This document shows positions 1 to 64,000 of a DNA stretch of 64,000 nt, piece after piece. Source of the DNA: Takakia lepidozioides (Eukaryota; Plantae; Bryophyta); NCBI GenBank assembly GCA_030704615.1, contig CM060734.1, positions 45,012,001 to 45,076,000 of the forward strand, read 5' to 3'. The stretch's first letter is position 1; every line of letters starts with the position of its first letter. A program made the position numbers and the translations under genes. The notes beneath the pieces were generated by a model. That model was not told where the DNA came from. It did no database searches and saw nothing but the letters and a program-made list of their open reading frames with translations.

Positions 1-917
1 ATCTCAAGTATATATGATCAACTCTCGAATGGCCAGAAATTCAGCACCGTGGTTGAGTTTAGAGATGCAACAGGTCGGGTGGAGGTGGAGACAAATTCAC
101 GACAGACATCTACAAACCAACACTCAGAGTCGGAGAAGGCAGATTTGCCTCGACCTCGTGACGAGCGTGACGAGCAGGTGCCCGTAACATCGCCAAATAG
201 GCAATTATTACAAAATGACATAATTTCATCATCTCTTCCGGGACAACCAGAACCCACGACGGTTGTTGAGGCATTACAACATGAAGGATGGAAGCATGCG
301 ATGCACCAAGAAATGGAGTCAATTTATAAGAACGGTACATGGACCCTGGAGGACCTTCCTCCAGGTAAAAATCCCATATCCTCAAAATAGAATTTTAAAA
401 CCAAACACAATGCCTCAGGAGAAGTAGAAAAGCTGAAGGCCAGAATTGTTGCGAGAGATTTCGAACAACGGGAAGGTTTGGATTATGATGAAACTTTTGC
501 CCCATGTGGTAAAGTGGGGAACAATCAATACAATTGTAGCCGTGGGACGTGCTGCTTAAGTCCATAGACATCTCACCCTCACACTCATGGATGCAGACAC
601 TATTTCTTAATAACATCACTCATCTAGATGTGAAAACTGCATTCTTAAATGAGGATTTAAATGAAGAGGTCTACATGTACCAGCCGGAGGGCTTCGTGTC
701 TGAAGGAAATGAGCACAAATTCTGCAGATTGAAGAAGGCACTCTATGGCTTGAAGCAAGCTCCTAGGGCTTGGTACAAGAAAATAGACAAAGTTCTCAGG
801 GATCACGGCATGACTCGTAGCGAACATGATCACAACCTTTACTCTCTCTCTGAAAAAGGGAAACATGTATTCCTACTCTTGTATGTGGATGATCTTCTGC
901 TAACAGGGGACTTATAG
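1..917 (+). mobile_element. Ty1/copia retrotransposon pol (RT) fragment, decayed and truncated
   Basis: [86 protein letters not shown]; stop at 388-390 and frameshifts; ends abruptly after YVDD. Confidence 0.95.
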
Positions 918-1986
918 GACAAATCGAAGCGCTGATACTGTAGAAGTACATGAGAGGATCCACATTTAGTTTCTCCACACCCATCTGATGAAGTCTTAGA
1001 CAAAATAAACATACGGCTGTGCTCTAGATGGTTGCATAGGTCGAAGGATGGACAGGAGTGAGGTAGGGTATTGAAGTTAAAACACTCCTACCCACATTAA
1101 TCACAAGCTATTAGTGTAGCTACTCCCCTGTATACAATTAAGGTGCTGCATGTTACTCCTTGTCAGTCCAGCCATTTACCTACTTCTATGCTGAGCCAAG
1201 AATCATCTATAATCTAGGATCTTAACGTGGCCTCTTTCCTAGCGTTGATATCTAGCCAGTAGTGTTGTATATATATCGTGGTGGTCTGTTCTTATATATA
1301 AAGCTTTCAGCACCACCCACAGCAATATATCAGAGGATTCTCAGCCGATGCCTGATCCACATCAGAAATTGCACATACGCTTAATAGGAGAATGGCTAAA
1401 TATGGGTGCTACATGGGAGGTGAAGCAAAATCCACCATTATCACACCCTCATGAAAATGGCCAAGTCACCATGTAAAGTTGGGAGATTTATGATGTCAAA
1501 GAATAATGTGGGAACCCTGCAGCCAAAATGATTGAAGTACATGAACACCAGATCCTTCACAATAATCGACACCAAGTTGATACAGAGGCCCCCTAGAATT
1601 TACAAAGGCCTACAAACACTGGTTGGGTTGATCAAGAGCATGTGAAGATTCTTGTTCTACATACATTGGGGTCAAAAGCATCTGCTCATTCTGTAACTTC
1701 CAATTTACAAGGATAAAACTATTCCAGGAATAGTGGCACCCTGATGCACCAGTTGATTAGCTACTTGTCTGCCTGATCTAAATCTAGATCTCATAGAAGT
1801 TTAGTCAAATCCTTCAAGAAATTGTTAGACCATATGGTGCTAGAGCTACAAGGTGTTCTTTTAAGATATCAGTAAAAAAGGGAAACAGAGTGCTTGAGCA
1901 GGGTTTTGTGGAGGAAATGAGACTGCTGAAGTTATGGAGAGAATGGGCTCACAAGTCTCAAGGTTATACAGAGAGTTTGTGTGTAC

Positions 1987-2545
1987 CTTAACCCAACTGT
2001 ACATGATTCATGTGACTTTACCTTCCAACCAGCAATCATTGCTGGAGTCCAATGCTCGTCTGCAAATCAAAACAACGTCTTAAGCTGAACTAGCTCCTTG
2101 GGATGAAAGGTCGACGTTAAAAAATGACTAATTGAAACTTGCTTTCATTGGGGATTAAATGAAGCTACTTGACCCGATACAACGTTTCACCATTTCTGGT
2201 TTTCTTCAATACTGTGATCTGCTCATTCAACAGTGCGGAAACATGACATGAGCTAGACAACATACCTCTTAACTTTTCCGTAGCTAACAACGAGTATATG
2301 TCACTGTCACTTAGGTACCTCACATGTGTCTTCCAGCATATAACAGGGTTCAGCTTGCATTCAAGGGCATTTTGCATGGGGCATCTAGATGCTGTACAAG
2401 CCACCACCCAAGCCAAACTCCCATATCAGCAGGATGCATGACACATACCTTGCAAATAAACCAGACGCCCCAATAGCCGATCTCATGCTATTGGAGCTCC
2501 ACAATAGCTGACTTCTTGAATGGAAGGTTGTGAGTGTTTACAGAG
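1987..2545 (-). pseudogene. Agenet/Tudor-domain family pseudogene (paralog A)
   Basis: Minus-strand exon ~2545-2449 reads LPFKKSAIVELQ*HEIGYWGVWFICK|gt; exon 2059-1987 reads DEHWTPA..NDCWLEGKVT*IMYSWVK|gtacac; both match the paralogs at 5990 and 12868/16976; in-frame stops and an internal deletion. Confidence 0.7.
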
Positions 2546-3519
2546 AAGAAAAATCCATAACCTTTAGACAGTCTTTGTGGAGTGGTAGGCAAAACAGAAG
2601 AGTTAGCATAACATCAGGCAAAGTCCTCATATTGGCAACAGAGTGAAACCCTGAATTGATGGTTACTAGTATGGCTACTCACTGCCCAGCACAATGCTAT
2701 TGCAGGTTAAATATGTCCCATACACCAGCTACTGAACACCCACATGCTGTAACATTCACCACACACACTTTGAACAATTTCCCAAATGTAATATTATGAT
2801 ACAGAACTCCATATGCTACACACATAAAATGGATCATTGAAAAGCAATTGAATAGAGACGTTTCAGAGAATATCAGGACGCCAACCTAAGAGATGAGGAT
2901 TGGAAACGTGCACACACAGGCCAACGCCAAGCAAACTCAAAGATACAGTTACGCTGCTAACGCAATACAAAAACGGGCGAAAAACCTTCATCCATGGAGG
3001 AAATTGAGCGTTAGCAGCAACTCATACCTCAGTGGTGTTAGCGCAATCTGGAGAGACACCAACATCGTGTAGAATAGCAGGTAGAGTGAATAACACTAAA
3101 TACTAACTATGAAACCAACGAAAATAAGCCCAAAAAATCCCATGGAAAACAAGGAGAGGTAGCACGAACCTCATTCGTGAACGCCGCGACCATGCGGAAG
3201 AACGGGCGTGGGAGAGACACACAATGGTCGCTCCGGAAGAGAGACACCCACACTCTGCAGTCCCTGGGAGAGAGGGAGAAAGAGAGAGAGTGAATACTTT
3301 TCCAACATCATCCAAGTTCCGAGACTTTCATCGAACCTAGATGATGTGTGGTGTGTTCTCGTGCAACGTGTACCCAGCAGGCCCGTGACGTGTGATGGGA
3401 ACCAACGACCCAACCCTAGTGGACCTGCCGGACCCACCTGTCAGCAGTCAAAGTGTCAGACTTTAATGAGCAGCAGAGTAAAAGGACCCACATCACCTTT
3501 CAGTCCTGTGGGTCTGGGT

Positions 3520-4180
3520 TCCGCCTGGCCCATGGGGCCAGTCCCGCCACAAAGTTGAAGACCATTTCTGGTTCTGCCATGTCCGCGACTTCGAGCAACA
3601 GCACATTAAAAGCCTGGACATACCCCCGAATGTCATCTGTTTGCTTCAAATTCCTCATCTTGTCCCGGGCAAGCCAGGACGCGTTGAGGGGCACAAACTG
3701 TCTCTTCAACAATTCCTTGAACCCACTCCAGTTCAAGGTTTCTGGACTTGGACCTCGGTCGTGAAGGCGTTTCTGCCACCATTGTATGCCTGTGGTGCCT
3801 TCAGGCTGGGCCTCTGTGCCTAGAAAAGGGGGTTAATTTCTCCCTCAAGGCCGTGGCTGGGGTTTCCTTGGGATTTAAAAATTTAGAAAAGGTTACAATT
3901 TTGGCTTCATGGAAAAGTGGGAGTCTAATCTCATGAAGTTCTTTCAAACATATTCATAGGGACTCTCAAGTATTTTAACTCTTAAGAAGCAAGGAGAGAA
4001 GATAAATCGGTACTTCTTATTCGGTCCAGACTCCAAGAAGGCCAGTAGGTAAGTTACTATCTCTACACCTCTTCACATCTGGAGGAAATAAACTCTTCTT
4101 CTTTTTAAAAGGGATAAAGCTCTAAGAGGAGTACACGTGGAAAGAGGACCCGTGAATGCGAAACCGACAAAGATACCACC
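3520..4180 (-). mobile_element. Ty3/gypsy gag fragment with possible tRNA-Met PBS
   Basis: WSGFKELLKRQFVPLNASWLARDKMRNLKQTDDIRGYVQAFNVLLLEV is a retrotransposon gag core; TGGTATC on the minus strand at ~4172-4178. Confidence 0.8.
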
Positions 4181-5989
4181 CAAAATCTTTTAGAATCTCA
4201 GTTTCCCACTATGTCCATACACTGCATGTATGACTCTGAATTGAAAGAAATGAACATTTAGAAAATTGGAAAAACCGGAATTGTTTTTAAATCATGTTGC
4301 AGACTTGTCAAACCAGATGGGCCGCTCTTCGCTGAATCAAAATATCAAGCAACTTACTTATGGTCGAGTGGGCCCGGCCAAATATCTACGTGCTTTGAGA
4401 TTGACAGCACGGGTGTGAAGATAGACTCTACACTACTATTCACAAGCTTTTGAATTTTAAAAGCCCAGATACACAAGCCTCCCTCGAGCCACTTCATGCT
4501 ATTTTAGATAACATTAAACAAAAGTATGGAATACATATTTAGCACTAGAAAAGAAGATTTGAAGTGGACAAAACAATCACGAACTCTCCTTCCCTGTGTT
4601 CCAGCCCTCATACAGCGATCACCCAGTAAAATAGTATGAGAGAGAAGTGTTTTGAAGCAACCTTCAGGGCCGCACCACCGCACAAGTAGGGGCAGAAAAT
4701 AATACCAGAGGGAACTAGACAGCAGGATTTGAACTACATCACATCGACATCTCAGTGTTGGGGTGACATAGCAGTTTTCCTTACCATCTCATTCGGTTGG
4801 TGGGGCCAGACAGATTCAGCTTGACATGCCCCAAAGGCCAAATGTCCGTTACATCCGCCAAGTGTGCAAGATAGAATAGAATGGGTAAAAGTTAGTAAAA
4901 GCCCTCCCGTTCAAAGCGGTGGCTCACTCTCCGGGAGGATGGACACGGCAGACACGGCAGACAGGGAGGGAGAGGGGGATGTGACAAGGTGAGAGTGCAG
5001 CGCGTAAGAGGAGTAGGTAGGTCGATTATGGGCGGTCATGACACCAGCCGGGATGTGACCGCTGCAAAGCAAAAAAAATTAATTAGCCGCCATGTAAGTG
5101 CCCGTATATTCTGTGCTCAGTACTGGCATTGATGATGAATGGATGGAAAGATTGATGTATGCAGCAGGTGTATCGAGAGGAGATATGCAGTATCAGCAGC
5201 AAGGGAGTCATGGCCGTCTACTAGTGCTCTTCAGTGCTTATTCACAGTGCTCTTCATTCAAAGCGCAGTAGTAGTAGTGCTGATCTTGCGTGTTGCTTTG
5301 ATGCGTTGCTGCGTCTCTTCGGCGATCACCTCAGTTAGCAACGTCTCTTCGGCGATCACCTCCGTTTTTGTGCCCGACCTCAGTTCGTGTACGAAGCACC
5401 TCCGTTTTCGTGTCTGACCCACTTTCGTGTTCGTGTATCAGGTTCTGCAAAAATTTCTGGTTTTCGGTAGATATTCACTCATAGCAGACAGTTGGCTACG
5501 TTGATCTCACGTTGTTGGTGTCTCTCTTGACGTTTTCGTGTCTGATCCCAACGGAGGTTTCTGCTGCCTTTCTTTCGGGTTTCATAGGTGGTGTCTCTCT
5601 TGACGTTTTCGTGTCTGATCCCAACTGTTCAAGTTTCTTCTTTCGGGTTTCATAGAAAGTTTCCTTTTAGAGATATTCTTTAGTCGTCTGTTTTAAATCG
5701 ACAGTCTATGTACAATTTCACAACAAATTTGTGTGGATCTAATGTCATGAAGGGTATTTGTAACTCATTCCCTCAAGAGCAAATGGCTTAAAAATGTCTC
5801 AAAATGTGCTTGTCAATCATGTTATGCTAGACTCTTGTGTAGATTACTTTCATGGTGGAGCCAAGGAGTCGATTCACCACGTTTCTGGAGTTGAATTAAG
5901 TCTACGATATGTACCCTCTTGCGCTCCATACCAGACATATAATGAGAGAGGGAAATGAAGTGATGATAGGACATTTATGTGATTTACAG

Positions 5990-8721
5990 AGGAACATTGG
6001 GCTCCAGCTTACTGCTTCAACCCTTCCATGGAGCATGTTGGGAACAAAGGGTTTGAAACCATGTTGCGTCCTATGCCCCCTCCATTTCATAAAATGGCAG
6101 ACCGACGTAGCAAATTGGAACCCACAGGGCAAAGTGATTTTGCAAGTTAGGCCATGGGATATTGGAGATTTGGTTGATTGGAAGAAAGACGGTTGTTGGT
6201 GGCAAGGAAAAATCACTAAAACCATCAAGAGTTGTGTTGAGGTACACAAGCTAACACTCTCCACAACCATGAGACTCCTCATATAACCTCTATTAGGTAA
6301 ATAAGTAGTTTGGCATAAAGTTGTTGTTATATTGTAGTTTTGCTCAGATGTTTGCTTCCTCATGAGAAGCTGAAGTCATTTCAGGTACTACGTCAGTACA
6401 GTTATGCTTGAGTGAAGATGTTGACCTTTCGGCTATACCTACTGAGCATTAGCTTACATCATGGCCGAGCTTCCCATTACTTCTTGAAAAGTGGTAGAAA
6501 CTCAATATGAAGATTAGCTTTACCTATTGAGTCCTAGCTAACCTTGTGGCTAAGTTTTCCCATGACCTCCAAAAAAGTGGTTGAAATTCTGTATGAAAAT
6601 TTGTGTAATGATATGCCCATGAGTGTTACAGTAGTGTTCTATGTGCTCAACACTCAGTGGGGATTGGTAGCAGCTTGTTATTACCATCTATTTATTGCTG
6701 ATGATATTGTGTCTAAGGTTTCCCACAGTAGTGGTAGCAGCTTGTTGGATATGATGTCAACTAGCACTCATCAACTCCATGTATACAGTTCTAAGATTTG
6801 TATAATGAAATGCCCCATGATTTTGAGTGTAGTACTCTAAAGCGTTCTACACCGCCGCCGGCCCCTGGAGCTGAAAAAGTCAATGGGAAGTACCTTGTGA
6901 CTGCCCAAGTTGATGTACCTGAGTGACATGACAATGTTAAGCTTTTGCACTCTCTATATTGCTCAAGTGTAGGTTGTAAGTTGGGATGGTAACATCTGTT
7001 GGTCTTCCCAAATTTCTGAATTAAATATGATACTTGAAGCCACTGTCTTCCCACTGTTTTCTATTATGCACTGATTGGTACATTATTATCAACATCTTGT
7101 TATTTGTTAGGCCATGAAGCCAGAGGTGGACTTTAGGCATTGACTTCTTGGATTCTGTCTTCCCAGATTATGAGATTGATGCATTTGAGAATACTCCTTG
7201 ATTATTCAAACTGAAAATTAACAATATAGTGGGAATCCCCAAAGTTTTAGCATTGGACTGTCCACTGAGCTAAGTGCTTACAGGTTTGCCAGCTGCACAT
7301 GTAAACTAGCTGGCCCTCGCCTCCTAACCTAAATTTCCATTGTCATGTTTAGATATCCTTGCCAGAGCCTCCAGTAGGAGAAGGCGAATCATATTGTGCA
7401 AGATCAAGAGATTTGCGTCCTTCAATGTTGTGGGACATGGAAACAAATATGTGGAGTCTCCCAGCTGCCTCCAAGGTTACCTTCTAACTTCTGATATTGC
7501 GATTGCTTGAGGTTCTTAATGTACTTTCTTCAAGTTGCGAGACATTTTGCCATAGACCTATATTTACTCAGCAATGCATTCGCTTTGGACACAACCTGTT
7601 TAAGACACCCCTATGGTGTCCCTTGCTGCATTGTTGTTACAGGTGGTCTGGCCTGGCCAAGATAATTCTGGTTGTTGTTGGCTCCAGTCTGGTTCACCTA
7701 CCTAGTCGAGGAACCACAAATGTGGCCTGATCCCACCTCTTGCGACGGGAAATGCAAAATGGACTATGCTGTCTGGGACACCAAGAAATATTCTTATGAA
7801 TCTGCTAACTCTTTTCATGCACACCATGTTAAAGTTACGGCTGATAAATGATCTTGAGGCTTAAGTGTCTTGTAATTTGTGCATCAACCAAAGGCTTTTG
7901 TGGGCAGACTTCTTTTGTAACAATTAGAATATGTTTTCCTTCACAGAGAGGTGCCATTGAGGTGCCATGTGCCCAGATGTTGGATATGCCAATGGTGCGC
8001 CCGGATCTTGCAAGAACTGGAGAAAGAGGCGGGGCATCAAACTCCTTCCACAGGTTGCCTACTGGAGTGGAGAGTGCAGGAAACCAAGGAAACCATGCAT
8101 CGCTTAGTGTGAGAGCTGAGAAGAGCTCTTTGACTCCACCCCCGTCACCCGCCATTGCATCATCGGAGCCATCAGACAAGCCCCCTGGTAAACAACTCAC
8201 AAATCCAAGTAGAAAGCCAGTTATGTGATCTACATTCTGTCAGTTTCTGAAGTCTGATGCACTGTGCTATTCCCTTAATAGTGGGTTATACTAAACCCAA
8301 AACTTCCTTCATCTGGCATCTGAAGGTTAGATGATATCAATATACAGTTCAAGGGAGCCACCAATTGCATGGATTCCAGAGTGCCTGAGATTGCAAGAAT
8401 GGAAACCGACTTAGTACAAGGGAATTGACAAAGGTGTGATGAATGTGAAACTTTTTAGTTCAAATATGTATTTCAGGGCCTATGTTGTGAGTTGATCTCC
8501 CTTCCTCCACCTACTTGTTCTCATTGTATATGACAGGAGAAGGGCAAGAGAAGGTAAAAGATGACTCTGGAGCAACTCGAGAGAAACTGCTAAATGGATC
8601 GATGCCTGAACATGCAAGCACACAGCTTGGTGTGGTCAAGAGAGCCATGAAGAAAAAGCAGAAAGTCTACAGTATACTTCTGCACCAGGCGAGAGTCAGG
8701 GCACTTGGAGGATGGTTATAA
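5990..8721 (+). pseudogene. Agenet/Tudor-domain family gene, frameshifted (paralog B)
   Basis: Exon 5990-6241: EEHWAPA..ETMLRPMPPPF, frameshift, KVILQVRPWDIGDLVDWKKDGCWWQGKITK; exon 7353-7475: ISLPEPPVGEGESYCARSRDLRPSMLWDMETNMWSLP; low-complexity exons ~7946-8208 and ~8537-8693; ag/gt sites; no N-terminal exon found. Confidence 0.75.
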
Positions 8722-9899
8722 CAGTTGCCCTTTTTGTGTCCAATGTATTAGTGTTCGGATTCAGTGCTCTCCTACAGATTTAAATTTGCATCTTTATGTA
8801 GCCAATTGTTGGAACCCAGTAGCAAGTAAAGCTGAGCATATCCTCCACTAAGTGGGTATTGCTCAGCACCTAGCTACTGAATAGTGCATCATTGTCTGTT
8901 GTTCAAAATTCTGAAAGTGAATTATTTTGATTCCAAAGTCTGTAAAAAAAGGTTGAACATTTCAAGCTTCCCTGTCCATAGAGGATGGGCTAGCAGAGAT
9001 TTAAAGCTTTTTTGGCATTCAGATTACTGGTCTCATTTGTGCTGTCAAGTTTCTGAAGTGGGGCTGTTGTGACAAAATTAAAAGATGCTTGAGGATTTTC
9101 AGGAGTCATTGCTTGGGCTTTGATGGAAGTGTTGCAATGTTATCCAAGGCCATAAAGAAATTCGGATAAGTAGAGCAATTGTACTCGCAAAGTCATCCAC
9201 GAGACATTCTAAAATTGCTTTAGAAATTCTAAAATTGCTTTAGAAATTAGATGTGAGGAGACAGATGTGTGATGACAATTCTGGATCGTGAATTTGGGGA
9301 TAAGATGAGGTGCTAAGTGTGAGAGACTAGGCATGGCTGACTCTTGTTTTGGTAACATTGGCAATGATTTACCAGAAACTTTAGGTTGCGACCTAGAGGT
9401 TTTGGGGTACCTCTAAACGGATCATACCGTCAATGAAGATTGAGATGCACTGCATTTGCCTATTACAGAAGAATCATGGTAGGGCCTCTCCATAAGCTTA
9501 GCAACAAGGCTGCAGTGAACAGATTCCCCATAAGCCAAATTTAATAGGCAAAGTTCACCTACAAACTGCTCGATGTATGGACCCCTTGCCAATTGTATTT
9601 GGAATACTACTAGAAGGTGGCCTCCTTCTACGGCCCTCTCACAACTCCCCATATGTGAGCTCTATTTCATTCACTTTAAGTTTTGCCTCAACTGCTTCTT
9701 TGAACAACCCATGTTGTATACCATACAAGCTTGCCCCACTCCTCATTGCCATCCAATAGCAGGGCTGCACCATAGCCTTATAGCAATTGTTATATACAAG
9801 CTCAAGCAGTAAATAATTAGTGGTAACTGGTAACATTAATATCTATTTAAGGTAAGCAGCCAACTATGTGTCATGCTCAAGAAAGTTGAGCTAAAATTA

Positions 9900-12800
9900 G
9901 AACTCCTTTGGTTAGGGGAAATTTGTTTTACTGTAAGATATGGACCTCCAGAAACCTCGTCAACGATAATCTCGGTGAGGTAAAACTTCGGCGAACTTTA
10001 ACTTCGGCGAACTTTAGGTTTTCTTTGCCTCGTGTGTACCTCTGTATATTCCTCTTCTCCTCCCGAGTGCCCATCCACTTTTTTTCTTTATTTACCCATC
10101 CACTGATATCGTTGACACACGAAGTTGCCTACTGCACTCTCCAAGGGGATTTAACAGGCCTTCCCCACGTTTTGGACTCAGACCGGAACCTCTCAAGTGG
10201 AGTTCATTTGGTTTTGGCCGGGGCGATTTCAAGTGAAGCATACTCAAGCCGACTATGTCAGCAGCAGTTCTTTCGGGTAAGCGTTTCTGGTCATACTCTC
10301 AGCCCACCCATGGCCATATGTTCTCTTCCTCCACAGGTTCAGAAGCAATTCCTTGCTTAGTGTTTCCCATCACACCGTGTAACCTCGCCCTGGGGCATAT
10401 CTTATCTTCCTACACGGATTCCAGGTGCGCGCCTTGTAGGGTTTTTCTACTAAGCAAGAAGAATTGATTGGTGTCCTCTGGTTTCTTTAGTTAGCCTCAT
10501 TTGCCTTCTCTTTTTCACAAAGGTTTTCTTCCTATATTGTGGTTGATAACAACATCAATTGTCTTTTGTTCTCCTTTCTCCCTTTCATTTCCCTTTGCCT
10601 TCTCTTTCACAAAGGTTTTCTTCATCAATTGTCTTTTGTTCTCCTCTCTTCCCTTTCATTTTCCTTGTTATCTTTGTGGTGGCATTTCCCTTCTCCAATT
10701 CTCGAAACTTTGTCTATTCCTTGGTGTTTGTTGGTGGCCAAGGACCGGTCAATTGTCATGAGGGCTAGGCCTTGGCAACCGTTCTCTCTTCCTATGTATC
10801 TATTTCTATTGGCCATTGGTGTTTTGTGTTCTTTCCGGTGCTATGGCCTTCTTGATTGCATATGTAAGATTGTCTTGTCTTAAGGTGTATATGGTTGAGC
10901 TTACCAATGAAGTTGAAGTTTGGGTTCATATGTATTTTCATATGTAGATTAAAATAGATTTGATGTATTAGGCCCAAGTACATTTGAGGTCTTGCGGTGA
11001 ATAGGGAGTGGAGGTGGAGGAAAGAAGTGTTTCAAAGACTCTTACCACTACATAGTTAGGATCCTAACTTTTTCTTCTCACTCTAGCCCTACGTTGTCAT
11101 GGAATGCTTGGTCTTGGCAATGGTTCTCTCTTACAACCAATCAGCCATAGGTGTTTTGTGTACTCCTTTAGTGCTCTTGCCTTTTCCATTGCCTTTTTCA
11201 AGCTTATCTCAGATTGTCTTCTCTTGAGGTGATTGTTACTTAACTTATTGATGTTTGGATTTGAGGGAATGTTTCATCATTACATTAAAGTGGACCTAAT
11301 TCTATAACAGGCACATCAAAGTAGAGATTTTTGGGGTGAATAGAGAATGGGTGGAATGAAATGTGTTTTCAAGGATCCTAACCTCATAACCTTGTCTTTT
11401 CACTCGAGCCTATGTTTGCAGTTTTAGGTGCAATAGAACTTGTCTTCTCTCATTTATATCGCCACACCTTGAGGATAAGCCTTTAGTCCTCCTTCCTTGT
11501 TGTAACCTTTGGTGGGTAGACTTTAAAGGGTATTTTCCAATACTAGGAAGGCATTCTCCAATCGTGGAGAGAAAACCTTTGGTACACTTGGAAGGTATTC
11601 TCTAGTCCTCTTGCTAAATGTCAATTGGTGAGGCATCATCTATTGGCCTCGGTGATGACCATTCATAGCGTCACGATGCCTCATAGGTAGTGTTCATACG
11701 CAAACGTAAGGATCACTTGCTTTGCTCCAAGAACCTTCTGATTTTGTAAGGTACAATTGGATTCAATTCTTAGCTAGTTCTTCATGTAGGAGAAGGGCCC
11801 ATGTGTTAGGCCTTTCGCCATTTCTGGACTCTAGCCTTGGGCATTCCCGCCCTTGTCTAGGGCCCACAATGGCAAAAGGCCCTTCTCCTATACAATTAAC
11901 ATGTGAACAATGTTTCATATCTCGTCAACACTCGTAGGTGATAGCTCATCTTATACCTTACCAACGAAGGTATATAGAAGAAGACTTTGGTCGAAGTTAG
12001 CGCAGATAAGGTCCACTTCCCCTACAAAGTTAACAAGCTAGGATGTCATCTTTGATTGGGAGTAGGCAACCAAGCTTTAAAAGGGGAATCACTAGGTAAA
12101 CCATAGGCCTAATGTGTGGGTACTTTGGGTCTTTTGAGTTCTTGGGGGAAGATTTGAACAACCACATTAGCGAAGTTCCATGTAATTGTGTTTTCATATC
12201 TCGGTAACATTCGTAGTTGATAGCTCATCTTGTAACTGACCAACTAAGTTACATAGAGAGAAGACTTTGGTCGAAGTTAGCGCAAATAAGGTACACTTCC
12301 CCTACAAAGTTAGCAAGTTAGGTATCATCTTTGATTAGGCGACCAAGTTATAAGCATTAGCCAAGTTATAAGCATTAGAAGATCTACACCTTCCAAAGAA
12401 ATGGACAATTCTTTGGATGATGAAGTAGTAAAATTTAGACTTGCTATTGGTGAAGTCCATCTTTTTTTGTTAGTTGGATTATTTTGATGTAATTGTGACA
12501 CTTCACATATAGTGGGCTTTTGCAAATTTGTGTATCTACCACTATCTAAAACCAACTTCTATCTCCATATTACTTGTAGAATAAGGATAAATTGCCTACG
12601 AATGCTTATTATAACTACGCAAGTACACTTGACTATACTATGACATGAGAATGTTGAAATTTGTAGGCTACATAAGCATATCTTTATAAGTCCAATTGAA
12701 GTCAAACAGAATTATTTTTGGTGTTTGTAGGCTACATACGCATATCTTTATAGTCCAATTGAAGTCAAACAGAATTATTTTTGGTGTCACGCAGACTTGA

Positions 12801-14700
12801 ACAACCGTTTTCACAGTAACTCGCGCTGGCATTTGTTTGAAGGAGAATGGGAAGGACAAATTCCTCAATGTCGACAGATCTTCCATTCCATGATAAGAAG
12901 TGGTGAACTCCGATCATTTGAGGAGGGCTATCGGGGTGCATGGTTTACTTGTGTGGTATGTTTCATCTTCTTTGACCAAGTGAGCAGAGCTAGTTGAAAG
13001 CATCAAGTTTGGGGTAATAATGGGGATGTTGTCCATGTAATGTATCTTCATTGCATCATTTCATTGAGTTTGGAGCCTCTATGGAAAACATGGTTTGACA
13101 ATTGATTTCTCCAACCGCCACTCAATGGTCGGGACAGAATCATGTAAGGGAATTCGGAGAGAGGAAGGAGCCACTTCTTCCAAGTATTTTGGGCTTTGAC
13201 CCTCTTCCGATCTCCTCTCTCCAAAAGAGAATAAACCGTTAATATGACTCCCCTTTAGGGCATAGTTCCTCCAAGGGTCTTCCTAGCAATATCTGGTGCA
13301 CAAAAAGCTCAGCTCACTAATGTTCATTGGGTAATTGTCCCACAGTACTTCCTAAGCCCTATTGTTTCCCCTCATGAGGAAAGCAACCAATGGTACACCA
13401 TGGATTTGTGAAATGTGGGCCCAAACCATGGTGCTTTTTGCTTGACTCCCGTCCCAACTAGGTCCTCCTCCAGTGGGTGGCATAAGACTAACGGTAGGAC
13501 ATGGCTATTGGACACCGGGGGCCTGATCCATGGAGTGTTTGCTGGTCTCCCATTCCACCCAAGTTTTCCTGCAATGAAGGTGATCTCCAATTTCTCCGAA
13601 CCCCTTTTCAAAGTGTTCAAGGAGCATTTATTACAATTAGCCGCTAGTGAAGCACCAAAGTCCAATAGGGAGTCCTCCCCTTGGAAGAAAGGGAAAATTT
13701 TCAACATTTGGCGAAGGTCCAATCATAGCATAGTTCTTTTTGGTTTTTTGCTTGGTCCTAGCTAGTCCTTAAGTCTTAGCAGTCATTCTTTAGGTTAAGT
13801 GCCTAATCCCCATTCAATGTTGGAGCATAACTTGCTTAGGTGTCCCTAACTGGGCTCTATTAGAGGTGCTAGAGATAAACCCACAAAATACAATGTCAGC
13901 CGTAAGTTGCTATGTTTGGGGCATTTGATTGTACCTTTCGCCTCACACTAGCCTACCACCCCCTTTTTGCAGTAGGACTGATAACTATCATAAGATAGTG
14001 TGTCCAGGCCCTTTTCAAGATTACACAATTTGACCTTTTGGTTTTAAGTACTCTGGACTATCACTTGATAGCTTTGTGGGAAAGTCATGATATTTGCCGT
14101 AAGCTACCATGTTTGGGCTGTTTCAGATTTCTTCTTTTGGCCTTCTAGTCTATTTTACTACCATCTTCACAGCTTTGTGGGACCTCAAGGCTCCTATTTA
14201 TGGATACAACTCCTGTTGACACCTCCCAGAAATGGCCATTGGTATAATTAGCTGCTGGTAGTTTGTCAAAATCTTGCTGTGCACTATGACCTACTTCCAC
14301 CCACTCACTCAACTTGCAAATCTAATGTCTATCTTTTTTTCCGGGTACCTTTGTGTACACTTTCATACTCGAATTGCCAAAGTTTACTTGTTGTGATTTT
14401 AGTGTATGAAGTTTGATAGAACACCACTGCCTACAGGATATGGGTATTTTTGCCAAGAGCCACCCCCTCTTGGTCCCCCATGTTATCACCTTATTTGGAG
14501 GCAATTAAATTGGCCACCATAAACCTCAATAGGGTCTTGCCTAGCTTAGGCCCGCACATACCTTAAGATCCACAATGATTCCGCTTAGGAAGCATTGGCT
14601 TCTAGGTATGGGTGAGAATTGTTCTGCCTTAGCTCCTTCAACCACGCTCCCCATCAAAATGGTTGCTAGTGGGAAAACCATATAATCACAACTCACTCTC
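9900..14700. mobile_element. Heavily decayed LTR-retrotransposon-like debris with local duplications
   Basis: No long ORF; duplications at ~10505-10670, 11900-12080 vs 12180-12345 and 12661-12790; faint copia-like residues (GPHVITLFGGN, PHQNG) at ~14470-14670; overlaps the first exon of paralog C. Confidence 0.35.
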
Positions 14701-17700
14701 TCCCTCTGGTCTGTGAGATTTTATAGTTAACTAGTTTCTAGGAACGTTGAACTTTCATGCTTGTGAATGTGAGACCTTTACAACTTTTTCGTGTTGAGAT
14801 GATTTGATGGAACATATATGACCTTATACTTGTTGCCTGACTTATACATCCACCTCCCTTTCTAAACTTAGAATCTCATTGAAAACATGGAGTTTTCACA
14901 TATGTATGGATTTTCTTGAGTTTAGTTGTCAAGGGACTGAAATAGAGTAGGTATATTTTCAAACTATCAACAATTTGGTTGTGAAGATGAGAAGATTAAC
15001 ACATAGGGTGAAGATTCTTGTACAAGGAGTCCTTCATGGCTTCATTTACTGTGCAAGCAATATTGATGAGCTTCTAATTAAACCATGGGGTGGATACTCG
15101 CTGTATATGAAGTCCTTCGTGGCTTGATTATTTTTGCAAGAAGCAATTGGCACGCAAGTGTGACAATTGTATATGTACACAACTATCAAAAGTTGTGGAC
15201 AGAGACGTATAATCCTATTTGCTTGATGTACATGGTAAGTGGGTTGTCAATGGTTGTTATGTCAGCTGATGGAATTGCCTAAGTGTGTTTCAAGTCAATT
15301 TCTGTCAATGCTAGCAGAAACTAACTATTGCTGAAAGTATGTGTATTGTAGGTGTGACTAACGGAACGAAATACTCTGCCTTGTTAGATAACAAGGATGG
15401 CCACAAGCCGAATGCTGTTGAACTAACGTCTATGGTTCCACCTTATTGAGTGAGCAGATCACAGGGAGCAAGAATACCAAATCTGGTGTTAGCTACCGCT
15501 TGAAGTACCTCTGTTATGAAGATGAAGGTAAGTGGCAACAGCATTATGGTCCTGTTTTGTCGTACGCCTTCTATGTCTAAGTACATACATTTGTGATGTA
15601 GGTGGATGGATGTTTCCACCTTGTCGGTCATTTCTCTCTCTCCTTCAGTGGAGATACTGTCAAGACTAATCGTTAGTTTACATCAGGCAATGTGGATCTT
15701 GAAATGCAATGTTTTGTGTACATGAAATACTCATCTACTACTATCTATGTATTTGTGTGATATGTGTTTCCAAAGTGAGGAGTGTTCCCTTCTTTTGTCT
15801 CTTGCAAACCTCATTTCACTGTTGCAAATGACTTACTTGAAAAGGAGAGCATCAGAGGGTATGTGACACACATCTTCTGGGGTGCAAGAATAGTGGTTAG
15901 TAGCAATCTCCCCCTTCCCTAGACTCTAGTAGCCATCTTACTAACCGCAACTGCTGGGCCAAACGTAGAACAACAGAAAAGCCTACGTAGCGGATCTACT
16001 TCTTAAGTAGATTCAGCACAATTTCTAATTTTTCTCAGTTCTAGGTATGGTATCTGGGGTTAACTTTACCCACAATTGGAGTATGAAAGGGTCATAGAAG
16101 ATGTGTGCTTCTGCATGCAATGTGGTATCCTAAATATCGATCGTTATTTTTGCTTAGCATAAATAGTTGCCTTGTTATGTGGCTCGAAGACCAAAAAGAA
16201 AAAAGGTTCTCCTCTAAAATAGACTTCGATGTGCTTCTTGAGCTTGCTGTTACTACACATTATTTTACTAATAGGGACTTCTGTTCAGCCCCATGAAGAA
16301 CTCTTATGTCTATTCATCTTTGTCTATTTATGTTTATAGATCTGGACGTCTTGAAGTTCCATCGCAGCAGCCAGTCCGTGCCTTCAATTCATACTGGAAA
16401 ATCTCCCTTAGTCTCAGAACCGTTATGAAGCTTATTTTTGGTTTATTTCACCTTGGACACCATACCACTACTTTAGATTTGTAATTTGGCAAATTGTCAA
16501 TAGTTTCAGTTGTCCCATCAGTTTCACCTTGGATGCCCAACCGATATTGTTGACTTTGTTGTGAAACAAGATGTCAATAGTTTTTGGTCATTCCTTCAAT
16601 TTGAAAGCCTTGACTTTGTATTATGAAATTTCTTTTATTCATAGCTAACTTAGTAAATTCTGACGGGGTATTTGAAGGTCAATTTACTTCAGGACTGTAG
16701 ATCAATCCATTTGAAATATGCTCGGATTGAAAACTGTTCTTCTTTGGAACTATGTGACAACGGCGATTATATGTGCCTTTGTTCCAAAAAGACCTTGTCA
16801 CAGAACTCTCCACCTTCCAAACAAAACTTAGGGTCATGATAACCTAACCAAATTTATCATCCTGTTCATCTGATTAGGGTAGTGAATTTGCTACCTTAAC
16901 TCCTATGGTTCCTATCAATGTACATGATGAAGGAGGTGAGTGGAGCTAATTATATCAATTTGTCGAGGTCCACAGAGGAGCATTGGACTCAAGCATCTCA
17001 AATCAGGCCTGACACAAGGAAGTCTGCCAACAAAGTATATGAATCCATGCTCCGTCCATTGCCACCTCCTTTTGCTGAAAAAGAGGCTTTGCAACGTGGT
17101 GATGTCAACCACAGCGGCAAAGTGATTCTGCATACCAGGGCTTGGGAGGTTGGAGATTTGGTTGACTGGTGGAAAGATGATTGCTGGTGGGAAGGTACAA
17201 TCAGTGCGATTTCAAAACAAAACAAGATCAAGGTACTTATGCCCTTGTTGCTGGCAGTTCATCACCCTAGTCATTTAGATTGCTTACTAAAAGACTAGAT
17301 GGAGTCATTGTCAATAAGACAAACCTTATTTTGATACTATTTTCCGGGGATTCTATTTTGGTGGGTTCCTATGTGAAATGTGTTACCCACATTGCTGGTG
17401 TTAATGATTGTGGAGGCTAAGGAATTTATCAACAAGGTCCACCACCACTTAATATCACTTTCTGTTAATAAGCAAGGCCTTAACTTTTAGGGCTCTTGCG
17501 ATGACTCTCACCAATACCCAGATAGTCTTGTCTCTTTTGGGCGGGGTCTATAGCCACAAGGCTACAGCAAACGAAGTCTTATGAGTACATTTCTCTCTCT
17601 CTAGGTAAGTCACACTACCAGACTGAGCCCCTCACAAAGGTAGTATCTGTTCCCGTGTTGTTCTGCGCAAACTGCTGGCGGGGTCTATGGCCACAGGGCT

Positions 17701-20100
17701 ACGGCAAACAACGTCTTATGAGTACATTCTCTCTTTTGTTCTGTGTAGGTATCCTTGCCGGATCCTCCACAGGGAGAAGGTTTAGTTTATCAGGTCAAAC
17801 CAGAGCATCTGCGTGCATCATTGGTGTGGGATATGGCCACAAAGAAGTGGATGTTTCCAGTCCCGAAGGTTGTCTTCTGACCTACCTTTTGCTTGAGATT
17901 CTGAAGGCAATTGTAATACATTCTACTTTCTTTTGGGTTTAGGGTTTCTACCTATGCTAGGTGCGAATAGGAAGTGATGAGTTCTCAGATAGTCCGGCTG
18001 CAGCATTTGTGCTTTGGAGTGCTATAGGTCATCTTGTTTGGGCTTTCAACTTTCAACAAGTGTCCGTAAGAAGCTGCTGCTATTTATAGACAAGATGAAA
18101 GAGAGTGATGGCCGCAAGTAGATGTTTAGTTCATTGGTGATGTACACACTTTTGGTCCTGAAATCCCTAATCATCCATGGTAGTCCTTCTCTGCCTAGCA
18201 TGTGTTGCTGTCACTGCAAATTCAAGCACAATGATCACAAAAAAAACAAACTCTTTGCTTGCTTTTCAAATATGCTCTCTGTGCAGGAAACTGGCAATCA
18301 TCAGCCATGTGCTGAGGAGTTCAAAGTGCCCAGTGGCTGGCCCACCCCACCTGGCAAAAATGTCGAGGGCTCGCCTGAGAAGCAATCAGGACCTACGCAA
18401 GTTGGTGGGAGTTCTCCTGGTGCTTTTAGATCTCTCCGGCGGACATCCAATGAATCAGTGGATGATGCAGGAAAGAATATACCCACCCAACAAAGTGGGA
18501 GGATTCAGCGGAGAATGCCAAATTCAACCTCAACTACCACCAAGAGAATTTTGCAGGCTGGGAAATCAAAGACTCCACCCTCGTCTCCCTCCAGTGTCTT
18601 GCCAGCCAGAGGTGCAAATCCTTCGGCTAGTCAGCAAATGGATGATCCTCCTGCTAAACGACTAAGAAGCTCAGGTAGAAGCTGGTTCTTTGTCATTTAT
18701 CTTCTTTTGACTATGTGAATATGCCCTTTGAGTGGTTGAAGTCTGATTCAGGTTCCCTTAGTTTGGTATGTCCACGGCTGCATTAGCTAAAGTACTCTTG
18801 GTCTGGCTTTCCAAGAAAAGCCATACTAGGTTGGTGGTCAGGAGAAGTCTTGGGGTTTCCGATTTAAGAAGTGAGCCCACCATGTCACTGGAGGCTGGTA
18901 TGAGAGGATCCAGTGGGGCAAGGATGAAAACATTGGAACCCTCAAAGTGTCTTTGTTGTGCAGATGGGGCAGGCAAGAGTAAGGACACCGCGGTTAAGAA
19001 GCTTGCAAGTTTTAAGCATCTCAGGGCCATTTGTGATTTGTTGCCTCAAACTTCCAGTCAGCAAGAACTATCTGCAACGGTTAAAACAAGAGGGAGAAAG
19101 CAAGAAGTAACAAATGACTCTCAAGTTGGAAAGACACATGTGCAACTGCGCAGTAGAAAGGGCAAGGGGGTTGGGAATGGCAGTCCAAGCACTTCAGTAC
19201 CCGTTCTCCGCAGCAAACGAGGGGGTCAAAACCCTCTGACAATGGCAAATTCGGGACGAGACATTCACCGAAAGAGGAGAGACTATGGTATCCTCATTAA
19301 ACATACGAAATTGAAGTCTCCAGGTTTTTGACAAACAAAATGTGACAAATATTCAACTATCTTTTGCAACTTTTTGCTAGCTATTAGTTGTAAAGTCAAT
19401 TAACACCAACAGTATGTTTATAGTCCCATGAATTTACTACACTTTGATATCTTTATTTGTCTAATATATTGAAACTAACTGTAAATTATTGTACTTCCTA
19501 ACGATTTCAAGGCCATGGCTGTTGAAAGGTTTGAGTAATTATCACCAAGAGATAGTATTGCTTCACACCAGCTATTGGCCTGTTGTTTTGTTGCTGTTTA
19601 TTCTAAAGGACTTATATGTAGATAACACACGTTTCTTTCTATTGAAACATAAAGAATGAAGATTGCCACTCATATTTGTAGTCTTGAGGTCAGGGCTAGT
19701 CTCTTTGGATTGCAGAAGTTTTTTGGCAACTAAAGGTTTTGTGCAGCTCGAGTACCACTAATGCTCTTCATATGTTGGACTAAAGGGATATGAAAGCAAT
19801 GGACTGGAATTATAACAGTTTAGATTTTTGTGATGAAGAGTCATTTGAGAGAGCCGTCTCTCTGCAGAGTTCTCCTGAACCTCAGTTGGGCTCCTTCCAC
19901 CGGAATAGAGAATCACATTTGATGCAACGAACCAAGATTCTACTACCCTCTTTGCCTCCTTCTATCCCTAAGCAATCCCTATGTATCAATTTTTCAGCAA
20001 GGTTGAGGAGGTATGGCAGTCTCAAGCTGAAGGGCACGTCATATCTGACGCTCAAGAGGAACTTGAACAGAGCTCTCTGTTGATCCAGAATCATGAATAG
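12868..20100 (+). pseudogene. Agenet/Tudor-domain family gene, probably disabled (paralog C)
   Basis: Exon ~12868-12955: MSTDLPFH, frameshift, ELRSFEEGYRGAWFTCV|gt; exon 16976-17232: ESMLRPLPPPF..WEVGDLVDWWKDDCWWEGTISAI; exon 17749-17868: VSLPDPPQGEGLVYQVKPEHLRASLVWD; basic disordered exons ~18287-18674 and ~18964-19287; last exon ~19868-20100 has several stops. Confidence 0.8.
17541..17733 (+). repeat. Paired ~60-bp dispersed repeat in an intron
   Basis: Two copies of GCGGGGTCTATRGCCACARGGCTACRGCAAAC..GTCTTATGAGTACATT; related paired copies on the minus strand at 61190-61325. Confidence 0.8.
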
Positions 20101-23010
20101 GTACATATTCTCTTAACCCTATCTATCCTTTGCTCTGTCAGTAATTGCTAACCTTGTGCATCTTCTGGCAGCTCTTACCACTTGTTGGTCATGTAATGTC
20201 CACTGATTTGTTTGTGTGTTTTAGTGATTACCCGGTCTTATTGGTTCTACACTGTGTCAGCCCCTCCCTCCCTTTCTTTTCCCCATTCCAGAAATGTCTC
20301 CTCATTTGCCTGGTAATCGGTCGCTGCCTTGAGGCGAATTTTAAGACGAGGTTCCTTCAAAGTGGACTAATGATTTTTTGGACAACACAATTGGACCTGG
20401 TTAAATCCTTTCATATTTTGTAACTTGAAAAATATAGTGTGAGGAATTTCAGAGGCAACACAATGTGGTGTATTAATACTCTACCAGGTCAACCCTAAGC
20501 CTTTCATACCTGATGGACTTGATTTTGAGATAGTGCGAGTCTAGTGGAAGTCACATTGAGCGCAATAATTTGGTACAAACAATGAACTTCATAGCAAGAA
20601 GGCAAAAAGAGGTTGACATCTGCATATTTATGACAAAAAAATTTACATTAAGTCTAAGGTATTCACACACCAGCCTTTCTGGGATGAAGTGTCACCATAA
20701 CTTATGCTTGTTTCGTTAAGAGTCCAAAAAAAACCTGGTCCAGGTACACTATGAGCCTAACATTTGTGAACTTTGGTAAAGAGAACATAGATGGGGAGGA
20801 GGGGGCAATTGAAGCCCTACATATGAAGTTAGAGATGTGGAAAATCAAGTATTTTTTAAATTGGGATAGCGTGTCACATGCTAAAAATTGAATAAAATTG
20901 GTTTGGAATCTATAAACTTACCATTGGTGATTGAAATTCAAATTTGATGGTTATGGATAGGTTTTCTAAGAAAATGCTTATAGTGGTTGTCGACTTCTTT
21001 TTATTTGAGCTTCAAGAAATAAGATATCATGTATTGATGACTGTAGGCCCAAGAGCTGCAACCAAGCAAGTCAAAAAGTTTGCATTTTATTGAAAATTTA
21101 TTTTGTGTGGTTGTAATGCAAGGTGGTTTTGGAGCATTGCCAAAGCACAGTGCGTTTTGATTTCAATAGAAAGAAGAGAGACTAGAAGAGATGAGAGAAA
21201 ATAATTTGTACTTTGTAATGATGATTGATTATTTTTTAAATTACACTGTGAAGTATTAAGTATTGTCAATTTTTCATAGTAAAAGAGATTGAGATTTTCA
21301 TGATTGGTTGAGAATTGTACATGGGTTGAGGTTATGTAATTGTGATGTACTATGGAATCTGTTTTTTTTTAATTTCATAAATCTTGAATTAGATCTTGTT
21401 GTAAGTGGTTATTTTAGGAGGTACATATTAGTTGTAAGTCCTTTTAGCATATGTGTTTCAAATGTTTACTAAAGGCTATGTAGCACAAAATGCCGTGACG
21501 GGAATCTTTTAAAATATTTTAAACATAGTGATGGAAAACGACATTAGGATGCGGATGTGAGTGGATTCATGACTCTGACTTACAACGTGACGTCGACGTA
21601 TTTAGTCTTTAGAGAGTCATTTTGTGCAACCTAGACCAAAGGTTTTACTTATACTAAAGTACGGAGAAAATTTGCAGAGTCATTTTTATTTTAAAGATCA
21701 GTTGTAATGAATAGACATATTCAGGGCAACTTGGTCCAAACCTCTTCCAAAGAGTTAAAAGTTCTCATATACCGGGTCTTCCCAACCCATTGTCCCATCC
21801 CCAACCATTACCATCCATTTCATAGAATTTACTTACTGCCACGACCGTTTCTCCAGGTCCTCCATCCTCAAAAACCGCCAAAAATATGCACCACTCATCC
21901 TTGCTATTAGCCGACGGGGATGGGCCACAAGCTTACTCACCGTCACCGTCATCATTGCAGGCACCATAGGGGGTATACATAATGTCAGCATCTATGCTCT
22001 TCAAAACAACTAATTGAGGGACAAATGTCAGGTTTAGCATGGGGGTGATTTGTATGTGTTTATGGGGGGGGGTTCAAACTACCTTCATGACAAATATTTA
22101 GAATTTGGGAGTTGGCCTCCACAAAATGCTATGAAATATTGCTCAAATTCCAAATCCTTTTGGTGAGGGAGTGATTCTATTCACACCTACACCCTGGTCC
22201 AAATTATTCCCACATCCAATGGTAGAAATTGTAAAAAATTGACCCCCGAGCGGCCTGAAGTGCTGTCCAATCAGAGATGGCCACGTAGCAGTCAACTCTG
22301 CGTGGCCCCCTCCATGCAAGAGCACATCTGACCCTGCGGGTTTTGGAAATTTCTGGACGTGGCAGACTTTCTCCAAATGGCATGCTGCCAATTGGAGACG
22401 ACCTGCCATGTCGTCAGGTCCTTTATTGCTGAAGAAACGACCTAAAAATATTAAGATCTGCAAAAGTTACGTTAATCATGTTCTATGAAACCTGAAATGG
22501 GTTCCATAGGAAGTTAAGGGTTAATACATTCACTGGAGGTCATAATCTAAAGAGTAATGAATAAAGATGATATTTTAGGCTGTTGAAAAAATACGACTAC
22601 AAATTATTAACAAGACTTTCAAAAAAATTATACTAATATCCAATTATTAACAAATGACACTTTCTTCGCATTCACAACAATTGTCTTTCTAAGTATTGTC
22701 AATGAGCCTATAAAGAGGGGTTGACGTGAATCATTTGTAGGGCCACAAAGTTTAGCTTCAGGCCGTTCTTTTGAGACCATCCCCACTCTTTCAGCATGAG
22801 GGAGCTGAAAGGTTTTCATTTAGACAGCAGGAAAGTGACAAAACCAATGTTTAGTTAGTTAAGCTTTTATGGGGTTTCCAAGGTAGAGGGTGGTGGTTTG
22901 CTAGGTTTTAAAGATAAGAGATGACATTTCCGGCTGACACCATGGAATTGTATAGGCCCCATCACAATGACTAGTTAATTAGTTTTGCCAAGCACGTTTT
23001 GCTATGAAGA

Positions 23011-24265
23011 TGTATTTTAGCTTTCAAGATTATCCTATCCATTTGGATGAGGTCAACAAATTGGGTCTCTGATCATAATCCTTTACATGTGATTCATGTT
23101 GTACCAAACTACATGTCCCCACAATAGCTTTACACTACAAAGGAAATATATCTCTAGTGGAGCAGGAATCTTGGTGGAGATAGTTGGCAAATTTTCTATT
23201 AATCTTGATGATGCAGTCCATCTTAATGAAGCTGAGTACGAGGAAGGAAAGAATATAGAGAAAAGAACGAGGTGTAATGGCGGCATTTAAGAATGTGAGA
23301 GTGGTGTTGAGTGATGACAAGTGTCTAGCACTGATAGGAGCACGTACTGTTTTAGCAACTTACAATGATGGCGTCATCTTCATCTTCAGCAGCTGATGAG
23401 ACGAACGCACCATACGAGCAAATGCCGGAGTCTAATTTTTGGGACTCTACTCCCGGGTTCAATGCTCAAGTCGACGATACATCCCAATTTAATAGTCAAA
23501 TTAGTTGACTATCTCCAAGAGAACTACTTCCGTGACTTGAGCTGGTCCTAGATGCGCCTTCTGCGCATAATTTGGGTACGAGAGTTTGAACAGACAGTTG
23601 CGACAGAGGGACTTAAGATCGCCGAAACCACTTGGTGGAGGCCCAAGAGCAAAGAAAAAAGGTCATTGAAGCACTGTAGGGTGCTTAGGCAGTCAGGATC
23701 CTACAAAGCCTTCACGATGCTCAGAGTTGCAAGAAATCTACCTTTATCCATTACCAAAGAACGATTGTTGAGGGGTGAGAGACTGAGTTGGGCTGAACTA
23801 AGTGTTTCATAATTCACCATTGCGAAAGAAATTACTCCTGAGCTTTGTTACTTTGAATCCTCTACAGAAACCAAACCATGTACGTTTGTTGGAATTAGTT
23901 CGGGGAGGGAAGCTCGTTAGTCTTGGCAAATCTACGTCATGTATGGAAGCCTGAGCATAATGCTGAATTGACATGGGCAGATGATCACGTAGCAAGGGTT
24001 GTTGAAAGGTTTTTGCACACTGAGAATGATGATCTTATTTTCCTTGGTGCCACCTTCCGTTCAGAGGCTTGAGCGCCTTGACCAATGTAGTAGTCTCGGT
24101 TTATCTTGTACACACCTTGATAGCCAAAGAGAAGATCATTTGGTCTGTAGTTTGGGTGGCATTTTGGCTTAAGGTAGGTAGACATGGAACTCTAGCATAT
24201 TCTAGGAGAAGCCGTATACATGCTACACAAACAACGTTTTGTCAGTTTGTATTGTATCACTGACT
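23011..24265 (+). mobile_element. Diverged 5' relic of the same gypsy family (short LTR, Ala-PBS, decayed extra ORF)
   Basis: GGAATCT|TGGTGGAGAT at 23165-23181 mirrors 26191-26208; leader motif TACTGTTTTAG is shared; decayed ORF from ATG 23365 has RLSWAELS and VHTLIAKEKIIWSVVWVAFWLKV, homologous to 26378-27307. Confidence 0.8.
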
Positions 24266-25136
24266 ATAAGCTGTAATAGCTACAACTGGTAATGGGAATA
24301 TAAAACCTCTTTAAAGTCTTATGTTTGGAATATTTTTGTGATAACTAGAGCACATCATCACCCCATTCCATTCTCAACTGTTCGACTGTTAAGAGTAAAG
24401 CTTACACCTGTCAAGTTATTTTACCACTAGTGTGAAACTAGCTAGGAAATAGCTAGCTTTTACATATTGATATTTGGGATTGGCCCAAGTGTCAATCCAG
24501 GGGTCAAGGCAGATTTAGGCCCTGGAGTGGTTATCTTCACGGCAAGCGCAGGAGGCTCATCTTTCTCGAGTTGAGCCTCACCGCGCCTAGCTATGGCGCC
24601 ATAGTGTGGATTCCCCATGGCGTGGGGTGCACTTGGCTTGACTTGTATTTGAGTGATGAGGTTATATATGCATGAGTTTATGCTTCAGATTTGTGAGCTC
24701 GTGCTTGTATTCTTCTTCTTTATCACTCGAGAAAGATGAGCTCGTATCTGTGAGTGCCAGATACGAGTTAGTTGTAGCACTTGTGGTTTTTGCTTGAGAA
24801 TGAGAGAAACCAGGTTGTTATGCAAGGAGCACCGTGGAGCTCTTGGTTGTTAGAAGTGGAGGCGATGTGGGTTACGAGGTGGTAGACCTTGGCATTCGAT
24901 CTTTAGCTTCAGAGATGAAAGCACCATACTGCAGGGCTAGAACAGGAGCTAAGAGGTGCGGCAAGGCCATGGAATGTGCACCTAGGGTTTCAGAGCTTGG
25001 AAGAAGAGCTCTTGCACCACAAGAGGAGTGTCTTGTGGCTGGAAATGTAAGCCTTAGGGTTTCAGGAGCTTGGCAAAGGCTGTGGAGTACTTAGTCTTGT
25101 CTTAGAGAGCATCAAGGAGCCAAGGAGCCAAGATAG

Positions 25137-25580
25137 GGGGCTGATACCTCTTGTGTGAAGAGGTTGCATGTGTGGAGCATGTATTCAGCTCATTGAAGCT
25201 TCCATCTTCAAGCTTGGATGGCAAGCAAGGAAGAGGGAAGGGCTGACTTCTCTTATGTGAGAGCAATGCATGTATGGAGCATGTTTTCAGCCTGTTGAAG
25301 GCTTGTACTTTCAGGTTTGGGAGTGCAAGAAAGGAAGGGGTTGGTTTCCATGTAGGGCATGTGTGGAGCATGCTTCCAGCCCGCTGAAGCGTGTATTTTC
25401 AGGTTGGTGGGTGCAAGAAAGAAAGCAAAGGGGCTGATTCTCTGGTGGTGAGAGTGGGGCATGTGTGGAGCATGCCTTCAGTCCATTGGGCTTTTGTTTT
25501 CAAGCTTTAGAGAACTAGAAGAGAAGGTAAGGGGCTGATCTGCTCTTATGTGACAGTCCGAGACTTGTAGAGCGTGTTCT
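25137..25580. repeat. Degenerate tandem array, ~5 units of ~95-105 bp
   Basis: Recurring GGGCTGA..GCATGTGTGGAGCATG..CAG..TGAAG..TTCAAG/TTCAGG units. Confidence 0.7.
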
Positions 25581-25698
25581 TAGTTGGGGTTTCAACCTCA
25601 AGCCTAGATAGAGCATGGCTCTTGAAGTGGCAGATGTAGGGGGCTGGAATAAGCTCTAAAACAGATGCTATGGCCAAGGAATATTGGGTTTTTGATGC

Positions 25699-26198
25699 TG
25701 TAATGGCCAGATTCCTTCTACCTACCTTTTCGACATTTGGATGAACAAACGTTGGATGATGACCGTTGAAAAAGGGCTTGGATGAAACCAGCTGGAAACA
25801 ATCTATTTTTAAACTAAGTATTGTCTTATGTTAACTACTAGTTTATCTCTAAAATAGAATGAGGTGACGTCTTATCTGGACAGACACCCGGATGGCATCC
25901 AAGTGACCAATCAGGGCTTGCCACTTGGTTAGATGAGATTGTGGGCCTTCGTTTATAAAAGAGATCAACACGACGCTTAAGGCGGCGGTGTACGTTTGGT
26001 GTGTAAACCCTACTGTACCTGTGTGTGAGTTTTGGATGAAGAAGGTGTGAATGAGGATGTGTTGTTAAACCGTATGAGTGATTTTGACTCCTCTCCATTG
26101 GCTCCTGCCTATCTCGCTAGCCTGCTTTACCGAGCACACATCCCCTTGATAGCTCAATATTCGTAGAGGAAGAGGAATAACGGGGTGGGCGAGAATCT
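25699..26198 (+). repeat. 5' LTR core (lacks the terminal GGCTTTACA)
   Basis: Starts TGTAATGGCCAGATTC, ends GAGAATCT directly against the PBS; has an ~80-bp segment absent from the 3' copy. Confidence 0.93.
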
Positions 26199-26216
26199 TG
26201 GTGGAGATGGGGGGTA
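26199..26216 (+). promoter_or_regulatory. Primer binding site complementary to the tRNA-Ala 3' end
   Basis: TGGTGGAGATGGGGGGTA versus TGGTGGAGATGCGGGGTA, the reverse complement of the plant tRNA-Ala 3' end as recalled; 17/18 match. Confidence 0.85.
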
Positions 26217-26377
26217 GGATTTCGTTAATCATTAGCTGCACATTCTTTCCTTGTACGTCAGATAGCTGTACGCTGACACTATTACCATGGCGGCGCTCTA
26301 CTGTTTTAGTTCTCGCTCGTGTTTTTGCTTGTTCCTGGCTTTCACGGTATCTGCTTGCACTTCTGCAACCTGCGGCA

Positions 26378-27307
26378 ATGGCCTCGTCTTCTAATCCTCC
26401 AACTGACGTTGAGCTCAACGCGTACAAAGAAACTCCCACTGGTCATTTTGAGTCGATTTTTGCCAGCATTGTGCGTGCTTCGGTTGATCCTAGCCTGGTG
26501 GTTGAAGTTGATTATCCGCCTCTTGGTGCCCCGGTTGAACACTCTGAATTTGTCCTCGACACACCTTCTGATCACTGGGTGGCTCAGTTTGAGTTGACCG
26601 CTGCGTTGGAGGGTCTGAAGCCCACCCACACCCCGCAAGAAGAAGCGGAGCAGAGGCGAAAGTGTATCCAAGCCTTTGAAGGGGCCCGAGCGGCCAAGGC
26701 CCTGCAGCGACTCTTTGCTGCGGAGATAGCCCGCAAGTTTCCATTACCTGAGGCCAAAGACAAGCTCTTGAAGGGTTGGCGGCTCTCGTGGGCTGAACTT
26801 GGTATTCCGCAATTCACCGTAGCTGGGGAGGTTGCTGGCGAGTGCGAGAACTTCCTTCCGCCCAACTTACCCAGTGCGCATCGTCTGTGGGAGCTGGTGA
26901 AAAGTGGCAGTTCACTTGTCTTGGCCAACCTGCGGCCTACCTGGAAACCTGACTACAATGTGGACATAACTTGGGATGACCATGTTGTAGGCATTCCCGT
27001 CTCTTGCTTTCCTCATACTATGCATGATATTTTGATTTTCCCTGCTATTGTGTTTAGACAGGAACGACTGGGTTACTACTTGCCTGGATTTCCTGTTACT
27101 GATTATCCAGTGCATACACTGCTTGCCAAGGAAAAGTTTATCCGCTCCATTGTTCGAGTGGCTTTTTGGCTCAAAGTGTTCGAAGAACTGTGGCACTTTA
27201 TGGGTGAAGGTGTTTACATGCTTCACAAACACAAATTCATAAGTGGCAATTGCATCAAGGACTGGGAGTCCAAATTGCGTCCTGCACGATCCTCCAGCAG
27301 AAGGTAA
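26378..27307 (+). CDS. Intact extra ORF upstream of gag (309 aa), function unknown
   Basis: Uninterrupted ORF MASSSNPPTDVE..RSSSRR* between PBS and gag; decayed homolog at 23365-24265; no domain I recognise. Confidence 0.85.
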   Translation: MASSSNPPTDVELNAYKETPTGHFESIFASIVRASVDPSLVVEVDYPPLGAPVEHSEFVLDTPSDHWVAQFELTAALEGLKPTHTPQEEAEQRRKCIQAFEGARAAKALQRLFAAEIARKFPLPEAKDKLLKGWRLSWAELGIPQFTVAGEVAGECENFLPPNLPSAHRLWELVKSGSSLVLANLRPTWKPDYNVDITWDDHVVGIPVSCFPHTMHDILIFPAIVFRQERLGYYLPGFPVTDYPVHTLLAKEKFIRSIVRVAFWLKVFEELWHFMGEGVYMLHKHKFISGNCIKDWESKLRPARSSSRR

Positions 27308-27336
27308 CCACTTTGTTTTTAACACGACAAACTACA

Positions 27337-28778
27337 ATGCCTGTCACTACTCGGTCTGGCAAGGAGCCCCGGAATATGCTGGATGAGTTGCATGATGTGG
27401 ATCTTACTGATGATGTGAAAGTTGATGGTGACGCTCTTCCTGATCCTATGTCTGAAACCTTGTCTCCTGAGGAGCCACTGCCAGGTGATGATACTAGGCC
27501 GACCCAAGGGGTCCCTCCAGTCTCTGGTAATGTGCCTAACCTGAACATTCAGGGCATTTGTGATGCTATGGCTACGTTGTCTAGTTGTCCAGCTCTTATG
27601 CAGCTCCTTTCGGATAAACAAGTAGGTTCGCCCTCAGTTACCAAGCTCAAGGAGGTCCATCGTGCTCACAAACGGCCTTATCCTGACTATGAGGTAGGCC
27701 AAGACTTTGACAACTTCCTCAATTTTTTTTGAGATGAGTGTTAAATTCAAAGAGCTGCCAGCTTCTATGATTACTGATTCATTTCGTTTTTGTCTCAAAG
27801 GTAGGCTCGTGACCTCTTTGAAGCTAGTATCAAGGATCAGGGTGAGTTGCGATGGGGAGTGGCCAAGCATTTGGCACTTCAGTTATTTCGTGCAGACATG
27901 TCCATCAATTACACCATGCCCGATCGTCCTTATCAACCTGGTGAGAGTATCTGGAAATACTACACTGACTTGAAAACCATGGTGGTCAAGGCCATTCCGG
28001 TACCTTCTGAACACACTGCCATCCTTAAAACCTACTTCATTACCGTATTGCCTGCCTCTGATCAAGTCTACCTACATGGTGGAGTGTGTCATCCTCAAGG
28101 TGAAGGCGGCAGACTCCTCCCTGCTCAAGAATGCCATGGCGGACCTCAACTCGTAAGATTCTCATACCCTCCCAAGCACATCCGAAATGCGGTGCCGCAT
28201 TTCGGTTTCCAATCAGTTTTGTTTCCGTGCTTCAGTGGAGTGAACCGGAGAGTGTGCCTTGCAGGGTCACTGAAAATGCTTATGTGCATACGCACATGGC
28301 ACATATGTTGTACAGGGTGAGGAACTTTGCCAAGGATCGACGACCTTTTCGATCGGTTGGCAGGAGCGAAGTATTTCAGCCGGATCGATTTGCGCTCTAG
28401 CTATCATCAAATTCGAGTGGCGGAAGGAGATGAGGAGAAGACCGCGTGCAGGACAAGGTATGGTTCATATGAGTTCTTGGTGATGCCTTTTGGACTCACC
28501 AACACTCCCGCGACCTTTAGCACGCTGATGAACAGCCTTTTCCAGGAGTGGTTGGATGACTTTGTGATCGTGTATTCGAAAACAAAGGAGGAGCACCTGG
28601 AGCACCTCACAATGAGAGACATATGGTAGAGATGATGGATGAATGCATGCGGTTTAAGAATGCTAAACTAGACAAAGGCTGTCTATCTGTTGTTCATTCT
28701 GCTGATAAACATACTTCCGACTGTTCTCATGGGGTTGCCATGGTTAAGGGTGGCTCTACAGAGGCCTCTCCTACATTC
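27337..28778 (+). pseudogene. gag, frameshifted and interrupted by a foreign insert
   Basis: MPVTTRSG start; YEVGQDFDNFLNFFE; YQPGESIWKYYTDLKTMVVKA..ILKTYFITVLP (major-homology-region-like); resumes at ~28610 with EMMDECMRF. Confidence 0.8.
28326..28608 (+). mobile_element. Inserted RT fragment from an unrelated, chromovirus-like gypsy element
   Basis: [59 protein letters not shown] differs from the host RT at 30400-30800; YxDD region deleted. Confidence 0.85.
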
Positions 28779-29870
28779 AAGATAATGACCTTGTGGACAA
28801 AGAAAGGTGAGGCCAAGAGAAACAATCTTTTGGAGGAGGAAGGTATGACAAAGTCAGCGGGATTGCGAAGAAGAGTGGTGTTACCTGGGATTGGAATGGG
28901 AGGGCCACTCTTCTTACCAAGCAAAGGTGGCTACCATTGATACAGGGTGAAGGGAGCCGTCTTGGCAAAGTTAAAGTAGCGTGTCAAGTTGTATTGCTCA
29001 CCTGCATGCGGCTTTGTTTCAACAACAATGGTGCGCATGTGGGAGAGATGTGCAGTGGCACAACCAGCAGGCAAGGAGACAGAGTTGAGCTGCACCTTGT
29101 GGGGGGAGGAGCTGCCACTGGCAAGCCACATGATGTTTTCAACCACATCAATCTTTGCCCCTGCAGCACACATCCAATCCAAGCCTAACAGCAACTGCTC
29201 ACCAATGGTGATGATACAAGTCAGTGTGACCGACTTGCAACTGACCTTAATGGGGATGGTGACCAAACCTAGGGGTTCATAACGTATGCCATCTGCAATG
29301 GTCCTGCAGACCCTTGGCTGGAGTGAGTTTGAGACCAAGTAGTCGAACCACGGACAATGGAACAGTAGACATGGTACAGCCTGTGTCAACAACACATGAA
29401 AACGAGAGGTGTCATATGTGACATTGAGTCATGAGAGGGTGCACTCTCTCCTTCTTAAGCTTTCTATTGGCTTCACAATGCATCAATTTGAATTATTGGA
29501 CAACATTACAGAAACAATGGAGTCATCCTTCGCAGGATGTGTGGGATACTGACCGCTTGGCCCCTTCACAAGCGATCTGGTTCGTTTAAAGGCGGTTTGC
29601 CCCTCTGTTCGCGTTGAATGCGTTTGTGTTCTTCAATCATACCAGGGACAAGAGCGGCATAGGTGCAGAAGCGGGTCCAGTGCTCAAGTGACCCACAAAT
29701 GAAACAAGCCACACATTTACCTTGAACCTCATACCGTGGGCCAGTCTGAGTGTGGCCACAATGAGAGTCAGTAGGAGGAGGCTTGGCAGGTGCGGCCCTC
29801 CAGGATCCTTCTGCCCTTACAGCCTGAAGCTGAGTATGCAGCTCTTGTTGTAGGTTTTTAACTTCTGGTG
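28779..29870 (-). pseudogene. Inverted internal segment: gag C-terminus with zinc knuckle, aspartic protease, dUTPase N-half
   Basis: Minus strand reads CFICGSLEHWTRFC; FSCVVDTGCTMS (DTG at 29387-29379); LLLGLDWM; LRNPADFVIPSSSK, frameshift, IVSLGLTFLCPQGHYL. Confidence 0.85.
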
Positions 29871-31420
29871 GAAACGTTTGATGTTTTCCAAACATTGTTT
29901 GATTGCATCTGGGGTGCTGGATTGGGGCTTTCGAGGGGAGCTCAGACCTCTTGTTGCCAACCCAAAACGCTTACCTATCACCATCCGCAAGGGTCAGGTC
30001 CTCGCTCGACTCAATGCCACCCCATTGACAGATTTAGGAGAGGTGCAACATGCTTTAAGTTTTGCTAACATTGGCCTGTCTGATGATCCTGTAGATCAAT
30101 TGCATCTCTTAGCACAATCTGTCGTTGCACCCCAGGTCAGTCCCCTCACTCCTGCGCAATCTGCTCATCTTGATCAAGTCCTAACTGATATCAAAATAGG
30201 CTCTGGTCTCACTGAAAATGAGAGGTCTTGTTTATATCGTATTATTCGTGACAATCTTGATGTTTTCAATGCTGGTTCTCATGATTTGGGACGTACCGAG
30301 GTTCTTCATCATGACATTATCACTGAAGGTAGCCCTGTCAAACAGTATGCTTATAGAGAGAGCGTCAAAGAACGCAAAATTATGCAAATCAAACTGACCA
30401 AGATGCTGGATGCAGGAGTTATTAAACCCTCTATTTCCCCCTGGGCTAGCCCCATCGTGTTGGTTGCCAAAAAAGATGGTACCACCCGTTTCTGTGTTGA
30501 TTTCCGACGTCTCAATGTCCTAACCAAAAAAGATGTATATCATTTACCTCGCATTAATGATACTTTGGATCAACTCAATGGTGCCACTCTCTTCTCTTCC
30601 TTGGATCTTGCTGCGGGTTTTCCACTCACAGAGTCAGCCAAGGAGAAAACTGCGTTTACCTATAAGATGGGCCTCTTTCAGTTTGAAACCATGTCCTTTG
30701 GATTATGTAATGCCACTGCCACCTTTCAACATCTCATGGATGTTGTTCTAGGGAACTTGCGCTGGGAATATGCATTGGTATATGTTGATGACATCAACGT
30801 TTACTCAGCTGACTTTGATTCTCACATGCTGGATCTGAAGCACGTTTTGTGCAGACTTAGAGGAGCAGGTCTCAAAGTGAAAGCCAAGAAATGTGACATG
30901 TGCATGACGGAGCTTCATTTTCTTTGCCACCTTCTCTCAGCCCAAGGCATTAGCCCTGACCCTGCCAAAATTCAGGCTGTCTGGGAATATCCTACTCCAC
31001 GTGACAAAAAATGTGTCCGTGCTTTTCTTGGATTAGTCTCTTACTATCGTCGTTTCATTAAACACTTTGCTCACATTGCCGTTGCGCTTAATCGGTTGTT
31101 ATGCAAAGATGTTCGCTTTCTTTGGGGCAAGTCCCGCCTATGCTTCCAGGCGGCTTGACAAACATGAAAAGAACTATAGTATCACTGACAAAGAAGGCAT
31201 TGCAGTCATTTTTGGGGTAAAACGTTTCCGGCAGTATCTCCATGGCTGCCCCTTTGTTATTCAGATTGATCATCTTCCATTGAAGGCTCTCAAAACCCCA
31301 CGAGCACTCTCGGGACGCTTGGCTCGGTGGTCACTTACTCTTCAAATGTTTGAGTACGACATTGAGTATAAGAAGGGCAAAGCCAACAACAATGCTGACG
31401 CTCTCACACGCACGGAGACT
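29871..31420 (+). pseudogene. pol: dUTPase C-half, reverse transcriptase, RNase H (partly deleted)
   Basis: GVLDWGFRGELRPLVAN..ITIRKGQVLARL; SPWASPIVLVAKKDGTTRFCVDFRRLN; YVDD; FLGLVSYYRRFI; AYASRRL..EKNYSITDKE..DHLPL..ADALTR. Confidence 0.93.
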
Positions 31421-31859
31421 AAGTCCTCTGACATTACCTTAGATGACCTTGCACACTGCTTACCATCTGGTGCTTCACCCTTGCTTTCTTCCTCTCCTGA
31501 CGGGTCCGATTTACTTGCTTTGTTTGTCACTGTTCCTTTTCTTCCACCTGATCTCATGTCTGAATGGGATTTGCTCTCCTTTTCTGCTGGTTGAAGTTGG
31601 TTTAGAGTGCTTTACTGTCACTGCGGTCATATTCTAGGTATGATATCACTCTCTCTTCTCTGATTGAACTGTCCATTTCTCCTTCTAGTTCTGGTTTTGG
31701 GCACTGAATCCTCTCCATAGGGAAATCTGCTTCTGTGCTTCATTGTCCTTGGTTGCATCTTCATGAAGTCTCCCTTGTCATTTAGTTGAGCTGAAAGCCT
31801 TCCTCGGAGATCACTGAGGTGGACACTCCGATAGGCTCACATTAACCCAAGGGCTGGCT

Positions 31860-33221
31860 ATGGCAGCTGCAACCATGGAGGACCTACTTCACCAAGCCCT
31901 CCTCCAGAAGTGTAAGACCAACACTCATCTGTTGGGCCTCTCTTCCCGTCTCCTCAGGCAAGTCAACTATCATCTCCCCTCTCATCGGGAGCATGAAGGT
32001 AAGTTGCTTAAGGTAGTTCATGTTCATGGGCAAGAGACTGCCGTGGAGGTCCCTACTAGGAGCTCTATGCATGCGTTGCTTGAGCTTTACCATTGCTCAC
32101 TATATGTTGGTCATCTAGGCATTGACAAAACTGTCAAGCGACTCCAGGAAAAGTACCATTGGAAGGGGTTAACTAAGGATGTGGCATATTTCATTTCTAA
32201 GTGTGTTCCGTGTAAGTCTAAATCACTGCTACCTAGGACCATAGCTCCTCTTAAATTACAACCAATTCCGGTGACTGAGATGTTTGCTCGAGTTGGTCTT
32301 GATCTTGTTGGACCCCTCAGAACTACGACTAAGGGCAATAGCTACATTGGTGTGGCTAGTGATTACTTGTCTAAGTGGGTTGAGATCCGACCGTTGGTTG
32401 CTAAGGATAGTGATGAGGTGGTTCAATTATCCTTTGATGAAATCCTGCTACGCCATGGTTGTCCCATTGAAATTTTAACTGATCAGGGTACAGAATTTTG
32501 TAATCAGCTAATGGAGGTTGTGTGCTTTAATTGAGATGTCAAGCATCGCTTGACTGCTCCTTACAACCCCCAGTGCAACGGGCTTACAGAGAGGTTCAAC
32601 AAAACCATGTGCCAATTGTTAGAAAAGAACGGGGCTCTCACTGAAGAATGGGATGTTACTCTACCCATTCTCATATTTGCCTACAAGACCTCGGTACATG
32701 CCAGCACTCGCTTTTCCCCTTTTGAATTATTGTATGGCCGCAAGGCTCGCACCCCTCTTCATGTCCCTGTGCTTCAAACTCAGGTTGAGGAGTCCATCAT
32801 ATGGGAAGACTTTCTTACTCACCTCATTTCTCATCGTTTACGTTTATTAGATACTGCTAAACACAATATTCAGGTTTCTCAAGTTGCTCAGGCTAGAAAT
32901 TATAACCGTAGGGTTGTTTACTCTGAAATTTTTTCTCTAGGCCAAACTATTTGTGTTCGATTGCAGCCTGGCAAGCAGGTCACCAAATCCAAGATGTGGA
33001 TTGATGGGCCTTATCTGATTCATGCGATTCTGCCTGGTCGACAGTACCGTCTTCTTCCTCAGCATCCTTCTACGGCAGAGATTGCAGGGACAGTTCATGT
33101 TTCTCAACTGGTCCCTTCTAAGCTGCAGTTTGATTTGACCTGCCTCAATGTGGAGAATCGGCATGTGGTTTTAACTCTGAAAAAGCGTGCTCGGCTTGAT
33201 TCTGATTCAATTGCTACCTAG
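31860..33221 (+). pseudogene. pol: DDE integrase with HHCC and GPY/F modules
   Basis: HCSLYVGHLG..CVPC; GLDLVGPL; ILTDQGTEF; PQCNGLTERFN; GPYLI; one in-frame stop at 32532-32534. Confidence 0.93.
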
Positions 33222-33488
33222 ACTTCCTCATGACACTGTCTTTTATTCAGCTGCTCCCTACATAGGATCTCTCTCCGTTTTCTTTGTAGTTCTCCAGGTT
33301 GCACACCTCACAAGATAGGGTTTTTCCACAACAAGGTTTTGTCCTTCGCTCAAATTGCAGAGCAAGGTTTTCCTTGTTGCGATTTTTTTCATCCTATCTT
33401 GGTGTGACCTTGAGTAACATTGCTCCCTGTCTTGAGCAGAGTGTTTTTTTAGCTAGCTCACTGGAGCTCGCTTCTCTGTGTGCCAGGA

Positions 33489-33929
33489 GGCTTTACATAT
33501 GTAATGGCCAGATTCCTTCTACCTACCTTTTCGACATTTGGATGAACAGATGTTGGATGATGACCGTTGAAAAAGGGCTTGGATGAAACTAGCTGGAAAC
33601 AACCTATTTTTAAACTAAGTATTGTCTTATGTTAATAGCTAGTTTATCTCTAAAATAGAAGGAGGTGGCGTCCTATCTGGACAGACACCCGGATGGCATC
33701 CAAGTGACCAATCAGGGCTTGCCACTTGGTTAGATGAGATTGTGGCCTTTGTTTATAAAAGAGATCAACACGATGCTTAAGGCGGCGGTGTACGTTTGGT
33801 GTGTAAACCCTACTGTACCTGTGTGTGAGTTTTGGATGAAGAAGGTGTGGGCGAGGAACACATCCCCCTGATAGCTCAATACCCGTAGAGGAAGAGGAAT
33901 AACGGGGTGGGCGAGAATCTGGCTTTACA
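33489..33929 (+). repeat. 3' LTR with duplicated 9-mer: GGCTTTACA-TA-core-GGCTTTACA
   Basis: GGCTTTACA at 33489-33497 and 33921-33929; core 33500-33920 matches the 5' LTR. Confidence 0.93.
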
Positions 33930-34727
33930 ATGCCAAATTGTTTAAGTTTGCGGACATTTGAGCTATGGCAAAAATATTTGTGTTCACGTGAGTTCAACTT
34001 TGGACACTTAGTGAACGGTTTTCATAAGATTTTGGATACTTTTATAAGCTTATAGGTAATGTAAGTAAGTTCCTCACTATATGGATTTGCTAAATTATAG
34101 TTTTTGGTATGGCCCGCTTTGGAAGGTCTAAATATGCTTGTTATGGCTTGTGGTGTCAACCACTGTTGTACTAGTATGTCCATTTGACATACCATATTGG
34201 TCCTAGTATGCCTAATGGACCTCTAAGGCCAAGATGGTAGATCCACATTGGCGTGGGTAGGGTACCTGGCTGGTATGAGTATTGCCATGTGGGACATACT
34301 AGGATTCCAGGTAGGAGTAGGTCTGAAATTGAATTCACGTAATGGGGTGGTATGTATTAGGGTATGTTTAAGCCCCACATGCATCAATGATACAACACTG
34401 ACAAGTGGAAAAAAGACCAAAGATAAAGATAGGTTCGAGTAAATAAAATAAAAATGAACTTCTTAACTTCACCGCCACGGGGCGCCCTAACATCATAATG
34501 CCTACCCTCCCATCTTCAAATGCTGGCCCCTCAATACTGGTCTCAATCGCAACATCGCCGGTACGGTTTGTAGGTGATTAGATCTTTCTCCCTAAACCCT
34601 AGGTTCTAAAGACAACCGGGTATTTGCTCAATGACACCCCCCAATGGTTGATCCTTTGAGACCTTTACTCAGACCCGGGCACATACCCAAGTCAATGGGC
34701 ACATACCAGAACAACATTGGTGTCAAC

Positions 34728-35526
34728 CAGTGTTGGGCGGTTAACCGGACTGACCCTGGTTAACCGGCGGGTCAGGTTCCGGTTATTAAGAACCTAACCG
34801 GAACCGGAACCAGTTGGGAGACCCGGAACCGAAACCGGCCCCAGATTTTGGCTTTGATGGAACCGGAACCGGCGGTTCCTAGTGGGTCAGTAACCGCCAC
34901 TAACCAGAACCGGGAGCAGGGAGATGGGTAGGTTCCGGTTCGCGCAGTTATGTGTATGTCCCTAATGCCGACCCGCCAGGCAGCCGCCAGCCACATCAAG
35001 TCGGCCGTGCTGCTGCTGGTTGGGTATTTGTGCCTTGCCTGGGTGGTCCTGGGTTCAATCCTTGAACATGTGCCTTCAGCTGTCCATTGTCCATTGGCAC
35101 CTTGATGGGCTGCGTGTTGAGCAGTAGGCTCTGTAAATTCCCTAGAAACTCTACCTTTATCTGTAGTTCATAATTTTTACCGGGCAGGGACTCCGGCCCG
35201 CCAGCCATTGCCACAGCAAATGTCTATTTTGTAGGAAAACATACTAACATTTCTTTCACCAATAGGACATTAACTTTCCAGAGGAAAATTGGTTTTTAAT
35301 TCCCTTTAATAATTTAATAATATAACCGAACCCTTAACCGGAACCGGCAACTTTTTCCAGCAAATAACCGGAACCGGAACCATCCTAATGTTCAAGAACC
35401 GGAACAGAACCGGAACCGCCTTTTTTTCATCCCTAATAACCGCCCCGGAACCGGAACCGTAATTTAAACCCTACCCTAGGACCGGAACCGGAGGTTCTTG
35501 AAAAAAGCAAGAACCGCCCAACACTG
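34728..35526. mobile_element. Non-autonomous hAT element (MITE)
   Basis: Perfect 15-bp TIR CAGTGTTGGGCGGTT; 8-bp TSD GTGTCAAC (34720-34727 and 35527-35534); many subterminal AACCGG repeats. Confidence 0.93.
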
Positions 35527-38403
35527 GTGTCAACCCTCACAAAAACATATACAAAACATGGTTTCATATGAAATTTTTGGCATTTGAACTATATATTGAA
35601 AATTTGGGGTAGTCATTTTGAAAAATTCGAAAAGTCCCTCAACATGCTTGGTCAAAGCAAAGAAAGATCTTTTCTAAACCCCAAAAAAGAGATGCTCCCT
35701 AGAATAACGCTATAATATCTCAAATTCAACTCTGAAAATTCCTAAAATTTGGGGAGATGGTGCAAGGGCCACGTAGGTATGTACATGTACAGTCATTTTT
35801 AGTGGATGAATGTTGGTAGGTGGGTAGCCTCATGTTACTTCTAAGGGATAGTAATTTTTAGGAGTGAAAAAATTGCATCTTCTGGGAAGTTAAGGGTTTA
35901 ATAGAGTGCAAATCTATGAAATTTTATGTGGAGATAGCTATGTATATATGAATATAATTCAATGATTCATTTTTACAGATCTAATCCTTTGCAAAGATAT
36001 GGCCAAAGAGATGACTTCCGGTCATGAATCTGCAGTGATGTTGCTTGATACATTAGGGTCGAATTGGACAGATGCCCAAGGAGGCAAAATTATGGTGTCT
36101 CTTGACCCCGAAGGGCTACTACCTTCCTGTGGGAATTGGGACACCTTTGTGACACTAATCCGTGGATTGAACTACAACCCCACTTCATTCACTGGGCATC
36201 TCCCCCATGCTTCAAAACAAGTCATCACAGCTCTTCCACACATGTATATAGAGAGTTGTCACAACTAACACTTTTACACACCACCAGCTTATTGCACTGC
36301 GTCCGGAGTGGTTCTGGGCTCAAACCTTGCTACCTAGTTGTGTGTGGTATTATATTCTCGCCCTTACCATGCACAGAGAAATTGCTGGCATGCTAGAACT
36401 TGGACAATGATATGAACTGCCATAGTGAAGAGTTTGATTCACACAGGAGCAGCGACAAGACAATAAGGTAAAGCTCTCTTGGGTTATGATGCACAATAAG
36501 ATGAAGTGCCAAAGAAATAGGGAGAGAAGAGACAAGGGTGACACCAGAAAGCTGCAGGCAACTCAAGGATACAATATTTTAGCTGGGCATCGGACCAACA
36601 GTAGCCTCGACACGGTTCAGACTTCAGACCAGTGCCTGTCGGTAAACAACGGGAAATCCGCACGCGCTTAGATCACCTGAACACTCAGTGCCTTCGTGTT
36701 AGCGGAGATGAAGAAGGATACTTGCTCCAGTTGAAATGGGAATTGCATCGAAGGCCGACGTCCAAACTGCGAGTTTGCCAATTTGCTCCTCCTCTCACTT
36801 CAACGCCTGATGTGGGCGCCCAGCTTGCGAGAGCCTTGTCACAGAGTAGTCAGGTACTAAGTTTAGTACTTGTCTAGTTTCAAAGCTTGGAGCAAATCGA
36901 TTCTGAATTAGACAAGTTTTGAGACATAGCAATTGCGACTCATCTCTGCTTGTCATTCCACAGTCCCGATCCTCTCAATTCAGCAGCTGGCCAGTGCGGC
37001 CATCTACTAAGGAATTCAGTGAGGATAGTAATATATCTGGACAGGAAAAGGCTCTTGGTTATGGTGGAGTGATCTCTCCTCTCTCGCTCTTCCCCTCCCA
37101 CGTGGGTCTTTCATTTGTCTTAAGTCTGCCTTCTTCCTCACTCTCTTGGTGGGGTTTAGCTGGCCACGTGAACTCAAGGAGTCCAGTCTACATGGCGACA
37201 TCCTATGAAAGCTCCAGTTCCTCTACTATTGTGAGTCCAGTTTCTCCGGCCTGGCCCCTGGCGTCTCTCGATGGAAACCATGCAGGAAATCTCAGGTATG
37301 CTTCCAGCTGATGCGTCCTCTGCACCTTGCAATTAACTCACTCCTCCTTCTTTCTCTGCCAAAAGAAGACGACTTCAGCTATGAGGGCCTCGAATGCTTA
37401 GCGACTTACCGTGTGCACCGTTTGGGAGTCGATTTCTTCATGGTTTTAGTGGTTCCACTGTGCTGTTCTCATGGACCCTCTGGGCTTCCATAGACGTAAT
37501 TTCTTCGAACTTCCTTCTTCTGTCCTTTAACAATAAGGTGCTCCTCACTCCTTAGATTCACCAAGAGATTTAATTGGACTTTGCTGGGAGCCCCACATTT
37601 TAGGGGCTATCTGCTCAAATATCCTTCCCGCACATTGTTGCAATTGGCAGCAAACATGGCATGGAACACCATGGCATGTCTCTTCCTCGAACTTCTTATG
37701 AACCACAGATAGCCACTTCTTTGCCCTCCTCTGTCAATCGCAGCTCTTTCTGCATCTAACTAGAGATCAAACTGACCTGTATCTGAGTCAGCTTGCTCTA
37801 CACAAAGCTCAGTTAGGCCATTCATGAAAACATACAATTGAGACCTTAATGGCATATGCAGATCATTTCTATACTTTAACAAGCTAAAGCCTGTGTCCCT
37901 CCCACTGTCAGCTGAGAACTTTCAACTGGGCTATGGTACATATTTGAAACTTGTGGGTGCCTGACAATCGCATCTCATTATCCATCATCCTTTGTCTGTC
38001 AAGGGGCTACATGTGCCACCTCACTGCAGGCATCCATTTAAGCCCCATAAAGCAGGAACTGACGAAGAAAAGAAACAAAGGCGAGTGACTTTGGAGTACT
38101 TGTCTTTTTAACCACATCACCAGCTTAAGCCCATGAGTGGTAGTATAAAATCAGCATTGGTAAACACAGGGCACCTTCAAGAAATATGAGTTTTACCCAC
38201 TGACATACCCATTACCTTACGATCTACATAGCTGATCTCCGATTAGTTTATCACAAGCCATCACTGCGTGATAAAGGGATGCCAAGCGGTCTTTGCAGAC
38301 TCACAGTGACCCATAATTGAAAGCATGTGCGAAGAGTGGTAGGGTGTCAACTCCTGCCTTTTCCCTCTTGTGAAGCACTGGATGTATTTGATACTGCAGG
38401 TCA

Positions 38404-40884
38404 ATGAAAGATTCCACAGTAACTTTGGGGTCAATTCCAATGACCTCACAACTCATTGAGAAGGGATGGAGCCACAGTTCCAATGTGTATCATGTGAAAG
38501 GTGCCTCAGTTGGGGAGAAAATTCTGGTGGTGAGCGACGAGAAGGTAGTGTGGATTGCATTCCCAGGCACCCATGATTACAAGGATGTTGTCACTGATTC
38601 AAAGTTCGGGGAGGTACAAATCACAGACCGCAAACTCAGTGAGAAAACCTGCAAAGAATACTATGGGTGTGGCTTTGATGGGCTCAATGACAACCATGGC
38701 AATCCAGTGTTGGTGCACAAGGGATTCCTACAGCGGTTTGTAGAGATCATGGAGAACAAGAAGCTGTACAATGAGGTGTGGTCTGCTTCCAGATCTTTTC
38801 TCTGATGTTCGGATAACTGGCAATTGAGGCTGACTTTCATGTGAGTTTCAATACATAGTAATTGATTCTGTGTTGTTACATGAGCGCCCTGGATCTCGTA
38901 AAGTGCCATACATCTAGTGAACAGTGCTTGGCATGAGGTCAGAGTGGCTGACTGCTTCGAGTCATCTGGCAAGTGCAGGTGGAGACAGCAAGAGTGGAAG
39001 GGAAGCAAGTAATTTTTACAGGTCACTCACTTGGTGGCGCGATTGCCGTGCTGGCGACCTTGTGGCTGTTGAACCAACAAAAGAGCTCTGAATCAAGAAA
39101 ACATGGAAAGCCGCCTTGTTGTCTGACATTTGGTGCACCCTTACTTGGTGACGCAAAGATGGCTGAGGCTGTTCGCCGCGAGCACTGGGCAGAGCAACTG
39201 TGCCACATTGTGTCACGGCATGACATTGTGCCACGCATTCTCCTGGCACCCCTGGATTCTCTTAAAAAACCATTGAAGGCTCTCATACCTTACTGGTTGA
39301 CAAAAATGAATGCTGGTGAGTCCAAGGATCAGCCCCTCGAAAAGCAAGAGGTAGACAACTTGCTGGCTGTCGTGAAGGGGGGTTTGTCAGCAGTGGCAAA
39401 CTCATTGCTAGGTGCTACCAAAAATGTATTCAAGAACAGCCCATACCGGCCTTTTGGCACCTTCATATTTTGCCACAAGACTGGTGCTGCAAGCTTGGAC
39501 AACCCTGTCATGGTACTTCAGATGCTGTGGGTTACTCTGCAGGAGCATGACAGCAGTCCTGATACCAAGAGAAGCTCTTGCATAATGGAGCATGTACAAT
39601 ACGACAAACACGTTCAAGAGATGGGCGAGGTGAATGCTCCAGGCGTATGGGCTGGCATGGCTATACCTGATGCTCAAACCGTACCTCAAATGTCGGTACT
39701 AAAGGAGCTTCAAATAATTGGTGCTGGAGTCGAAGTGAGTCAAGACAACTGAATGCCAAGTCATTAGCATCTGATGATCTATAGGTGACTTATGGAAGTA
39801 CTCCTTGCAATATGGGGATATTTCTCAACAGAGTGTGTTGGTAGTGTGAAGGCACTTTCACTCCTTCCTCCCTTTCTATCTCTGCATGAAGTATAAATGA
39901 AAGACAACATTTCTGGAACACTCTGCCTTGATTACGTATTTTGACTAATAGCATGGTAATGTCATGATGCAGGCTTTGCAAAGAGCTCCGACGACATCTC
40001 AAAACTTTCTCTCTCAGCAAATGGTGGTGGTTAATCAGCTAGTAAGGGACACTGAGCAGAGGCTTGCTATGAACAGTGCAGGTCGTGCTGCTGCATTCAG
40101 AAAGGTACAAGAGGCTATGGTTGAATTGGAGTGGTATAAGCACAAATGTGAGGAGGAGGGAAGGCACTATTATGATGCTTGCAAAGAGAGGAGGGACCCA
40201 GAAGAACTGCAGGCTTCAAAAAATCGATTGCAGCTTGCTAACTTCTGGGATGAGACGATAGAGCTGTACAACAAAAATCAGCTGCCTGATGATTTTCAGG
40301 TACAAAACAAGTGGGTGAATTCGGGGCATGCCTACCGTCTGTTGGTGGAGCCCCTAGACATTGCTAATTACTATCGCTTGGGGAAGCATGAAGACTCAGG
40401 ACACTACAGGCATCATGGCAGGCCAGGGCGCTACAGAATTGTAGAAAGGTGGTGGCATGAAAAGAAACGAGATCACCCGCGATCCAAACCAGGAAGTTTG
40501 ACTCGAGATTCTCTTTTGTGGGCCTGGCTTGAAGAGGCCCGGGAAGCTCTTGATGTACTGAACCATAACGCTGAGCACACCAGTCTTGAAGAGACAACCG
40601 AAGCTGCTGAGGCTATTGAGGAAACCCAATTGTTAACTGAAGCAATGGATACACTCGAGAAGTTTGAGAAACACGTTGGTGAGGAATATGACGCGCACAG
40701 AATAGCCGATGACTTGTTTATGAAGAAGTGCAGCTGGGTGGCCTGGTGGCGAGACTATCAAGCCACTAAAAGGTGCTTGAAATTTCCTTGGGATCATGCG
40801 AAACAATTTCATCAGCGCATGGAGAGAACATGGGTAAACAATGACCGTGCTTCGGGTTCGTTTCAACCTCATCCGTCTTATTGA
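38404..40884 (+). CDS. EDS1/PAD4/SAG101-family protein (class-3 lipase-like + EP domain), ~679 aa, exons 38404-38775, 38979-39734, 39973-40884
   Basis: GHSLGG nucleophile elbow, TFGAPLLGD, SRHDIVPR, SPYRPFGTF, EHVQY; EP domain LEWYKHKC..YYD..K, LANFWD, YRLLVEPLDIANYYR, GRPGRY, SLTRDSLLWAWLEEA; gt-ag phase-0 introns keep the frame open. Confidence 0.95.
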
Positions 40885-41484
40885 TTGCTTTCCTTCTCAA
40901 CCAGAAATACCAGTCACACGCAGCCTGGAGCATTTCATTTTCTTGTGCTCTGTCCTCTCTTGGAGTTATTGGAAATACCCCTTGGATAGCCAAATCAGGC
41001 AATTCAGGCAACTGCAAACTCCATCTGGAGAGCATCATCATCGGAGAGTTGAAGGACTGTGTCAGTACCTATAGAGAGAGAAGACTTGTGGCGAAGCCTC
41101 GCACCTAAGAGCCACTTGGCCTGTGATCAGCACTAGAAGCCCCCGTTGTGGTGCACCCATTTTTGTAAGGTGTCAGAGCTTTTTTAGGCTGGGTATAAGC
41201 CAGTAAACCATCTTACCCTTCCTTTATACTCAAAATTACTCTAGGTAGATGAACTCTACTGAAAATTGTTCCCACTACAAACTGATGGGGCACATAAAGA
41301 GCTTTCCAATGGTATCTTAATTTTCTAGAATGGTTACAAAAGAGGTACCAAAAGAGCAATATGGCTGGTGCGCCATGATGGGCACTTATTTTACTCAAAT
41401 TACTCTAGGTAGATGAACACTATTGAAAGTTGTGCCAACTCCAAAGCGATGGGGGTACATAAAGAGCTTTCCAGTGGTATCTTT

Positions 41485-42155
41485 CAGTGTTGGTTTGGTT
41501 TGTACAAAAATACGGGTATCAACCCGGTTATGCACCCGGGTATGGAAGCCCCTACCAGCTGGTTCCAGATAGGAAGGAAATGCATAGAGTAACCTACCTG
41601 TAGGGTATGATTAGGATTTTGGCTCACCGTTGTTGATGTTGTTACTTGTTTTTTTCGTTGGAACTCTGTCGTTGGTATCGCTCAATGCGCGTAGCCTAGA
41701 GATGGCGGAAGATGGTTTTGTTTCTGTTTGTATTAGTGCTCTGTCGCATTCAGCATTAGTCTTTGTGGCTGAAAAGAAAAACAATGGCACTGAAAATGGT
41801 TATAAATGCAAGGCCAAAAGTTTCCATATGCATGTTATAATGTTCAGCGCACTCAGCAGCCGCCGAAGTGCGCACTTCAGCTTTTTAAAAAAATTATTAA
41901 AAAAAAATGAGTGCTTCTCTCTGAAATGTAAATTTTTGATACTTTACCCGAAGTTGATATCAGCAGGTATCAAGGTTTTCAGACACTTGTTGATACCAAG
42001 TCTGCAAAAGTGAAATGTTGGCATTATCGATACCCTACAAGTAACAAAATCTGGGTTTTTATTATTATTGCATACCCGTGTTTGGGACATCTCTAAATTT
42101 TTATACTACCAAGACCCTCTTGGTATCTCCAAAACACGATACCAGACCAACACTG
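41485..42155. mobile_element. Non-autonomous hAT element (MITE)
   Basis: TIR CAGTGTTGGT(T/C)TGGT, 14/15; 8-bp TSD GTATCTTT (41477-41484 and 42156-42163). Confidence 0.92.
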
Positions 42156-42914
42156 GTATCTTTACCTTCTCAAATGTTTACAATCCCTTGTACCAAGAGA
42201 GGGGGGTGGGCCAACTCATGCAACCTCCTACGATAGCTCCACTCGAGGATCATAAAAATTGGGCCATAAGAATGGGCAGTAAGACAGTTTGGGGCAGGAG
42301 AGTGCTAACATGAATTAAGTGTAGTGAGCTCTCATCCAACAATACTGGTATTTGCTGGTGTTAGCTGCAGTTTAGTGAAGAATTTCATGCTACTATTCCC
42401 TACCTGCAATTTTTCATTTTGCACACATCGAGTTTGTGTAATGGTGCTTAGACATATTCTTAGCGATGTTAGTTTGTTTCACATATATCAATGTTGCTGT
42501 TGCTATATTGCTTGAAAGCTTGCTCATGTATCTTCTGCCGTTTTTGGGCTGGATGGCAGTTGAAGGTAGGTGACCAAGTCCGGCCAAGCCAGTGTATGCA
42601 TCTTCTGCTCAGGCATTTGGAAGTCTACTTAGACTTTGCAGTTTTGTGCATTTTTGTAACAGCATCGGATTAGATTATGGAACAGATCTCTTAACATTAA
42701 GTCACGTTGTATTTGAATCGATATTCCAATTTCAAATATGCTTTCATGTTTCAATGGTGTTTTCGTATGCTTTCAATGGTGCTTTTGTGTTTCAATGCTA
42801 CGGACATGTACACGACTACCTCCTATCCACAGAGCCTCCGCTACGTGCCACTTTCACCCCTCGTGTTTGCCCATACTCGTGCCACGTGCAGTATCCAGAG
42901 TACGCCAAGTGGGA

Positions 42915-43278
42915 TTCCCGCCCAATGTGTTTTTGGAATTGTACCATATGTCATCCTGAACCCGCCCTGGTGGACATGGATGCAAAATGTGGGTGCATTA
43001 AGGATGCGAAGGGGTGAAGCCCAACCACATCACATTTTTTGTTTGTTTGCAATGCGTGTGCAAGCCTGGGAGCTCTGGAAAAGGGGGGAAGAGGTCCATG
43101 GTGACATCGTCAAAGCTGGAATTGTACCAGATGTCATCCTGAACACTGCCCTAGTGGACATGGATGCAAAATGTGGGTGCATTAAGGATGTGAAGGGTTT
43201 TCAACACTATGGCTGACCGAGATGTGGTGTCCTGAACGCGACGCTTGCAGGGTATGCACAGCAGGGGCGCTGGATGGA
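42915..43278 (+). pseudogene. PLS-class PPR fragment
   Basis: EEVHGDIVKAGIVPDVILNTALVDMDAKCGCIKD; frameshifts; near copy of 55140-55395. Confidence 0.88.
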
Positions 43279-43439
43279 GGTCTGCTTCTGGAAGGTACTT
43301 CTTTGTGATGCAGTGCAAAGCTTGTAGATAGATGAAGGACACTTGTCAAAGGCACAATGTAGACAACCTCTTGTGGCAATTCGTATAGCCTAGCGCAAAT
43401 ATGTGAGAGCTCCAAAAGTAGGTTGCCTTCTTACTGGCT

Positions 43440-43614
43440 GCTGTTCCTGAAGTACTGTCACTCGTGTTTTAGGTTGAGGCTGCAAGGCTGCACCATACTG
43501 AGGCTGCCAAAACTCTGTTGCTACTTCCGTGGGTGCGGGATGAAGGTGTACATGACCAATAGGACTGCAGGTGTTTGTCTTTGTATTATTTTTCAAATGA
43601 GTGATGGTGGGGTG
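43440..43614 (+). repeat. Exon-like segment with an inverted copy at ~48674-48848
   Basis: ~175 bp near-identical in opposite orientation; both appear in the ORF track as LLFLKYCHSCFRLRLQGC..MSDGGVL. Confidence 0.9.
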
Positions 43615-43866
43615 TTGTGCAGTGTGTTTACTCCTCTTCTCATATGAGCTTCACCGTCGGCTCCACTCAAGTGACGACTCTTCTCACATCTCAGTTGTGC
43701 ACGGTCTTCTCCTCAGACCCACTCCTCAACTTTATCTGCTTCCCTACAGATTGAGTGCTTAATGTTGCATCGTAGCATATGTGTTCAATATGTGAATCTT
43801 TCCGTAATGACGTTGTCAGGACTGTGCTGGTTACACTTAACGAAGTCCAATCAAAATAGCACTTAC

Positions 43867-44270
43867 AACAAGCTCAAATGCCCCACGGTTTTCTTCATTC
43901 CGAGGGAAGCCATCAATCAGAAACTTATCCTTGCTGCTCTCCTCCATAGTCTTTTGGAGAAGCTTCACCGTCACTTCTGATGGGACGATCTTTCCCTCTT
44001 TAATCATATTCTGTATCATTGTTTGCCAACAGCCAAGTGATTGAATGAATAGGTCAATCCATAAAGATATTGTTTTAACAGAACATAGAGGCCTCTCATT
44101 TTTCAACCTTGCCAAAACTCTTGAATCGGCAAATAGACATCTTATATAGGGCCACACATCCTGTGGTAGACACTCATGCTAGCTTCCCAAAGTTTCCAGG
44201 AAAGCATACAAGACGCATGGCATGACAAGAGTTCCAAAAGATGATACATACCCATTTTCCGAGCCACCGT
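43867..44270 (-). pseudogene. UMP-CMP kinase (adenylate kinase family) fragment, middle exon
   Basis: GSENG|gt at ~44250; exon [52 protein letters not shown]|gtaag; acceptor damaged. Confidence 0.9.
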
Positions 44271-46619
44271 GTTCCGGGCATGGTTCGAACGTGGTTGCAG
44301 ATGGAACAAATTTTCAATTTACCGACCTTGATGACTTTGTATTAGTAGTAGTGGGACACTCACACGCCAAGAACATGTATACTGCCTAGAGCTACGAGTC
44401 GAACTGGTTGAGATGGGTTAGGCTGCCACTGTCATCTCACCGAAAGCTTATGACAAATTTTGTAATTCCAGATTGAGGGGCTAAAACAGTATCACTTGAG
44501 GTGGAGCATTCAACTATCCATGCTCTGTGAGATTGTTGCGAAACTATTTATCTTTTATTGGGGACAAGTTGGAAGGCAAATGCGTGGTTTGCAAATGTTA
44601 AGCCCTGGCTATCAAAGTAAATTTGAATCATTCTCATGCTCACAGTAGAGTGATCTCTGATGCACATAGACCAATCAATTGACACTAGGCGTCATGTGTA
44701 GCTTGAATTTAAAGATCACTTAAGAGTTCCTTAAAAGCAGGCCTGAATGAATGTTGGCAAATGTTGAATGTTTGTCACATCCTTGTCACTGTTGGGAAAC
44801 AGCCAAGCTTGTGCTTGTTGTTGGTTGTCGAGGAGTTGTCTCCACTGAAAACCGTCTCCAATTTGCAGTCATTGATACCACTCTGCACACTCGGATTGCA
44901 TCTAGATATTGAAGCATCTTTGAGTTTGTTGTTTCCAAGCCTACCCCATCATGTAACCATGGGCATGGTATTTCCAATTTTTGCAAGTCTTCCTTCTTCA
45001 TGCATGTGGGAGGTTGTCTGTGACTGACTGAGGTTTCCTTCTTCAGACTGCTCTGACATTAGCCTGTAAGTTTGGCACCATTCAGTTTTGTAGATCGTGA
45101 AGAATATGTTCTAACATGTTTACTTAGGGTTCTTAGGGTAACATGACTGAAAAATACAAGGACATGTGTAGAGGCAGACAACTGAAACTGAAGATAGTTC
45201 GGCACCCGCAGTGACAACTTCCAAGAACCAAAGGGTGGTGTTTGTTCTGGGTAAGTAACATGATTGTCAAGTCTGTAGAGATTAGATATAAGGGGTTCTT
45301 GAGCTTTTTATGTTCCTGCTACGAGACTGAATGGAGCACTGAATTCACTTGCTAGGTTGAGGGTGTGATTTGATTGAATCTTCACTGTGACTTTGAGGAC
45401 ATTGTTCCCATGGATCTTGATCATTCTGGAGCCAGGCATGGGTTTGTGAGAAGTCAGCGTACATTTGTCATAGTTGAGAGAGGAGACAGAAAGAAAGGAA
45501 AAAAGAAGCACAATATGGTCTATACAGAGTCTGTGCCGTCTTGTGTGCACATGTGGACCTGGAAGTGGAAAATGCACTCAATGTTCCATGTGTACCCGTC
45601 TCTGCCGCGCTCTCTCTCACAATCACACAAACACATAAATCTGGCCCTCTTGGATGAATCTGGACCCACACTCTATCCCTTCTCCTTCAGCTATCCATGC
45701 ATCTGCACAAATCATGCATTCATCTTTTCCCTTGCTGCTAACAGCTGACAATGACAACCTAGGAAACACCCAATCACACTAGTTCCTATGCTGAATTGCG
45801 TCTGCTACTCTCTGTCATCTAGCAGGGATTCAAGTTTTTGCCTCGGTTGTCCCACCATTGACTGGGGTCAACAAATTATTCATTCCACACCTTCTCTCTG
45901 TCACCTGCTTTTGGATATTTTCCTGTTATCACATTGGCAGTATCATGTCAAAGTCACTCCAAACCAGATTCACTCAACCAGCTAACTTGCAGAATTCAAC
46001 ATGGAAATTTAGGGCCGACAAGAGGAAAAAACAGGGTGAAATGTATTGAAGAAGTTGCCTTCATTAGCAGTTCCTTGTTCTACATTTGTGCCGCTGCCGC
46101 TGCTGTTTCCAGTTGACCATCTACCCAACGACCTAACTTACAAAATTCAATATGCATCTCTGTCCTTGACCTTGTGTCATGACCCATAGAGGATTTGACC
46201 GAGCATCAACCCAAAAGGACCTCTTGTGTGTGTTGTTTGTGTCTGTAGTCAGGTAATGTCAGATTGATCTGTGAGAACCACCACGGTGCATCTGAGCAGG
46301 TAGAGATTGAACACGGCCTGCTACGACCAAGCTGACTCTCCCAAGAACCTTGCAAACATCAGGAAGAATACCAAATCATGGTACTGACAGAAGCCAAGAG
46401 CCCACCTGCAAACAAACTTCTTCAGTGTACATTAAGAAAAAACGACACCCTTCCCCCATCATTTGCTTGATCCTTCATCTGCCAAGACAATCTCTTCAGC
46501 AAGTCTTCAGATTAGCATGGATTTCCTCAATTCGTTGAGAGCTTGCAGCTTGCAAGGTGATCGATGGCGGAAAACGCAGATCAAGATCGGGCATTTCGGG
46601 CAGTTCCGTAAACGTTGGC

Positions 46620-47135
46620 GCGACAATTTCTATTGGCGTATTTCGGGCGGGCAGTCCAGGCAGACTGACGAAATTTGACGACGAAACGTGGTGATGATGA
46701 CGTGGCGACGAAAACGTGGCACTATGGCACCCTATTCCTACTCTACACTAAACTAGCTTCCGACCTTCTGTCGTCGCTAGAACTAGGGCTTCGCGTTGCT
46801 CTGCACTACTAGAGACGAATTCTGAGAACAAAGTTCAATTTTTCACAAAAAAAAGGGTGGGTCATCCCTGCGGTGTTACTTGAAGAGGTCCCGTGTTTTG
46901 TTTTTTCTGAAGAAAATGGCGGATCTGCATTTCAATGTTCAATTTTCACAAGCCGCATCAATCAATAACAACATACCCAAATACCCTTACATTCACTATA
47001 TGAACTTCCAAGCATCCACCATGGGATTGGATCTTGGTGGGTTAAGGCTAGCTTTTGACAATATTCATGCACGTTCGTCAAGGGCTCCATCAAAAGCCAC
47101 ATCACGAGAAACAAACAAACATGTCCAAATTTAAG
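46620..47135 (-). repeat. Inverted copy of the block at 50925-51435 (third copy at 56768-57106)
   Basis: Near-identical sequence; all three translate as ADLHFNVQFSQAAS..RETNK in the ORF track. Confidence 0.9.
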
Positions 47136-47139
47136 TTGT

Positions 47140-47930
47140 TGTTCTCAGCTCAGCATGGATTTCCTTAGTTCTGGGATGCAACTTGTCATCTACAACAAAG
47201 GTGTGCACCCTGTTGCCAACCTCAATGCAGCAGCGACCTGGCTCCTTTCTAACCCCTCTGACCTTCATCATTCTTCTCACCTTTGCAGTATCATCTCACC
47301 TGCCAGCTGCAGCATAGATGTTTGATAGCAACACATAAGTCGCGGCATCCTGTTCATCCCACTTGAGGACAGATGTTGCCGCACGTTCAGCCATCTCCAC
47401 ATTGCCATGGATTCTGCAGGCACCAAGCAAGGCCTGAACCACACCACAACATCTGGATTGATTGGCATTTTATTAATGAGGTCCACTGCCTCATCCAGTT
47501 GTACCACACGTCCAAGAAGGTCCACCATGCAGCCAAAGTGCTTTACTGTCGGAGTGACACCATGATCTTGACTCAGGGAATCAAAGTAGCGTCTTCCTTC
47601 ATTCAGTAGGCCAGTGTGGCTGCATGCAGAGAGAACACATATAAACGTGATACTGTCCGGCTTCAAACATTGCAAATGCACACAAACGTGATGTGGTTGC
47701 ACTTCACCCCTTCTCCCATCATTTGCTCATAGGTCTCCAAGGCCTCCATCCCGCGCCCCCGCTGTGCATATCCTGCAAGCATGGCGTTCCATGACACCAA
47801 ATCTTGTTCAGCCATATTGTTGAACACTCCCTCCACATCCTCAATGCTCCCACATTTGGCATACATGTCCATGAGGGTATTGTTCAGAATCACATCTGGT
47901 ACATTTCCAGCTTTGGCAATGCAACCATGC
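47140..47930 (-). pseudogene. PLS-PPR E/E+ pseudogene
   Basis: NTLMDMYAKCGSIED, VLSACSHTGLLNEG, HFGCMVDLLGR, RKEPGRCCIEVGNRVHTFVVDDKLHP; frameshifts; truncated. Confidence 0.9.
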
Positions 47931-48474
47931 ACCATAGCGACGAAATAGCCTAGATAATAAGTTGCTGCAAATGGGGACCGTCCCTCTTCGCCACAAATAG
48001 ATGCTGAAAGGAAGAGGTCATCCAGGTAGAACCTGCAAAGGCCACACCAGCTGCTCACACTCCACTTCATTGCCTAGCCATGGGAAAAACCAACAAGTTA
48101 GAAAGAATCTGTCCAAGCCTTCTGGCACTAGCCATCCTCCTCACCAAATATTTCTCCTGCATTGATATGTCTAATCCACAAATCTCACTTTTCTTGTACA
48201 ATGACTGTCAGGCTGGGATGGAGACAAATGATTTAAGGTAAGAAGATTTTAGGTTTCTGTCTAACAACAATTGGAGACTATCACTCTTCAACCCACCCTC
48301 ATCTGTCACAGTCATAGAGAGCAAGATGAGAAGTGACCAACCAGTGCTATATGCTCCGTTCAGACCACGAGCCAAATAGCGAGTGCCAGGATGCAGACGG
48401 CTCCGTCGGGCAGTGAGTGCCACTGTTACTTGTCGGTCCTTGGCATCAGGGAATGACCGCGACTCTGCGAGACC
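47930..48474 (-). pseudogene. SAC9: SAC9-like phosphoinositide phosphatase fragment (2 exons) fused to a PPR fragment
   Basis: Exon 48474-48342 reads GLAESRSF..VALTARRSRLHPGTRYLARGLNGAYSTG; exon from 48073 reads NEVECEQLVWPLQVLPG*PLPFSIYLWRRGTVPI. Confidence 0.85.
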
Positions 48475-48849
48475 CTGCCCGCACAAGTAAACTAAAAACT
48501 TACTGCCTATGCTAATTCACTGCCCACACAAGTAAACCCGACACTGATAATTGCACTGGACATCACCTGCTAATACACAGAGCGAACAATTAGTGTTTGG
48601 CACTGCTACAGCAAATCCCAGACGTCTGTCTACTAGACTAGTCACACACAGATTGAGCAAATCTGGAAGAGAACCCCACCATCACTCATTTGAAAAATAA
48701 TACAAAGACAAACACCTGCAGTCCTATTGGTCATGTACACCTTCATCCCACACCCACGGAAGTAGCAACAGAGTTTTGGTAGCCTCAGTATGGTGCAGCC
48801 TTGCAGCCTCAACCTAAAACACGAGTGACAGTACTTTAGGAACAGCAGA

Positions 48850-49135
48850 ATGGAAATGAACGTGACCTTGCTGGGCGTTATGCCTTCCCGTATCATCTGC
48901 TCATACATCTCAAAAGCCTCCATCATCGCACTCCATGAGACCACATTTCATTGAGACGTTTTGTCAAAAACTTGTCTGGCATCGTTCAAGCTCCCATACT
49001 TGGCATACATATCGACAAGGGCAGTCTCCAGAATGATGTCAGCTTATGGACCTCTGTACCTTTTTCCAGGGCTCCTAGGCTGGCACAAGCATTGAGAACA
49101 GAAATGAATGTAATAATGTTGGGTGTCACACCTCA
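48850..49135 (-). pseudogene. PLS-PPR fragment
   Basis: GVTPNIITFISVLNACASLGALEKGTEV, ETALVDMYAK, VVSWSAM; decayed. Confidence 0.85.
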
Positions 49136-49420
49136 TGAGAAGCACATTGCTTAGCTTTGCAAGCCAAACAGGTACTTCCCGCAAAATGTCAGTATTCACT
49201 GCCCCTGGATCTGCAGCACTGTTCTTCTAACCATTTTTCTAACAGATTCTGCTGAGATGTGTGGGGTGTTTTGCTGATTAATGAAAACCAGAGTATGACT
49301 GTCGTCCTTTTCAGAACCAACTTCGGCTTGTTAAAGAGACTTTCCTAGGATTCAGATTGTTTGTGTGGGACCATCAATTTCATATTATTGGGTTTTTTTT
49401 TTGTGGCGCGAATCTGTGCA

Positions 49421-49850
49421 GACTGGCATCACCCCAGAGTTCATTCTTTTTTTCGACTATCCTGAGGTGGAGATGGAGAAACGGCTTCTAGGCCGCAATC
49501 AGGTTAGAGCTCACTGCAGCAACATTGCTCTCTGATAACGTCGTTGCAACATTTTAGGTTTGATAGTCTGGACTTTCTTAGAGAATGGTCAACGAGTACA
49601 TCTCTTGAGCTGAGTGGTGTCAAACAATTGCACCCAAGGAATGTGTTTTTGCATTCATGGTGCTTGGACACTGATAAATCTACATGTTTGCAAGGCCATC
49701 AAGAACTTGGGAATCATGAGGTGATGGTCGCTGTGTGATCAGGGTCAGGACGATGACCACATAGAGACTATTCGCAAGCGATTCAAAGTATTCCTGGAAT
49801 CCAGCCTCCCTGTGGTTCAGCACTATGATTCTCTAGGCAAAGTTTATAAG
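49421..49850 (+). pseudogene. UMP-CMP kinase fragment, two downstream exons
   Basis: TGITPEFILFFDYPEVEMEKRLLGRNQ|gt and ag|[36 protein letters not shown]|gt. Confidence 0.9.
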
Positions 49851-50134
49851 GTACTTTTCCATGCTCACCTTCACACAACTTCTCCTATCTTGTTTACAAC
49901 AAGGCAAGTCCCTATGTAATGCAATTGTGAATCGCCATGTTATAATCAGGTTGAGTGTCCTGGATGGTTCAAATGATATCTATACTTGAGCAATGTCTAA
50001 AAACAATCAGAGCAGGCCTTGCACCAGTGCTTGTTCATAATGCATCTTGTAACTGAGAGTGCAAACTGTGATCAAGGAATCTTCATAAACTGACGAAGTG
50101 CCAAGTTTCCAACGGCCAGTGGCATTGCATTAAT

Positions 50135-50559
50135 GCCACAACTTATGTGTTGCTATATCAAACATCTATGCTGCAGTTGGCAGGTGGGATGATACTGCAA
50201 AGGTGAGAAGAATGATGAAGGTCAGAGGGGTTGGAAAGGAGCCAGATGACAAGTTACATCCCAGAATTAAGGAAATCCATGCTGAGTTGAGAAGATTGTC
50301 TGGGCAAATGAAGGAGGCGGGGTATGTGCCTGGCACACGCTTTTTATTGCATGATGTGGAGGAAAGGAATTTTCTCTTTGCCACCAAGGCCATTCATTTT
50401 GGGTTGATCAGCACGACTCGTCAAGAATCTTCGAGTGTGTGGAGACTGCCATACCTCCACCAAATTCAACGATTGTTGGCCGAGCAATTGTTGTATGGGA
50501 CGCTAACTACTTTCCACCACTTTGAAGATGAGATTTGTTCTTGTGGTGATTACTGGTGA
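50135..50559 (+). pseudogene. PPR E+/DYW-domain pseudogene fragment
   Basis: HPRIKEIHAELRRLSGQMKEAGYVP..FHHFEDEICSCGDYW*; HxE region deleted or frameshifted; duplicate of 56045-56485. Confidence 0.9.
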
Positions 50560-51808
50560 AATGATGTTTTCTTGGAAAGATGCGAGTGTCTTGCTTCATT
50601 CATTGATCCGTGACGTAGCTACTCACTATCCACCATTTTCCCGAAAGTATTGACCATGATGTACTGTTGAGTGCATTTCCTGTGCCATAAATCCACAGGA
50701 AATGATAGTGGGGTCTACCCGGCATAGGTGGGAAGTCAGCCCATAACTGCACTTGACTGAAGGGGTGATTTTTGACTGATTATGGGGACAGTGGATGGAA
50801 ATCAGAGTGCCGTCGTAATTCTGGGTTTGGGTGGTGGAGCTTCTCCAAAGCTTGAAGATGGAAGTGAATACGAATTTTAATGAGCTTGATGAGAGGGGCA
50901 GCCTTGTGCACAAGTTTGTTCAGCATCTTAAATTTGGACATCTTTGTTTGTTTGTTTCTCGTGGTGTGGCTTTGGATGGAGCCCTTGACGAACTTGCATG
51001 AATATTGTCAAAAGCTAGCCTTAACCCACCAAGATCCAATCCCATGGTGGATGCTTGAAAGTTCATACAGTGAATGTAAGGGTATTTGGGTATGTTGTCA
51101 TTGGTTGATGCGGCTTGTGAAAATTGAACATTGAAATGCAGATCCGCCATTTTTCTTCCAGAAAAAAACAAAACACGGGACCTCTGCATGTAACACAGTG
51201 GGGATGACCCACCCCTTTTTTTTGTGAAAAATTGAAGGTAGTTCTCAAAATTCGTCGCTAGTAGTGCGGAGCAATGCGAAGCCCTAGTTCTAGCGAAGAC
51301 TGAAGGTCAGAAGCTAGTTTAGCGTAGAGCAGGAATAGGGTGCCAAAGTGCCACGTCAACATCGCCACGTTTCGTAGTCAAATTCTGTCGAGTCTGCCCT
51401 GATTGCCCGTGCGAAAAACCCCAAAGCGCCAAGTTGTTTTGGAATTGCCCGGACTGCCCGGTTCTTGAAGTTCTTGAACTGCAGGAGCTATGCGTTTTCC
51501 GTCCCTCGTGCACTTTGCAAGCTCTCAACAGTCTCGCTGCTCAATGCAAACCGTGGCCTTTCCCTCATTTGATCAGCTTCGGTTTTCGTGCAAAGGCTCC
51601 GCAGATCACATCATTTTGCTTATGACTGAAAATGAGATGTTTGAAAAACTGTATTATATATGTTCCTCTAAATTCAGTTGGTGATATCTGAACTTTTCAG
51701 AACTGCATGGGCAAGTTAGGATGGCATATGTGAAGATGTTCTGCATCACACAAGGTTTCACTATTATTGATCTAGGTCTGGTGGTCAAACATTGGGTTGT
51801 GCACTCAG

Positions 51809-52340
51809 GTGTGTGCTCTGCAATGGAACCGGCATCAAAAGGAGATACTGAGCAGCCATGGGTTCAGCCAGAATCAACTGTGCTTGCGGAAGTATCCATC
51901 TATGGCCAAAATTGCTGAACTCACTGGTCACACTGCCCGTGTTCTCCATCTTGCCCAGGTTTTAAGACTTCTTTCTGTTGACATTCTAGTGTTTCCAAAG
52001 ATGACAATTTGCAGAATTTCATTTCATATTACACTTGCGTTTGTACTACTCTAGGGTTCAGAGGAGCCGTGTTGCAGCTCTGGCTCGAAAATGCACATGT
52101 GGATCCATAATGCCACTGGCGGTCCAACATCGTCATTGCCATCGTTTGTTGAAATTGAGTGAATTACTCATGATTTTAGTGCTGTAATTTGTGTAGAGCC
52201 CTGATGGAACAATGGTAGTCTCCGCTGCTGCGGATGAGACACTTCGCTTTTGGAAGGTATTTGGGATGGCACAACCTGTCAAGAAGGTCTCCATGGGAGG
52301 AACTGGTGATCTGTCATTGCGAAGTATTAACATAAGATAG
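51809..52340 (+). pseudogene. CDC20: CDC20-like WD40 gene fragment (last two exons)
   Basis: 51809-51958 reads [50 protein letters not shown]; 52197-52340 reads [28 protein letters not shown] (IR tail); no upstream exons seen. Confidence 0.88.
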
Positions 52341-52679
52341 GAGTGCCAGCTGTGGACTACAAAAATCAGAGCTCCAACATAGCAGGAAGCAAAACATTGA
52401 TGCCTTGGGACAGGGGGTCACCACCTCAACAGAATGCCGGTTTTAAAAGCATAATGAAATTCATGATCCATGTCCAGTTTCTGCTGTAAATGGTGGGTTG
52501 GTTGACAAACTTCAATGTTTGGCATCACTGAGGCAGAAAACATTTCATGAGGTGAGGACTGACACCTTCCACTTTTGTCTATTGGGGGGCTAATAGGTAG
52601 ACATAGGTGGCCTGTCCCACCCAGGATGCTCATATCTAAGGGCATAAGTGTGCACATCAATTATTACAAGCTAACACTT

Positions 52680-53657
52680 CAGTTGGCTTTGGAGATCTAT
52701 GAGCAAAACAGAAAGGGGTTATGCCCAACCAGGTAACGGTTGTGTGCGTTCTCAATGCATGTGCCAGCCTGGTGGCTGAACGAGATGTGCTCTCCTGGAG
52801 TGCAATGATTTCAGGATATGCCCAGCATGGAGTTGGTAGGGAGGCTTTGGAGACATATGAGCGAATGATATGGGAAGGGGTGACACCAACCAGGTACCTT
52901 TTGTTTCTGTTTTCAATGCCTGTGCCAGCCTGGCAGCCCTGGGAAAGGCCACAGAAATCCATGCTGACATTATCAAAGCTGGAATTTCACTTTGGAAAGT
53001 ACCCTTGTTGACATGTATGCCAAATGCGGGGATATAAAGAATGCATGGCTAGTGTTTGACAATATGGTTGAACGAGATGTGGTCTCATGGAGTGCTATGA
53101 TTGCAGGATATGCTCAGCACGGGTGTGGTAGGGTGGCCCTGCAACTATTGGAACAAACGCAACAGGAAGGGTTGAAGCCGAATGGTATCACTTTTATATG
53201 TGTTCTCTCTGCATGTAGCCATGTGCGACTAGTAGATGAAGGCAGTCATTACTTTGATTCTATGAGTCAAGCTCATGGCCTTACTTCCACAGACCAGCAT
53301 TTTGGTTGCATGGTGGACCTTCTAGGCCGTGCAGGGCATGTGGATGAGGCAGAGGACTTCATCAAGAAAATGCCAAGCGAACCAGCTGCTACAGTCTGGG
53401 GGACTTTGCTTGGTGCCTGCAGAATTCATGGGAATCTGGAGGTGGCAGAACGTGCAGCAGAATACCTTCTTGAGTGGGATCCGCAGGATGCGGCAACGTA
53501 TGTGCTTCTATCCAACATCTATGCTGCAGCTGGCAGGTGGGACAATGCCGCAAAGGTGAGGAGGGTGATGTGGGACAGAGGTGTCAGGAGGGAGCCTGGT
53601 CAATGCTGCATAGAGGTCTATAGTCAGGTGCAATCGAGGCAATTGAGTGTTTTATAA
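52680..53657 (+). pseudogene. PLS-PPR with E domain, 5'-disrupted
   Basis: 221-aa open stretch LVDMYAKCG..CMVDLLGRAG..LLGACRIHGN..YVLLSNIYAAAGRW..RREPGQCCIEV; upstream repeats frameshifted; no DYW. Confidence 0.88.
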
Positions 53658-54479
53658 GTGTTTTATACAGCCATGGGAATTTTCTTTGAAATGGCAGCTA
53701 CAAAAGCGAATTTATAGCCTCCATTCTTCCTTTCTCTACTGTCCAAAAACCAATCAGAAGGTTCATGGATACAGCAGGCAAGGGTACCACTGACAGTTTG
53801 GAGGCTGTAATGGCTGCATGTGTGTGGGGAAATAGAAGCCCCTCTTGGAACAGGAGTAAGATTGACCTGCATTGGCAGCATCCGCAGGCAAGTCATGCAC
53901 CTTTCATGTACCCTCTTCTTCCACTACACAACATGTCCTTCAAGAAATTCTGCTTTGATTACCCAATAACTGTGTTGTATTTGTGGATACATCTCAATGT
54001 GTTTATCCTTCGACTTGCTCCATTTCATGCAGGATTCAGTGTGTAGCCTGCTAACAGCACCAACGGATGTGCACACAATAAGAGCTAAGCACCAAGTGCA
54101 TGCCATTGCCAGAGAGGGATGGAGGATCAGATGAGGGTTTGACAGATTCAACAAAAATCATTAACAGAGGGTGGCTGAACACTGGGAATTCTACTGCTCG
54201 CTCACAGTCCCGAATGTGCATGGATTAATGAATGGGAAGTCCAAAACACTGGATGGGATGCCTTCCCTTCCTCACCCATTCATTATGTTCCTGTTAACAA
54301 TGGCTGGGATGCTATCCCTTGCAATACTACAGTTAATGATGAACACAATCCTTCAGGTGGGTGGTCAACCTCCAACACTGCGATAGACCCCAATTGGGTT
54401 CCTTCTGGAAGAGAAACAGACGAGTTGTGGCTGGCCCGTCATGGAGGCAAATGACAAAGTCAATGCCATGCCATCACAA

Positions 54480-56485
54480 TGTGCATGCAGGGTATGCACA
54501 ACAGGGACGTGGTATGGAGGCTTTGGAGACTTATGAACAAATGATGGGAGAAGGTGTGAAGCCCGACCACATCACGTTTGGGTGCGTTTGCAAGCCTGGC
54601 AGCTCTGGAAAGGGGCAAAGAGGTCCATGGCGACATTGTCAGAGCTACAATTGTACCAAATGTCATTATGAACAATACCCCCATGGACATGTATGAAGGG
54701 AGTGTCCGTTAGTATGGCTGAACGAGATGTGGTGTCATGGAGTGTGATGATTGTAGGATATGCACAGCAAGGGCTCGGGATGGAGGCTTTGGAGACCTAT
54801 AAGCAAATGATGTGCGAAGGGGGTGAAGCCCAACCACATGACGTTTGTTTGCATTTGCAATGCGTGTGCAAGCCTGGCAGCCTGGAAAAGTGCAAAGAGG
54901 TCCATGGTGACATTATCAAATCTGGAAGTGTACCCGATGTCATTCTGAACACTGCCCTGGTGGACATGTATGTCAAATGTGGGTGCATCGAGGATGCAAA
55001 TGGAGTGTTTGACAGTATGGCTGAACGTGATGTGGTGTCGTGGAGTGTGATGATTGCAAGATATGCACAGCAAGGGTGCGGGATGGAGGCGTTGGAGACC
55101 TATGAGCAAATGATGTGCGAAGGGGTGAAAACCAACCACATCACATTTGTTTGTGTTTGCAAATGCGTGTGCAAGCCTGGGAGCTCTGGAAAAGGGGAAA
55201 GAGGTCCATGGTGACATCGTTAAAGCTGGAATTGTACCAGATGTCATCCTGAACACTGCCCTGGTGGACATGTATGCCAAATGTGGGTGCATTAAGGATG
55301 CGAAGGGAGTTAATTTCAACCCTATGGCTGAACGAGATGTGGTGTCGTGGAACGCGATGCTTGCAGGGGTATGCACAGCAGGGGCGTGGGATGGAGGCTT
55401 TGGAGACCTATGAGCAAATGATGGGGGAAGGGGTGAAGCCCAACCACATCACGTTTGTGTGCGTTTGCAGTTTGTGCAGCCCTGGAAAAGGGCAAAGAGG
55501 TGCATGGTTGCATCGCCAAAGCTGGAATTGTACCAGATGTGATTCTGAACAATACCCTCGTGGCTCATATATGCCAAATGTGGAAGCATTGAGGATGCGG
55601 AGGGAGTGTTCAACAGTATGGCTGAACGAGATTTGGTGTCATGGAACGCCATGCTTGCAGGATATGCACAGCAGGGGCGCGGGATGCAGGCCTGGAGACC
55701 TATGAGCAAATGATGGGGGAAGGGGTAGAAGTGCAACCACATCAGTATCACCTTTATATGTGTTCTCTCTGCAAGCCACACTGGCTTACTGAATGAAGGA
55801 AGATGCTACTTCGATTCCTTGAGTCAAGGTCATGGTGTCACCCCGCCAGTGAAGCACTTTGGCTGCATGGTGGACCTTCTGGACGTGCGGGACAACTACA
55901 TGAGGCAGTGGACCTGATTAGTAAATGCCAATCAATCCAGATGTTGTGGTGTGGAAGGCCTTGCTTGGTGCTTGCAGAATCCATGGCAATGTGGAGATGG
56001 CTGAATGTGTGGCAACATCTATCCTCAAGTGGGATGAACAGGATGCCGCGACTTATGTGTTGCTATATCAAATATCTATGCTGCAGCTGGCAGGTGGGAT
56101 GATACTGCAAAGGTGAGAAGAATGATGAAGGTCACAGGGGTTAGAAAGGAGCCAGATGACAAGTTGCATCCCAGAATTAAGGAAATCCATGCTGAGCTGA
56201 GAAGATTGTCTGGGCAGATGAAGGAGGCGGGGTATGTGCCTGACACACGCTTTTTACTGCATGATGTGGAGGAAATGAATTTTCTCTTTGCCACCAGAGT
56301 GAGAAGCTGGCCATTGGTTTTGGGCTGATCAACACGACTCATCAAGAATCTTCGAGGGTGTGGAGACTGCCACACCTCCACCAAATTCATCTCAAAGATT
56401 GTTGGCCGAGCAATTGTTGTATGGGACACTAACTACTTTCCACCACTTTGAAGATGGGATTTGTTCTTGTGGTGATTACTGGTGA
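54480..56485 (+). pseudogene. PLS-PPR-DYW pseudogene
   Basis: About four tandem P-L-S triplets with many frameshifts, E domain, CHQSEKLAIGFGL, CGDCH, CSCGDYW*. Confidence 0.92.
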
Positions 56486-57108
56486 AAGGATGTTTTCTTG
56501 GAAAGATGCTAGTGTCTTGCTTCATTCATTGATCTGTGTAGCTACTCAGACCATCCACCATTTCCTGATAGTGGGGTCTACCCGGCATAGGTGGGAAGTC
56601 AGCCCACAATTGCACTTGACTGAAGGGGTGATTCTTGACTGATTCTGGTGCTGTCCTAATTCTGGGTTTGGGTGGTGGAGCTTCTCCAAAGCTTCAAGAT
56701 GGAAGTGAATACGAATTTTAATGAGCTTGATGAGAGGGGCAGTCCTGTGCACAAGTTTGTTCAGCATCTTAAATTTGGACATGTTTGTTTGTTTCTCGTG
56801 GTGTGGCTTTGGATGGAGCCCTTGACGAACTTGCATGAATATTGTCAAAAGCTAGCCTTAACCCACCAAGATCCAATCCCATGGTGGATGCTTGAAAGTT
56901 CATATAGTGAATGTAAGGGTATTTGGGTATGTTGTTATTGATTGATGCGGCTTGTGAAAATTGAACATTGAAATGCAGATCTGCCTTTTTTCTTCCAGAA
57001 AAAACAAAACACGGGATCTCTGCATGTAACAGTGTGGGGATGACCCACCCTTGAACGTAGTTCTCAGAATTCGTCGCTAGTAGTGTGGAGCAACGGGAAG
57101 CCCTAGTA

Positions 57109-58184
57109 ATGTAAGAGCTTAGTGCGACAACCAGCATGTAGCCCAGTGGTAATGGGCACATACCACGTTGGATGTGGTTGTGGGTTCAAACCACGGTCTG
57201 GTGTGTCATGAAAGTGTCCACTTTTCAGCTGGAAGGATGTAGCCCTTGTGGTCAAGTGACACCATAAGTTACGCTCCCTTCGGAGGCGTCATACTTTACT
57301 TTACTTTAGAGCTTAGTGGCTCTAGTGCAAGTGTGCGATTCCACAGTATGCCCATATTTGGCCTGTCAAATCTTCCCCACCCTTTCTCGAGAGTGACATA
57401 GATTGGAGTGACACAAGACACTAGAGTGACAATGGGGGGGTGACATCCCTGGAGTGGCACTAGTAGTTGGAGTGACACCGGAGGGACATTGGACAATGGA
57501 GTGACTCAGCGCACTTTTTGCGGTTTTTTTCTGCTGCTCGGTGTAGTGGTCAAAGGAAGGTTCCCTCCATTGTTGTGCCGCCAAACTACTTGTTGATATA
57601 CAACAATTAGTTGCATTCTAAATCCTTAATAGTGAAAGGGGCCGGGGAGGATTTGAAAGGGGCCCTAGATCGTAATCAATAATATTATGTTTCATAATGT
57701 GCGAGCGCAAATGGCATAATGTCCTAGTGGCAATAGGGCGGAAATTTTGCTTTTTAATCCTCCTCCAAATCGCCATACTAGGCAGGCAAAATCCTTATTT
57801 AACGCAAGCGTATGATCTACGACAGTATAGTATGCTGGTTTCAGCCCCTACAGAGTGACACAAGACACCTGGTGACATGGAACAGGGTGGCCACACACTC
57901 CCACTTAGTGTTACGAAATGCATAGAAATACGAGTTACATGGAACAGGTTGACAATCACCAGAGTGACATAGACAGGGGTGACATAGCAGTCCACCAATA
58001 ATAGAATCGAAGGTACCATCACCACCACCTTACCAGCAAACTACTCGTCGCTACACAACGACCATTAGCATTTTAAAATCTCTAATAGCGAGTCTGGGGT
58101 ATGAGGGGGTGGGGAAGATTTAACTTAATCCGATGAATGTACCATTGGATCATTGGATCGCACACTTGCATTAAGTTCTTACAT
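57109..58184. mobile_element. MITE-like element flanked by TA
   Basis: TAATGTAAGAGCTTAGTGC (57107-57125) versus the reverse complement at 58168-58186, 17/19; truncates the duplicated block at 57106. Confidence 0.6.
57130..57202 (+). other. tRNA-like / SINE-head sequence inside the MITE
   Basis: A-box-like TAGCCCAGTGG, B-box GGTTCAAACC, ACCAG..CTGGT terminal pairing, ~73 nt; no canonical anticodon arm. Confidence 0.5.
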
Positions 58185-58902
58185 TATTGCATATACTAAA
58201 TCTTAATTTTAAAAATAAAAGTTTTTTTCTCAGCTAAGTAAATGGTAGGCCCATTCACACCAAGATTAAAATTCTGCCTTTGGACTAGGGGGCTGTCCCC
58301 TGTGTACCTCTATGGCTCAGAAAGATTCCCGCTCAAGGCCAATGGCAGTGGCTCAGATTTCCTTGGAGGAAATAATAACTTTCCAACTTCAATTAGTGTC
58401 TAAGAAAAAGTTAACATAACATGACATATGGAGGGGAAGTGGCTTACCATCAACAGAATGTGGTAAGGCAAAAATCGTGTGTGAATGGGCCATAGAGCAT
58501 GTTTGCCTCGTTATATCCAAGTGTTCCCTAAAAACTCAGGTGATGGTGTTCCGCTGTTTCTTCCAAACATATGCAGTCATTTCATCCATATTTTCTTAGA
58601 GAGACAGGAACCCCAAGGAATAGAGGGTGGAAAGAAAAACTTGAAATCTCACAACTAGTGCTGCAGAAACTGCCTCTCAAACAAGGGGGACATTGCCAAA
58701 GGTGATCATTGAGAATTTGTTGTGCTAATGCCTCTTTGGAATGCCATCTTAAATTGGGGTACTCCGCATTGTTACATTGTGGGTTGTTGGCACGATCAAT
58801 CACCTCCATCAACGAGAAATACTGAATTTTTTGAATGTCAAAATGCATTGGTTATATCACAATATACAAGCACAATAAGTGGTGGTTGGGAAAGAGTGAA
58901 AC

Positions 58903-61900
58903 CTAAATTGATTGGACTGTTCTGGAACTCTCAGAAGCAAGCAATGGCTCATTTCTACTGCCAGCTGAGGTAGTATCAGCTGAGCTCTCATCTTCCTCAG
59001 ACACAAAATCATCTGGTAAAATTGCATTGCAATCGATCACCACCCAAGGTTGTCGTTCCTCTTGGAATGCCCTACAAAATGACAAACACATTTTCCAGAC
59101 TATTTAGAGAAAATTCTGGTGCATCATGGCATGTGTGCACAAGGATCACATGAGGACACTTCACACAATCATGAAAAGAAAAACACGTCAATGTCACTTC
59201 AGGCTCACTGACCTAGCCCTATTATACATCATAGTCAATCTAAATCACAACAACAGAGCTAAATGCTTCCTCCAGGTGGAAATTCAGGCAAAATTCTTCT
59301 CATACTTTTCTGCCCAAGATGTTGGTTTCCAGTGTTTCCATCAATCAAATCTGCACATATCTTGCGAAACCCTCCCATGTTCATGGATTTTCGTTCTGTA
59401 CTAGTTTCTGGTTTGCCAAACTGCAATCATCAGATCTATGTGTCCTCCACATTACTTGCCTCTCAGCTTCTGGATCCAGAAGCCGGTTTCCAGTGAGACT
59501 CTTAACTCCAACCAGAAGTTGAGAGGGAAGACAATGTGGAGGTCACATAGATCTGATGATCGCAGTTTGGCAACCAGAAAACTAGTACAGACCGAAAATT
59601 CCCAAACATGGGTATACAAACTGGTAGAGTTTGGCAAGATATGTGCAGATTTGATTGATGGAAGTTGGTGCAAGCCAAACCAACAGTTCGTACAGACCAC
59701 AAATTCCACAATGTATTGCTACAAAAAGAGTTTCCAGAACTGGTTGTCTGCCAAACATGGAATGACACCTTCAGGCCTACCACATCTGATTAGACTGGGA
59801 TTCAGCCTCAGTGTCCTCACCATTTCTTGGACAGCCCATATGCCAAGTAAAAACAACAGACTGAGCAATCATGAGAAAGCCATGAAGGGAGTAATGGGTA
59901 AGCAGCATACGGGTGTTTGCACAGCATGGGAGCATGGAAAACCACTGTATATTTGCACGTGGGAGCCTCCTTGATGGAGTTGATCAGTGCTCTTCCTGTC
60001 TCTGAGCACACAAATCTCACCTGCAACCCAGCAGTCAGCGTCCACATTAGACTGCACCAACAAAACTCATTATTATACAGGAAGTTCTGTCGATATCTAT
60101 GAGATTCAGAGTCTAATTTCTTGAAAATTAGACATGTCTCTGCTTGTGGCTTCTCTGTCTGGTCTTTCAAGCCTGACCTTAGGGCCATCAGCCAGCCTGA
60201 AGGTCAAATAACAATGAGCCTAAGACTCTCCTTTTCCAACCAAAACCTTTGGTAGTCACAATGACCACTGTATTTCTCATGTTTCATACTAAAGGCAGGA
60301 ACTTCATACTGCGCAATCGAAGCCTTATTCGTGCATGTCGATCCAGACCCGGTGGATACTCCAGAGTGCTCAAAGTTACAGTTTGAACCTGACTTCCAGA
60401 GGTTCAGTTATAATTCCTAGCCCTCTATGAAACTGGTACATGAGCAGGGGAATATCACTGTGTTTAAGAAAGGTACCTCTGTCTCGCGGGGCTTGTCTGT
60501 AAGATCACAGCGAGTACCATTTGTGTACACATGTGCATGATATCTACTCTCCCAATCACACAAAACAAGTCATCAATTCTCCCAACTTGCCTGTGGAAGG
60601 AATAAAGGAAAGAGAGAGATATATTCATTGACTCTACCTGGTAAACCAAGACCATTAACTTAGGGTCCTAACGACAAGGGTATGAAACTCAAGACCAGAG
60701 AGTCCATGACAGAGCGGACACTGACACATGAGATGATCTTGATTCCAGCCCTGCACGTAGTCCTCTGCCATAAGACAGATTATGGCAGGGACAGATGTAC
60801 TCGTGGACCTTAAGTAGATGCTCTTAAGTAGACCCTACAAGTACTACGCCTGGAAAGTGGATTGTAGGGTTTCGTCCACCTGGGTATATGAAACTAAGCC
60901 CAAATTGCAAGCAAAGCTGACTACAACCCAGTATTTGGAATTGAGTGTTGGTTTATGCCTTGGCATTGAGATTGTGCTCAATAGCATGAAATTGATCCCA
61001 CCAACTGCCGCTTTAGCCCTCTAGCTTGCAACAAATGTAGCACAGGTGGCTGTGGTTGCCCTATCAGCCACTCTGTTGACATAAAAGGGAAGGTGGCATG
61101 CAGGAAAGAATGAAAGGGGCCCACAGGAAACCTCAGGGCTTAAGAGAGAGGGAAAGAAATAAATAAGGAAACTTTAGAGATATGATGATGTGCTCTAGAG
61201 ATGTTGCTTGTCATAGCCTTGGGGCCATAGACCCCATATGCCTGGAGAGAGAACGTACTCATAAGATGTTGTTTGCTGTAGCCTTGTGGCCATTGACCCC
61301 GCGCCCAGTTTGAGCGGAACACAAACAGAGAGAACATGTATGTGTGCATGAAGGTAGGTATGCACCACCAGCTTAGGTCCAGTCTATACATGACCATAGT
61401 AATACAGGGCTCACACAAAGATGCATTTTGTAAGAGAGTTAGAAGACTGACAGATGTGGAGGTGTATATCTGGGAGCGACCAACATTTGAGGGCTCACCT
61501 TTGTGCAGCACTCTGTGATCGAGGGTCTTTTTGAAGTGAGACATTTGGAGAATTCTTGTGAAATGCTGCCGTAGCCTCAGGATCAAAATTACCCAAAACA
61601 AACTCTTGTACTATCTGCAGATACAGACAGAGATTCCCTGTTACTCCTTGAAAGGCACTAATAAGGAGCTACATAAACACTGACATCACTCAAAAGACCT
61701 TGAACATCGCTGATAAGTTTCAAGATTCTCCCAGATACCTGGATTGAGGAATGGGGATGGAGACTTTGGGAGGCATCCAAAGACCCATCCAATGCAAGAT
61801 TTCCAGCTGTACATCACAAGTATTGAAGAGCGAACTGTTTCCAGATATTCACACTTCAAACAACATCTCTATGTCTCTCTCCTATTTTAAAGAGTCCAGC

Positions 61901-63932
61901 TGTTTGACAAATGGCCGTCAAGCTCCAAACTAGTTTGCAACTATGTGTGAGAGCTGCTCCGATAATATCATATGAGAGGATGACCTGTCACCAGTTAGCA
62001 AGCCAGCCCTAACTTTGAATCTCTTTCGGAACAAGCTTGTATTTTGAACCCTCTTGAGAGGTTGGGTTGGTTGAGGTTGACAACACATCAAGTGGAGAAA
62101 CCAGGCTGCTCAAGGAGAGGCTTGCCTCACAGCTGGCCCCAAATGTTGTGCCTGGGAGGTCCCCAACGATGCCCAACTGACTAACTGACCTGGCAGCCAG
62201 CACATAAACTCACCTAAGAATGCCTTTGCAGGAGGACGTTCAGTTGAACTTCAGATTCAGGTGAGAATTCCTTCCAAATTGGTATTAAGAATGTGAGAGG
62301 TTGTTGGCAGTTTGCCTAGAACTTCTGGTGTTTATTGGTATTATTGGTATATTTTATTCGTGCAGTGCACTGACAAAGGTGAAGAGAAATACCACAGACC
62401 CATATTGCATGCTGACAGTGGTTGACATTGTCTAACGAGCAGATGGCAACAGCATGCTATATGGCGTATCAATGGTGAAATGGAAAAACCTCTTACACTG
62501 AGACAAAAGGAAATATCAGGGGTAGGATGAAATGTATTTAGCTTGACAAAACTCAGCTGCAGCCTATAGGGATTTTAAAGTATTTCGAAGGGGGTCAGCA
62601 ACAGCTGTGAAATCATCCTAATTGGTATTACTCAACAAGTACCTTTTATGTACTCAAAATCACCACCCTTCAGAAAAAAAAAAATGAACCACCTTATCAC
62701 ATGGGTGACCCAGTGATTTGCCAACCGACACGATCCTTGCATGAAATTACCACAAGAAAACATTTTACATTGAACTCAGCAACAGACTACATGAAGATCT
62801 TTATGGAGAAGTGAGACAACCTTACCTTCTTGTCATGCAGGTGGAATTGGCGCAGATGACCTTTGTAGCAAAGTTCGTATATCCACCACCCCTCATACTG
62901 CCAAATTCAATCAATCAGCGACAGATGTACTGTACTACTTCGACCCTTCCTAAAAGCTAGAATAAAAGAAAGTGAAAGCATGGCAAGCCGAAAGTCAGCC
63001 GCTGTTTGCTTGTCATGGAAGGTGTGTAAAACTGAGCAGCAAAGCTCTGAGCACATTCCAAATGCCCATTGCTTGCCATTGTTCCTTCTTTATTTGGGAG
63101 ATGTAACCCTGCACCCATCCCTGCTGGGTGTGATGGACCCTTGTTGCTCATGCAGGCTCTTGTCGACTCCTACGAGGTGAAAATGTCAACATTGTGGCTG
63201 CAGTCCCAGGGCTGAATTAGGAGGCCAAGAACAGCGAAATGGAAACATCAGATAAGGAGGAAAAGCTTTTCAGCTAAGGAGGAAATGGGAACAGAGGTGA
63301 GACCCACCCGACGAAAACACTTGTCCTTCAGGGCATCAAGCAGGTCTTCAGGTGCCTTGCGGATGGAGCGCTCATCAGCCACCATGCCAATGCTGCTGCC
63401 ATTCAACTGACCCTCCTCCTTTTTCAAACCTTGAGTGGTTTGGAGCGGGGGTAAATTACAACAGAACTTCCTCCCATCTCTATCAGTCATCAGCATTGTT
63501 TCCTGGTCTGGTGCCTGTGTAGCCACCAACTTCAGCATTATGACCAACTCTCAAGTGATGGGAAAGTGCCTGTGCATTCAGCTAGGATTCAGAAGTCTAA
63601 ATAGAATCTCTCTAGATATCTTACTTTGTGCTAGGTCGATTTGAATAGGCTAAGCCCTAAATCCTCGTTGATCCTCCTTATCATGATCGAATGTGCACCT
63701 GTCAGGCACCTTGCCCATCCATTGACCCACTGGTGTATGAATATTTGGATTTGCTTGTCCGTATTTGATATTTCAGTTTCTGACAGAGCATCAGCCCAAA
63801 GTCTGGCGGAACATTGTAAGATCCATCAAGCATGGAGCAGATTAAGAGGTTGGAAGGCATGAAAGAAAAACTTACAGGAGGAATAGGTGATTCCATTGGG
63901 TGGAACTCGATTTTGTACTTTGGGTCTTGCAC
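58903..63932 (-). CDS. OS9: OS-9 ER-associated degradation lectin (MRH domain); 5' end beyond or near the window edge
   Basis: Exons: DPKYKIEFHPMESPIPP (~63876-63932+); DQETMLMTDRDGRKFCCNLP..PEDLLDALKDKCFRR (~63308-63513); YEGWWIYELCYKGHLRQFHLHDKK (~62826-62897); IVQEFVLGNFDPEATAAF..AQR (61499-61614); YHAHVYTNGTRCDLTDKPRETE (~60476-60543); VRFVCSE..CKYTVVFHAPMLCKHP (~59911-60020); AFQEERQPWVVIDC..QSI* (58903-59071). Confidence 0.93.
59321..59684. repeat. Long foldback inverted repeat in the last OS9 intron
   Basis: Arm 59321-59474 pairs with 59511-59684, e.g. CATCAATCAAATCTGCACATATCTTGC with GCAAGATATGTGCAGATTTGATTGATG. Confidence 0.85.
61190..61325 (-). repeat. Paired dispersed repeat in an OS9 intron
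   Basis: Reverse complement matches the 17541-17733 repeat (GCGGGGTCAATGGCCACAAGGCTACAGCAAACAACATCTTATGAGTACGTTCTCTC). Confidence 0.8.
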
Positions 63933-64000
63933 AGTCTGGACACTGTCTGCTGCTGCAATGCACTCAAAAGGCCCTTGTCAACAGCTAGTGCCTACGGGCA

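What the first reader, a model, noticed from the sequence alone, without database searches (positions are those of the whole stretch)
38404..40884. Intact EDS1-family immune gene in what looks like a non-seed plant
Seen: complete lipase-like plus EP-domain gene with the S-D-H triad (GHSLG, HDIVP, EHVQY) and the EPLDIA motif. Established: the EDS1/PAD4/SAG101 family, which receives TIR-derived nucleotide signals, is generally described as restricted to seed plants. Inference: the neighbouring PPR/DYW style (HAELRRLSGQMKEAGYVPDTRFLLHDVEE; highly regular MAERDVVSW repeats) and compact introns look moss- or fern-like. If so, this pushes back the family's origin or indicates horizontal transfer.
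Basis: partly seen in the sequence, partly recalled or inferred. Interest (0 to 1): 0.82.

Follow-up and report, generated by a model that had tools for sequence, protein, structure and literature searches.

The report
Intact EDS1-type immune gene, probable moss
The window holds a complete, well-conserved gene of the EDS1 plant-immunity family in a genome that is probably an early-branching moss; recent reviews say this family is missing from mosses, so it may be as old as land plants.

Summary
At 38404-40884 (+) lies an intact three-exon gene (124+252+303 = 679 codons, GT-AG introns of 203 and 238 bp). It encodes a class-3 lipase-like domain with the Ser-Asp-His triad and a full EDS1 EP domain (Pfam 8.9e-55). 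The EP model has pLDDT 90 and matches only EDS1, PAD4 and SAG101 chains in the PDB.

It is not a close copy of any seed-plant gene; the best match is 50% identity to Ginkgo. In trees of both domains it pairs with one gene from an unlabelled sequencing run. That pair sits in an unresolved knot at the base of the EDS1 and PAD4 clades, next to a Selaginella copy.

Both introns lie where Amborella EDS1 has them. Five of six Arabidopsis EDS1 residues that contact the TIR-made nucleotide are identical, and the sixth is Thr to Ser.

Earlier follow-ups of this scan call the genome "probably Takakia" and found a broken paralogue on another piece of it. The dense PPR-DYW debris here fits that.

Most likely reading: a vertically inherited, selectively maintained EDS1-type receptor in a non-seed plant. 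Recent literature says mosses lack EDS1; rare fern homologues are already reported.

The parts
38404..38775 (+). Exon 1 (124 codons): N-terminal part of the lipase-like domain, starting at the ATG
   Evidence: ORF list and sequence. In-frame stops lie upstream, and the N-terminus aligns from Met1 with Ginkgo, Amborella and Picea family members. Matches Ginkgo, Picea and Taxus N-termini by blastp.
38776..38978 (+). Intron 1 (203 bp, GT-AG, phase 0)
   Evidence: Donor AATGAG|GTGTGG and acceptor GTGCAG|GTG. It lies exactly 12 residues before [F/L]TGHS, the same position and phase as intron 1 of Amborella EDS1.
38979..39734 (+). Exon 2 (252 codons): core of the class-3 lipase-like alpha/beta-hydrolase domain with the Ser-Asp-His triad and the alpha-H helix
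   Evidence: Pfam Lipase_3 3.9e-19. The only PDB sequence hits are EDS1, PAD4 and SAG101, led by OsPAD4 at 3.6e-35 and tomato EDS1 at 1.1e-33.
39027..39029 (+). Catalytic-type Ser (GHSLG), equivalent to AtEDS1 S123
   Evidence: Alignment to 7xdd_B; coordinates.
39222..39224 (+). Triad Asp (RHDIVP), equivalent to AtEDS1 D187
39591..39593 (+). Triad His (MEHVQY), equivalent to AtEDS1 H317
39402..39452 (+). Alpha-H helix region (SLLGATKNVFKNSPYRP), the partner-binding 'LLIF' helix of EDS1
   Evidence: Aligned to AtEDS1 253-269. Positions 254/258/261/262 read L/T/V/F, so three of four are hydrophobic.
39735..39972 (+). Intron 2 (238 bp, GT-AG, phase 0) in the linker between the two domains
   Evidence: Donor GTCGAA|GTGAGT and acceptor GATGCAG|GCT. 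Without splicing, the frame ends at a TGA 15 nt downstream. Amborella EDS1 has a phase-0 intron within about 3 residues of this point.
39973..40884 (+). Exon 3 (303 codons plus TGA): complete EP domain and C-terminal tail
   Evidence: Pfam EDS1_EP 8.9e-55. AlphaFold model has pLDDT 90 and pTM 0.87 and is all-helical. Foldseek: all 24 chains with E<0.001 are EDS1, PAD4 or SAG101, with TM by query up to 0.68.
40348..40434 (+). EP-domain ligand-pocket segment EPLDIANYYRLGKHEDSGHYRHHGRPGRY
   Evidence: Aligned to AtEDS1 466-494. D469, N472, Y473, K478 and R493 are identical and T482 is Ser. These are the pRib-ADP contacts named in bioRxiv 10.1101/2022.04.01.486681. The stretch EPLDIANYYRLGKHEDSGHY is identical in Ginkgo Gb_07529.

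Best explanation
This is an intact, spliced nuclear gene for a 679-residue EDS1-family protein: a lipase-like alpha/beta-hydrolase domain followed by an EP helical domain. The genome is most probably a non-seed plant. Earlier follow-ups of this scan say the early-branching moss Takakia; I did not verify that.

The gene descends vertically from a family member that already existed before mosses and seed plants parted. It branches at or below the split of seed-plant EDS1 and PAD4.

By inference from the conserved pocket residues, its EP domain binds a ribosylated nucleotide made by TIR-domain enzymes (of the pRib-AMP/ADP type). It would then pass the signal on, presumably as a dimer (with itself or with a paralogue) and presumably to an RPW8-type helper NLR.

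Shown: gene integrity, domain identity, fold, residue conservation, intron homology, deep divergence and purifying selection. Inferred: ligand binding, dimer state, downstream partner, expression and host identity.
For: - **Domains and fold:** Lipase_3 and EDS1_EP hits. PDB sequence hits are only family members. The EP model has pLDDT 90 and matches only EDS1, PAD4 and SAG101 structures.
- **Conserved residues:** the triad aligns to AtEDS1 S123, D187 and H317. AtEDS1 ligand contacts D469, N472, Y473, K478 and R493 are identical and T482 is Ser; R425 is also kept. All five invariant and 16 near-invariant EP columns of a 44-sequence alignment are kept.
- **Gene structure:** three exons. Intron 1 is at exactly the Amborella EDS1 position and phase, and intron 2 is within about 3 residues at the same phase.
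- **Not a recent seed-plant copy:** best identity is 50% (Ginkgo Gb_07529), out of 1.84 billion representatives.
- **Trees:** careful trees of the EP domain and of the lipase-like domain agree. The window pairs with L001 (100/96 and 100/92). The pair sits in a basal polytomy with Ginkgo Gb_07529, Selaginella, the PAD4 clade and the EDS1 clade. The best EP tree puts window, L001 and Selaginella together against all seed-plant rows.
- **Selection:** against L001, synonymous sites are saturated (pS 0.76). Non-synonymous change is 0.16 in the pocket core. L001 has an extra intron. So the two carriers diverged long ago under constraint.
- **Local context:** gene GC is 0.47 and the flanks are 0.42-0.47. 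The gene lies about 4.5 kb from a Gypsy element of a type noted repeatedly in this genome. The surroundings hold PPR-DYW debris typical of PPR-expanded early land plants.
Against: - The host organism was not identified here.
- Ginkgo Gb_07529 also falls outside the three supported seed-plant clades. A gymnosperm could therefore carry a gene in this tree position.
- There is no expression evidence for this copy.
- No partner (a second family member, TIR gene or NLR) lies in the window.
- One of the four alpha-H 'LLIF' positions is Thr, and AtEDS1 F419, H476 and K487 are not kept.
- The non-seed grouping has weak support (54/35), and the family tree cannot be rooted.
Confidence: 0.68

Rival explanations
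1. The host is a seed plant after all, for example a gymnosperm not represented in the protein collections. The gene would then be its copy of the orphan basal paralogue seen in Ginkgo (Gb_07529), and the finding would be ordinary.
For: Ginkgo Gb_07529 is the closest named relative at 50% identity and has an identical 20-residue pocket motif. It sits in the same unresolved polytomy. A Taxus family gene is equally compact, 2.4 kb for 615 residues, so short introns do not exclude a gymnosperm. I did not verify the organism.
Against: Identity of 50% or less to every seed-plant protein in NCBI, UniRef and EukProt is low for a within-seed-plant orthologue. The best tree groups the gene with Selaginella rather than Ginkgo. 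The window carries several broken PPR-PLS/DYW copies with a shared flanking repeat. PPR counts above 1,500 are listed there for hornworts, Takakia and lycophytes (PMC13386178). Thirteen earlier findings of this scan mention Takakia, one of them on a moss-type mitogenome piece (unverified).
Confidence: 0.1
2. A non-seed plant acquired the gene by ancient plant-to-plant horizontal transfer of genomic DNA from an early seed-plant (Ginkgo-like) lineage.
For: The family is missing from the well-studied mosses and liverworts (PMC11850516, PMC9806590). Only one close relative was found in 5.8 billion clusters. The nearest named sequence is from Ginkgo.
Against: The gene is not nested in any seed-plant clade with support. 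A second carrier has saturated synonymous divergence and a different intron set. Further divergent copies exist in Selaginella and in an unlabelled assembly. GC content matches the flanks. A patchy distribution is equally explained by repeated loss, which the broken Selaginella copy illustrates.
Confidence: 0.1
3. The gene is a silent or decaying relic. It is still open but no longer expressed or functional in TIR signalling, or it has been kept for another role such as a true lipase.
For: There is no expression evidence. It sits in a transposon-rich region full of gene fragments. A paralogue on another piece of the genome is reported as broken. The Selaginella copy has an in-frame stop. No partner gene is nearby. 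An intact triad would also allow hydrolase activity.
Against: All 679 codons are open with canonical splice sites, while the neighbouring PPR genes are riddled with frameshifts. All family-invariant EP residues and the ligand contacts are kept. pN is 0.16 in the pocket core against saturated pS relative to L001.
Confidence: 0.1
4. The locus is contamination or a misassembly from seed-plant DNA.
For: None directly; this is only the general risk for surprising genes.
Against: No seed-plant sequence is more than 50% identical. By the offsets of earlier notes, the gene lies at least 23 Mb into its sequence piece. It is flanked on both sides by repeats and PPR debris typical of this genome. GC content is continuous across the locus.
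Confidence: 0.02

Closest known systems
Arabidopsis EDS1 (PDB 4NFU, 7XEY, 7XJP; AtEDS1) and rice EDS1 (8ZF0_B)
   Same: Same two-domain architecture, S-D-H triad and EPLDIANY(Y/H)R core. Ligand contacts D469, N472, Y473, K478 and R493 are identical. The K-x-E-D-(S/T)-G stretch is of the EDS1 type. The three-exon layout is shared with Amborella EDS1.
   Different: Only 32-37% identity in the EP domain to the angiosperm EDS1 rows compared. F419, H476 and K487 are not kept, and one LLIF position is Thr. It is about 55 residues longer, with an insertion in exon 1 and an acidic C-terminal linker. It does not fall inside the supported seed-plant EDS1 clade.
Ginkgo biloba Gb_07529 (EukProt EP01018_P037610)
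   Same: Closest named protein: 50% identity in the EP domain and 39-45% in the lipase-like domain. The EPLDIANYYRLGKHEDSGHY motif is identical, and it sits in the same unresolved basal tree position.
   Different: It comes from a seed plant that also has canonical EDS1- and PAD4-clade genes. It is not specifically sister to the window gene in the best tree.
PAD4 (AtPAD4 7XEY_B, OsPAD4 8ZF0_C)
   Same: Best PDB scores overall are to OsPAD4 (1.6e-34 for EP, 3.6e-35 for the lipase-like domain). PAD4 also keeps the S-D-H triad. The EP model superposes best on PAD4 chains, with TM by query 0.65-0.68.
   Different: The pocket segment is EDS1-like rather than PAD4-like: PAD4 has IA(E/D/N)(Y/F)... 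and R-E-R-R in place of R-P-x-R. The gene lies outside the starred PAD4 clade.
Non-seed EDS1-like sequences: Selaginella moellendorffii 'EDS1B-like, LOW QUALITY PROTEIN' (GL377675.1), the fern homologues reported in BMC Biol 2025 (PMC12512272), the unlabelled contig L001 (Logan SRR22405887 and SRR36092047) and L003 (GCA_030012885.1)
   Same: All are Lipase_3 plus EP, or EP, genes outside seed plants. L001 is the sister of the window gene in both domain trees. Selaginella joins them in the best EP tree.
   Different: The Selaginella copy has an in-frame stop right after EPLDIANY. L001 is cut by its contig end and has an extra intron. L003 shows only a divergent EP ORF. The window gene is the only complete, open non-seed copy that I could see. 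I did not examine the fern sequences.

Membership tests
EDS1 family (EDS1/PAD4/SAG101) | C-terminal EP domain (Pfam PF18117), which uniquely defines the family (PMC9806590) | tested here: met
   186 bits against a cut-off of 23.1, E 8.9e-55, profile positions 2-200 of 211. The model has pLDDT 90 and matches only EDS1, PAD4 and SAG101 chains.
EDS1 family (EDS1/PAD4/SAG101) | N-terminal class-3 lipase-like alpha/beta-hydrolase domain in the same polypeptide, upstream of the EP domain | tested here: met
   Lipase_3 3.9e-19 on exon 2, and PDB hits are family members only. The linkage rests on a GT-AG splice model whose introns match Amborella EDS1. No RNA evidence was obtained, and the joined protein was not searched.
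EDS1 and PAD4 (as opposed to SAG101) | Conserved Ser-Asp-His triad | tested here: met
   The triad aligns to AtEDS1 S123, D187 and H317.
EDS1 proper | EP-cavity residues that contact pRib-ADP or are needed for TIR-NLR immunity (D469, N472, Y473, K478, T482, R493; bioRxiv 10.1101/2022.04.01.486681 and PMC6377607) | tested here: met
   Five are identical and T482 is Ser; R425 is also kept. K440/K441 read N/K.
EDS1 proper | Hydrophobic alpha-H helix ('LLIF': positions 254, 258, 261, 262) that binds PAD4 or SAG101 | tested here: inconclusive
   The positions read L, T, V, F, so three of four are hydrophobic.
EDS1 proper | Phylogenetic placement inside the EDS1 clade rather than PAD4 or SAG101 | tested here: inconclusive
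   The gene lies in a basal polytomy with the EDS1 clade (90/95), the PAD4 clade (99/97), Ginkgo Gb_07529 and Selaginella. It is clearly outside the group formed by SAG101 and the conifer (Picea/Taxus/Cryptomeria) sequences (100/99).
EDS1 signalling module | A heterodimer partner (PAD4- or SAG101-type paralogue) | not testable with these tools
No second family member is in the window.
EDS1 signalling module | Co-occurring TIR enzymes and ADR1/NRG1-type (RPW8) helper NLRs | not testable with these tools
   No TIR domain is in the window. First-reader notes list TIR-NLR genes elsewhere in this genome, and none mentions RPW8 or ADR1.
EDS1 family | Expressed, correctly spliced transcript | not testable with these tools
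No transcript-derived protein of this gene is in the collections.

The most novel reading that the evidence does not exclude
An early-branching moss keeps a working EDS1-type receptor that predates the EDS1/PAD4 split. In that case the pathway from TIR enzyme to nucleotide signal to EDS1 would date to the last common ancestor of land plants and would have been lost repeatedly, including in the model bryophytes. Its ancestral form may have worked as a homodimer with a symmetric EP pocket.
Probability: 0.35. Interest if true: 0.85.

Novelty: new member of a known kind. Interest (0 to 1): 0.72.

Why it matters
TIR-domain immune enzymes occur in all land plants. Their only known receptors, the EDS1-family dimers, are described as a seed-plant invention (bioRxiv 10.64898/2026.05.20.726525), and a 2025 review says they are absent in mosses (PMC11850516). 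How non-seed TIRs signal is therefore an open question.

An intact, constrained EDS1-type gene with a conserved nucleotide pocket in a moss would move the origin of the module to the base of land plants. It would recast the absence in Physcomitrium and Marchantia as loss. It would also offer a pre-duplication protein for testing whether a single EDS1-like protein can bind TIR products and engage helper NLRs.

Tried and rejected
- **Organism from neighbouring genes:**
  - Pfam scans of 30 stop-free stretches found only transposon, PPR and gene-fragment hits.
  - The Gypsy pol search gave at most 54% identity, and the top hits were unnamed.
  - Rfam and the tRNA scan found nothing.
  - Paper searches for SRR22405887, SRR36092047 and GCA_030012885 found nothing.
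- **Intron length as a marker:** rejected as a sign of a non-gymnosperm host, because a Taxus family gene is equally compact.
- **Partners in the window:** I looked for a second family member, a TIR domain or an NB domain and found none.
- **More members of the window/L001 clade:** a profile search found none.
- **dN/dS:** no numerical ratio can be given because synonymous sites are saturated.
- **Earlier findings:** a search by sequence returned nothing.
Full report
**1. What is there**

The region 38404-40884 on the plus strand holds three open stretches.
- They join through canonical sites: AATGAG|GTGTGG...GTGCAG|GTG and GTCGAA|GTGAGT...GATGCAG|GCT.
- The result is 124 + 252 + 303 = 679 codons ending in TGA.
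- Introns are 203 and 238 bp, and both are phase 0.
- Upstream of the ATG the frame is closed, and exon 1 aligns from its first Met with the N-termini of Ginkgo, Picea and Amborella family members.
- Without the second splice, the frame ends 15 nt after the donor.

The joined protein was never searched or folded.

**2. Family identity**

- Exon 2 matches Pfam Lipase_3 (3.9e-19). Exon 3 matches EDS1_EP (8.9e-55, 186 bits, cut-off 23.1).
- Against all PDB sequences, both exons hit only EDS1, PAD4 and SAG101 chains.
- I folded exon 3 with a 44-sequence alignment. The model is all-helical, with mean pLDDT 90 and pTM 0.87.
- By Foldseek, all 24 PDB chains with E<0.001 are EDS1, PAD4 or SAG101. The next hit has E 0.49.

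**3. Residues**

- The Ser (39027-39029), Asp (39222-39224) and His (39591-39593) align with AtEDS1 S123, D187 and H317.
- The EP segment EPLDIANYYRLGKHEDSGHYRHHGRPGRY (40348-40434) aligns with AtEDS1 466-494.
- The EDS1 residues that contact pRib-ADP in the EDS1-PAD4 structure are D469, N472, Y473, T482 and R493, plus K478 (bioRxiv 10.1101/2022.04.01.486681). Five are identical here and T482 is Ser.
- R493 and K478 are the cavity residues needed for TIR-NLR immunity (PMC6377607).
- Not kept are F419 (Leu), H476 (Leu) and K487 (His). K487A had no phenotype in Arabidopsis.
- The partner-binding alpha-H helix reads L/T/V/F at the 'LLIF' positions.
- All five invariant and 16 near-invariant EP columns of the family alignment are retained.

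**4. Relatives**

- An exhaustive HMMER search of 1.84 billion representatives gave 299 hits. No self or near-self hit was present.
- The best hits are Ginkgo Gb_07529 (50%) and P0001 (51%), a 252-residue ORF on a 12-kb contig assembled from SRR36092047 and SRR22405887 (locus L001).
- Word-based searches agree, including one with a window+P0001 profile. They add a Selaginella 'EDS1B-like, LOW QUALITY PROTEIN' and an EP ORF in GCA_030012885.1 (L003).
- Named cluster members let me label three seed-plant clades. They are EDS1, PAD4 (with Ginkgo Gb_12427/9), and SAG101 together with a group of conifer (Picea, Taxus, Cryptomeria) sequences.

**5. Phylogeny**

- In a careful IQ-TREE analysis of 50 EP domains, the window gene and L001 pair at 100/96.
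- The pair lies in an unresolved polytomy with four other lineages: Ginkgo Gb_07529, Selaginella, the PAD4 clade (99/97) and the EDS1 clade (90/95).
- All of these are separated from the clade formed by SAG101 and the conifer sequences (100/99).
- The best tree already has window + L001 + Selaginella as one side of a branch against all 47 seed-plant rows, though weakly (54/35).
- The lipase-like domain gives the same picture, with the pair at 100/92. The two domains therefore share one history.
- The tree cannot be rooted because the EP domain has no outgroup. The position fits a lineage that left before, or about when, EDS1 and PAD4 separated.
- The pocket motif is EDS1-like rather than PAD4-like.

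**6. Gene-structure homology and age**

- Amborella EDS1 (locus L005) has phase-0 introns at RFQKK|VQKAQESKEKLILTGHS and EFGL|GTKAR.
- The window has KLYNE|VETARVEGKQVIFTGHS and GAGVE|ALQRA.
- Intron 1 is at the identical position, 12 residues before [F/L]TGHS. Intron 2 is within about three residues, in a poorly alignable linker.
- L001 has an additional phase-2 intron inside the EP domain (EIDYYIFG|CQEEKKHYYD) that the window lacks.
- Between the window and L001, synonymous sites are saturated (pS 0.76, and 0.92 in the core). pN is 0.36 overall and 0.16 in residues 85-160 around the pocket.
- These are therefore old, independently evolving nuclear genes under purifying selection. They are not retrocopies or recent transfers.

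**7. Host organism**

This is the weak point.
- No protein in the collections is near-identical to the EP exon or to the Gypsy pol ORF of this window. The genome is therefore not represented there.
- Earlier follow-ups of this scan on the same genome call it 'probably' or 'most likely' Takakia. One concerns a moss-type mitogenome piece. These are unverified leads.
- One of those notes (s1-469977) reports a transcribed but broken EDS1-family copy on another piece of this genome, plus an open copy in a second moss. The scan has therefore met this family in this genome before. The present window holds the intact copy.

My own indirect evidence is as follows:
- The gene lies outside every supported seed-plant clade.
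- The window carries at least four broken PPR-PLS/E/DYW pieces. Three of them have a shared flanking repeat of 360-520 bp at 88-89% identity.
- PPR counts above 1,500 are listed for hornworts, Takakia (2,016 PPRs) and lycophytes (PMC13386178).

Short introns are not diagnostic, because a Taxus family gene is equally compact. I put the probability of a non-seed host at about 0.85 and of a moss at about 0.75.

**8. Contamination and transfer**

- The gene's GC content (0.47) matches its flanks.
- It lies about 4.5 kb from a Gypsy element of the permuted-LTR type noted in many windows of this genome.
- By the offsets of earlier notes, it lies at least 23 Mb into its sequence piece.
- Nothing supports contamination.
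- An ancient plant-to-plant transfer cannot be excluded, but nothing requires it. The patchy distribution is equally explained by loss. The Selaginella copy shows such decay: an in-frame stop at L004 6443-6445, directly after EPLDIANY, with EP homology continuing in frame at 6446-6712.

**9. Literature**

- A May 2026 preprint states that EDS1 signalling is a derived trait of seed plants and that robust EP homology is known only there (10.64898/2026.05.20.726525).
- Johanndrees et al. 2022 report non-seed land plants without EDS1-family genes (PMC9806590).
- A 2025 study found rare fern homologues and proposed that the pathway is ancestral to tracheophytes (PMC12512272).
- The only paper in the library holding both 'EDS1' and 'Takakia' is that fern study. 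The bryophyte super-pangenome paper does not mention EDS1 (PMC12513842).
- A bryophyte member is thus undocumented in the searchable literature.

**10. Mechanism**

Shown: an intact gene, family membership, fold, pocket conservation and long-term constraint.

Inferred: the protein dimerises through the lipase-like domains, and its EP domain forms half of a pocket for a TIR-made ribosylated nucleotide. Ligand binding would then recruit a helper NLR. First-reader notes list TIR-NLR genes elsewhere in this genome (unverified).

Open: whether the partner is a second copy of itself or a paralogue. No partner lies in the window.

In the two other non-seed loci, the EDS1-like ORF sits 2-4 kb from a TIR gene. 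This hints at a functional link.

**11. Verdict**

The gene is a new, deep-branching member of a known family. It is of high interest for the evolution of plant immunity if the moss identity and expression hold.

Noticed in passing
L004 (Selaginella moellendorffii GL377675.1) 5001-6712 and 8083-9180: The NCBI 'EDS1B-like, LOW QUALITY' gene ends at an in-frame stop (6443-6445) right after EPLDIANY, and EP homology continues in the same frame at 6446-6712. It is therefore a broken copy or a sequencing error. A TIR-NB gene lies about 2 kb downstream on the same strand, and cysteine-rich receptor kinases flank the pair.
   Followed up: partly
L003 (GCA_030012885.1, JASCQV010002970.1) 469-972 (-) and 5001-5732 (+): An unlabelled plant assembly has a divergent EP-domain ORF (Pfam 2.3e-16) about 4 kb from a divergently oriented TIR-domain ORF. 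No lipase-like part was detectable in the 5 kb of flank fetched upstream of the EP ORF. Together with Selaginella, this is a second case of an EDS1-like ORF next to a TIR gene in what look like non-seed genomes.
   Followed up: partly
L001 (Logan SRR36092047 and SRR22405887) 2-2598: The sister gene of the window's EDS1-like gene is cut by the contig end inside the lipase-like domain. It has an extra phase-2 intron (about 1527-1809) inside the EP domain that the window gene lacks. It keeps the same pocket residues (K478-, S482- and R493-equivalents).
   Followed up: partly
window 46633-47141, 50921-51424 and 56762-57107, with adjacent PPR ends at 47134-47400, 50133-50556 and 55991-56432: A repeat of 360-520 bp (88-89% identical) occurs three times. 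Each copy abuts the 3' (E/DYW) end of a broken PPR gene, and those ends are themselves 94-98% identical.
   Followed up: partly
window 52700-56432 (+): A long PLS-PPR-E-DYW array is split over all three frames. MAERDVVSW recurs at 54714, 55017 and 55324, a spacing of 303-307 bp, or one P-L-S triplet. This points to recently homogenised repeats in a pseudogene.
   Followed up: no
window 51776-52051 (+), 48211-48516 (-), 43840-44178 (-): Isolated gene fragments sit among the PPR debris with no other exons visible nearby. They are a CDC20/Fizzy WD40 piece (8.5e-18), a SacI-homology piece (1.2e-05) and one adenylate/UMP-CMP-kinase-type exon (2.2e-11). They may be captured fragments.
   Followed up: no
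P0030 (Ginkgo biloba Gb_07529): Ginkgo carries a family member that falls outside the supported EDS1, PAD4 and SAG101-group clades in both domain trees. Its 20-residue pocket motif is identical to the window gene's. It may be a relic of the pre-duplication form kept in a seed plant.
   Followed up: partly
   Followed up: partly
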